Of a stretch of DNA of 64,000 bases, positions 1 to 64,000 are shown one piece after another. The stretch covers positions 33,668,001 to 33,732,000 of the forward strand of contig NC_086108.1 in the NCBI RefSeq assembly GCF_963921235.1, written 5' to 3'. The translations under genes and the position numbers were made by a program. Position 1 is the stretch's first letter; every line of letters begins with the position of its first letter. The notes under the pieces were generated by a model. The model was not told the DNA's origin. It saw nothing but the letters and a program-made list of their open reading frames with translations, and did no database searches. This DNA is from Mobula hypostoma (lineage: Eukaryota).

Positions 1-829
1 AAGCTGGCAATTCAAAGACATCTTTGGCTTTTAATTTCACCCCCTAATAAGTGCAGTTTGAGAGTGGAGGTAGGGATTTGGGGTGTGATTGGGACTAATG
101 GCTACTGAAATAAATCAGAATCATTGGACAAACTAGCAGATTCAGAAGCTCGGGACGTTACACAATCAGTTTCATTATTCTGTCCAGCCCTGAGCTTCAG
201 GATGGACTCCATTCTAAATTTTAAGCCAACACTGTTACTCACCACCCACCCCCACAACTCGCCTTGCTGGTGTTAAGCATTAAGTAGTGTTAGCCTGTCA
301 GTGACGGACTCACAATTTGAAAGCATGTATAGGTTTCACTGTGATGAAAGAGGACTTTCAGCTCTGATGCAAAGAGTGGAAAAGTACTCGCCTGGATCCT
401 GCACTGACTTTACAGCTGCCTGAGCCAAATCTTAGGCAGCTGTAAGCCTTGGCATCAGCATGAAAAAAAGTAAAATGAATGGTCTGCTTGTTTCCCTGAT
501 ATTTACTGTCTTACCACTGGCTCCAGCACACATTACATTATCATTAGACTCAGCTAATGTCTATATTACAGTTCGAGCAGAGGGTCAGCTACTACATCTA
601 CACTTTCTGAGAAACAAAAACCTTAGAATGTAAATACAGGAAAAGCAGCCTTGGAGATCTTGCTGCCTTCCCAAACAATGACAATTTGTTTTTCATTCAA
701 TATAAAATTTTACTTAATAACCATTTCTGTTTGGAAACTGAAGGCTGCCAAAGCTTCAGGAAGTGCCTTATCAGGATATGAATCAGCTGTTATTGCTGTT
801 ATATATACATTTAGAAGGAATGCAAATGC

Positions 830-1610
830 TTCCATAGGTATGAGAAAAAGAAGTGTTTAGCAAAATAAATGTCGATCCCTTACTTATGGAAACAGGAGAA
901 ATCATAATTTGGAGTTATGAAATGGTAGAAACATTCAGCAGGATCATATTTTGACTCTGAAAGGTATAAATGCGCATTGGGCATTATAAGGATTGTTAAG
1001 AATTAAAGGGGTTGGCATTTATAAAAGATAAAGAAATTATTGAGGTAAAACCCAACAAAGTTCCTGCTTCTAATGGTTCTGCCTTGGAATTTTAGAATAG
1101 GAGCCAACAGGTATCGAGCATTACATTTGGCCTTTGAAAGTTTCCTAGATTGTACAATAGCCATATCAGCATAGATGGCGACAAACATAATAATCCTACT
1201 ATTCAGGAATATGGGGTGTTAGAAAAAGAGGATGAAATGTCAAATATTAAAGAACATAGATTTAAAGCAAAGGGGGGAGGTTTAAAGGAGATTTAAGAGG
1301 CTATTTTCAGTTTTTTCCCCCCACTAAGGATTTTAGCCCACTGCCAGGGGAAGTGCTAGAAACAGCTAAAATAGTTATGTTTAAAGGGCATTTAGACAAA
1401 CACATGAAAAGGTACACAATAGAACAGGAGTTCCCAACCTTTTTATGCCACGGAGCCTTACCATTAACTGAGGGATCTATGGACTCCAGTTTGGGAACCC
1501 CTGCAACACAGGGAATGGTCCAGTGCAGAGAGATGGGATTGAATAGATTTTCATCATGGTCAGCATAGGTATTGTAGACCAAAGGGCTTGCTCCTGTTCA
1601 ATACCATGCT
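830..1610 (+). mobile_element. Highly degenerate CR1 LINE fragments (ORF2 pieces and 3' end)
   Basis: Stretches resemble the CR1 ORF2 and 3' UTR of better-preserved copies in this window (e.g. ggaaacaggagaaatcata, gggcatttagacaaacacatga). Many indels; boundaries approximate. Confidence 0.55.
1425..1503 (+). mobile_element. 79-bp hAT-type MITE
   Basis: Terminal inverted repeats CAGGAGTTCCCAACCT ... AGTTTGGGAACCCCTG; imperfect 8-bp flanks (caatagaa / caacacag); a reverse-complement copy lies at about 58860-58938. Confidence 0.7.
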
Positions 1611-1644
1611 ACAGTATACTTTACTGTAAGCAGTTTTTGTCTTC

Positions 1645-2117
1645 TTACCCAAGATGACGAACTAAGATTTTAAAGATTGATTCTTGGGATGTAGGCCTTT
1701 CCTATGAGGTAAGATTGAGTACGTTAACCCATATTCTATAGAGTTTAGAAGAAGTGCAATCTCATTAAAATAATTAATCATTCTCTTGGCTGTAGAGTTT
1801 CAAACTTGCGATCACAGAGTTGGAATAAGGGTCCAGCCACCTATGGTGATGTGGAAACATTTCTTCACTCAGACATTGTGAATCATCGGAATTCTAGACT
1901 GCAGAGGGCAGATCATGGAGAGTTGCTGAGGATGAGGACATTCAAGGTGAATGGATTTTGAGATATGGAAGGGATCAAGGGATGTACAGGAAGTGTTGAA
2001 TGTAGAGGTAGAAGATTAAATTTAACTTATTAAATGAATTTATCAAATGATTGAGTAGGGTCAAAATGTCTGAATAGCCTCCTCTGGTTCTTATTTCTAT
2101 ATTCTTGTATTTCTATG
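1645..2117 (+). mobile_element. Degenerate CR1 3' fragment
   Basis: Resembles the CR1 ORF2 C-terminus and 3' UTR; ends in a ttcttatttctatattcttgtatttctatg tandem tail. Confidence 0.6.
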
Positions 2118-2919
2118 ACAGAAATGACCACAATTCAAACTTTACAGCCATGAAAATTTCAAAGAAATTGTGCTTTAAAGGCAATCTTCCCAGACAATGT
2201 GCAGCACCAAGATCAGCTTAGGGTCGAAGAGTCATAAATCACAGAAACAGACCTTTCAGCAGATGGAATCTGCACCAAGCAAATACTCACCTACACTAAT
2301 CCCATTTTATTCTTCTCATTTTCCCAATAATTCCCTTCAAATTCTAACACCCACCTGCATGGGGCAATTTACAATCATCAGCTCATCCACCACCCGGTAT
2401 GTCTTTAGGATGGAGGAGGAGATGGGACCATTCAGAAGCATGTGGTCAGAGGGTGGATGTGCAATTCCACACAGAGACCACTGGAGGTCACATTTTAACC
2501 CAGGCCTCAGAGCAGTGAGGTAGCAACTGCAGCTCCATCATTGAGCCGCTCCCTCTTAATTCAAGTTTAATTGTCATTCAATCATGCATGAATAGCCAAG
2601 GATACAGTCAAATGAGCCAGCATTACTCTGGGGCCAAGTGCAAATAATATTATAAAGACACACCACAAAGCACCCATAGCACAAACATAATGGCATCAGT
2701 AAGATCCAACTATCCAGTAATAAAAGTGTCCAGACTTGAACCACACTAGAGTTTGTCTTCTGCTGAGCAAACACTGGAATGGGGAGTGGGGGTGGGAATT
2801 GTGGTCAGCACTGCCTCCAGCCTGAACACTGCGCCACACCGTCCCAAGTGGAACACATCAGCACTGACACCTCTCTCCTGGCAGCTGTACATGAGCACCA
2901 CCTCAATTATACTTCAGTC

Positions 2920-3330
2920 CCACTGCTTGCCTGATCTGCTGATCATTGTCTGGCCAGGTATGGAAACACCAATGCTCAAGAACGCAAAAGCTTACAAGTA
3001 AAGAAAAGTGATTACAGCCCAGTCCATCACAGGCAAAACCCTCCCCACCAATGGGCACTCTTACAAGGAGCAGTGTCATAAGCAAGCAGCATCCATCAAG
3101 AACCCCCACCATCTAGCCCATGGTCAATTCTCGTGTTGTCATCGGGAATAGGTACAGGAGACTCAGTTCCCACATTACCAGGTTCAGGACAGTTATTACC
3201 CTTCAACCATCAGGCTCCTGAACCAGTGAGGACAACTTCATTCCTTTAACTCTGAACTGATTCCACAACCTATTGATTCACTTTCAAGGACTCTACGGGA
3301 AGTTCTTGGTATTATTTACTTATATATTTA
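2920..3330 (+). mobile_element. Rex1/Babar-like LINE 3' fragment
   Basis: Encodes remnants such as YGNTNAQERKSLQ and QSITGKTLP, the same C-terminal region seen at 9280-9560 and 48330-48620. Confidence 0.7.
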
Positions 3331-3339
3331 AAAAAATTT

Positions 3340-3667
3340 CCATAGTTGGGAGTGCACATCTCACACAACCTCTCATGATCCCAAAGCACATTCTTTAGAT
3401 TCAGGAAAGCTCACTAACAACTCGACTTTCTGAAGCAGCTATGCATGTCTATACTTATGGCATCCTATGGATGCACAATGGAGAGCATCCTACTGAGCTG
3501 CATCACTGCAAGGTATGGAAGCAGCATTGTGCAGACAAGGCGACTCTACAACACAGTCAAAACTGCCCAACATATCACCTGCACCAGCCTACCTGCCATC
3601 AAGGACGTGTACAGAAAGGTGGCAGAAAAGGGCCAGTACAATCATGAAAGATCCCACCCACCCTACT
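3340..3667 (+). mobile_element. Rex1/Babar-like LINE fragment (5' part, split by CR1 insertion)
   Basis: ORF 3445-3669 reads ESILLSCITARYG...VKTAQHITCTSLPAIKDVY; the element resumes at 7753. Confidence 0.7.
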
Positions 3668-6600
3668 AGAAGACCATAAGATATAGGAGCAGAAGTAGGC
3701 CATTTGGCCCATCAAGTCTGCTCCGCCATTCAATCATGGGCTGATCCAATTTTTCCAGTCATCCCCACTCCCCTGCCTTCACCCCTTACCCTTTGATGCC
3801 TTGGCTAATCAAGAACCTATCTTTGCCTTAATTACGCCCAATGACTTGGCCTCCACAGCCATTCATGGCAACAAATTTCACAGATTTACCACCCTGACTT
3901 GAGTAATTTCTCCGCATCTCTTGTTCTAAATGGACGTCCTTCAATCCTAAGGTTGTGTGCCCTTGTCCTGGACTCCCCGCCATGGGAAATAACTTTGCCA
4001 TATTTAATCTATTCAAGCCTTTTAACGTTCGGAATGTTTCCATGAAACTCCCGCTCATTCTCCTGAACTCCAGGGAGTACAGCCCAAGAGCTACAAGACG
4101 TTCCTCGTATAGTAACCCTTTCACTCCTGGAATCATTCTCGTGAATCTTCTCCGAACCCTCTCCAATGCCAGAATATCCTTTCTAAAATAAGGAGCCCAA
4201 AACTGCACACAATACTCTAAGTGTGGTCTCATGGGTGCCTTATAGAGCCTCAATATCACATCCCTGCTCTTATATTCTATACCTCTAGAAAAGAATGCCA
4301 ACATTGCATTTGCCTTCTTCACCACCGACTCAACCTGGAGGTTAATCTTTACGGTATCCTACACAAGGACTCCCAAGTCCCTTTGAATCTCTGCATTTTG
4401 AATTCTCTCCCCATCTAAATAATAGCCTTCCCATTTATTTCTTCACTAAAATGCATGACCATACACTTTCCAACATTGTATTTCATTTGCCACTTCTTTG
4501 TCCATTCCCCTAAGCTATCTAAATCTCTCTACAGGCATTCTATTTCCTCCACCTATCTTTGTATCATCAGCAAATTTAGCCAGAAATGCATTAATCCTAT
4601 AGTCCAAATCATGGACATACTTCATAAAAAGGTGCTGTCCCAACACTAACCCCTGTAAAATTCCACTGGTAACCGGCAGCCAGCCTGAATAGGATCCCTT
4701 TATTCCCACTCTGTTTTCTGCTGATCAGCCAATGCTCCACCCATGCTAATAACTCCCCTGCAATTCCGTGAGATCTTAAATGTTAAGCAGCCTCATGTGC
4801 GGCACCTTGTCAAAGGCCTTCTGAAAATCCAAGTACACCACATCTACTGCATCTCCTTTGTCTACCCTGCTTGTAATTTCCTCAAAAAATTGCAGTAGGT
4901 TAGTCAGGAAGGACTTTCCTTAACCATGCTGGCTTTGGCCAATCCTGTCATGTGCCTCCAGGTACTTCGTAATCTCATCCCTAACAATTGATTCCAACAA
5001 CTTCCCAACCACTTATGTCAGGCTAACAGGTCTATGGTTTCCTTTCAGTTGCCTCCCACCCTTCTTAAATAGCAGAGTAACAGTTGCAATTTTCCAGTCA
5101 TCAGGTACAATGCCAGAGTCTATTGATCTTTGAAAGATCATTGTTAATGCCTCTGCAATCTCTCCAGCTACTTCCTTCAGAACCCAAGGGTGTATTCCAT
5201 CTGGTCCAGGAGATTTATCCACCCTCAGACCATTAAGCTTCCTGAGTACCTTTTCAGTTGTAATTTTCACGGCACATACTTCATTTCCCTGACATTCTTG
5301 AATGTCCGGTATACTGCAGATGTCTTCCATTGTGAAGACTGATGCAAAATATGCATTCAGTTCCTCTGCCATCTCTACGTCTCTCATTACTATATTTCCA
5401 GCGTCATTTTCTATTAGTCCTATATCTATCCTCGACTCTCTTTTACCCTTTATATACTTAGAAATGCTTTTAGCATCTTCTTTGATATTAGTTGCCAGCT
5501 TCCTTTCATAATTCATCTTTTCCTTCCTCATGACCTTCTTAGTTTCCTTCTGAAAATTTTTGAGCTTCCCAATCCTCTATCTTCCCACTTGCTTTGGCTT
5601 CCTTGTATGCCCACTCTTTTGCTTTTACTTTGGCTCTGACTTCACTTGTCAGTCATGGTAACATCCTTCTTCCATTTGAAAATTTCTTATTTGGAATATA
5701 TCTGTCTTGCACTTCCCTCATTTTTCACACAAGTTCCACCCCTTGCTGCTCTGCTGTCCTTCCTGCTAATGTCCCTTTCCAGTCAACTTTGGTCAGTTCC
5801 CCTCTCATGCCATTGCAATTTCCTTTATTCCACTGAAATACTGACACATTAGAATTTAGTTTCTCCTTCTCAAATTTCAGTTGAACTCAATCATATTGTG
5901 ATCATTGTTCCCTAAGGGTTCCTTAACCTTAAACTCCCTTATCACCTCCAGAACATTGCACAACACCCAATCCAGCACAGCCAATTGCCTAGTGGGCTCA
6001 ACAACAAGCTGTTCTAAAAAGCCATCCCTTAGACATTCTACAAATTCTCTTTCCTGAAGTCCAATACTGATCTGGTTTTCCCAATCCACTTTCATGTTAA
6101 AATTCCCAATCATTATCATGACATTGTCCTTCTGACATGCCTTTTCTATCTCCTGCTATAATTTGTAATCCACATCCCAGCTGCTGTTTGGAGGCCTGTA
6201 TACAACTGCCGTTAGGGTTCTTTTACCCTTGCCATTTCTTAACTCAGCCCGTAGAGACTCTACACCTTCCAATGCTATGTCATCCCTTTCTAATGATTTA
6301 GTATTACTTCTTATACACAGGGCACACCACCCCCTCTGCCTAATATCCTATCTTCCCAATACACCGTATATACTGGGACATTCAGCTCCCAATGGCAGCC
6401 ATCCTTTAACCAAGTTTCAGAGATGGCTCCAATGTCATACTTGCCAATCTGTATCTGACTTTCAAGATCATCCATTTTATTTCTTATGCTGCGTGCATTG
6501 AAATAACATTTTCAGTCTGGTATTTTTAGCTTTCTGTTTTAACTGCACATTGCCTCTTTTGTCCTGTAACTCATCCCACTGGCTGCGATTTTGCCTCATC

Positions 6601-7752
6601 TCCTGCCTGTCCTTTCTTTCATCTCTGTTGGATGCCATTTTGATTTATTTCTATTTTCCCCTTCCGCAGCCCTATCACTCCAGTTCCCACCCCCCTGCCA
6701 AATTAGTTTAAACCCTCCCTGACAGCTCTAATAAACCTGCCTGCTAAGATATTGGACCCCTTTGGGTTCAGGTGTAACCCGTCCTTTTTGTACAGGTCGT
6801 ACCTCCCCCAGAAGAGGCCCCAGTGATCCAGGAACACGAAGCCCTGCCCCCTTCACCAATCTCTCAGCCACGCATTAATATGCCTGATCATGCTATTCTT
6901 GCACTCATTAGCATGTGGTACAGGCAGCAATCCTGAGATGACTACCCTAGAGGTCCTGCCTTTCAGCTTCCTACCCAACTCCCTGAATTTTCTCTTCAGG
7001 ACCTCCTCCCTTTTTCTACCTATGTCATTGGTACGAATGTGTACCAAGACTTCTGGCTGTTCACCCTCTTCCTTCAGAATACTCTGCACCCAATCTGAGA
7101 CATCCTATACCCTGGCGCCTGGGAGGCAACACACCATGCGGGTATCTCTATCAGGCTGACAGAACTTCCTGTCTGTTCCCCTCACTATGCAATCCCGTAT
7201 GACTACCGTATTCCTCATCTTCTCTCCCTTCCACACCACAGAACCAGGCTCAGTGTTTGGTCACCCCCCTCAACAGCATCCAAAATGAGATAACAATTAC
7301 TGAAGGGGATGGCCAGATGGGTACTCTCTGCTATCTGAGCTCTTCCCATCCCTTCTCTGACAGTCACCAGCTTGTCTAACTCCTGCAGCCTTGGGGTGAC
7401 TAACTCCTATCTATTTCATGCTCACTTTCCCTTATAAGCCGTAGCTCCAGTTCCCTAACACGGTCTCTCAGAAGCTGCATCTCAGTGCACCTGGTGCAGA
7501 TGTGGCCATCTAGGAGACTGAAAGATTCCCAGGATTCCCTCATCTGACCCCCAGAGCAAAGTACTAACCCTACAGACATGCTCTCTATTCCTTAAAAAAA
7601 TACTGAAGTCCACCTACCCCCTTAGCTTGCTGAAGCCCAAATGAGCCAAAGCCCTAATACTCTGCTTCAAACCACTCCACTAGGCAGCGTCTCTCTTTTG
7701 CCTGAACCTTCCCAGCTCTCCCACTCACGACTGGTATGTCGGTTATAGCTAA
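3668..7752 (-). mobile_element. Near full-length, mutated CR1 LINE (5' UTR, ORF1 with SGNH/esterase-like domain, ORF2 APE endonuclease + reverse transcriptase)
   Basis: Minus-strand ORF pieces in order: VLVHIRTNDIG...RVVISGLLP (6853-7089, ORF1 esterase-like), IGNFN...LDWVLCN...DHNMIEF (5877-6119, APE), KSPGPDGIHP...HRPVSLT (5013-5531), AKFADDTK (4515-4709), RPHLEYCVQFWAP (3828-4325). CR1-type tail at 3668; tact present at both junctions (3664-3667, 7753-7756). Confidence 0.93.
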
Positions 7753-8072
7753 TACTCTTGGATTGTGTCCCACTCCCAGAGAGGAGGCTACATAGCATCC
7801 AAGCAAGGACTGCCAGACTCAAAGCGATCAACACCTCCATCCACTAACCCACCTCTTCACACCCCCAGCCGCCGCTGCTTTATCATTTCCTGTCAGTCAC
7901 CTTTTGTGGCAGTTTAGGGACATCCAATGTATATGTGCTATCTTTTGTATTTTTATTTATTGTATTTTTAAATTGTGTTCTTTATCTTATTGTGTTGCAT
8001 CAGATCCAGAGTAACAATTACTTCATTCTCCTTTACACTTGTGTACTGGAAATATTAAACAATCTTGAATCT
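7753..8072 (+). mobile_element. Rex1/Babar-like LINE 3' end (continuation of 3340-3667)
   Basis: Continues the interrupted element (gtcccactccca...gactgccagactcaaa) and ends in attaaacaatcttgaatct. Confidence 0.65.
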
Positions 8073-8819
8073 TTAGTCTTTTGTCCATTGGCTGTTTGCC
8101 ATTCTTTATGTCTAGCTTTGCCTTGATTCTATTGTATTTCTTCGGTCCTGTGAATTCTACAAGAAATTGATCTCAGGGTTGTATATGGAGACGTGTACTT
8201 TGAGGATAAATTTATTTTGATCTTTGAGTATCTCCAGTCATTAATATTTAGATCATAGTTTAATATACATGTTTTAGCAATAAAATATTTTAGAAGTATC
8301 ACTTTAAAAAGGACTCAGCTAAAATTTATATTACTGCAATAAATCTATCAAATTACAATTTTAAGGAAAGCAGACTATTAATACATCACAAAGAAGAGCT
8401 CTGCAGCTTTGAGCTATGAAGTGAAAAAATATATTGGAAGAATTACACATTCAGCTTGATATCCACTTCAGGGACAACCGACTCAAAAGCGAGTTGGGTT
8501 ACAAGGATTCCTGAAATCTTCAAGCCTCAAGTCTCATTCTGGAAACGTGAGCATAAGAGCCAATAGTTCACAACTTTGTAAAATCAGGGCGAAGTTCACT
8601 GTCAAAGGACTACTTCACAGATGAAACATGAAATAAGTGCTCTTAGATTATTTGAAATATCCCACTGGAGCATCTGCAGTTCAACAGATTTTTCCCAGTT
8701 GTGTTACCTAGTACCCATCTCTCAGTCAACTTCATTTGGAGTGACTGCTCTACTGCTCTATTCTCTTTAACTGTCAGGCTAGGCATAGTTCAAATACCAC
8801 CTATAAATTCAACTATTAC

Positions 8820-9740
8820 ACACTGTTGTAGGAAGAATCTCAGATGATGGAGGAGTACAGGAGTGAAATAGGCTGCATGAATGTTCTCATGAAAACAACC
8901 TTGCTCTCAACATCCTGTACTTCCTCCCTGATGATTGTAATGAGAAGAGGGCATGTTCCAGATGGTGACGATCCTTAATGACAGATGCCACCATCTTGTG
9001 ACATGGCTTAATGAAGCTTTCCTCATTGTGGGAGGCTTGTACCTGTAATGACATTTCAGGAAGGTGAAGTCAGGAGAACACACACCAGTGCTCATTGAGG
9101 GATCAGCAGTGGAAAGTGTGAGCAGATTCAAGTTCCTGGGTATCAACATCTCAGAGAATCTATCCTAGACCCAACATAGTGATGCAACCATGAAGGCATA
9201 CGAGTGGCTATACTTCATTAAGATTTAGAAGAGATTTGGTATTTCACCAAAGACTGTTGCAAGTTTCTACAGTTTTACTGTGGACAGCGTTCTGACTAGT
9301 TGCATCACCATCTGGTATGGAGGCACCAATAAACAGGATTGTGAAAAGCTTCAGAGAGCTGCAGACTCAGTCGACTCCATCACAGGTTCAAGTCTTCCAT
9401 CAATGAGAATATCTTCAATAAGCCATGTCACAAGATGGTGGCATCCATCATTAAGGATCATCACCATCTGGAACACACCCTCTTCTCATTACAACCATCA
9501 GGGAGGAAGTATAGAAGTCTGAAGATGCACACTCAGCAGTTTAGTAACAGCTTCTTCCCCTCTACAATTAGATTTCTTAATGGTCCAATGGTCTCCCTTG
9601 CTATTCCATTTAGTGCACTATTTACCTGTCAACCCAAAGTTATTTACTTATTTATTGCAACTTGTAACAATACTGTACTGCTGCCACAAAGCAAATTTCA
9701 TTACTAATGGCAGTAACAATAAACCTGATTCTGATTCTCA
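8820..9740 (+). mobile_element. Rex1/Babar-like LINE 3' portion with an internal inverted duplication
   Basis: RFKFLG motif near 9120, DSVLTSCITIWYG (ORF 9280-9522), tail aataaacctgattctgattct. 8914-9052 is the reverse complement of about 9377-9514. Confidence 0.8.
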
Positions 9741-10135
9741 CTGAACCTGGTTTAGAGAACTCGGTGCGCATAATAAGAACAGAAGGTACAGGAGATACTC
9801 AGTAGTTCAGGCACTATCCATGGAATGAGAAACAGTTGTCACGTGTCAAATTGATGACACCTCATCAGAACTATTGAGAAATCAATGTTACTGTAGGTTT
9901 TTGCAAATAAGAAGATGGTGTTTTATGTTTAAGAAAAGCCACAACTCGTCATTTATCATACTCCAAGCACTGAACACGGTGTGGTAAAAGTACTTTGTGT
10001 AACTACTTCAACACGTCAGACAAATCCCTTAAAGTGAAACCCCAACTCAATGTTGGTGGTTGGGAATTATGTACATTTCCACCAGTTACATCTCCGAATG
10101 TTAACGACATCTTCTAGAATTGCAGTCAGATTTCG

Positions 10136-10340
10136 TGTTGCAACTCTAACACTAATTGAAAGAAAAACACAGCAGAGGTGCGGACACCCCGCACTTTGCT
10201 TTTACTTTAAGCGAGGTGCGTACATGTGGTGGTGTGATTACATATGCCATGCACACACTTTTACACAAACTCATTATGAATCATTTAAAGTGCTCATACA
10301 ATATTTACTCAAATATTACTGAAATATTAATTACACAACA
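10136..10340 (-). mobile_element. Short solo-LTR-like element
   Basis: Bounded by TGTTG...CAACA inverted termini (TG...CA rule); minus strand has an AGTAAA-type signal followed by a T-rich U5-like end. No clear TSD. Confidence 0.4.
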
Positions 10341-10355
10341 TTGCTGAGTGTTCAG

Positions 10356-10827
10356 TGTTACGACTGTGATCAATCTGAGATGCTGAAGCTAGTGATACAA
10401 AAAGGTCTTTATTCATCATGACAAGCAGGCATTCTGCTGGAGACCCTCTTGGTAGAGAGTCTCCCAAACTCAAAGTACATTTTATACCCTTAAGATCAAA
10501 CATGACAGAAGGTGATTCAATACAATTTCAATAGTTACAATGACATCATTCATTTTCAATATTTTCAGTTGGCAGCGTTTCCTTTGAATTGCATCTCTTT
10601 GAAAATTCAAATACCTTTGCTGGAACAAAATATCTCACTAGATGTAAAAGCTTCTGGGAGCAGAGATCCCAGACACCCAAGCATAATGTTGTTAGGGCTG
10701 ACTCTCAGTGCACAACTGTCCCAACTATTGATTGGCCAACTATACCTGTAACCATGTCTGAGGTTACAAGTGACAACATCAATCTGGCATGCCAGCTTAA
10801 ACTCAGTCAGAACGGTGCAAAATAACT
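10356..10827 (-). mobile_element. Solo LTR (retrovirus or LTR-retrotransposon type)
   Basis: Minus strand has TATAAAA (10481-10487), then AATAAA (10408-10413), then a short U5 ending CGTAACA at 10356. The other end reads GTTATT at about 10826; flanks tcag / ttag are a possible 4-bp TSD with one mismatch. Confidence 0.6.
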
Positions 10828-13800
10828 TAGTTCACGTTGCCTGGTTTGATGCAGGCTAATTAACACAACCCGTTGTTTTATGTTTGGCTGAAGCAGACGT
10901 GAACGTCTATGGTCACTTCACTTTCCAAATCATATCTCCAGCCATCCATCCCCTGCTGCGGACTAGCAGTCTGCACTTGGTAGACAGCGCTATCTGCAAG
11001 TCTGTCTTCGACTTCAAACTGATTACCGCTTGCAATTTAAGACCTGAAGACTGGTTCTTTCATGAATTAATATCTGCTGTATTCATGTAATTTCTAATTG
11101 ATTCCAAATGATTTTGTATGTCCAATAATAGCAAGAAGTAACAAGTTTCTTGTTTAATTCTGAATAACACAAGAGTGATTCTAGAAATAGATGAGGTCTA
11201 TCAGCACATTGAGTGCAGAACCAAGAGAATGACTATAGAGATTTATAATATGCACATTTTATTTAATTGCACAAGAAACAGTTAAAAACGTACGCTTTCT
11301 GCAGATTTTGGTGTGATACTTGGTTTTATAATGCATTCCATTTAACAATATATGGTAGGAAAGAGTATTTGGTATTTTCTATTAAATTTTTAACTGAACT
11401 ATAATTGGTAAATGCATCAAATGTAAACAATAGTGACACCTGAACTGTGATGCTGACATATAAAAGAACATTGTTTTGAAGTTTCTGTGGCCACTTTATC
11501 AGCATCTCCACTGGCAGAAAACAATTAATTTAGATCACCGAGTTATCTAAAGATTTCTCCTTGTAAGAAACTATCTTGGCTACTCAGTATTTCAGCTGAA
11601 TTGCTGGATCAGTTGAAGAACTGACAGCAGAGTAAAGAGAGTGTTCCAATATAGTTTTTCACAATCTAAATATTATTATGGGAGTGCAATGAAACACCAG
11701 ACAATTTTTTTTTTCAGTTTCAAGATGAATAACTTGCTTGAAATATGGCATATTAAAAGACACTGAAATCTTCTAAGGCATTTCAGCTGAACATACCAAA
11801 CTAATACCATCTCTTCTTAAATATTTGGCTGTCTACACGAAAGTCAGGTGGTACAAAACAATTTTTCCATTTATAATGTGTTGATGAATGACATTTGCTC
11901 AAGGACTTGTTCCTGACTTCTATGTTTCTCTACAAACAAATTGCTCCCTGGCATTGGTGTATTAGTAGGCATTCTCCCTTCTAAATATGATCTCTGAAAA
12001 TTGCATAAATGCAAGTTTGCTTGCAGGCACTGCAGATCAACTCAGGGGTCTATTGCAATTGAAAGGAATTTTACACCATTGATGCCCAGCTGGTCGTGAC
12101 CATTGTGCAAGGTGGTGTCCAGCACCCTAGCAACAGTCGCAATGTCCTCATTTTCCTACCAGGGTTATTGGCTAATATCATGGCTCACGACACTAATGGG
12201 CAACCAAAATATATGTGAGGTTTATATAGTGCATGAGAATTGTATATGCTCTGTAGCATACAGTATGAGGTAAACCAATAGTTCTATTGCCTAGTCTACT
12301 CCAGTGGAATCCCACAATACTATGCGGAACATCAAGATTCATCTTCCAAAACCTTCTCATTATGAGAAGCAGTCCTTATTATCAGCTACTTGATGAGAAG
12401 CCTGTGAAGAAAGTGGCTGAGGAGTAAGAGAATGGAGAAGAGGAATCCTGTATACTGCATTTTAACCTGGTCCTCCATGAACAATTCATTTGACTGTATT
12501 ATCAATAAATACAAACTATTAACAACAGTCCTTCGGCTTACCTTCTACCCATCCAGACCATCAATAGCCACATTACAAAAGTAACAGTCCACACAAAGTG
12601 TGCAGACTTGGAAATTCAAATATGTTAATCTGTATCAAAATGTACATTAATTGCCCTTATCCATTCCCTTAAGCTCAGTCCTCTGTGCTTGCTGGCCCGA
12701 GGTATCCAGCTATCTGTGATTGCAGATAAACTGGTAACCTACAGTAGAGGAAATCGTCTGGCATTGGAACTGGTAATAAGAAACTTTGAGCACAGCCGAC
12801 ATTAAATTGAACTGACAGGCAACTACAAATGCACAGGTGAAAATCAGTGATGGATTTATGATTTATCCATCCTGAAAGAAGATTCACATTCTATAGAAAC
12901 AATACTATTTCCTTAGGTCTGTGACCACCGATCATAGTAATTTGTCGGAGGACTGAGTTGCTTGATGTTTCCTTGAAGACCATGCCAGCACTAATTAGCA
13001 TCCTAGAACACTGTATTCACTTGTTGGAGGTGGTTGGGTTGGATATGGATGTGGATGAAAACCAATACTGGTTTCTAGTAGTTTTAGCTTAATGCTGCAT
13101 TCAGTGAAATTAGTCGTAATACTCCCTTTTGCTTTGATCATGCGACTTCGGACCACAAAGGCTGACAGGCAGAACTCCAAGGACTTTTTATTTAATTGAA
13201 TGTATGGCTGTTTGACAAAACCTTAACTGTAGTGAATGGTATGCAGCAATAGTCTGGCGATTGATCCTGACCAACAAGCCTGCATGTACAGCCCGAGTGA
13301 CAATAGTTGGGTACCTAGACAGTTCACTGTGAAACTGGTCTGAATGGGCCAGTCTGCGGTTTAACAGGAATTCTGTGTATGGAAACACAGCCTCTCAAAA
13401 ACTCCAAGTCTACAAATTGTTGAAAGTATATCGAGCTATGTAAAGAGCGTGGAGGTGGGTTGTGATCTCAGCTGTCAAACATGTTTCTATTTCAACTGCT
13501 TTAGCTTTCAGGCTAATGCACCTGCGCGAAGCAATACAACTGGCAAGAAAAAAAAAAGACATTTCAAATGCTTAATGCTGCAGTGAGCAAGTGGGGCTAT
13601 AAAGATTTTCTTTCACCACGCTCAATGCAAAAAAAAAATGATTTCATCTACAATTGCTCGCAAGGCAACTATAGAGAAGGTCCAAATTATCTCATGAATT
13701 GAGAAGGTTCTGTGAGCTTCAGCCAATCCTCCTTCATTGTCATCATAAACCAACCTCAAGTACAAGCCTCAACTAGGTCACCCTTCTCGAAAAGAATTTG

Positions 13801-14143
13801 ACTAAATTAATTTTAAAACTAAACCCAAGTACCCTTCTTTCAGATGCATTTTGAAGTAGCGGAGATATTCATCTTATATACGTATACACACACTACATCA
13901 TTGGCTTTGCTTCCAAAGATAAGTGGGGGGGGGGGATGTTATTAACCCAAAGAGAATACTGCCTATTTGTTCATTGTTTGGAATATCAACACACCAAGCA
14001 GAACCACTGTTCAATCTTCTTTGCCCATACTAAAGTCGGCGAAGTGCCATCCTCTTGAACTTCAGCAATCCTTTTGGTGAAAGTGCTCCCATTGAGCTGC
14101 TGGACAGGCAATTCCAGGATGTAGACCAAGTGACGATGATATA

Positions 14144-15758
14144 CAGTGCCTATAAAAAGTATTCACCCACCTTGGAAGCTCTCATGTTTTATTGTTTTAA
14201 AACATTGAATCAACGGATTTAATTTGGCTTCTTGGACACTGATCAACAGAAAAAGACTCTTGTGTCAAAGTAAAAACAGATCTCTACAAAGTGATCTAAA
14301 CTACTTACAAATATCAAATTCTAAATAATTGATTGCATAAGTATTTACCCCCTTCAAGTCAGTATTTAGCAGATGCACATTTGGCAGCAATTACAGTCTG
14401 TGTGGATAGGCCTCTATCAGCTTTGCACATCTGGACACTGCAAATTTTCCCCATCCTTCTTTGCAATGTTGCTGAAGCTCTGTCAGGCTGCATGGGGATC
14501 ATGAGTGAACAGCCATTTTCAAGTCCAGCCACAAATTCACAATTGGATTTAAGTCTGGGCCCTGATTTAACCCACTCCAGGACATTAACTTTGTTGTTTG
14601 TAAGCCATTCCTGTGTAGCTTTGGATTTATACTTGGGGAAATTGTCTTGCTAGAAAACAACTCTTCTCAAGTCATAGTTTTCTTGCAGTCTACGGCAGGT
14701 TTTCCTCCAGGATTTCCCTGTATTTTGCTGCATTCATTTTACCCTCTACCTTCACAAGCCTCCAGGGCCTGCTGCAGTGAAGCATCCCCACAGCATGATG
14801 CAGCCACCACCATGCTTCACAGTGACGGTGTGTTTTTGATGATGTGCGGTGTTTGGCTTACACCAAAAGTAACGTTCAATCTGATGGACAAAAAACTCAA
14901 TTTTGGTTTCATCAGACCACAGAATCTTCTTCCAGCTGACTTCATAGTCTCCCACATGTCTTCTGGCAAAGTCTAACTGAGAGTTCGTGTGTGTTCCCCC
15001 CCACCCCCCACCCCCAACAGTGGCTTTCCCTTTGCCTCTCTCCCATAAAGCTGTGACTGGTGAAGCACCTGGGTAACAGCTGTATGCACAGTCTCTCCCA
15101 TCTCAGCCACTGAAGCTTGTAACTCCTCCAGAGTTGTCACAGGTCTCTTGGTCCCTTTCTTGCGCAGTCACTCAGCTTTTGAGGATAGCCTGCTTTAGAC
15201 AGATTTATAGCCGTGCCATATTTTTTCAATTTCTTAATGATTGACTTAACTGTACTCTAAAGGATAGTCAGTGACTTGGAAATTTTCTTGTATCCATCTC
15301 CTGACTTATGCTTTTCAATAACCTTTTCATGGAGCTGCTTGAGTGTTCTTTTCTCCTCATCATGTAGCTTTTGCCAGGATACTGACTCACCAGCAGTTGG
15401 ACCTTCCAGATAGAGGTACATTTTTACTACCATCATTTGAAACAGCTTGAGTGCACATGGGTCTCCAAAAACAGATCTCCATTTAAATAATTATATGACT
15501 TCTAAAACCAATTGACTGCACCAGTGATGAGTTGGTGTGCCATATTAAAGAGAGGTGAATACTTGTGCAATCAATTATGTGTTTTATATTTGTAATTAAT
15601 TGAGATCACTTTGTACAGATCTGTTTTCATTTTAACACGGAAGTCTTTTTCTGTTGATCAGTGTCAAAAAAGCCAAATTAAATCCACTGTTATTCAATCT
15701 TGTAAAACAATAAAACATGAAAACTTCCAAGGTGGGTGAATACTTTTTATAGGCACTG
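14144..15758 (-). mobile_element. Full-length, inactivated Tc1/mariner DNA transposon with long IR/DR-type terminal inverted repeats
   Basis: Termini CAGTGCCTATAAAAAGTATTCACCCACCTTGGAAG and its exact reverse complement; the inverted similarity extends about 210 bp and includes an inner direct repeat (gcataagtatttaccccc). TA on the left, TG on the right. Confidence 0.95.
14359..15363 (-). pseudogene. Tc1-family transposase pseudogene
   Basis: N-terminal KVIEKHKSGDGYKKISKSL; catalytic region WKKILWSDETKIE...VKHGGGCIMLWGCF (ORF 14752-14955); stop near 14359; broken by frameshifts. Confidence 0.88.
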
Positions 15759-17329
15759 TGGTTTCAAGTCAAGTTGATACGAGACTTGCAGGACAATCAC
15801 CTGGTGGTGGTGTTGTCCGAAGCAGCTGCCGGCCTTGGCCCTCATGATGGTGAAGATGTGGGTTTTCCAGATGCTGTCAGTATACCTTTGAAAAGTAACT
15901 GCGGTGATTTTTGTATCTGGAATATATTGCTAACCTTGTGAGTTGGAGGAATGAAGGAGTGCTCAGAGTGGTGGTAGGGATGCTTTGTCCTGAATGGCAT
16001 TGAGCCTCCTAAACATTATTGGTGGTGCAGTCAGCTAGGCAAGAGGAAAATATTGAAAACAAAGTTTACTGCTCTGCCACCTCTGCTGGTCCTGTCTGTA
16101 GGTGGAAACCACACACCTAGTGATCATGAAGGGCACAGTTTGTGACACCATTTGAAAGACAATTCCTTTAAGATGACTAATCCATAGGAGAGATTTCCCA
16201 AATTAGTTACAGATGTTCATGGAGAGAATTCTACAGGGATGATTTTGCTGAGTACAACTTTTCTAAATCTGAGCACCATGCCTCAGTCAACGCTGGGCTT
16301 TATTCAAACCATATTTTAACAGAATAGTTTAGTAAACACGACAGTGAACCACATTGTGATGATCTGGAGTCACACAGACTCCAGTCCCTGTATGGTCTGC
16401 AGTCTTCAGTGCCTAAATGACAGTGAATGGGAGTTCAATCCAATCCAGGAGGTTCATGATTACTATGAGAATCCTAGATTCTTAAATCTTATTTTAAAAT
16501 TCCCAGCTGTATTGGTGGGAGTTTTCTCTTGCATCAAATTTTGCATGCGGGCTTCTGGATCTCTAGCTGAGGAATTAAACTGCTCTGGCACCATTCCTAC
16601 TTTTGCAGTCACCTTCTTTTGACTAGCTCCTTTGCTTTGGTGGTTCAGAGCTACTCATTTCCTGGTAGGTTGAACCCGTACACCTTCCTTTTTAATATGG
16701 AAATAGAGGATAATAATAGTCATGAAGAAGGAGCCCGATTAAAGGTAGAAAATGCCGGAAACCAGTCAGGAAGTCACATAGCCTGTTCAGAGGGAAAGAG
16801 TTAACATTTCAGGTTAACAATCCTTCCTCAGCTCTAAGGAAAGGCCATCTTGAAATGTCATTTGTTTTTTGGTCTGCAAATGCCGCCTGGCCTGCTGAAT
16901 ATGTTCAGTGTTTTCTTATTTCAGATTTTCAGCATCTGAAGTATTTAGTCTTTGGTGATCAAAGGTTATAGTTCCTTTGTTTTTCCTGAACATGCCAGCG
17001 ATGAACTGATTGAAACCATCCTTTTAAGTTATATACTTTGAAGGAGATTGATTGCTTTGGTGTCTTTGCAATTGCATTATTGTTTTTCATGTTACTTCCA
17101 CAAGAAAGGAATACAGTTATATGATTTAGTTTGATCGTTTAATCTTTTCTAAAATTTTAAAGTAAAAGGAAATCAGACTCGCTATTACTTGCTAACATAT
17201 TACATGCAAACATCCTGACTAAATTTAAGCATTCACTTCGAACAAGTAGTCTTATTTTAGTTTGCATTTCTGACTTTTTTCATTTCGGACCATCTAAACT
17301 ATTTTTATTATGGTATAATTTAGTCATGT

Positions 17330-17752
17330 TTCATCTTGGTTTCCACACATAGCTATCTATTGGTATCTACCTTTCCCCATCCCCCACACACTCTACCCAC
17401 TTGGTCCCCTAGCCTCTCCCTTCCCCCCTCTCCCCACAGTTCCCATCTAATGTGTCCCTCCCTGATCTGGCTTCACTCACAACCATTTCTCATCACATTC
17501 CATAATCTACAGTCATTTGCTGTCTCTACTAATCACCTCCTAGCAGCTACTGTTGCTATCCTTCCCCCCACCTGGATCCATCTGCTCGTCAATCCTTCCA
17601 CGTTTGGACCCACCTAGTGCTCGGAAGCTCTGTCTCACCCCTCCACTTCATCCCATCTCCTATCTTCTCTCAGTCCTGATACAGGGTCTTGACCCAAAAT
17701 TTCTTTGCCTCCACAGACGCTGCCTCAGCTGATGAGCTTCTCCAGAAGTTTG
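17330..17752 (+). mobile_element. Degenerate Penelope-like element 3' end / pseudo-LTR
   Basis: C-rich tract followed by cagtcctgatacagggtcttgaccc and cacagacgctgcct...ctccag, the same layout as the other pseudo-LTRs here. Confidence 0.55.
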
Positions 17753-18399
17753 TATTCCTCTATCCTGCTGCAAATCTGTTTGCCAATGATAGTACTGGCA
17801 GGAATGCACACTGCTTGGTCTTTGTGGAAATTACTTCATTTTCTCAAAGGTGACATCTGACTTGATATCGTGTGGCATTACCACAGTGTAATTACCACAA
17901 TTAGGTAGATTCAGAAATGGGCATTCAAGAGCAGCTATGGGTGTCCAGGAACTATGCTCTTGTTGTCCAGGACAATCTGTAACCAGCAGAGCCTTCAGTC
18001 TGTCTTTGCCATCAAAGCAGTGGTTCAACCCTGGCTCACTTGGAAGAGCACAAAAATCTTCACTGATGCAAGGTTCAGACTGTGGTTCCATTCAAAATGG
18101 AGATAAATAGATAGCTGGGTATTTAAAAAATACAGAGACAAGGTAAAGATGCTGCCTGACATGCTGCATTCCTCCAGCAGTTTGAGTTTAACAACATACA
18201 GGCTGGGACTAATATTTAGCCAGGTTGGTCCATACAAGGGGTTGGGTTAACAAAGTAGAGTCCAGCTAGCTTCCCTAAATACTTAACAGAAATATCCCTA
18301 TCTTTAACAATCTGAAATTTAACTGGACTTGTCATTGCAAACTGTGGCTGTGAGGGCAGGTCAGAGGTTAAATAATCTATGGTGAATGACTCATTTGCC

Positions 18400-20645
18400 A
18401 ACTTCCCAAAGCTTTTTCATGTCCATAGCTGACAAATAGATGGAACACTCAACTTTCCACCTAATTCTGTGACACTTTACATTTTCTTCACCACTAACAA
18501 TTTTCAGTTCTCTGCCCGTTGCTTGATTTTCACCATGAACATCCCATGACTGTTCACTTTTATGTCGCGTCAGGAAGACCGCAGGGCTCTGCTTCTAACT
18601 GGATGGCAGACTCAACCACCTCCCCTCCACCACCACTCTCCTCTGTCTGGCAGAACTAGTACTTGCTCTCAACTTCACTTTTGGTTTCTCCATCTTTCCC
18701 GATATGGAAGGTGTAGCCTTTGGCACTCATGTGGGCCTCAGTTCTGCCTGCCTTTTCATTAGCTGCATAAAGCAATCCGCATTGTAAACCTACACTCACA
18801 ATGTTCCCCAACTCTACAACATTGACCACTGCATTGGTACCTCTTCCTGCACACATGCAGAGGTCGTCAGTTTCACCAACTTCAGCACCAGCTTCCACCC
18901 TATTCAAAAATCACTCAATCTATTACTGACACCTTTCTCTCCATTCTTGACCTCTATCTTCATCTCCAGGGATGGATTATCCCTGGAGATATTCTACAAA
19001 CTCATTTACAGTACCTCAAATGGAACTTTCCCCATCTTGTCACTTGCAGGGATGATATTTCATTCTCTCAGCTTCTCTCTCCCTGCAATATCTGTTCTAA
19101 TGAGAAGACTTTGCACTTTAGGATATCTGAAATATCCTCTTTTCTTCAGAAAATGTTTTTCCTCTTCCCTATTGCTATTGATGCTGCCTTACTCACTTCT
19201 CTTCCATTTCCCATAAATCTGCTCTCAACCACCCCACCTCCGACATAATAGGGATAGGCGTCCCATTGTCCTCACCTCCCACCCAACCAGATTCAGAATC
19301 AGGTTTAATGTTACTGACACGTGTTGCTAAATTTGTTGTTTTGTGGCAGCAGTATAGTACACCCAAAAAAAAACTAAATTGGAATAAGCAATATATATAG
19401 GTTTTCCAAGACCCTAAACTTCCAACATATTCTCTGACATTTCCACTATCACTGACAGCTTCCCACCACCAGCCATTTTTAAGAACAATAATTTTAACAA
19501 AGACGAAAGTCTCGCTCTAAGTAAGAACTAGAATTCGATTGTAAGCAGGGTGGGACAGTGGAAACCCAATTGGTAGAGGGCTAACTAATCAGGAGGGACG
19601 GACGAAGAGGGTATATGTATCACCAAACTTGACTGCCTAGACATCATGCCTGATGAAGACGGTGGAGTCTGTCATTGAAACATTGGTTAAAATCAATACC
19701 TGTACCAGCTGGAAGCCCAAGAAGAGTTTGTCAGATATGCTGGGAGAGCACTAGATCCTTTTTCAGACATTTTTCTACCCCTCCACTCTCCATGACTCTT
19801 GTCTGCTCATCCATTTCTATCGATCTCTCTCTAGGCACTTAAACCTACAAGCACCTACCCTTATATCTCCTCTATCACCACCATTCAAGGCTATAAACAG
19901 AACTTCCAGGTGAGACAGTTCTTCATGAGTGAATTCAGTGTCATTTATTATATCTGGTGCTCATCTACATAGGTGAAACCCGACACAGGTTAGAGGGTCA
20001 CTTCATAGAGCATTTTTACTCTGTCCACCATAACAGCTAGGATCATCCAGAGATCGGTTGGTTTAGTTCTACTTCCCATTGAACACACTGACATGCCTGG
20101 TCCATGGCCTCTTCTACTTCAAGCCGAGGCCAGATACTAATTAGAGGGACAATAGTCCGTATTCTATCTTGGCAGTCTCCAACTGACAGCATGAACATTG
20201 ATTTCTCTCACTCCCAGAAACCACCGCCTCCCACTTTGCCTTATTCCAATTGCCCCCATCACCTTTTCATTTTCCCCTCCCCTACCAACTTGACCTACCT
20301 ATCACCAACACATTCCTCCCTCTATTTCCCCTCCTCTTTTCCTTTATTCTATGGTCTACTGCCCTCTTCTATCAGATTCCATCTCCCTCAGCCCTTTGTC
20401 ACTTCCCAGCAACTTGCATCACTCCTACTCTCCCACTCCTTCAGTTGCCCATTATCCTTCTCACCTAGATCTACCAATCATCTGCCTGCTCTTGCTCCAC
20501 CTTTTACCTCCACATTTTTATGCTACCTCTCTTGTTTTTGTCCCTGTTTCTAGTTGAAAGGTCTCACTCAACTAGAAACATTGACTGCCTATTTCCCTCC
20601 ATAAATGCTGTCTGTCCAGCTGAATTCCTCGCATTTTGTGTGTTG
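18400..20645 (+). mobile_element. Degenerate Penelope-like retroelement (RT and GIY-YIG remnants plus pseudo-LTR) with nested insertions
   Basis: RT remnants resembling GTRMGPSYACLF (about 18720) and FLDL (about 18945); GIY-YIG remnant (19905-20010); C/T-rich pseudo-LTR ending gcattttgtgtgttgct. Confidence 0.75.
19481..19763 (+). mobile_element. 3' fragment of a second Penelope-like family inserted into the first
   Basis: Begins KNNNFNKDESLALSKN (resembles the NRDEG-type C-terminus of Penelope ORFs), contains CTGATGA...GAAA, and is flanked by cagccattttt (19470-19480) / cagacattttt (19764-19774). Confidence 0.6.
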
Positions 20646-20959
20646 CTTCACTTCCCCACAGGACTGCAGCTGCAACAACAGAAGAGAATCAATACTGTCT
20701 GAAACAAAACCATCTGGTTGAGCCTCAAGAATTCTTACATCCTACATATTCACTCCCCTCAGCACTAACACATCTTGGCAAGAGAGCGTACAGTTTAGAA
20801 AATTTACTGCATTTTTTAACTGAAGATTTCTTTGGCACTTAATGCACAATCTGTCACCAATCTGACAAGGCCAGATAAAGCAGGGTGAACACAGCAAACT
20901 GCACCATTCCCTCTCAGTTACGGTTACGACTGGGAAGAAAGTGACGTGCGGTAGCTTAC

Positions 20960-21038
20960 CTGGGATCACCTGAGCACCGGCAAGCCCAAGACAATGTATC
21001 AGCATCAGCAGCATCATCGGAAAGGGAGCAATGATCAT
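20960..21038 (-). CDS. Signal-peptide-encoding exon of a secreted or cell-surface protein (DDR2-like or long-isoform ROBO1-like); whole exon 20960-21061
   Basis: Acceptor attctgattctctcctcag|G at 21062/21061; ATG at 21038 in AAAATGA context; 26 codons MIIAPFPMMLLMLIHCLGLAGAQVIP plus 1 nt; donor CCAG|gtaagc at 20960/20959 (phase 1). Hydrophobic core and A-G-A cleavage motif; lies in repeat-free sequence. Confidence 0.72.
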
Positions 21039-22149
21039 TTTAAATGGATGAATTTCCAGTCCTGAGGAGAGAATCAGAATTTGTCCTGAGTGGCAAGTAA
21101 TCATCTTAACACCCCAGAAACAGATGGAGGTCATATACAGTTGGTTTATTTCTATCACATGCCTGGAAACACCCACACTGTCCACATACATGGATTTCAG
21201 AAATGAAGCAAATGATGCCTCACCTACTGCATTAAATAATGTATAATGTTTATACAGACATAGTTAAATTACACGTCAAGTAATAGCACAAGTTTGAGGA
21301 AAGTCTTTCATCTTCTGGTCATATGCAGACTTCTAGTCTTTACTAATTTTTTTTACAATTTCAAATAACTTGATTTCTATGTCTGTATCTGCCACCAGTG
21401 TGATATGGACAAAACTTGCCTTCCACTCCAAAAAAAATAGAAGGAGGAGGGGGTAAAAAAAAACATGTCCAGCCTGACTTGCCAGGCACACCTTTCTGCT
21501 CTGCATTTCCACACCTTCTGTGCTCCTTTGTGTTTGGTTATGCTCTCACTCTCCAACAGGTCCTGTTCATACTTTGAGCAGAAGATCTTATTTATAGCTT
21601 ATTCCAATATGTCCACAGTTTTACCCTCTCTGGAGCCACTCTGCTGCTCCACCCCATCTGAGCTTGACAAGTTTCTTCTGTCGCCTTTCTATTTCTGATG
21701 GAGTTCTTTCTCTTCCCACTGCTGCTGCTGCTTTGCCAAGTATTTCCAACGTTTACTGGTTTTATCTTAGATTTCCATCATTTTTTCTTATAATTTCCAA
21801 CAAATAATTGTTGTGATTTCAATAAGACAGGATGTGGGCCCACTATGGTCAAATGGAATTAATGTAGATGGGCAACAAGGTTAGAACAGACGGGGTGGGC
21901 AGAAAGGCTTGTTTTTATGCTGTCTGACTAAAAGCAAAATGTTCAGTCTGAATAAGGAGTATGCCACAATTAGTTAAAAATACCAAACGTAATCTAGACC
22001 AGACCTTTTTCTTCAAAAAAAATAGTTACACGTGTTTGCATTTTCCCAGATCTAGATTAGTCCTCATTACTTGCAGTTTATAGCATAGTGGTTAGTAGCA
22101 AGCATGAATGAAATGCTAGATTTTATGCACCCTTAGTAGGTCCCAATTA

Positions 22150-22790
22150 AGTAATCTTGATGTGCAATTACAACAATGAAGCAGGGAAAAGCACAGCAAG
22201 GAGACCATAGTTCCCTGAAAGTGGCTTCACCGTGGGAGTGTGGTTAACCTTTTGGCACACTGGCCTCTATCAGTCAGGGCACTGAGTATAGAAGTTGGGG
22301 TGAAATGCTGCAGCTGTAGAACATATTGTTACCCTGCTCTAGGTGCATTAACCTTGAAAGAGTGCAGAGCAGATCTATGAGGATATTGCCAGCGGTTGAG
22401 AAATGAGTTATGGGGAGAGGTTGAGCTGCTGCTCCCCTGGAGTGTAGGAGAATGAGGGTGATCTTAAAGAGATGTATCAAATTATGAAGGGCATAGATAA
22501 GGTCATCGCTCACTCTTCGCTTCCCCCCCCCCCCACCAAGGATTAGGGAAAGAACTAGAGAGTATAGGTTCAAGATAAGAAGGGAGAGATTTAAAAGGAA
22601 TCCCAGAGGTAACATTTTCTCCCAGCAGTTGGTCTGTTTGTGAGAAAGTAGTTCAGGCAGGTACATTAACTGCATCCAAAATGCACCTAGATAGGAAAAA
22701 TATGGGCCAAACAGGACATCTTATATGGGAATTTGGTCAGTATGGACCAATTAGGCCAAAGAGACTGTTTCTTTGTTATATGGCTCTATG
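22150..22790 (+). mobile_element. Degenerate CR1 3' fragment
   Basis: Remnants LERVQSR...RIL and a CR1-type 3' UTR ending tgttatatggctctatg. Confidence 0.65.
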
Positions 22791-22859
22791 AGCAAACAGC
22801 AATTTGATGGTGACTTGTTCATCTGTTTTAGAAACGTTTGAAAACGAAATGTTAGCTAG

Positions 22860-23045
22860 CAGACTGGGACAAAAATCCATCTGTTTCTTCAGCGTAACAC
22901 CATGGCTTTACTACCATCCAAATAAGAGAACTGACAGGCCCTTGGCTTAACTCTTCATCCAAAAGGTTAATCCCTCTAGGCGCCAGAGGGTCAATTTTAC
23001 TGTGGTTTGTGAAGAGAAACACGAGCCCTTCTGACTCAATGGAGG
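22860..23045 (-). mobile_element. Ancient Deu-domain SINE remnant (SacSINE1/AmnSINE1-like)
   Basis: gacaggcccttggcttaactcttcatccaaaag and cccttctgactca resemble the reverse complement of the Deu core as remembered; heavily diverged. Confidence 0.45.
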
Positions 23046-23329
23046 TAAACTCCCACAGATGTCAGCTGTACTTTAGATCACATAGATACTTCATTGCAGT
23101 ACAGTGATGGATGACGCAACATTGTACAATACTGTTCAGTTTAATTTTACTGTAATTTTGCATACTCCTTTTCCACTATATTGGGAAACAATGGAAAATT
23201 AAGCATTTCTCCAATTAACGTCTAAAATCAGTAAAAGAAAATTGCTATGGCAACTCTTCTTGTAAGAGTTGCAGTTGCTTTAGGTTTTTTCAGCATTTTT
23301 TGTTTATATGATTTTGCACTTCCCCCTTC

Positions 23330-24510
23330 TTGAAATGTCTGCATTTCTGGAGACAAGTTGTCTACCAACATCTTTTATAAACCTACCAATTCCCATAGCT
23401 ATCTTGTCTATACCTCAACCGTAAAAATGCGATTTCCTTTCCTCAGTTCCTTTGCCTACATCGCATTTGTTCCCAGGATGAGGCTTTCCTTTCCAGGGCA
23501 GTGATGTCCTCCTTCAGGGAGTGGGGATTCCCTTTATCCACCATTGATGCTGCCCACTCCCGCATCTCCTCCATTTCCCAGACATCTGCACTCACCCCAT
23601 CTTCCTGTTGCCTTAACAGGGATAGCATTCCTCTTGCCCTCATCTACCACCCAATCAGCCTCTGCATTCAACACATCGCTCTCCATAACTTCCGCCATCT
23701 TCAACGGGATTCTACCAGAAAATAAGTTTTTACTTCTCCCCCACTCTGCGCTTTCTGAAGGGATTACTCCTTCTGTAATTCACTTGTCCATTTGTCCGTC
23801 CCCATTAATCTCCCTCATGGCACATATCCCTACAAGTGAGAGAGATGCCACACCTCACCATTCACCTCCATTCAGGGCTTCAAGCGGTCCTTCCAGGTGA
23901 GGCAACCCTCCACCTATGAATTTGTTGGTGTCATCTATAATATCCAGTGCTCCCAGTGTGGCCTCCTCTATGTTGGAGAGACCCGACAAATCCCCATTTC
24001 AATTCTTACATGTTGGTCCAAGGCCGCCTCTTCTGCTTGAGAAGGCCACTCTCTGGGGGGAGGAGCAACAACTCGTTCCATTTAGGTAGCCTCCCATGCA
24101 AATTTTTCTTCTGCCAATTTCTCTTTTTTGATTCCCCCCCTTCCCTCTTCTTCCATTCCCCCTTCTTGCATTCCCCATACTGGCCTCTTGCCTCTTCTCA
24201 CCTGCCTATCACCTCCCCGGGTTCCCCCCTCCTCCCCTTTCTCCCATGGTCCACATCTCTCCCAAGAGATTCCTTTTCCAACCCTTTACCACTCCCCTGG
24301 CTTCGTCTATCACCTTCCAGCTGGCCTTCTTCCCTTGCCCCACTCTTGTAATCTGTTGTCCTTCCCCCTTCCTTTCCAGTCCTGATGAAGTTCCTCAGCC
24401 CGATATGTTGACTATTTATTCCTTTCCATAGATGCAGTCTGGCCTGCTGAGTTCCTCCAGCATTTTGTGTGTTGCTCTGGATTTTCAGCATCTGCAGAAT
24501 CTTCTGTTTA
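23330..24510 (+). mobile_element. Penelope-like element 3' part with pseudo-LTR
   Basis: IS(F)PQFLCLHRICSQDEAF-type post-RT region, GIY-YIG remnant (VIYNIQCSQCGLLYVGET), pseudo-LTR with a mutated hammerhead (24377-24414) ending cagcatctgcagaatc. Confidence 0.85.
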
Positions 24511-26049
24511 TGATTTGCTGTTGCATTTACTTGCTTTTATAATTTGAAAACAAACTGGAACCTATGTCTGCCGTCATTAATTTATAAAGCTTTGACCTTG
24601 CTGAGGATATTCAGAAATGGATTCTCAGTCACAAAAGCCACAGGTGTCGGAACAATATTCACAGGACTGCATCTATACATCTGATCTACACAATTGTTAA
24701 GAATAGTGTCCAGGTTTGCCACACATCACCGTGGGAAGCAGTCTAAGTGAATTTTACAGTTCTGAAACAAATAATTTAAATGTGCCATTAGGTAAATAAT
24801 ACCAATTTCTTGGTCCATTCAACAGTTAAGGTTGTGGGGTGAAGGAACTTTGTGCACCCCCCCCCCCCACCCAGAGGAAGATTTGTAAGAGGAAGCCTGG
24901 TAACCAAAATTGCTTCCCTGAAAATACTGTAATTTGACTATACTCATGTTAATCACAAAATGAGATCTAACTATTAATTTTGCTCACAGCAGCCTCAATA
25001 TAATAGTGACCCCAGATCTCAGACTATTCTTAATCATAAGTGGGTATGACCACAAGGTTAACTTGCTGCTCAATCCAATAGTAGAGCACTGTCCTGTATT
25101 CACATTATGCATAAGGAAATGACACTGCACAAGTTTGATTCAAGGCTGTTTGCTTATGATGCATTATATACTTCTATTCTGTGGGAAAGGGGTAATTACA
25201 GGCATGAACGTGCCTCCAGGAAACGATGGTAATCTAAAGTCTCTGGAGGATGCAAAAACAAGCAAAACTAGACAAAATATGATGACCAATCTGCTCTGAG
25301 AACTTGGCTTCCGAGATAGAGTAGAATGGTGAGGTATCATTTGGTTCAACATCTGCCCACTTTAATAAGAGAACTTTAAAACGGGATCCGAATTCACTAT
25401 CATTCAGTCAACATCTTATTATGAAACTTGGAATGTGTACAAAGTCAAATACTAATCAAAGTCTGCCTAATGTCACTTAAGCAGAGAAGACCAGATATTA
25501 ACTATTCGAATAATGCTGCCAGTGCTCCACTTAAGCAAGGAAGATCTTTGTCTTGTTGAAAGACAATGCTTGGTTTGTCAAAAGTGCTTCAAGAGCCATG
25601 TACCATCTTAATATTATTTTTCAGGCTCTGAAAGAGTTAAGAGTTTCAACAGTTATTCTCTCTGGAAGCTTTGATAAAGACATAAACATCTCTAATTTTC
25701 TGCTTGGTATTGCTGCCCCTCACCTCTTAACTTCCCATTGGAATGGATCTAATGTGCACTGTGTGGGGATACTTTTCAACCCATGTTGCCTTCACTCCAT
25801 AATGAATATGTTTCATCTGCAGTTACCCTCCTGTAGTGAATGGACCTCATTTGAATATGTGCACATTCAGAGATCACACTGCTAACTCCTTGAAGCATAT
25901 GCTATCATTTAACATGTGCATAAAAGGCCCCATATCAATCTGCCCCTGTATACAACATCACCCTTTGACAATAAAGCTTCTTGACAATGCAATTGAAAAC
26001 AATCGAAAGCTCCCTCAAAGTGATCCTTCTCTTCCCTTCCAGGGCACAA

Positions 26050-26400
26050 ATCACTCCCACAAACGCTTCAAAGTCCTGGAGAGGCAACAGCGAAAAATCC
26101 TCCAACTGCATTGACACAGTAAGCAAATGGTCCAGGCCAACACCTCCATCACTGACAACCAAACCACACTTAGTCAAGATAGACAGGCCACATCACTCGC
26201 ACAGACTTCCAAGATAGGCACTCTGCTCCAAGTTCCATCACTTCGAGAGAGTGTTAGGCTGGCACAAGTGGCAATAAAACCACATTTTAATAAAGGGTGT
26301 CATTCCCACTAGCATATAGGAACCCTTGCCCACAACCACTTCAGCCGCACTCAAGATAGCATTGAGAACCAGAGCCCCATTGACGGGATTACAGAAACCC
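26050..26400 (+). mobile_element. Very old RTE-clade LINE fragment
   Basis: HKRFKVLERQQRKILQLH...QANTSI resembles the RTE C-terminal LE.FHQRCLRKIL.I.W motif. Confidence 0.4.
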
Positions 26401-27705
26401 TGCCTGGCAAGGGAAAGGATGTACCACCACCCGAACTGTTCTCACATTTGCCCCTTCAGGATCCTCCTACTCTACTTGTGACTGAATCTGTAGGCCCCAC
26501 ATTGGCCATTTCAGAACACACGAAACTGGAGTGGAAGCAAGTCATCCTTGATGTTGAAGGAAAAAAAGCAGCTTAATTCTTCGCTTATCCCATGTGTTAA
26601 TGTTACTGCAAACCTTGGATGGAGAATATATACAGTTATGAAATACCACTCTGAGTCTGCCCAGTGTCACTAATTCAAAACAGACTCATGTAGCAACGTA
26701 TTCCATTAACACTGGCACTGCTCTGCTGAGGAAAGAGGTTCTTTAGTTATTTATAAAGCTTTGCCTGGAATACAAAACTTCCTACATAGCCATACACAAT
26801 CTCATTATTTTTGTTCAGGGTCAGATGTGTTAGCGAGAAGCTTCAACAGTTGCTCAAACTGGGAGTTGAGGGGGTGGGACTCAATTTTGATCCGCAATGA
26901 ATCACACGTGCTGTTTGAATATCCAGGATGAAAGTGAGGAAAAAATAATATTCCACCGCTCCAACTTTCAGATTTTTTTTGTTCACTTGGCACACACATG
27001 GCAGAATACTAAAAGGATAATCAGAGAATCAATACACAATCTATTTGATCATGAATAATTGAAGCTTTTGAAAGATTTGGTGCTTCTGTCAAGGGCTCAT
27101 CAAGATAAACAATGGTTGTGGGAGAACGGAAGCTGTTTCTGCTGCTACTTGCGGTAGAGCCTCCCTGAACCCTTACTGTAACAGAAACCAACATCAAAGC
27201 CAGCTTTTATTTTCTAATCTGTGCCTTTTATTTTTCTAAAATATTTATTCAGCTTACTCAAATGGAAGCACATAGGCAATCTTTTGCAATTATAAGCTAT
27301 TGGTCAGAGCTTACAACATCTGGTCTAGAGCGAGACTCTGCTATCATCTTCCCACCCATTTCTTCCTTGCAACTTACAAAGAGCCCATCCAACTTGGATA
27401 TTTATATTGGGTGAATAAGCAATTTTCTTTATGGACATTGGTTTGATAATCAGAATCAAACAAAACGGGCATGGATGGACTATGGACTTCCCCACAGACC
27501 GACCTCTCTCCCTCTTTGGCAAACACTAATTTAAAAAAGCAGATAGATGATCACTGTTGTTTGAAGCCTCTCCAAGAAGCTATGTACAGTAGCTTACATA
27601 TGTTGCACACTTGGACACAAAAGGGACTTCCAGGTGTGCAGAAGTTTAAAATAACATCTTTATTTTCCTTTCTGGAAATACAGGAACACAAGCGCATCGG
27701 CTTAC

Positions 27706-27789
27706 CATGCATGCTGCAGGGGCGTCTCCGTCTACTCCATCACGTGCGCCCTCCCGTGCCCCCCAGGACCCCTCAGCTGCCCCAAGTGC
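27706..27789 (-). other. Candidate upstream exon of the minus-strand gene
   Basis: GC/CpG-rich 84-nt block in AT-rich unique DNA ending in ATG|gtaagc (donor at 27706/27705); possible weak acceptor tatacag|G at 27790/27789. ATG at 27712 is in frame with the 21061 exon. Confidence 0.4.
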
Positions 27790-28864
27790 CTGTATAAGCT
27801 TTGCCGCTTGTAACCATCAACTAACCCACTAAAATATTACCGTTGCTAGTGCAACTGAACATTAATCAAATTGTGAATGAACAAAATAACAAACCAAAGC
27901 AATAAAAATAATATGAACATAATATAAGAAAATTAGGGGCGTATCCAGTGTCTATTAATATGCTCCACATTACTCTGGGTCCCACACATAGCATTATTTA
28001 CTATACTTTCTGGCACAAATTGTATTAATTCCTCCAAAACAATGCAAATCCCCATTTCATTCTGATACAGTAACTGCATTTCTAGTGCACAGCAAAAGAA
28101 AAATGGATCATACCCATGCCCTTGAATTACGAGCCGATGTGCACCTGGTGCAGTTAAAGAATTTTGGAAATGATTGGAAAAGTTTATTTTATAAAACTTA
28201 CTCACTTTTGGATTTTTACTGCAACAGTCAATAATAGCAGTATTACTGAATGAAAGTGGTTTATTAAGAACTTTCATCGTGTGCACTAATTGCATCGATT
28301 TTTCAAAGTGAGTAACAGCATTCCCCCACCCACCCTCCAAAAGTAGAGAAAGGGAACTAATCTGGAGAAGAAAGCCACAACCAAAATAGATCAGCAGCAA
28401 ATTTCATACAGCTTGATTAAAACAGACATTATTAAATGGAATAAGGAAATCAACACATGCAAGACCCCATTCTAATATACCTAAAACATTACATTAAGCA
28501 ACATCTGATCTGAAGAATCTTTCAACTTTTTTTCCTCCCTGTACCACTTATTTTAATTAATCTTCCACATTCTTCCCAATAAATTTTAATGCTGTTTTGG
28601 GTAACTAGATAGGTGAATTAATTTGAAAAGACAGTTGTAATAATGGATGGTGGTAGTGGTTAGTATACAAAAACCCTCTGCAATTTCTAACCATTTTTCT
28701 TGCTATTATTTGAAGTTTGTAACCTTCGTTATGTTGTAGAATACCATAATCACAGAGGACAGAAACAGGCCTTTGTAAATGGCTGTTTGATGGCCAGAAT
28801 AGACTTAATGGGACACAGTTCAATTATAAATTTTTGATAGCTCAATTGTTTTTTAAATTGGGAT

Positions 28865-28995
28865 ACAAAACTGCCCAGCAATCCTCTGATTTAATCCTAG
28901 CCAAATTATGTGACAACTTACAATGACCAATTAACCTATCAACCAGCGTGTCTTTGGACTGTGGGAGTAAACCGGAATACCTGGAAGAAACCCGT
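28865..28995 (-). mobile_element. tRNA-derived SINE fragment
   Basis: Matches the body of the SINE at 36110-36360 (gatttaatcctagcc...aatgaccaattaacct...ggactgtgggag). Confidence 0.65.
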
Positions 28996-29321
28996 GCCAT
29001 TTCCCAAAATGCTGGAGATCTTAAGATTTTCCAGGCATATGTTGAAGATCTTAAGAAATAGCTGGAATTCTCCCTGGTGTCCTGGTCAAAACATCCCATT
29101 GCCAATAGCAGCAAAAATAGTCTACTCAGAATAGTTGGAGAAATATAATATCCAATTTACAAGCAAAATCCCACAAACTACAATGAGTTAACAAATTTTT
29201 GGGTTGTAATATATGGCAAGTGAAATTTTGGTCAGAGCACTAGGAAGCTCCTTTTTACACCCTCCCCCTCCGGGTACACTTAGCCAAAAAAAAAAAAAAA
29301 TTCAAAATAATGGCTTAAAGA

Positions 29322-30250
29322 TTAAACACGAGATTCTGGAGTTGCAAGTCAGGCAGAATCTATGGAGGGAAATAAACAGTCAACCCCCACTTCCCCTTTC
29401 TGCTTTCTGTAGGGGCTGCTCTCTACATGACTCCATTGTTCACTCATCCCTCACCACTTAACTCACTCCTGGCACTTACCCCTGCAAGCAAGACAGTGCT
29501 ACACTTTCCCCTATGCCTCCTTCCTCTCCACCTCTCATGACACCAAACTGTCCTTCCAGGTGAGGCGATATTTCACCTGTGAACCTGTCAATGTTATATA
29601 TGCATTGTATCCAGTGCTTCTGGTGGGCCTTCCCTACATCAGTGAGAGCCAACCCAACGCAGGCTGGGGAACAGCTTTGTCAAACACCTTCATTCTCTCT
29701 GCTGAAAAAGGTAGGATACCCCAGTGGCTACTCATTTCAGTTCGATTTCTCATTCCCATTCTGATACGTCTGTCCATGACCACCTCTAATGTCATGACAA
29801 AGCCAACCCCTTGTTTTATCTGGGTGACCTCCAGCTTGCTGACATCAGTATCAATTTCTCCAGTTTCTGATAATTCCTCCCCCTTCTCTACTCTTTTTCC
29901 ATTCCCCAATCTGGTTGCACCCTCACCCCTTCTCCTCTCACCTGCCCATCACATTCCTCTGGTTCCCCTCCTTCTCCACGGCCCACCGTCCTCTATTAGA
30001 TTTCTTCATCACTCCACATATCCCCTCCTATCTTCTTGTTTCATTTGCCACGACCCCCCCCCCACACCTTCCTCACCTTGTCTCACCTAATACCTGCCAG
30101 CTTGCACTCCATCCCCTACCTCCAATTTCTTTTTCTGGCTTCTGACCCCTTACTTCCAACCCTGCTGAAGGATTGCAGACCAGTGCATCGACTATGTCCC
30201 TCCATGGATGCTGCCTGGTCTGCTGAGCTCCTCCAGCATTGTGTGGGATG
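29322..30250 (+). mobile_element. Degenerate Penelope-like element with short inverted 5' pseudo-LTR
   Basis: 29322-29383 is an inverted pseudo-LTR end; followed by a GIY-YIG remnant (RRYFTCEPVNVIY) and a pseudo-LTR ending ctccagcattgtgtg. Confidence 0.7.
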
Positions 30251-31249
30251 CAATAGCTTGAAGTTAGAATGTTTGAAAGTCTGTTCAATTTAATCAGAGG
30301 CTTTCCTCATCTCTGAAAATTGCTGAGCTACCTTATACATTCAAAACAACAATTGTGTTTGAAGCTAGCATCCTCTGCATTTGTTATTTACTACAAGTTC
30401 CAAGGAGAATGCACCATCTCCTGATAGCCCAGCCTATACAATAAATTGAGGAAACATTGATGGCCTTAACAGTCTGTTTGGATGTTATGACATTTGTTTA
30501 GGCATTCATTGGCTACGTGATATCTACAGAAAGAGGCAAAATAGCTGCCAGAATTGAGCTGAATTTCCCTTATGCAAATTGCATACATACGGTCAAATGG
30601 AAACATGTCCAGAAGTAAAGCAATAAATCTTTTGTGTAAATATTTATGCCAAATTTCAAAGACAGTGAAGCCTTTCCTCTCTCTTGCAATTGGCATACTA
30701 CCTTTACATGTAAGGCATTGACCTGTGCTCTGCTTCACTGTCTTTACTACAAGAATCAGATCCACACAACTGCAGCTTCTCCCTGCATCGGCATGAATAT
30801 CCCAAACTGTAATTGGCAGATGTCGGCTGATGCTTCACCTCAATGACTTGTCTTAGACCCTCAGTGCACTCATTCTGTGAGATGCTGAAACAAGTTGACA
30901 AGCAAAACCACCCTTATTCTTACCTAGGAAGGCTTTGATTATCGTGGCAGTGATTGAAAGATTATTACTTAATTTGAAAACTATCTTGAATGATCTGAAG
31001 AAGTGTGAATAAATGAACAACTTTCCACTAGTAACTACCAAATCCTACCATTGTCTGTTTAGCTCTTGTATCGGCATTGTATGAGTTAATATTCACTACA
31101 TGTGCCACATGAAGATAGCTTGGAATGCAAATTCTCTGGCACCAACTCTTGGCTACAATGATGATCTGCCAGCTGCGTGAATAAGCCTGATGGTTTACTG
31201 AAAATCATGTCATTTATTACCCTTATTTGTGCTTTAAGATAATCATCTT

Positions 31250-32015
31250 TCATGATAGAAGTTTATAAGACTACAAGAGGAATAGTCAGCCGTTACCTTT
31301 TTCCCCCGGGGTTGAAATTGCTAACACTAGATCAAGATTGCTTAATGTCATTTCCAGTACACAAGAGTAAAGGAGAACAAAATAATTGTGACTCCAGATC
31401 TGATGCAGCACAAAACTCCCCACAAGATAAAGAATACAATGATAATAAAAACACAGCAAAGGTAAATAAGATGGCTTATATACTGCACATAGATTAATTG
31501 CACGCCCATAAAGTGATGCTAGGCACAGGAGTGTCTGTACCTAAGGTAACTGGCAGGAAATGATAAAGTAGTGGCTGCTGGGGGAGTAGGTTACTGAGTG
31601 GTGTTGCTGATCAGCCTTACTGCTGGGGAAGACAACTGTGTTGAGTTTTGGGGTCCTGGCATAGATGCGATACAGTGTCTATGGCATTTAAGAGGCCTTT
31701 AGATAGACGCATAAACGCCAAGATCAAGAGGGCATGCTGAGCTGGGGTGGTTCAAATGGGAGATGTGTGATGCAAGTGATTTTTAAAAAAAAGTACAGAA
31801 GTGAGTGCCCGGAAGGCACTTCCAGGACTGGTCGTGGAGGCAGCTACAGCAGAGGCATTTAAGCATCTCTTAATCTGATAGGCACAGAACAGGCAGAGAA
31901 TGGAGGGATATGGACATTGTGTAGGCAGAAGGAATTAGTTGAGACATTTAATTACTAGTTTAATTAGTTTGGCACAGTATCATGGGCCAAAGACCTGTTC
32001 CTGCACTGTACAGGG
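31250..32015 (+). mobile_element. CR1 3' fragments interrupted by an antisense Rex-like tail (about 31330-31680)
   Basis: MIEVYK motif at 31252; 3' UTR ending gggccaaagacctgttcctgcactgtac. Confidence 0.55.
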
Positions 32016-34157
32016 GTCATTCTGTCACATATTTTGTGGTCTGCTGAGCACATTTCATGAGTTGGTCTAGTCTTCGGTTATATGCCAAATAATATACATT
32101 TACTTCTATAGTAGATAACTTCTGAAGTACAATTATTGCTTCATACTTGGCCTCAATATATTCCAACTACCTCAATAAATTATGAATAAATGCACCTCAT
32201 AAACTGAACATTAGCAAAATATTAGGTGTGCCGAAAATTGGAAGCCAGATGCTATTTTTGCTGAGTGAGAAAAGGTCATTAACTAGACCAAAGAACTTAT
32301 GTTGGTGTGAGAATGTTAGAAACTGACAGCTATCACAAACATCTCGGTTCTGAGGAAAGGCAATTGACCTAAAATATTAACTGTTCTGTGAAGTAGAGAT
32401 GGTTTTGGCATTTTTCATTCTACCTGTGTGCTTATAAGATTGCTTAATCTTCTTTGCAGAGTTGTTTATCAAAATATCAATGCTTTTATTCTTTTCTGTA
32501 CAGTTGCCTCACCAAAAATCCAGGAAACTTCTACTTGAAGAATGGCTTAAAATTGCCTCAAAATGCATGTCAAGGAGAAATAAGCTCTTAGTTTGGCTGT
32601 CGTGGAATGCTGGCGTTAGACATTCCAATCACGTGAACATATGGGCAAAAATATTACGATGTTTTCCCAAAACACTGCAGTTGCACTTAGCAACCCATTT
32701 TTGTACATGCCAATTTTCTGTGAATTCCATCAGCTCCTCTACAACTTTGCGTTTGGCTGGAAATCTTGAAACATTAATCTCACTTCTACATCTGAATAGC
32801 CAAAGTAAAAAAAAAACACATCAAACGTGATTAAAATTCATTCAATGTTTTAATTATGTTTTAAACTGCATTTTGTTATAAGTTAAGCAACTTATTCTAA
32901 CTCTTACCCTGATGTTCTTTAGTCAATTCCACTAGGGAAGAGTTCAACTTGAAACCTGAGATATTCATGCTGTACACATGGATATTTTTGTATTCAATAT
33001 CAATATCAAATGTAGAGCAGCTATATCAACAGTAACTCTCAATGTTAAAACTCTGCTATTTTAGCCAAAACTTCAGGACTATGCCAATGGAAATTTCACC
33101 TCCTGTTAAAGTTGAATTGTTTATTTCCAAGTGACACTGCAAATTTTGTGCCCTTTTTTCAGGAATTAGTTTTAACTTTCAAACAGGGCTGAGGCTGTCA
33201 ACTCTAAGCAGAGGACCACCAGAGGAAAGAAAGAAAAACTCAACCCATAGGAATTCAGACTCAGTATTACTCCAACTTAATTCTGAGCTCTCAAAGACAA
33301 AATCTTATTATCATTTGGACATACTTGACAATCTTATTTTAAAAAGTAAAACAAATTTTGCAGTTCTTGGCAACATAAGCATTTATCTCTTTCAGAACTG
33401 CAACACTTTCAGAAGTGTTGAGAATTTGGAAGCCAAAAATAAAAAATTTGAAATTTTTAAGTGCTATTTATGTCCCAAATCTGTTGGTAATGAAAAATGT
33501 TGTTAGAACCCTGCCAATACATCCAAGGCTGTGGTCTTAGAATTCGCTGACAAAACTAGCTAAAGTGAGCTGAATTACAAAGATACATGTTATTCTGCAA
33601 TAGAATTCATGGACAGGATGGCAAACTTTCATGATAAAGCATGGTGGATTAGATGCAAGAAATCGGGAAGAGTACCGTAATGTCTGGCCCTGACGTTAAT
33701 GGTTACTGTTACATTTTTGACATTGCAAATAGTGAATGAGTGGAGTTTATTGGATAAATGGAGTATATTTTGCAGGACTGAGTATAAGAGGTCTCCAGCA
33801 AACTTGGAACCACTTTCTTTCAGTGGGTTCACCAGGGTATGAAGCTGTCTTCAAACAAGTGCAGCTGTATTGGATGATGCACGGGTTGAACAAAAGCAAC
33901 CACACTGGTGCCCTTTACTCAAAGTTGGAATGTGATAACTTGCGATGGTGAATCAGGGTGGAAATGATTGCAAGAAAACATGCTGTAGGGACACAAATAT
34001 GGAAATGTGAGTGATGAGATTGCTCTGAAAGCTAGCATAGGTTCGAAGTCCTGAATGGCCTCCATCTAAAGAGTCATAAAGGAACACAGCACAGAAGCAG
34101 GCCCTTTGCCCCAACTCATCCACACCAACCAGGATACCAAGCTAAGCTAGTTCCAGT

Positions 34158-35392
34158 TAAGACCACAAGACAAGACATAGGAGCAGAATTAGGCCATTTG
34201 ACACATCAAGTCTGCTCTGCCATTCAATTATGGCTGATCCTTTCTCCCCTCCTCAGCCCCACTCTCTGGCCTTCTCCCTGTAACATTTGATGCTATGTCC
34301 AATCAAGAACCTTACAAGTTCTGCCTTAAATACATCCAACAACCTGGCCTCCATAGCTGCCCATGGAATAAATTCCACAAATTCACTACCCTTCGGCTAG
34401 AGAAATTTCTCTGCATCTGTTTGAAGTCCTGAGGCTGTGCCCTGTTGTCCTAGACTCCCCCCACCATGGGAAACATCCTTTCCACATCTACTCTGTCTAG
34501 CCCTTTCAACATTTGAAAGGTTTCAATAAGATCCCCCCTCATCCTTCAGAGGAAAACATTCCTCTTATGATAACTTACATTCCTGAAATCATCCTGTGAA
34601 GCTCCTCTGAACCCTGTCCAATGCCAGCACATCTTTTCTTAGATGAGGAGCCCAAAACTGTTCACAATACTCAAGGTGCAGCCTTACCAGTGCCTTATAA
34701 AGCCTCAGCATGACATCCCTGCTCTCGTATTCTAGACCTCTTGAAATGAAAGCTAACATTGCATTTGCCTTCCTCACCACCGACTCTACCTGCAAGTTAA
34801 CCTTTAGGGTGTTCTGCACAAGGACTACCAAGTCCCTATGTACCTCAGTTTTTTGGAGTTTCTCCCCATTTAGAAAATAGTCTGCATATTTATTTCTTCT
34901 ACCAAAGTGCATGACCATGCATTTTCCAACATTGTATTTCATTTGTCACTCTCTTGCCCATTCTCCTAATCAGTCTAAGTCCTTCTGCATCCTACCTGTT
35001 TCTTCAACACTACCTGCCCCTCCACCAATCTTTGTATCATCTACAAACATAGCAACAAGCCATATATTCCATCATCTAAATCATTGACCTACAGCATAAA
35101 AAGAAGCGGCCCCAACACTGATCCCTGTGGAACACCACTAGTCACTGGCAGCCAACCAGACAAGGATCCTTTTATTCCCACCCGCTGCCTCTTACCAATC
35201 AGCCAATGCTCTAACCATGCCAGCAACTTTCCTGTAATACCATGGGCTCTTAACTTGATAAGCAGGCTCATGTGTGGCACCTTGTCAAAGGCCTTCTAAA
35301 AGTCCAAGTACACATCATCCACTTTATCTATCCTGCTTGCAATCTCCTCAAATAATCCCAACAGGTTTGTCAGTGAAGATTTTCCCAGCAAC
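34158..35392 (-). mobile_element. 5'-truncated CR1 LINE (RT C-terminal half and 3' UTR) nested in an older CR1
   Basis: ORFs VYLDF, SGVPQGSVLGPLLF, HLEYCEQFWAP; tail aagaccacaagac. Older CR1 pieces at 34070-34157 and 35393-35750. Confidence 0.9.
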
Positions 35393-36109
35393 ATCTTGTA
35401 AATCATCTTCGCACTCTTTCCAGCTTTATGAAACCTTCCCTGTAACCGGGTAACCAAAACTGCACAAAATATTCTCAGTGTGGCATCACCAATGTCTTCC
35501 GCAACTACAATATAGTGCCCCAACATCTGTACTTAATGTCCTGCCTGATGAAGGCTCACGCGCCGAATACGTCTTTTACCACCAGGTCTACCTCTGACAG
35601 CTTATTCAGGAATCGATGGACTTCTACTCCTACATCCCTCTTGGCTTTGACACTTGTTAGAGCTCTATTGTTTGCTGTGAAAGTTCTACCCTCCTTTGAT
35701 TTCCGAAATTGCAACAGCTGGGACTTCTCTGAATAAAATACCATTTGCTACTCCATGTTGTAAGAGAATATGCGCGTATAATTAGGAATGTAACATTGGA
35801 AAGGAAAAGTGACAGCAATTCTAAGGCACATTTTATATTTCTGAGCCAGTATTATGAAGATTAGAAGCTTTTGTAGGAGTGCTTGAAATTACTTTTGAAT
35901 TTTTTTAATCTGCCAGCAAAACTAGGTGAAGAAGAGTAAAAGAGCAATAATCCCTGCAGAAAATACTTATTACTCCTTCCACCTCCCCACATAATTAGTC
36001 CACATGTCACTGTTCTTTTACAGTGTGCATCCTGCATGCATGCATCTCCTTCTCTCTAATTAATATCATTTGCAAACTGAATAATAAGCATTAAAAAATG
36101 AAAGATTTA

Positions 36110-36360
36110 ATTTATTTATTGAGATACAGCGTGGAATAGGATGCTGAGCAATCCCCTGATTTAATCCTAGCCCAATCTTGGGACAATTTACAAAGACCAA
36201 TTAACCTAGCAACCAGTAGGGACTGTGGGAGGAGACCAGAGCACCCAGAGGAAACTCACACGGTCACTGCGAGAACGTGAAAGCTCCTTAAGGGCAGTGG
36301 CGAAAATTGAACCTGGGTCTTTGGTACTGTAAAGCGCTGTGCTAACCACTATGCTTACCA
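36110..36360 (-). mobile_element. tRNA-derived SINE
   Basis: Minus strand starts ggtaagcaTAGTGGTTAGcacagcgc (A-box-like) ... ccaGGTTCAATTttcgcc (B-box-like) and ends in a (taaa)n tail. Confidence 0.8.
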
Positions 36361-38261
36361 TACGCAAGGCGGATGAGCATGTGTAATAACCTTTTGCTAC
36401 ACTTGCATAGAATTGTAGCATTTTAAAAATAGTTTTTAAGTCTGTAATAAAACTAGCATGTTATTGCACATTATGTCTGGGAAGCAAGAGAAATTAAATG
36501 GTAACTTACATCCAGGTTAGGTGTAGGATGCATCCAGAGGTGTAACATGGTTCTTCTCGACAGAAAACAGATTAAGGATCATCAGTTTGAGAAGGATGAT
36601 AATATGATCAATGATGATTGTGGCCTGTGGTTAGTGGTAACAAGAGAGATGGAGGCTGTGGGAGGTGAAAGTGATGGCACTGTGGGTAACAGCAATGGCG
36701 AATGGTTGGGTGTGATAATGCTGGTGATGGGGGATGTGTTAATGCTGAAATTCATACAATTCACAGTCGGCCTGCTGACAGAGTAATACTTGGGATACCT
36801 TTTGAACAATGCAGTATACAAGGAACAAAGGCCACTCTCCATGAAAATTACAAGAGACAGGAAATTCACTGCTACACACAACAGTGGCATGGTTGCTCTG
36901 TTTTAATAGCAAAGGGATTTGCAGCTGCTCACAAAAGACACCAAAGTCAGTTCAAAAAATTGATCTTGGAATAACCGGCTCTAAAATGTCAGAGAGCTGA
37001 AGAAAAGATGAGCCATTCTTCATGAGGTCTGTGCACTTCAAGGAGAATGGAAAGAAATAAAAGGTGATCAAAGAGTTCGAGAGGTTAACAAGTCTCACGT
37101 TACCTCCCTACATGACTCTTGATTAACTGGTCTTCATTTAATTTCACTGTATGAAATTAAGCAGTTACAAAAATAAGGCTTACCCAAAGTATGTGAACCA
37201 CAAGTGTTTGACTGGGGGTGGGGGAGGGGGAGAAACAGAATGCTAGAAGTACTCAACAATTTGGGCAACATCTGTAGAAAGGGAAGCAGAGTTGTCGTTG
37301 AAGATTAATGGCTTTTCAGAAGAACTGAAGATCAATCTACATGTTTACAAATAGTAACTGATCATTATTCAAGGAGGAGGAAGTAACTAAGCCAATGTCT
37401 GCTAAACAGCTGTGGACATCACAGTAAAGTTTTCAGTATTTAATTGAAGAGAAATACTGTATACAAGCCAAGAAACTGAAGACTTCTCAGTTGTACATTT
37501 ACTAATAGAAACTGCCCAACAAAGATTAAATAGTTCAACTGATTAAAAACATTAAAAAGATATATCCTGCAGCGAAGGTATTCACTGACTTTACTAAATA
37601 TATTCCAGGCTGAAACAGACCAGGGTTGAATGGCAATTGAAAGTATCTGACTAGCATCTGTAGCAAGAGCATTCAACGTGTTTGGAATGAGCAGAATAAG
37701 ACAGTGAATAGCCTCATCATATCAATCCAAATATTAAGGAAACATTGTTATGTTATGGAATAAATACCTTCACAGTAATACTAATATTGCTCCAAGGCAA
37801 TTAATTCTTTACTACCAAATCTTTCCAAGCTTTCTCTTGCCTTATTACTTTCTCATTCCTTTTGTCCCAAGTCAATTGGGCATGATTTATGACATCATAA
37901 CCTATCTCCAGTCCCTTCCTGAACCTAATTCGAGGCTGATTTTAAAAGGTCAGGCTGAAACGTGGCAGTGGGGTCCAGGCTTAGAGTGTCGATGTGACTG
38001 GGCCCAGGTCCTAGTACAAGGAACAACCCAATGTTTGGACAATTTAAACACCGGGCCACGTGGATTGAAAAGGCAGGGTGTTGGGACAAGAGGCAAGAGT
38101 TGGTCTGGTTCTGCTCACTGCTCCACAACGGTTGCTCAGCTCCGCACTGAACTGGAGGTTGAGGCCAAGGCCTGCTCCGTGTTTCATGTCTCAGGGCTCC
38201 GTGACTCTTACACCCAACTGTGCTGAACTGAGGCCCTCTCTGGGATCCAGGATGAATTGAA

Positions 38262-39620
38262 GTCTTTAGTTCTACATCCTTCACATACACAAGTAAAATA
38301 TCTTTCTGTTACGTCTCCATCTGAATGTGCAAATTATAGTAATTTCTAATAAATAGTATGTACAGTAAGATATACAACAGAACAGCCAATATAGTTCAGA
38401 AATACAATTGTGTCAGTGTGAATTAATCAGTCTGATTGCCTGGTGGAAGAAGCTGTTGTCTTTAATGCTGCGGTATTGTTTCCTGGATGGTAGCAGCGGG
38501 AATAGTTTGTGGTTGGGATGACTTGGGCCCTTTTCACACATCTGCCTTTGTAAATGTCCTGAATAGTGGGAAGTTCACATCCACAGGTGCACTGGGCTGT
38601 GTGCACCACTCTCTGCGATTGAGGGAGATACAGTTCCCATACCAGGCAATGAAGCAGCCAGTCAGGAAGCTCTCAATTGTGCCCCTGTAGAAATTCCTCA
38701 GGATTTAGGGACTCATGCCAAACTTCAACCATCTGAGGTGAAAGAGGCACTGTTGTGCTTTTTTCACCATCCAGCCTGTACGTACAGACCACGAGGCCCT
38801 TGGTGATGTTTATAACCGAGGAACTTTAAGCTGTTCATCCTCTCAACCCCAGATCCATTGATGTCAATAGGGGTTAGCCTGTCTCCATTCCTCCTGTAGT
38901 CCACAACCAGCTCCTTTGTTTTTGTAACATTGAGGGAAAGGTTGTTTTCTTGACACTATTGTGTCAGGGTGATGACTTCTCTGAAGATTGCCTTGCCTCA
39001 GATAATAACAAGGCCAATCAATTTAGTATCATCAGCACATTTAATTAGCAGGTTTGAACTGTGGGTGGCAACACAGTTGTGGGTATACAGACAGTAAAGG
39101 AGGGGGCTTAGGACACAGCCCTGGGGGCTCCTGTGTTGAGGGTCAGAGGGACAGAGGTGAGGGAGCCCACTCTTACCACCTGCCAATGTCGGCAGGCAAA
39201 TTGTAGGGGGTCCAGTGTGGGGAAGAAGCATGCTGCAGATGTAGTCCTTGACCAGTCTCTCAAAGCATTTGCTTATTGAGGTGAGTGTGACAGGATGCCA
39301 GTCGTTCAGACATGTTACCTTGGCCTTTTTAGGTACAGGGACAATGGTAGATGTTTTGAAGCAGGAGGGGATTCTACACTGGGAGAGGGAGAGATTAAAA
39401 ATGTCTGCAAACACACCAGCCGGTTGTGCCACACACACACACACACACTCTGCGTACCCACCCTGGGATGCCGCCCGGTCCCACAGCCTTGCAGCTGTCC
39501 CCATCGGAACACCTGCGTACTTCAGCCTCAGGGATGACCAAGGTGCCGGTCACATTGGCGGCTCTCCTCGGGGGCTCAGCGTTGATGACACTGAACTGAG
39601 CATCAAAAAAGATTGAGCTC
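38262..39620 (-). mobile_element. Rex1/Babar-like LINE (RT portion and 3' end)
   Basis: ORF 38998-39504: AGVFADIFNLSL...CFKTSTIVPVPKK...CLNDW.PV.LTS...PQGCVLSPLLY.LYT...IKCADDT. Confidence 0.9.
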
Positions 39621-40439
39621 ATCTGGGAGAGATGCAGCGATGTTGGCAGCACCACCTTTGATGTCTGTGATGGTGCATAGACAAGTTTACATGGCTCCAC
39701 ACTGAACTGAGGCAGAGCCCTGTTCTGAGCTTTCACTTTTCTTCTGAATGTTACTTCTATTGTCTGCATGATTTGTTTCTCCCCCTCTCTGAACATTGGG
39801 TGTTTGACTTTAAAAAAAGGGTTCTTTTGGGTTTCTTCGTTTTGTAGCTGTCATAAGATGAATCTCAAGGTTCTATGATGTATGCATACTTTGATAAATG
39901 TACTTTGAACTTTGGTCTCAAGAGGAAAATAAACTGTATACCAGAGATCATTATGGTCAACGCTAGTCCAGTCCTGTCACTGTGGTGAACTGATGGCATC
40001 AGGATCTCTGAATCAGATTGAGAGTCTAGATCTCCTCTGCAAATTTTAGCACCCAATCACTTTGGTACAGTGTTGGAGTGCAATAGTATAGAAGATGATA
40101 TCTTTTGGTCAAGCTGATAAAGTGAAGCCCTGGCAGCTCTCCATGGACGATTAAAGATCATGGTATAAGGTTCAATGGTTTAAAATTTTCAGCTCACAAA
40201 ATGGAAGAAATATGATGCGTAATTTAACTGTGCCCCTTTAGTGTAATAATTGGAGCATATGGACGATGCTGGCTGCTGATTAAAATCATTGTGAGGCAAT
40301 TGCATTGTCCATTGGCTAATCCCTTCATCACGATGCTAAAATAATGAATGGCTAGTATCAGGTAGTGCCAGCCTGCTGAGTTTAAAAAGGGGTATTCAAT
40401 GAGGTGGATACCAGTTGCTGAGACGGTGAGTCCCATGAC

Positions 40440-40640
40440 TTTCAGAACTAATCTGGGTGCCAAATGGAAGAGTTGGGAAGCATGTTGTCTTACAACTCCC
40501 AGGGGCAAGGAGGCACTTCATAAAAGGAATTGGAAGCAAACAGCTGCAAAGATCAATGCAAGGAGTGTAGCACCCAAGCAGGGGTAAGCAGTGGTCCAAG
40601 ATGTTGAATGGCCTCACACTACTGGTAAAAGGTCAGTGAA
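40440..40640 (+). pseudogene. Harbinger-type Myb/SANT-like DNA-binding gene remnant
   Basis: RNWKQTAAKINARSVAPK, then after a frameshift QWSKMLNGLTLLVK and gtcagt; fits the W..vA..vNA.s...Rt..qc.kk.ndL pattern of trihelix Myb/SANT proteins of PIF/Harbinger transposons. Confidence 0.5.
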
Positions 40641-42254
40641 TGTGTCACTGCAGATCATATTCATCAAATGCTCTGTAAATTCCAAATGCTCAAGTACAAC
40701 TTGCTGCTATCAATTGCCTTCTAACGACCCTGCCAAACCTAAACTTGTACTGAACGCCTTGCAGCTCTGTTACACCAAGTACCACCACAAGCCTCACACT
40801 CCTGTCCAGCACACACTAGCTGCTTTTCAACATCATCCAGTCATGTTTTCTCACTTTTACAAGGTCCCCATTTCTTGCATTGGACAGAGATGCACACATA
40901 CTTTTAATGACACTGACCTTTGCAACAGGATTGAGGGCATAAATGGGACAATGGGATGCTGGTGCGAATAATTCTTCTTGCATGTCACCTCTGGTTTGCT
41001 TCCTAAGCTAGACTGGGCATCAGCATGGTGCTCTTACTTCCCTTATCACAACCTTAGTCTGAAGCTATAGTTTTCAGTGAAGGTAACCAAGAAGAGCATC
41101 CTAATAAGCAAGAGGGCAGTGAATCACTCAATTCTGCAGTCCATCATCAGCTCAGTTCCAGTTTAGAAGGGAATAAAGGGAGAAGCCAGAAACTAGGCAT
41201 GAGTGACTTCCAGTCAGGACAAAGAGCAAGGATGGTACCATGCCTCATCACCTCAATATGACAGAGGCCTCAGTTCTAAAGCGTTGATTGTTTCTCTGTC
41301 CACAGATACTGCCCAACTTCGAGTGTTTCCAGCACTTTTCCTATGAGAGCCCTAAAAGCTGAAGTAGCTCTCAAGTGCTCTGCACTGAGGTTAGTTTGAG
41401 AATGTTAGTAAGAAGGTTACAGGCACTGGCTGATGGTGTACATGAAATGCTGGTCTACCAGTAGGACTAACAGGGTATGTGTGTTGAGGAGCACGGAGAA
41501 GGCCTGTGCTACTTAGAGACAGTTCTTCCATTTGTAAAAAAAATGGTGATTAACCCAAATCACATGCGTCTGATGGCCAATATTAAAGCTTCTACTGTTG
41601 TGGAAGCAGTCTGGATGATGAGGAGAAACTTATATTGCTATCACACAAGACCAAAACCTACCCGGGCTCACATATTGGATCATCTCAGCTCAAAACCTTC
41701 ATTCAATATCAGGATAGTCTGAGGGAGGCTACATGGATAATGAAAACAAAGGAAGGCATTCATCCTCCTACCCATGTCACTCTTTGCTTTTACTCTGAAA
41801 TAGTTATACCTTTGTTCATTCACTTTTTCCAAAAAAAATTGTTAGCAATTGCTTATACTATACTGCAGTAAATGAACAGGTTCCCTCCGAGCAGGTTTCT
41901 GACCGCCAGCTAGCAAAGAGACTATAACCATCACCACTGTACTCCCCTTCCCATGGCCAGCCTATGAGATGTTGCATTGTTACCAGAATCACTCAAAAAT
42001 TGTGCTGCGAGTCTCTGGAAGTTTCCTGCACTACCAGGCAGAAACCTTCCAACGACAATGGTACAACAAATTCCGCATTCCGTTACTGTTTTAATTGTGC
42101 TACCTCAATGCACTGTTGTAATGAATTGATCTGCGCAAAAGTTATGCAAGACATATTTCAGTGCACCATGGTACAGGTGATAATAATGCCAGCAGGTGGA
42201 CTCCAAATTACAACAGGAGATTGAAAATCTATGTAACAAGGGAATCTTATGATA

Positions 42255-42482
42255 GTGTCAAGGTGGTTGTTGTGATGCATCTCGTGTGGTAGTGTAGTGA
42301 GTAGTGCTTGTCGTTCTCACTTTCAGCTTCTACCGCTGGCTAGCAGTCTTGCGAAAAGGAGAGTTGAATATGCAAGTTTCTCCCTGCCAGTACATAGCCT
42401 CCCTAACAGCAAGCCTCATGTAGTGCCTCCTCACTGGTGACACACAGAAAATGAACTTCTTTCAGACTCGGGCTGAACTACA
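42255..42482 (+). ncRNA. HDV-like (nested double-pseudoknot) ribozyme motif, partly decayed
   Basis: P2 TGTAGT (42419-24) / ACTACA (42477-82); P3 GCC (42425-27) / GGT (42436-38); L3 TCCTCACT; P1 3' strand GACACAC (42439-45) pairing with GTGTC (42255-59); J4/2 CTGA with catalytic-position C at 42473. Confidence 0.65.
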
Positions 42483-42888
42483 GAGAACGGGGAGGACGTC
42501 TGACTCCTGTATATGTAGCACGCAGGCCCACTGATGCAGACACACCCTGGTGTTCATGAACCAGATCCCCAGCTATGGGTAAATAGCCCCACTCCCTTGT
42601 GGGCAGCCTCGGGAGAGGCAAAAACTACGGGAGTAAACCCAGACAGCAAATCCAGAGTGGAGCTCCTAAGGCGGCTGGGCATCATTGAACAGTCTTCCAG
42701 CAGCTCCTGCAGCCAAGCTGGTAACAAGTGTATTGCTTCATAGGCTTTCCTTTGGACTACCCTGGTGAGGCCGAGAGGGGGATCTTGACGACTGGGCATC
42801 TCAGCATCTCCATACTTTCTGCCCAGGCTTGTGACGATGATCATCACCCATTGTCCTTCAAGACAGACGGATGCCAGCAACAAACACA
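42257..42888 (+). mobile_element. 632-bp non-autonomous non-LTR retroelement (RTE-like, internally deleted) with 8-bp TSD
   Basis: ATGATAGT duplicated at 42249-42256 and 42889-42896; GC-richer than its surroundings; CAA-like tail (gccagcaacaaacaca); no long ORF; interior resembles RTE-clade 5' UTRs (gggcagcctcgggagagg...gtaaaccc). Clade assignment is tentative. Confidence 0.75.
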
Positions 42889-45689
42889 ATGATAGTCATC
42901 AGGGATTTTAATATGCAAGTAGATTGGGAAAATCAAGTTGGTGCCGGATCCCAAGAGAATTTGTAGAATGCTGATGAGATGGCTATTTAGAGCAGCTTGT
43001 GGTTGAAAAGGCAATTTTGGATTGGATGATTTGTAACAAATCAGATTTGATTTAGGAGTTCAAGGTAAAGGAACCCTTGGGTGACAGTGATCATAACAAG
43101 AGAAAAAAAAAATCACCCGGGAGTTTGAGAGGGAAGATAAATTCAGATGCATCAGTATACAGTGGAGTAAATGGAATTAGAGACATGAGAGAGGAACTCC
43201 CCAAAGTCCATTGGAAGGAGACTCCAGCAAGGATGATGGCAGAACGGCAATGACTGGAGTTTCTGGGAGAAATTCGGAATGTGCAGGATAGATACATCCC
43301 AAAGTTGAAGTACTATTCTAAAGAGAATGAGGAAACTGTGGTTGACAAGGGAAGTCAAGGACAGCATAAAACCAAAGGAGAGGGCATACAATGAAACAAA
43401 TATTACTGGGAAGTTAAAGGATTGGGAAGCTTTTAGAAACCAACAGATGGCAACTAATAAGGCCATAAGGAGAGAAAATATGAAATGAAATATGAAGGGA
43501 AGCCAGCCAATAATGAGAGAATACCAAAAGTTTTCCAAATATATAAAAGTAAGGGATGAGAGTGGAACATCGGAAAATCATTCTGGAAAAGTAGTAATGG
43601 GGCAGATAAATGGCAGAGGAACTTAATTATTTTGCATCAGTTTTCACTATGGAAGACAATAGCAGAACGCCAGAAAATTCGGGAATGTCAAGGGGCAGAA
43701 GCGAATGTAGTTGCTGTTACTAAGGAGAAGGTACTTGGGAAGATGAGAGATCTGAAGGTAGCTAAACCACCTGGACCAGGGTTCTGAAAGAGGTAGCTGA
43801 AGAAATTGTGGAGGCTTTAGTAAGGATCTTTCAAGCATCATTAGATTCTGGAATGGTTCCAGAGGACTAGAAAATTGTAAATGTCACTCCATTCTTTATA
43901 AAGGGAGGGAGCCAGAAGAAAGGAAATTATAGGCCATTTAGCCTGACCTCAGTGGTTGGGAAGATGTTGGAGTCGATTGTTAAGGAAGTGGTTTCTGGGT
44001 TCTTGGAGGCACATGATAAAATAAGCGAAAGTCAGCATGGTTTCCTTAAGGGGAAAAATTTTGCCTGATAAATCTGCTGGAATTCTTTGAGGAAATAATA
44101 GGCAAGATAGACAAAGGAGAGTCAGCAGTTGTTGTTTACTTTGGTTTTCAGAAGGCCTTTGACAGTGCCACACAAGGCTGCTTAACAGCACAAGAGCTCT
44201 CGACAGCATGGATAGAGGATTGGCTGACTGACCAGAGGCAGAGGGTGAGAGTAAAGAGATCCTTTCTGGTTAAATGCTCTTGACTAGTGGTGTCCTGCAG
44301 GGGTCGATGTCGAAACTGCTACTTTTCATGATATATGTGAATGATTCAGAGGATGGAATTGATGATTTTGTTGCTAAGATTATGGAGGAAATAACGATAG
44401 GTGGAGGGGCAAGTAGTATTGAGGAAGGAGTCTGCAGAAGGACAGATTGAGAGAATGATCAAAGTAGCAGATGGAATAGCGTCGGGAAGTGTATGATCAT
44501 TCATTTTGGTAGAAGGAATAAAGGTGTAGACTATTTTCTAAATGGGGAGAAAATTCAAAAGTCAGAAGTGCAAAGGGACTTGGGAATCCTTGTGCAGGAT
44601 TTCCTGAAGGTAAACTTGCAGTTTGAGTTGGTAGTAAGGGAGGCAAATGCAATGCTCACATTCATTTCAAGATGACTAGAATACAAGAGCAGGGATGTAA
44701 TGCTGAGGACTTATAAAGGCAATGGTCAGACTGCGCTTGGAGTATTGAGAGTCGATTTTGTCCCCTTATCTAAGAAAAGATGTACTGGCGTTGGACAGCG
44801 TCTGGAGGAAGTTCATGAGAATGTTTCCAGGAATGAAATGGTTAACGTGTGGGGAGTGTTTGATGTCTTTGGGCCTGTACTTGCTGGAGCTTAGAAGAAT
44901 GAGGGAATCTTATTGAAACCTGTTGAATATTGAAAGGTCTGGATAGAGTGGATGTAGGGAGAATGTTTCCTATAGTGAGTAAGTTTAAGACCAAAGTGCT
45001 CAGTCTCAGACTAGAGGGACATCCATTTAGAACAGAGAGGAAGAATTTCTTTAGCCAAGGCGTAGTGAATCTGGAATTCATTGCCACAGGCAGCTGTGAA
45101 GACCAAGTCATTGGGTATAGTTGAACTGGAGGTGGATAGATTATTGACTAATCAAACAAAAGTTAAGAGGAGAAGGCAGGAGAATGGGATAAAGAGATAT
45201 TAAATCACCCATGATAGAATGAATGGCCTAATCCTGCTCCCTTGTCTTATGGTCTAATAAAGTAAATTTCCAGTTTACAAATGGAGAAACCCTGAGAGCT
45301 AGAACAGTAAAACATACACTAGAGTTGAGCTTCAAGAGCATAACCAAGCGATTCATTTGATATGTGGTGCAAAGCAGCATTTCGATTTTACTTTTGACTG
45401 ATGGTGCTTTTTGTTTTATTTCAGACTAGTGACCAAACAAAAGCCGTGGTAAAAGGAAAGTGACAAATAGAATTGCAAGTGAACTAGAAATTGAGGTTTT
45501 GATGACTGAATTCATATTCTGATGAGTTCTTCACCGGCAAGCAGGCCAGAAAAGACCTCTGTGCTTCCTTCTCCAAATCTCCTTTCATTTTCTGGTAGCC
45601 CTGCTTTTCAGCTACTTGTTGATTATTTGATGACAAGGGCTGCATTCTCACAATTCTGTGGTTGTACAATATCCAGCCCATGAACGGCG

Positions 45690-48600
45690 AGACCAATTTT
45701 GGAAGGGAGAGGAAGAGGGGATGAGTGTCCCTCTACCCAGCATCTTGTTAGCAAATGTGCAGTTGCTGGAGAACAAATTTGAGGATTTCAGGGCAATGGA
45801 GCAGTATCGGAAGGAAATGAGGAGCTGTTATGTTCTGTGTTTTACCAAGATGTGGTTTAGAGTACAGCAGATATGGCAATCAAACTTGGAGGCTTCCCAA
45901 CACACAGGCTGGGCCAACCTACTGATTTGGAAGAGGAAAAGGGTGGAGGTGAGAGTTTTATGATGCACTCTGTAGTGCTTTAATGTGGAAGTTCTGTCAT
46001 ACTTCTGTTCCCCCCGAATTTGTACACCTAACAATTAAATACTGATTGCTCTATTTACCAAGAGAGTCTCCATGATCCTGACCACAGTTTACATACCATC
46101 AGTGGTCAACTACAATCAAGCACTTAAATCAGAATCAGGTTTAATATCACCGATACACGTCATGAAATTTATTGCCTTTGCAGCAGCAGTACAATACATA
46201 AGAGAAAAAAACAAATACAATAAGTATACTGTATATATTAAAAAGTTAAATAAATAGTGCAAAAATAGAAATAAAAAAGTAGTGAGTTAGATTTCATGGG
46301 TTCAATGTCCATTCAGAAATCGGATGGCAGAGGGGAAGAAGCTGTTCCTGAATTGTTGAGTGTGTGCCTTCAGGCTTCTGTACCTCCTTCCTGATGGTAA
46401 CAGTGAGAACAAGGCATGACCTGGGTGATGGGGTCCTCAATGATGGACACCTTTTCAGGCACCACTCCTTGAAGGAGTCCTGGATACTAGGGAGGCTAGT
46501 GCCCTTGATGATCTGATCAAGTTTACAACTCTCTGCAGCTCATTTCAATCTTGCATGATGCTGTTACTAGATAAGGAACAGTTCACCCTGACACATTTCA
46601 TATCATAGTTGGAGATTTCAATCAGGCTTGTTTGAAGAAAGCCCTGCCCAATTATCATCAACATATGACCTATAGCACCAAAGGTCCTAACACACTACAC
46701 CACTGCTACACTAAGATAAGGAATACCTACTGTTCCATGCCCAGAACACATTTTGGGAAATCTGATCTCTTGGCTGTCTTACTACCTGCACAGAGGCAGG
46801 GGCTAGAGAGCAAAGCTCCAGAGATTAGGACAGCAAAGAGGTGGTCACAGGAAACAGAGTAGCAGCTAGGGGATTGCTTTGAGTCAGTGGGCTGGGCCAT
46901 GTTCAAGCACTCGTCTGTGGATCTGAATGGTTGTCACTGACTTGGTTAAAAAAACAGTTGTAGACGAAAGCATCCCCACAACATCATGCAGAGTCTTGCC
47001 CAACCAGAAGCCCAGGATGAACCATGAGATCCGTAATCTGTTGAGAGCCAGATCAGGAGACATTCAGGTCTGGCAACTGGGAAAGTTACAAGGGAGCCAG
47101 GTACCATCTCCAGGGAGCCATCTCATGGGTGAAGTGGCTACTCCAGAATAAAAACTTTAATTAAGGAAGGATGCTTGACAGTTGCTAAAAGGCTTGAATA
47201 CTATCACCTCTTACTAAGTGAAATCAAGTGACATAGGTGACAACAGGGCTTCACTTCCAGGTGAGACCAAAGCCTTCTATGCTCACCTTGACAATCAAAA
47301 CACAGAGGAACCATCATGAAATCCCACAGCTTCCGGTGACCCTGTGATTTCAGTCTCTTAGCCAATGTGAGAACATCCTCTAGAAGGGTGAACCCATAGA
47401 AGGCATACAGTCCAAGTACTACCTGGCCAAGTACTAAAGACCCATGTTAATCAACTAGCTGTAGTGTTCACTGGGATCTTTATCCTCTCACTTCAGTGGC
47501 ATGAAGCACCCACCTGCCCAAGAAGAACGTGGTAACCTCACGCAATGACTACCGTCCAGTAGCATTTACATCCACTGTGATGCAGTGTTTTAAGAAGTTG
47601 ATTAGGAAACATCTACTCCTGCCTGAGAAGTGACTTGAATCCACTCTAATTTGCCTATCAGCACAATGGGCCCACATCAGATGCCATTTCATTGGCTCTT
47701 CACCCAACCCTGGAACATTTGGACAGCAAAGATGCATACATCAGGATGCTCTTTATTGAGTACAGCTCAACATTCAGTACTAGCATCCCCTTAATACTGA
47801 TCAATAAGCTTCAAGACTTTGCCTCAATACCTCCTCCTGCAATTGGATCCTCGATTTTTCTCACTTAACAGATCTCTGTCAACACAGATTAGCAACAACA
47901 TCTCCTCCACAATTGCCATCAGCACAGGTGAACCAAAAGGCTGTGTGCTTAGCCTCCTGCTGTACACTTACAATTGTGTGGCTAGGTACAGCTCCAATGC
48001 CATAAGATCACTGTGATAAGCCAAATCAGAGATGGTGAGGGAGGGAGATTGAAAGCATAGAGGGGTGCCACAACAATCTCTCATTCAACATCAGCAAGAC
48101 CAAGGAGCTAATTATTAACTTTAGGAGGACACCGGAGGTCCATAAATTAGTTCTCACAGGGATTTCAGAAGTGAAATTCCTTGATGTTATCATTTCAGAG
48201 CACCTGTCCTGGGCCCAGTATGCAAGTGGAATTACAAAGAAAGCACAACAACACTACTTCATTAGGACTTTGCCAACATTTGGCATGACATCCAAAACTT
48301 TGACAAACTTCTATGGATGAGTAGTGAAGACTATATTGAATGACTGCATCACGACTTGGTAGGAAAACACCAATGCTGTTAAATGGAAAACCCTATGAAA
48401 TGTAATGGATATGGCCCAGTTCATCACAGTTACAACCCTCCCCTCCATTGGACACATCCACACAAAGTTGTCATAGGAAAGCAGCATCCATCAGAGATCC
48501 CACCACCCAGGTCTTGCACATTTCTTGCCGCTGCCATCAGGATGAAGGTACAGGAGCCTTAGGACTCTCACCACCAGGTTCAGGAAAAGTTATTACCCCT

Positions 48601-48930
48601 CAACCATCACGCTCTTGAACCAGAAGGGATAACTTCACTCACCCCATCAATGAACTGTTCCCATAAGCTTCGGACTCATTCTCAAGGACTCTTCATCTCA
48701 CGTTCTTGATATTTATTGCTTATTTATTATTATTTTTCCTTTTTTTTTGCATTTGCACAGTTTATTGTATTTTGCATAGTGGTTGAACACCCAAGTTGAT
48801 GTGATCTTTCATTGATTCTATTATGGTTATTGTTCTAATATGGATTTATTGAGTATGCCCACAAGAAGATGAATCTCGGTTGCAAATGGTGACATACATA
48901 CACTTGGACAATAAATTTGTTTTGAACTTT
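45690..48930 (+). mobile_element. Long degenerate Rex1/Babar-like LINE (APE + RT + 3' UTR) with an antisense insertion at about 46126-46555
   Basis: PLPSILLANVQLLENK...VLCFT, VYIP, VGDFNQA, TLHHCYTKIRNTY...HFGKSDL, NDYRPVAFTS, ISTGEPKGCVLS; tail aataaatttgttttgaacttt. Confidence 0.88.
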
Positions 48931-50245
48931 TGGAGCAGTACTCCTCCAGTGTTGCCCAAGGAGTTCCATCATTGATTCTGTATGTTAGTGAGCAGAGGTC
49001 AGATTGCTGCACGGGTTTTATTAATTTCCATTTCCTAGGTATACAGGGGTTACACTAGACTTGTGAACCACACCATCAGTGGCATCACTTGTCAAAATAT
49101 TAACACTCGTTGGTTTACCAGTTGCTCAAATACAGCTGGCAAAGTGGACTGCTGCAAAATGAGGTTACCGGCAGGGCTCTGGGTTGCATAGCTTGCTTCC
49201 TATGGCTGCGTATGAACTGGATACAGAGGGCAGAAGATCACTTTCTCTTCTGCGAAGGTGCCAAGTTGACATGAAATGTCCACAAAAGAGCCCACTGTCA
49301 GCGCTATCCTGCACCATGAGGAAGCCTGTATTCCCAGCAAAAAAAAAACTTTCTCCAACTACATCTCCCAGGCAAGAGAATGTTTTGTGGAGGAAACTAA
49401 TCCAATGATCTGGGTTGTGGTGACTGGGATCTCGGCTTGTGTCAGTCTACTTGAGGTCTACACTGCTACGAGTAACCAATAGTACAAGTAAAACATGCAT
49501 TCGCCAGCATTTTTTACGTGCGTTGCTTGAATTTCCAGCATCTGCAAATCTCGTGTTAGCGAAATGTGTGTGATTGCTTATGTAGCTGATAGCTGGAGCA
49601 GAGTTAATCATTAAACACCGTTTTTGTCTGGGAATAAAGAGCACCAATCACCACTAAGATCAAGGTGTCCCAAAACCTTGCAGAGACAAATTACAAATTT
49701 TGCACAATAGTTGATGTCATTTCAGTCTAGAGAATGAAGTAAATATATTGGACTACGCAACAATTTTGCACCACATTTACTGATGACCAGTGTTACCTCT
49801 CCCAGAAAAGCACATAAAATGTTTGTGAAAAATTTGTTTGATTCTTTTGGTGTTGTTCAGATGGATTCTGTGACCATGACAACTCCTGTCATACACCAAA
49901 ACCTGTAACATCCAGCCAAGAACAAATATCGCTTTAAACACCAGTTATTTATAACACCTGTATTCACATCTAAGTGGTAAAATCAAAGAGGATGCTAAGT
50001 ACTGATAGAATAGCTAAATACTGATAGTGTTCGTTGAGTGAAATGAGAGATATCTATTCCAAAAACAAACAAGATGTTGGAGATGATTGATTAGCGGACT
50101 TTATCAGAACAATATTCAACGTTCAGAGTATATTTATTATCTAAGTATTTATACACTATACAGTGAGATTCTTCTCTTTACAGGCAGTCACAAAGAAACT
50201 GAAAAGAACCCATTGTAAAAAAAGTTTGTCAAACATCCAATGTGC

Positions 50246-50556
50246 TACTTGCTGTTAAAGTACAGATGGTGGCCAATAACATATTTCACTTTATGATAAG
50301 GATTTTTTTTTCCTATTTTCTTTCTTTACCAAACAGCTTTGATCTTGGTAGTGGGTTTAGATTTTTTCTATAGAATAAGATTATTACATTTCAATAATAC
50401 AATTTAATTTAATTTACATGAATATAGGGTAATGTGATCACAAGTGAGATTCTAATATAATGTATTTGGTATTATATTATCTTTTTTTTGATTTATAATA
50501 TATCTTCTTGTAATCTGTATTCTTTTATGTAGAAACTAATAAAAATATTGAAAGAG
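50246..50556 (+). mobile_element. L1/Tx1-like AT-rich 3' end with 15-bp TSD, inserted in an antisense Rex-like tail element
   Basis: aaacatccaatgtgc (50231-50245) / aaacacccaatgtgc (50557-50571) flank an AT-rich insert ending aataaaaatattgaaagag. Confidence 0.6.
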
Positions 50557-51499
50557 AAACACCCAATGTGCAGAGAGTGGAAAAAAAACAAATCATGCAA
50601 ACAATAAAAGCAAGCAAGTAGCACTCAGAACTGATGTCCATGAAAGAGTCTGTCTACAGACATGAAGCCACAGCCTCAGTTTAGCACAAGTTAACATCAC
50701 TGAGCAGCGAGCTGAACCAACCTGTCATTCACATGGATCCCTGACTCCCTGACCTTTTCAATTTGGCACAGTGTTTAAGTAGTCATTCAAACATCGGTTT
50801 TATCACTTTGATGTGCTCTGGGTCTTGGATCCCGCCAGCTCAATTCAGCCGGTACCCAACATTTCAAATTTAGCCTGGTGCTTATATTGGTCTAACCTCG
50901 CTCTAAGTGACCGGCCCGTATTCTTGTCTCTGCTGTGCCACATTGAATCTCCAAGTTCAAGGGAAGTTACAGGTTATGGTTTGCAGTGATCGTTTACCAG
51001 AAAAAGTGTGATTTACTCAAACAACTTTGTTCTTAAACAAAATTTTCCTTCTCTTCGTTCTTTCGGAAAAATCAAGAGGTCCTTTGCCAAGTTCTACTTT
51101 GGTTAAAATTGAGAGGTTCTTTCCTCACTTGGCACATCAGCAGAAATATTATTATGATTGTCACATACAATCTTAATGGCCTGGCTGATGGTTTACAGAA
51201 AAAAATGATGGCAGCACATTCTTTGCTGACCACAAATCACAGATTTCCTTCCCACTTCATAAAAAGACAACATTAAAGTCAATATCCACTGTACAAAGAG
51301 AGAGCAGTGTTTTTCACAGAATATTTAATACCCATGGGCTACAAACCGTAACCTGCAACATTTCCTCTTTTTAATGTTTGAAATGACATTAATTATGAGA
51401 GCTAACTATCCTTTTCAAATGGATCTTAGTTCTATTACCCACAGACAATGCTATTCCAATGATCGATTGACTTGCTATTCTTTTTCCACTCTCTGAACT

Positions 51500-51795
51500 A
51501 GAACTCATCCAAATTTTGCTCTCCATATCGTAACTCACACCAAGTCTAGATCACCCATCAACCTTGACTCTGTAGACCTGTATTGGTGCCTGGGCAGATA
51601 ATGCTTATTGATTTTTAATTCTCACAATTTTTAAACTGGTCCATGGCCTCATTCGTCCCCACCACTAATTTACTTTATACCTGTAACCCTTTGAGAACTT
51701 TGTTTTCATCCAAATTTGGCCGCTAAAGTATCCCTCCTTTCCTTTTTATCTCTGTCTCCACCACTGAGATGGGTCACCCCAATAAGCTCTGGAAT
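51500..51795 (+). mobile_element. Old L2 LINE fragment
   Basis: Remnants LIQ...VTHTKSRSPI..DLYW...LVHGL match the L2 ORF2 C-terminal ITP.L..LHWLP motif. Confidence 0.55.
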
Positions 51796-52239
51796 AGCAA
51801 ACAGAATGCTGGAAACATTCAGCAGGTCATGAAGCATTGGTGGAAATACAAAAAGAGTTAGTTAGTTTCATGTCAAATATGCTGCTGAACCTGTTGAGTG
51901 TTTCTGTTATTATGTCAGATTTCCAAAATCCACCTTCCTTTGGATTTTCATCAGATGCTCACGAAGTCCTTCAATAAAAGTATTCCTGCCCCCATCTTTC
52001 TTCTTTTGGATGTTTCTTGAGTCCTGCCATATTGGCAAAAGATTTTGTCACAGATCCTAAAGTTATCTTCTCTGGTTCTAGGTAACTTTGATTATGCTGC
52101 TTGTTAAGATTTTTTTTTACAATACAAGATGTACCACGTAGGGAATTTATTGTGTTGTTCCTCATGTTTCCTGAAGACAATGATGCTATTCAGGCTACAG
52201 AGTCTCTGCTGACTCAGAACAATTTCATCAGCTCATTCC

Positions 52240-52735
52240 CTCACCAACCATCATGTAATCCTTTCTCTTACATGCCTACTAACATTTTATTTTCTTGCAC
52301 AGGCAATTTACAGCAGCTAATCACCTTACCAACCAAATCATCTTTGGGATGTTGAAGAAAACCAGAGAAACCGCGTATCAAAGTTCAAAGTACATTTATT
52401 ATCAAAGTATGTACGCACTATACAGCCTTGAGATTGGTCTCCGGACAGGCACCCACAAATCAAAGCAACCACAAGTCAACTCATGAGAAAAAGACTGTCA
52501 AAGACCCAATGTGCGGTGGAGGGGGTGGGGGTGGGGGGACAAATTATGCAAGTAAAAGTAAGCAAGTAGCATTCAGAACAAAAATGAGTCCATAGACGTG
52601 AAGCCGGAGCAGGCGCGTTCCCCTATGGACACAGGGGTAATGTATAAACTCCACGTGAGCAGTAGCGAAGATCAAGATTGAACCCAGATCACTGGACTGC
52701 AATGCAACAGCTCTACTAGCTGCATCACCAGAAAT
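52240..52735 (-). mobile_element. tRNA-derived SINE split by a Rex-like tail insertion (about 52378-52615)
   Basis: B-box-like GGTTCAATC on the minus strand near 52680; the insert begins tcaaagttcaaagtacatttatt. Confidence 0.55.
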
Positions 52736-54276
52736 TCATAGCAAATAATTCATTACAATGAAAAAAAGTAAAGAATATTGACTTTTTTTAAAATTTTGGA
52801 TGAGACAAAGAAGTTACCTTTGATACTAACTGTACTGCCCTCACTGAGGTGTGGCAACATCAACTAGACAGTCAGCCAAATACCATTCAAAAATGACATG
52901 TCAGGATATATACTCCTAGCTCCGTAAGTTTTATTGCAGACTCAATAGAATGACATAGTGAATAAGTAGTGAAAAAGCAGTGCTTCAGCTGAGGAATCGA
53001 CAGGATAGCTTGAGATAGAAGCTTCTTTCGCTCCTAATATAAACCTCTGGCCTTCTGCCAGCCAATGCACTTTCCTACTTAATACTTCCCGACTGCTCAG
53101 GAAATGACCTAATACAGATCTGAAATTTCTCATTTCAAAATAAAAACTGAATGTGCTGAATTACATAGTTAAAAACAAACTAATTGTCCGAAGGGCAGAA
53201 CACTTACTCATCTCAGAGGTTAATATCATATCCCATAATGACAGTGCCACTCTAATGAATAACAATATTTTATCAACAGTATATCAACATATCCAACACT
53301 ACAAATACTTCTAATTTTTAATGTATGCAGTAAATGCATTATGGTAAACTTCTCAAAGAATTGCAAACTTAATCAACTGTTCTGTTTTCATTTGGTGCTC
53401 CCTGTAATTTGCCCGAGTGTTTTTCCTGCAGTCTGCTAATGATTAGAGTCCACATTCTTGTGGAAAGAAACTGGCTGAAACTTCCAATATGGGCAAAATT
53501 GAAGGCAGCAAGTAAATCAGCATATACTTTTGCAAAGTAGAAATGTCTCTTTAAGAATTCGTTTTGCTGCTGGCTTTGGTGGCATTTTATTGCTGTTTTT
53601 GGCAGAACCCTTCATGTTACATAAATAACAGCTGCCTTTATACGCAGAGCACAATAGGAAATTAAAAAAGATAGACATAAAACAATTTTGCAAAAAATAA
53701 CATTTATTAATAAGTGGCTGAAGAACAAGCAGATAACCCACCCTCCCTGATAAGATTAGCAGACTGTCCAGTCTCATTTTGTTTTGAAGCACATTACACC
53801 TACCACATGCCCTATAAGACCATAAGACAGAGGAGCAGAATCAGGCCATTCAGCCCATTGAGTCTGCTCCACTGTTCCATCACGGCAGATCCCGGATCCC
53901 ATTCAACCCCACACACACCTGCTTTCTTGCCATATCCTTTGATGCCCTGACCAATCAGGAAACTATCATCTTCCGCCTTAAATATTCTCAGACCTGGCGA
54001 CCACCGCAGACTGTGGCAGAGCATTCCACAGATTCACTACTCTTTTGGCTTAAAAAAAATCCTTACCTCTGTTCTAAAAGGTCACCACTCAATTTTGAGG
54101 CTGTGCCCTCTAGTTTAGGATATCCCCACCATAGGAGACATTCTCTCTACATCCACCTTATCTAGTCCCTTCAATATTCAAACACGAGGAAATCTGCAGA
54201 TGCTGGAATTTCAAGCAACACACATAAAAGTTGTCGGTGAACACAGCAGGCCAGGCAGCATCTCCAGGAAGAGGTA

Positions 54277-54314
54277 CAGTCGACGTTTCGGGCCGAGATC
54301 CTTCGTCAGGACTA
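54277..54314 (-). ncRNA. Minimal type I hammerhead ribozyme motif (Penelope pseudo-LTR)
   Basis: RNA reads UAGUC-CUGACGA-A-GGAUCUCGGCCC-GAAA-CG-UC/GACUG: CUGANGA and GAAA core, stem I UAGUC/GACUG, short stem II, minimal stem III, GUC cleavage triplet. Confidence 0.8.
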
Positions 54315-55150
54315 ACTGAAAGAAGAGCTAGTAAGAGATTTGAAAGTGGGAGGGGGAGGGGGAGATCCAAAATGATAGGAGAAGACAGGAGGGGGAGGGA
54401 TGGAGCCAAGAGCTGGATAGATGATTGGCAAAAGGGATATGAGAGGATCATGGGACGGGAGGCCTAGGGAGAAAGAAAGGGGGAGGGGTGACACACATGC
54501 CCTTACACTTCCTCCTTCACTACTTTTCAGGGCCCCAGACAGTCCTTCCAAGTGAGGCGACACTTCACCCGTGAGTTGGCTGGGGTGATATACTGCATCC
54601 GGTGCTCCCGATGCAGCCTTCTATATATTGGCGAGACCCGGTGCAGACTGGGAGACCGTTTCACTGAACACCTACGCTCTGTCTACCAGAGAAAGCAGGA
54701 TCTCCCAGTGGCCACACATTTTAATTCCACGTCCCATTCCCATTCTGACATGTCTATACATGGTCTCCTCTACCGTCACACTCAGGTTGGAGGAACAACA
54801 CCTTTTATTTCGTCTGGGTACCCTCCAACCTGATGGCATGAACATTGACTACTCTAAATTCCGTTAATGCCCCTCCTCCCCCTCGTACCCAATCCGTTAT
54901 TTATTTATTATTTATTATATTCTTTTTCTCGCTTCTTTTTCTCCTTCTGTCCCTTTCACTATACTCCTTGCCCAACCTCTGGGTCCCCCCCCCTTCTTTC
55001 TCCCCGGACCTCCTGTCCCATGATCCTCTCATATCCCCTTTGCCAATCACCTGTCCAGCTCTTGGCTCCATCCCTCCCCCTCCTGTCCTCTCCTATCATT
55101 TTGGATCTCCCCCTCCCACTTTCAAATCTCTTACTAGCTCTTCTTTCAGT

Positions 55151-55188
55151 TAGTCCCAACGAAGGGTCTCGGCCCGAAATGTCGACTG
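55151..55188 (+). ncRNA. Hammerhead motif with mutated core (probably inactive)
   Basis: TAGTC-CCAACGA-AGGGTCTCGGCCC-GAAA-TGTC-GACTG; CUGA has become CCAA. Confidence 0.6.
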
Positions 55189-57084
55189 TACCTCTTCCTA
55201 GAGATGCTGCCTGGCCTGCTGCATTCACCAGCAACTTTTATGTGTGTTGCTTTCAATATTCAGTAGGTTTCAATGAAATTCTTCCAAATTCCAACGAGTA
55301 CAGGTCCAAAGCTGTCGAACGCTCATGTAAACTCCTTCATTCCTGCAATCATCCTTGTGAACCTCCTCTGGATTCTCTCCAATAACAACATCCTTTCTGA
55401 GATATGGGGCCCAAAGCTGTTGACAATACTCCAAGTGCAGCCTAACTAGTGTCTTATAAAGGCTGAGCATTATCTCCTTGCTTTAATATTCTATTCCCCT
55501 TGAAATAAATGCCAACATTGCATGTACCTTCTTTACCACAGACTCCACCTGTAATTTAACCTTTTGGGAGTCTTGCACAAGGACTCCCAAGTCCCTCTCT
55601 ACACTTCTAATGTTTGAACCTTCTCCGCATCTGGATAACAGTCTGCATTTTTGTTCGTTTTACAAAAGTGCATTATCATACATTTCCCAACACTATTCCA
55701 TTTGCCACTTTGTCCATTCTTCCAATTTGTCTAAGTGCTGCTGCAATCACACTGCTGCCTCAGCATTACCTACCCCTCCGCCTATCTTCATATCATCCAC
55801 AAACTTTGCACAAAGCCATGAATTCCATTGTTCATATCACAGACAATGTGAAAATTAGCAGTCTCAATACTGTCCACTGCTCACTGGCAGCCAAGCAGAA
55901 AAGGCCCTCTTTATTCCCACTCACTGCATCCTGCCTGTCAGCCATTCCACTATCCATGTCTTTCCTGTAATATCATAGGATTTTCTCTTGTTAGGCAGCT
56001 TTATGTGGCACCTTACCAAATGCCTTTGAAAATCCAAGTAAATTACATCCACTGCCTCTCCTTTGTCCACCCTGTGGTAATTTCTTCAAAGAACTAACAA
56101 ATTCATCAGGCAAGATTTTCCTTTACAGAAACCACGCTGACTGACTTATTTCATCATTAGTTTCCAAGTATTCCAAAATCCTTAATAAACTCAAACACTT
56201 TTCCAATCACTGATGTTAGGCTAGCTGGCCTATAATTTCCTTTCTTTTGCTTTCCTCCCCTCTTAAAGAGTGGAGTGACATTTGTGGTTTTCCAGTCCTC
56301 CGAAACCATGCCAGATTCAAATGATTCTTGAAAGATCAGAACCAATGCATCCATCAACTCTTCAGCAACATCTCTCAGGACTCTGGAATGTAGTCCATTT
56401 GGTCCAGGTGACTTATCCACCTTAAGTTTGAGTTTGCCTAGCACTTTTTCCTTTGTAAAAGCAAAGTCACTCACTCTTGCTCCCTGACACTCATGGACCT
56501 CTGGAACACTGCTCATGTCTTCCACGATGAAGACCAATGCAAAGTATTCATTACGTTAAACTGCCACTTCTTTGTCCCCCATTACTACCCCACCAGCATC
56601 ATTTTCCAGTGGTCCAATATCAAATCTCACCTCCCTTTTACTCAATATAACTGGAAAAAAAAACTTTTAGCATCCTGCATTATATTATTGGCTAGTTTTC
56701 CCTCACATTTGTCTTATAAACTGAGCCAGAATAACATTTTACAAGACATTACCAGCAGTAATCTTCGCCACTACTGGATTTGTGGGCAGACCCAATGATA
56801 AATTTTGCCTGATTATATTCTTTTCCCCAAATTTGAGAATGCCAAGGGATTCCTCTCTACCTTGCCCCAAATCTCTACCCCAGATAAATCCACGGTTAAA
56901 AATCGGTATCTGATTTCCAATTATCTATGCATTGGAGACCTAACAAAATAAGATTCAATCTCTTCAACGTGGTCACTAATCACACCCCCATGTTATCCAG
57001 TCAAGGGCCAATATACTGCTCCTCCCAAGACCCAAAAATGACATGATAGACCAACACCTTTTGATCTGTTCTTTGTTCAAGGAC

Positions 57085-57345
57085 AATGGTGCAGCTAGCA
57101 GAACTCCTCCCTCAATTTTAGTGATGCAGGATTGATCTGAGTCTTTGGCACAGTCTGTGTGGAGTTTGCATGTTCTCCCTGCGAATGCACACGTTTCCAC
57201 AGTGTGCTCCAGTTTCCTTCCACATCCCAAAGACAACGGCGAGTTGGCAAGTTAAATGGCCACTGTAAATGGTGTGAAGTAGGGGGATGAAATCTGAGGG
57301 AATTGTTGAGAACATGGTGTAGGGTGAATAAAGTGTGATTAGTGT
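57085..57345 (+). mobile_element. Degenerate tRNA-derived SINE
   Basis: gtctgtgtggagtttgcatgttctccctgcg...gctccagtttccttccacatcccaaagac central SINE domain. Confidence 0.7.
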
Positions 57346-57994
57346 AAACTGGGGGTGGACTTAGATCATAGGACTTGATCTGTATGAATATGAGATCTTT
57401 CAAGACCAAAGCATAAGCTTGGCATACCACTCAAAGGAAGGATCTGTGCTTTAGGTTGAGGGCCTCGATAAAATACCAGCGTTCAGAAGGACTGTGTGGT
57501 TGACTTGAACTGATACAATTCTTATGCGTCATTTTCGTTTTCTTGTGCCATGTTAAGGTAATTGCCAACCAACTGTAACTTGAGAAGAAGTGATCAAATG
57601 AGGAGCAAGCTTTAAGGCGGGAAGTTTCAGTTATCAGTCAGACCAAACTTAATCAAATTAACACCTTAAAGTCAAGTGCAGCATACTTCTAGCATTTAAC
57701 TACAAGTCTTGACTTTCTGGTGGTCTGTTCCAATTGCCTCTCATTGCTGGAGAACCTCCTGCTTTACTCAAGATTCAGTCCATCTCTCCTCCTTTCCACT
57801 TCCTCCACTGTGTCCTCCAACAGTGCATGGGTAAAAACAAGGAACCCATTCTCCACCCTGATTAACCATTCAATCCATTTTTATCAGGCTAATTTCAGTT
57901 CTCAGATGGCTCCCAGCTGCTGGTGTGGCTCAGTTTCAGCTCTTTTTGTAAAGCAGCTTTGGGCAGAAAGGGGAGCTAGGGGTCAGGTTAGGGT

Positions 57995-58650
57995 TTACAG
58001 GCAGAATGTGGAGGAATTTGAGACCAAGTCCACTTCGATTTAAAGGCTAGCGGTGCGGATGTTGGATATTTGTGCACGGAGCTGGGATGTCCAATGGATG
58101 TTATGCTGGCAGACTAATGCAGATGAGGGCGGGTGCCCAGCTGGGTCAGAGCATTTTACAGTTGGAATTCTGTGTAGGCAAGAAGATTGTGGTCCGCTGA
58201 CTCTCTGAGTTCATGAATTATTGAGACTGGTGATTGAGGCCTGGTGTTCAATGATTGGCAGGTCCTGGGTTTGATGCTGAAGATTAAGGTCAAAGGGTCA
58301 AATTGGATGTCTGGAAGTTGAGGCCTGTTGGTGGATCCCAGAATCTGCAAATCTCTGAGTCTGCTGGGGTAGTCAAAGCCCCAATGTTTGCGGGTCTGCT
58401 GGAGAATGGAAGCCAAAGAAGATGACCTGCCCTGGGGTTAGAGGACTGTGTACGTGCATGGGTGTGAAGGAGAAACCGAGCTAGTTTTGCAGTTGTTTTG
58501 TTGATTGCTGCATTCTACTGAGCATTATGTACAAGTTGTTTTGGTGCCAGAATGTATGGCGACACTTTGACTGCCCTCAGTACACACTCCATTGTGTTGG
58601 TTGTTAAGACAAATGACACATTTCATGTTATTTTTCAATGTACATGCGAT
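57995..58650 (+). mobile_element. Non-autonomous retroelement with Rex-like tail
   Basis: Ends tttcaatgtacatgcgataaacaaacttgaaccttg, like other Rex-type tails in the window; no ORF. Confidence 0.45.
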
Positions 58651-58859
58651 AAACAAACTTGAACCTTGCAGAATGACTCCCGGTGTGCGGCCACTTCACA
58701 TCGCACTTCAACTTTAGGAGTGCAGGTTAGCATTAATTAGTATCAAGTAAGATTAAGCCCCTTTGTAACTGGCAAGTGGCTAAAAGTTAGCACATCAGCT
58801 GCATTCCAATGATGTGGAATGGAGAGATTCTGCCCGCTAATTTGTAGTTTACTGTATTG

Positions 58860-58938
58860 CTGGGGTTCCCAATTTGGGGTCCATGGACACTTTGCTTAGT
58901 GGTATTGGTCCATGGCATAAAAGATGTTGGGAGCCTCT
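58860..58938 (-). mobile_element. Second copy of the 79-bp hAT-type MITE
   Basis: ctggggttcccaatttggggtccatggac...catggcataaaagatgttgggagcctct is the diverged reverse complement of 1425-1503. Confidence 0.65.
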
Positions 58939-61088
58939 ATACTATGGTATATCCAAGATAAATGCATTGGACTCTTCGATGAATTTTTCATGGACACAGA
59001 ATTGATTGCAGTAGCTTTTAGCTTCTGACCCTCAGTGAGATTGTCCTTAAAAACTTGAGGATCTGAAGCTAAAGGCTAATGACCTTAGGAACACATGGGA
59101 AGATTGTGCTGATGTCTTGCATGCCCGGCACTCTGGGCATACGTGGTGAGTAAGACTCATTAATGGATTACTGTCTGAACACAACCATTAAGAGCGTTGG
59201 TTTTAAATTGGACATGAAACAGCAATAATTCTGACAAGTAGATTTTGGAGAATTGTGTTCATTCCTTATTTCTATTTCATGAACAAGGCAAGGCTGGAGA
59301 TGTGATACAGCTGCAGGAACAAGTAGGATTTAAGTTTTGTTCATTATTAAGCTATTCTTGTGTAATGGGTGAAATTACAATTAACATTCATTTATCCCAA
59401 CTATTAACTTTATTGTTAAGAATTAATGGAGACAGAAAATGAAATGAATACTTAGGCGTTAAAATTATTTCATCAAAATGTTTATATTACAAATAAAAAA
59501 CACACTCATTCTGGGGTCGGGGGAGCAGACACTTTCAGTTTAACCAGTATTTAAGAAATCAGAAATAGGGACCTTGAAACTCTGACCTTCCATCAGTTAT
59601 AGTTCTTTTTCAGCTGATAATTATAGTGATATAAGTGCCCCAAATACTATATAATTCTACAGATGCAACTTGAAGTACACGGTTTGCTAGCTAATAGTAC
59701 ATCAGCAGAACCATGCTGGCTTTGGAAGTTTAGAAGAAATGCTCCCCTGGGTAACAATAATCAGTATAAGGCAGTAAAACAGTAAGTGAGTAATTCCACA
59801 GGAGCAAGCTGGAGCCAAACATCAAAAAAGCACAAACTCATGAAGCATATCTTAGTCCTCATTTCACATACCTTAGCAAATTGAGGAAGGAATATCGTGA
59901 TAATCTTAATTTCCCTCCAAAAGAAATCAAACACTTCCAAATCAAATCAGCATAATAATCCTCAAACTCTAATCAGTACATTAAAACATCCAGCATCATG
60001 CTCCTAAATGGCAGAGTCCAGGTCTGAGGGAAAAGTAGTTTAACATCTTGGGTTTTTGTGGACAGAAGAGTTCATTAACGTAATTCCTTTGCTTGTCTGT
60101 TGCTTTCATCCAATGAAATCCTGCACAGATAATAATACAATCAAATCATTGGCTGCAGGCTTGAAATGGTTGAAGTACTTGCCTTAGCAATGATTAAATA
60201 TAGACTGCACTTCAGGATTGTAAAGCTTAAACAGGAAACTCATCAGCAACTTTACTGAAAAGTTTTCAAAGACTGAGATGAAAGTTGTGAAGCTTATCAA
60301 GGTCATACTTTGGAGTAAGTTATGGCTGTTCATACAATGCAGAAATTGAAGAACTTCCTTAACCCTTTAATTGCCTTCATTTTACTGGGGCTCTTGACTT
60401 CACATGCTCTTCAGAATTCCTAACTTCAACCTTTAAGAATCTTTCCTTGGATTAATATTTGCCACTGAGCATTCATCCTCGAGAACTGCAGTCTGTAAAC
60501 CACAGCTTTCTGCCTGTGTACAAAGGCTGCCAGGAAATCCAGACATTCTTAATTATACATATAGTTATCCATGCATGATATATCCCATGCTGGTTGAAGT
60601 CGCAGTTATTTATGAGAGCAGTGCCCTATGACAGAGTGGATTGCAGCAATACTGCTTGGATATGGATGTAAAAAGATCTCTGTTTAGTTTGACTAAAATT
60701 GTTTCTATTTCCTTCTTCACATCCGCAGCTCTTGGAAAGTTGGGCAGCTGTGGCGAATGAATGATAAATACACAGCTCACGATCCAACATGCGTCCGAAG
60801 GGACATCTGACTCAATCTTAAAAGGAAAACAGTAAGAGCAAGCATGTAGGCCACTTTCCAATCTTGTTGTTTCTTTTTAAGAGCAGCACAACTAGCAGCA
60901 GAGTTGGTAATGAATCACAAATCTATTCTAATTGGCAAAGAAAGAAGTAGAGTAAGGAGATTTTCTTTTCAATGGTAATGGTCTGAAACCCATTGTTAGG
61001 AAAATAATGGAAGCAGATTTATTGGAACATTATAAAGGAGAATAGGATAAATAAGTGGAAAGAAGAAAAATGGCAGAGCTATGGGACG

Positions 61089-62795
61089 AGACCATAAGAT
61101 ATAGGAGCAGAAGTAGGCTATTCGGCCCAAAAAGTCCACTCCGCCATTCAATCATGGGCTGATCCAATTCTTCCAGTGATCCTCACTCACCTGCTTTCAC
61201 CCCATACCCTTTGATGCCCTGGCTAATCAAGAACCTATCTATCTCTGCCTTAAATATACCCAATGACCAACTCCAGAGCTGCTCGTGGCAACAAATTCCA
61301 CAGATTTACCACCCTCTGAATAAAGTAATTTCTCCGCACCTCAGTTCTAAAAGGACATCCTTCAATCCTGAAGTCATGCCCTCTTGTCCTAGAATCCCCT
61401 ACCATGGGAAATAACTTTGCCATATCTAATCTGTTCAGGCCTTTTAACATTCAGAATATTTCTATGAGATCCCCCCCTCTTTCTCTTGAACTCCAGGGAA
61501 TACAGCCCAAGAACTTCAAGACGTTCCTCATACCGTAACCCTCTCATTCTTGGAATCATTCTTGTGAATCTTCTCTGAACCCTCTCCAATGTCAGTATAT
61601 CTTTCCTAAAATAAGGAGCCCAAAACTGCACACAATACTCCAAGTGCGGTTTCACAAATGCCTCAACAACACATCCCTGCTCTTATATTCTATACCTCTA
61701 GAAATATATGCCAACATTGCATTCACCTTCTTCACAACTGACTCAACCTGGAAGTTAACCTTTAGGGTATCTTGTACAAGGACTCCCAAGTCTCTTTGCA
61801 TCTCTGCATTTTGAATTCTCTCCCCATCTAAATAATAGTCTGCCTTTTTATTTCTTTCACCAAAGTGCGTGACCATACACTTTCCAACATTGTATTTCAC
61901 TTGCCACTTTTTTTGCCCATTCCCCTAATCTATCTAAGTCTCTCTGCAGGCTCTCTGTTTCCTCAACACTACCCGCTCCTCCACCTATCCTTTTATCAAC
62001 AGCAAATTTAGTCACAAATCCATTAATACCGTAGTCCAAATCATTGACATACATCGTAAAAAGCAGCAGTCCCAATACCGACTCCTGTGGAACTCCACTG
62101 GTAACCGGCAGCCAGCCAGAATAGGATCCCTTTATTCCCACTCTCTGTTTTCTGCTGACTAGCCAATGCTCCACCCACGCTAGTAACTTCCCTGTAATTC
62201 CATGGGCGCTCATCTTGCTAAGCAGCCTCGTATGCAACACCTTGTCAAAGGCCTTCTGAAAATCCAGGTACACCACGTCCACTGCATCTCCTTTGTCTAC
62301 CCTGCTTGTAATTTCTTCAAAAAAATTGCAGTAGGTTAGTCAGACAGGGTTTTCTTTTCAGGAAACCATGCTGGCTTTGACCTATCTTGTCATGTGCCTC
62401 CAAGTACTCCATAATCTCATCCCAAACAATTGTTTCCAACAACTTCCCATCCACTGATGTCAGGCTAACAGGTCTATAGTTTCCATTCTGCTGCCTCCTA
62501 CCCTTCTTAACTAGCGGAGAAACATTGGCAATTTTCCAGTCATCCGGTACAATGCCAGAATCTATCAATTCTTGAAAGATCATCGTTAATGCCTCCGCAA
62601 CCTCTCCAGCTACTTCCTTCAGAACCTGAGGGTGCATTCCATCAGGTCCAGGAGATTTATCCACCCTCAGACCATTAAGCTTCCTGAGCACCTTCTCAGT
62701 CATAACTTTCACTGCACAAACTTCACTTCCCTGACACTCTTGAATGTCCGGTATACTGCAGACATCTTCCACTGTGAAGACTAATGCAAAATATG
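61089..62795 (-). mobile_element. 5'-truncated CR1 LINE, same subfamily as 3668-7752
   Basis: Consecutive ORFs 62317-62772, 61857-62282, 61652-61900, 61389-61655 and 61250-61450 cover the RT (VYLDFQKAFDKV, SGVPQESVLG) to the C-terminus; colinear with 3668-5350. Confidence 0.93.
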
Positions 62796-62799
62796 ATGC

Positions 62800-62840
62800 T
62801 TAATCCTGCCTCCCTGAACAAAGCAGGGAGGCAGGATTAA
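62800..62840. repeat. Perfect 17-bp inverted repeat with 7-nt spacer
   Basis: TTAATCCTGCCTCCCTG-aacaaag-CAGGGAGGCAGGATTAA. Confidence 0.9.
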
Positions 62841-63497
62841 TACTAGAGAATGTCCAGTAGATTTAGAGTATGGGGAAGAGTCTTGAAGGAGATTTAAGGG
62901 GGGCCTTTTTCACCCAGTGTGGTGAGTATACGGTATTTTTTGCTGGAGAGTGTGGGATTGCTAACAGTACTTAAAATCTGTCCAGATAAACATTTGAACC
63001 TCCTGGGCATTGAAGGCCATGAGGAAAGATCTAGAAGTTGGCACAAATATAAATGGGGCCCACAGGTCAGCTTGGACATGGATGGCTGAATGGATATTTC
63101 CTGTGTTTTCTGACATTGTAACTCTTTATATATCCTTAAGTGAGCTCATACATGCACAATGGTTTCATTTGATCCTATAAGATACCATGATTCCCTGATA
63201 ATTGTTACATAATTGAGGAAAAATTCATTGGAGGGAACTACTGAGGCAGGTCTACAATGTACCATCAACTCTTTTCAAAAACCAAACTATTTCCAATAAA
63301 CAAGTAAATAAGATTTCAATATCCGCAGCCTCTTGTATCACCACCAACATTTCTTTCTAGCTGTGGTAGGTTTGATTTATAGAGGACTGAGTAGGAATTG
63401 TAAAGATAAGTGGTTGTGAAGGAAACAAAAGAACATTGGATGGAATGTGGAACATCTCTGCAGAGAACACAATTGCAGTATTAGCCACACCTCAGTC

Positions 63498-63585
63498 AGC
63501 CAAATTATATCTACTGTGATTCAAAGTTGAAAAACAATAAAACATGACAACTTCCAAGGTGTGTGAATACTTTTTGTAGCCACTG
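63498..63585. mobile_element. Isolated terminal fragment of the same Tc1 family as 14144-15758
   Basis: gccaaatta...aacaataaaacatgacaacttccaaggtgtgtgaatactttttgtagccactg-TA matches 15672-15758. Confidence 0.8.
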
Positions 63586-64000
63586 TATAAATAGCTAGGG
63601 TGCCTAAGACTTTTGCACAGTATTGTAGTAATTTTACCTCTTACACGATACTGCTGACACAAAAAAAAACAGATTTCAAGACATATACGAGTGATGATTA
63701 ATCTGATTCTGATATGGGTCTGTATTGTGGACTGAGACTGAGAAGAGGGCAGGGAGAGGGGAATCATTGTTGGGAAAAGGGGAAGGGAGAGGTGAAGGAG
63801 TGGAAAGCACCATATAGAGACATTCTGTAGTGATCAATATCCAATTTTTTGGAATTAATTTACCTTACCTGGTGTCTCAGGGCCGGATGTGTCTGTGCCT
63901 GTGTCACCTCACCCCTGGATCTTCTCTGCCACCCCTCTCTTCACCATTCACACTTCCCATTCCCAACATCCTTTGCTCCTGGCAGATCTACAAACTCATT

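Follow-up and report, generated by a model that had tools for sequence, protein, structure and literature searches.

Positions 42255-42888 of the window, the whole 64,000-nucleotide stretch analysed here, are one copy of a dispersed family, sitting inside a LINE fragment and bordered by an 8-bp duplication (Table 1). We take the interrupted fragment to be CR1-like. The duplication had been read as a target-site duplication (TSD), and it is genuine: homologous copies of the host LINE run uninterrupted across the site, and the flank of another locus, L026, is an unfilled site with a single ATGATAGT. The earlier note placed the start of the element at 42257, which is possible, but 42255 is equally so, because the GT at 42255-42256 belongs to both TSD and element. 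Its description of the insertion as ORF-less holds in substance, but ATG frames of 69 and 96 amino acids are present; the ATG of the former arises from a deletion private to the window copy among the 18 rows shown. The copy differs from the family majority at 40 of 531 non-CpG positions and 14 of 48 CpG positions.

Table 1. Features of the insertion and its host sequence, in window coordinates.
Feature	Position	Strand	Remark
Host: part of the endonuclease-coding region of an abundant, unrelated LINE, decayed	42188..43300	+	Split by the insertion
5' TSD ATGATAGT	42249..42256	+	Final 2 nt common to the element's G2-T3; empty site known
Bipartite RTE-type non-autonomous retroposon, subfamily A	42255..42888	+	
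P1 5' strand, positions 2-6	42255..42259	+	G1 absent in the window copy
J1/2 domain	42266..42410	+	ViennaRNA fold of the family majority
P2 5' strand: 4-nt extension, bulged A, 6-nt core	42414..42424	+	
P3, L3, P3', P1 3' strand, GG (P1.1)	42425..42447	+	CpG-decayed at 42433, 42438 and 42446
P4 hairpin	42451..42471	+	
J4/2, then P2 3' strand and extension	42472..42486	+	Predicted catalytic C at 42473
Remainder of parent LINE 5' UTR	42487..42833	+	~80% identity to full-length L213
Deletion junction, (GAT)n(CAT)n palindrome	42834..42847	+	Typical for subfamily A
Parent LINE 3' end, ~30-35 nt	42848..42876	+	83-93% identity to partner ends
Short tandem tail	42877..42888	+	CCAA/CCA-type in the family
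3' TSD ATGATAGT	42889..42896	+	Homologous LINE copies uninterrupted at the site

The 5' part of the element carries the motifs of an HDV-like fold, and every one that the earlier note named lies where it had been placed: the P2 core (42419-42424/42477-42482), P3 (42425-42427/42436-42438), L3 (42428-42435), the P1 3' strand (42439-42445), the AG at 42446-42447 and the C at 42473 within GCTGA. Two descriptions were amended. The 6-bp P2 stands as a core, but the family helix is longer by 4 bp beyond a bulged A and totals 10 bp in the majority; the P4-like hairpin exists, but its boundaries are corrected to those in Table 1, with the majority reading CTGA..TCC-TTTC-GGA.TCAG. The majority presents P1, P2, P3, P1.1 and P4 in nested double-pseudoknot order, with TCCTCGCT as L3 and GCTGA as J4/2 (C at 42473 in 46 of 59 copies), in keeping with the HDV-like consensus for L3 and for a J4/2 bearing the catalytic C. 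When the majority is folded with ViennaRNA, J1/2 (~145 nt) is closed by a predicted 7-bp helix, P1.2 (42266-42272 with 42404-42410), and contains two inner arms (42284-42334 and 42335-42391), with a fold z-score of just -1.6. Folded without constraints, the majority leaves the two P1 strands free, so that P1 meets no competing pairing there.

The window copy itself is decayed. The family's G1, at which cleavage is predicted and whose equivalent position is 42254, is missing; P1 is down to 5 bp, one G of P1.1 is lost, and L3 carries a G to A change. These departures had been attributed to CpG decay, and the majority indeed restores G at 42433 (34 of 57 copies), C at 42438 (32 of 57) and G at 42446 (36 of 57). 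Judged by the missing G1 and the three core CpG decays, the copy is probably dead, as had been suspected.

The family envisaged from this one copy, multi-copy, ribozyme-headed and non-autonomous, was recovered. A genome search with the element gave 3114 first-look candidates and 39 scored non-self matches at 84-87% identity; by a rough estimate the family numbers ~1,500-2,700 copies. Its members have variable TSDs, 5' truncation and a tandem tail, with neither an LTR nor a tRNA head. An LTR or solo-LTR origin is rejected by the variable TSD, the tandem tail and the non-LTR parent. TSDs span 8-17 bp, 10-11 bp being most frequent (27 copies), in agreement with the RTE range quoted in PMC6007223. 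The 5' ends stack as predicted: among 89 copies chosen by their 3' end, 21 start on the first G of P1 and 34 within 3 nt of it, and every remaining start position is used by at most three copies. Other families with the identical L3 were also sought; 28 of 30 loci proved to be this family, and two were chance matches in another LINE. Family-like sequence turned up at the 80% setting in four contig sets under three organism labels; starts, strand and level are not readable from these sets, which are therefore no evidence on expression.

The family joins two parts of a ~4-kb element encoding an endonuclease and a reverse transcriptase, its first ~580 nt and its last ~35 nt; full-length copies of that element were found, all decayed. 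An autonomous partner with both ends in common had been proposed, and long copies of this kind exist. L213 combines the 5' part, endonuclease- and reverse transcriptase (RT)-like coding blocks (the latter matching RVT_1, E 1e-14), the family's 3' end and a 10-bp TSD; in L204, L206 and L207, 2.6-3.6 kb separates the shared 5' and 3' parts. All four are B-type (see below) and have CAT tails, and no partner bearing the subfamily A tail was found. CCA-type tails are common to subfamily A and a related LINE, family Y. The parent agrees with RTE elements, which have a single ORF with an APE endonuclease and an RT, TSDs of 7-15 bp and a microsatellite tail; it presumably belongs to the RTE clade, an assignment that these general features, TSD range and tail make likely, and a search for relatives of its RT returned no named RTE sequence among the matches. 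Two other sets were considered and rejected: copies matching to near position 443, as parent, have unrelated continuations, and DUF6451-bearing LINEs, including the intact 1000-aa L151, as partner, have neither end in common with the family.

Family Y (56-64% at the amino-acid level) offers a second view of the head. Its copies begin on their own 6-bp P1, GGTTCC/GGAACT in 5 of 8 heads, and L3 bears a hairpin; P2 has different bases yet is paired (7 of 8 perfect), P1.2 differs too, and GCC/GGC and CTGA are retained as in this family. The two sets of heads cannot be aligned by sequence; what they share is layout, not column-wise covariation. Part of 42487-42833 is ~70% identical to the Y 5' UTR. 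Family Y looks younger: its non-CpG divergence is 2.9%, measured on copies biased to best matches, against 7.6% in this family. It is a candidate driver of subfamily A.

The interpretation given in the earlier note is supported by these results. We consider, with a probability of roughly 0.8, that the family is a short non-coding retroposon whose HDV-like fold likely freed its RNA and whose parent's enzyme likely copied it back. A source copy would be transcribed within a longer RNA, and the ribozyme would cleave 5' of G1; as in drz-Agam-2, the P1.2 helix and the extended P2 would help by drawing P1 and P2 close to each other. The parent protein would then bind the 3' end in trans and integrate the RNA by target-primed reverse transcription, a step that would frequently truncate the copy, and inserted copies would decay neutrally. 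Subfamily A would follow the same route with a 6-bp P1 that carries a bulged A.

The window copy belongs to subfamily A, which is about four-fold more numerous than the parent-like subfamily B. In B, GTGTC is preceded by GT or GC in 20 of 30 copies, and the 17 with GT have a perfect 7-bp P1. In A, it is preceded by G in 20 of 30 and by GT in none of the 30; P1 is 6 bp, with one base lost and a bulged A adjoining the cut-site pair, and its duplex energy is weaker by 2.9 kcal/mol (-6.2 vs -9.1 kcal/mol). The 5' ends of A nevertheless stack on G1 despite the bulge, and across P2, P3, L3, GG, P4 and J4/2 no fixed difference separates the two majorities. Copies starting with GG also occur with CAT tails and with other junctions (L175/L304, L292), and because they have several tails and junctions, the shortened P1 must have passed more than one copying round. 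We tentatively suggest, at somewhat short of even odds, that A amplified and was still cut at G1 although its P1 had a bulged A next to the cleavage pair. If so, this would be a natural HDV-like ribozyme surviving a supposedly crippling defect, plausibly rescued by the P1.2 domain and the extended P2, and a single LINE lineage in one animal genome would contain three naturally occurring forms: the perfect 7-bp P1 of B, the bulged P1 of A, and the 6-bp P1 of Y with its L3 hairpin.

The main competitor, which we regard as unlikely, keeps the ribozyme active in the parent and in B but treats the bulged P1 of A as dead or very slow, with A copies starting at G1 because a single source copy, its 5' end already fixed there, was transcribed either by an internal promoter or from a host start at its border. 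The weaker helix with its bulge beside the cleavage pair speaks for it, as does the finding that P1 mismatches are uncommon and associated with cleavage loss (PMC3774820); A descends from one or few masters, its core has no sign of selection, and L1Tc/NARTc have promoter and ribozyme within one 77 nt (PMC3383444). Against this stand the identity of the remaining core between the A and B majorities, the base-sharp 5' ends, and the copying of GG-start elements through more than one round.

It is improbable that P1 of A instead lies in another register, with the upstream T first and two cut-site mismatches, or uses an internal partner, GTGTG (42284) or (A/G)TGTGT (~42368). A T does stand just before G1 in 34 of 59 A copies, compared with a background frequency of 37% (p 0.001). 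The excess recurs in B, however, at 14 of 20 copies, and there the 7-bp P1 leaves no doubt about the register; the T therefore seems to reflect integration. GTGTG at 42284 had been offered as an alternative partner and is disfavoured: 5 of 89 alignments begin at positions 27-33, but at least three of these starts (L105, L117 and L267) are caused by a deletion, an insertion or a fetch edge, and the stretch pairs inside J1/2 in the majority fold. The alternative near 42368 sits in a hairpin loop of J1/2 in that fold, and none of the 89 starts falls at 108-125.

An HDV descriptor built on the HDV consensus, in its CpG-relaxed form, matches this site alone in the 64-kb window. It has no match in 3000 dinucleotide-shuffled versions of the element, and shuffled sequence gave 0.03 sites per 64 kb. 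The family majority satisfies the strict form, as do individual copies such as L003, L026 and L072 of subfamily A and L302 of subfamily B, whereas none of 3000 shuffles does. With a descriptor that was composed after the motif was seen, these results make a chance match unlikely. Two suggested checks came out negative. Rfam gave no ribozyme family in the window copy, the L306 head or nine loci with well-preserved heads, for which our own, putative explanation is the long J1/2. Nor did copies covary: across 72 pairs and 165 copies no compensatory change exceeded chance (lowest uncorrected p ~0.02). The core is conserved as the rest is (8.2% vs 7.6% non-CpG divergence), which is expected of dead copies and lends no support. 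That the fold is a chance resemblance in an ordinary promoter-driven SINE, a view the absent Rfam match and covariation would suit, is very improbable given the shuffles, the lack of a tRNA head, the origin of the entire 5' part in the parent LINE 5' UTR, and the heads of A, B and Y each beginning on its own P1.

This kind of element is already known, and ribozyme-headed bipartite derivatives have been published. RTE ribozymes were reportedly described by Ruminski et al. in 2011. WALLSI3 and the hagfish RTE-2/4_EBu derivatives (Kojima 2018, PMC5786205; PMC7245038) are bipartite, ORF-less and RTE-derived and, like this family, keep the two ends of a LINE with the interior deleted and no small-RNA head. 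Kojima (2018; PMC5786205) connects preservation of the 5' end with a ribozyme, whereas here the ribozyme is detailed and the 5' ends are mapped to the first base; the text and single supplement of PMC5786205 contain no shark-family sequence. R2 SIDEs of Drosophila (Eickbush and Eickbush 2012, PMC3414825) join an HDV-like ribozyme to the parent 3' end and, like this family, lack an ORF and are moved in trans. They are few and rDNA-site-specific and their cleavage has been demonstrated, whereas this family is dispersed, RTE-type and above 1,000 copies, with a ribozyme predicted from sequence. The family resembles drz-Agam-2-1 (Webb et al. 2016, PMC4908430) in its short linkers, P1.2-closed J1/2 and extended P2, which is 10 bp long in the family and 12 bp in drz-Agam-2-1; it departs from that ribozyme in its ~145-nt multi-arm J1/2, the bulged 6-bp P1 of A and the absent Rfam match. 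The trypanosome pair L1Tc/NARTc (PMC3185411, PMC3383444), autonomous and non-autonomous, likewise has a common 5' HDV-like ribozyme and is inserted at many sites, but the pair belongs to the Ingi clade, and its Pr77 ribozyme is compact, at 77 nt, and comes with an internal promoter that has been proven. Among the titles and abstract openings listed in literature searches, none mentioned this family or a non-R2 HDV-like ribozyme in cartilaginous fish; the family may be listed in Repbase/Dfam or in the supplement to Ruminski et al.

The window copy is almost certainly inert, and the principle is established already by R2 SIDEs, NARTc and bipartite RTE elements. With base-level evidence drawn from many insertions, the family adds a large animal genome to the settings in which dispersed non-autonomous RTE-type elements have their 5' ends defined by a ribozyme. 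Its natural series of heads, with a 7-bp P1, a bulged P1 or an L3 hairpin, could be used to ask how far the HDV fold withstands changes at the cleavage site and whether such changes are compensated by a large J1/2 domain.

The 8-bp duplication around the element is a true target-site duplication (TSD), as the earlier note had read it: other copies of the flanking LINE are uninterrupted at the site, and one homologous copy carries the empty site with a single ATGATAGT. On either side lies decayed endonuclease-coding sequence of this abundant LINE, and the element's G2-T3 double as the last two TSD bases. Every ribozyme motif named in that note is present at its position. A relaxed HDV-layout descriptor, built from general consensus rules after the motif was known and loosened for CpG decay, matched only this site in the 64-kb window; it matched 0/3000 shuffles of the element and 0.03 times per shuffled 64 kb. 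The strict descriptor was passed by 11/165 family copies, a set that includes copies chosen via core patterns. Rfam searches recognised no ribozyme in the window copy, nor in better-preserved family copies.

A genome search with the element returned 3114 first-look candidates, and the 39 non-self matches that were scored are 84-87% identical to it. Exact patterns were counted 299 times for the core, 129 times for the 3' end, and 171 and 41 times for two 5' types. From the 129 3' matches we fetched 90 and removed one duplicate, giving an unbiased set of 89 distinct copies selected by 3' end alone. Since each of two patterns recovers 10 of these 89, recapture puts the family at very roughly 1,500-2,700 copies. 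Tails are short (CCAA/CCA or CAT), and we found no tRNA head in the element. TSDs, clear in 27/89 copies, span 8-17 bp and are most often 10-11 bp, lengths that include microhomology; for RTE elements, PMC6007223 gives a range of 7-15 bp with most TSDs at 10-12.

A variant junction in locus L109 led to sister deletion products, then to L171 and through it to 25 matches, 20 of which were fetched with wider flanks. Among these copies lay the autonomous partner with both ends in common that had been predicted: L204, L206, L207 and L213 carry the family 5' part and 3' end separated by 2.6-3.6 kb, and in L215 and L218 the same parts lie ~2 kb apart. The long copies hold both parts kilobases apart, so the short element consists of ~580 nt from the start of the parent fused to ~35 nt from its end. 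Its 5' part stops just upstream of the parent's first ATG. L213 has endonuclease-like and RT-like blocks (with an RVT_1 match), a CAT tail, a 10-bp TSD and a broken reading frame. The parent is labelled RTE-type here on the strength of one EN+RT frame, the kind of tail, the span of TSD lengths and motifs taken as typical of that clade; reference searches with its sequence included no named RTE among the matches returned. Independent internal deletions of one parent form a ladder (L171, L175, L109, L203, L222, L296, L208, L211, L217), most with breakpoints near one 5' UTR point and with 15-410 nt kept between the two parts. Another LINE, in L151, was considered as the partner and rejected.

Features and their locations
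Feature	Location	Strand	Observation
Core position	window 42433	+	G in 34/57 copies of the 3'-selected set
Core position	window 42438	+	C in 32/57 copies of the same set
Core position	window 42446	+	G in 36/57 copies of the same set
GC-rich stretch	window ~42505-42550		
Cluster of alignment starts	window ~42545-42620 (family 295-370)		3' of the GC-rich stretch
Shared stop at TGAACA	window ~42690 (family ~441)		L059, L079, L085 and L086 all end here and run on into unrelated DNA; may mark a hot spot for insertions or deletions
Subfamily A junction	window 42834-42847		(GAT)n(CAT)n palindrome; resembles the CAT tail of the parent, copied and inverted
Second host-LINE endonuclease region	window 5693-6119	minus	uninterrupted; 68% identical to the element's flank
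Y copies	L324-L343		e.g. head in L331 ~1040-1260 (G000:C45:85222600-85228100)
Rejected partner LINE	L151:1757-4945 (G000:C36)	minus	intact 1000-aa EN+RT frame, GAA tail; head looks twister-type by eye

The departures from the HDV consensus had been put down to CpG decay, and indeed all three fall at CpG and are restored in the majority of the 89-copy set. In the majority's predicted fold J1/2 is a ~145-nt domain, with a z-score of only -1.6, closed by a 7-bp P1.2 helix. P2 is 10 bp long with its extension, and the two P1 strands are left unpaired and available to each other. This layout is that of drz-Agam-2-1, in which, according to PMC4908430, a P1.2-closed J1/2 and extended P2 accelerate the ribozyme. 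The window copy has no G1 and has lost the G of L3 and one G of P1.1; in its predicted fold, an extended helix at the 5' end takes in the P3 region. This copy is very likely inactive.

Also as anticipated, 5' ends stack on the first G of P1. Alignments start at positions 1-3 in 34/89 copies (21 of them at G1), at 4-12 in 9, 13-60 in 11, 61-294 in 9, 295-370 in 15 and beyond in 11. Some late starts may be copies broken by later insertions; the cluster at 295-370 could reflect a reverse-transcription stall or such insertions.

Subfamily B has three A after P1, mostly a CAT tail and 9.0% divergence, and is similar to the long copies. Subfamily A, to which the window copy belongs, has four A, an ACC-type tail (78/89 of the unbiased set) and 7.6% divergence; none of the long copies fetched carries A's tail, and L218 is intermediate. 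In B, GTGTC is preceded by GT in 17/30 copies, which gives a perfect 7-bp P1, and by GC in 3/30. In A it is preceded by G in 20/30 and by GT in 0/30, which makes its P1 a 6-bp helix in which an A bulges beside the G1-C pair; this helix is predicted to be 2.9 kcal/mol weaker than B's. PMC3774820 ties P1 mismatches to cleavage loss but also reports that in roughly one in four R2 ribozymes the top of P1 holds 1-2 mismatches. C replaces T at P1 position 2 in L204, L213, L285, L302 and L309, and the partner position holds G in a few other copies (L088, L292, L361); these hint at an older C-G pair, though the two never occur together in one listed copy. Immediately 5' of G1, T is in excess over the 37% background in both A (34/59) and B (14/20), and so is not peculiar to A; it could stem from a preferred target, an untemplated base or microhomology.

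The covariation looked for among family copies did not appear: 0/72 pairs were compensated above chance in 165 copies. The core is no better conserved than the rest of the element (8.2% vs 7.6% divergence), and none of 55 copies is identical to the majority across the whole 40-position core. This pattern fits neutral decay from few masters. A related LINE family, Y, younger and abundant, has 56-64% amino-acid identity to L213, and 9/20 fetched copies share ~70% identity with the family's 5' UTR body. Eight have an HDV-like head, and its 5' end coincides with a P1 of its own, GGTTCC/GGAACT in 5/8. There follow an 8-bp P1.2, a different P2 (perfect in 7/8), GCC/GGC, a hairpin-bearing L3 and CTGA; P1 is 6 bp with a G-U at the cut site, GU stands in place of GG, and there is no P4. 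Y heads gave no sequence alignment with family heads, so the agreement is one of layout and 5'-end position, not column-wise covariation. L172 and L174 are short derivatives with the 5' UTR body in common and a Y-like hairpin head starting at GGTTGTC; the Y-core pattern search matched neither.

The composition of the element, its parent, the TSDs, the parts of the fold, the place of the 5' ends and the decay are all observed. Beyond these, we suggest that the element would be transcribed inside a longer RNA, that its predicted HDV-like ribozyme would self-cleave at G1, and that the parent's protein would copy the RNA in trans. L1Tc carries a promoter as well as a ribozyme (PMC3383444), and the element might likewise have both. 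Published accounts call bipartite non-autonomous RTE derivatives common (PMC7245038), link their retained 5' ends to ribozymes (PMC5786205), demonstrate cleavage for R2 SIDEs (PMC3414825) and review the HDV-like ribozymes of several kinds of element, RTE among them (PMC6765202). The family is not described in those portions of the literature that our searches turned up; a 2026 preprint on widespread ribozymes names neither shark nor RTE in its main text. The feature is real, the kind of element is already known, and this family is a further example of it.
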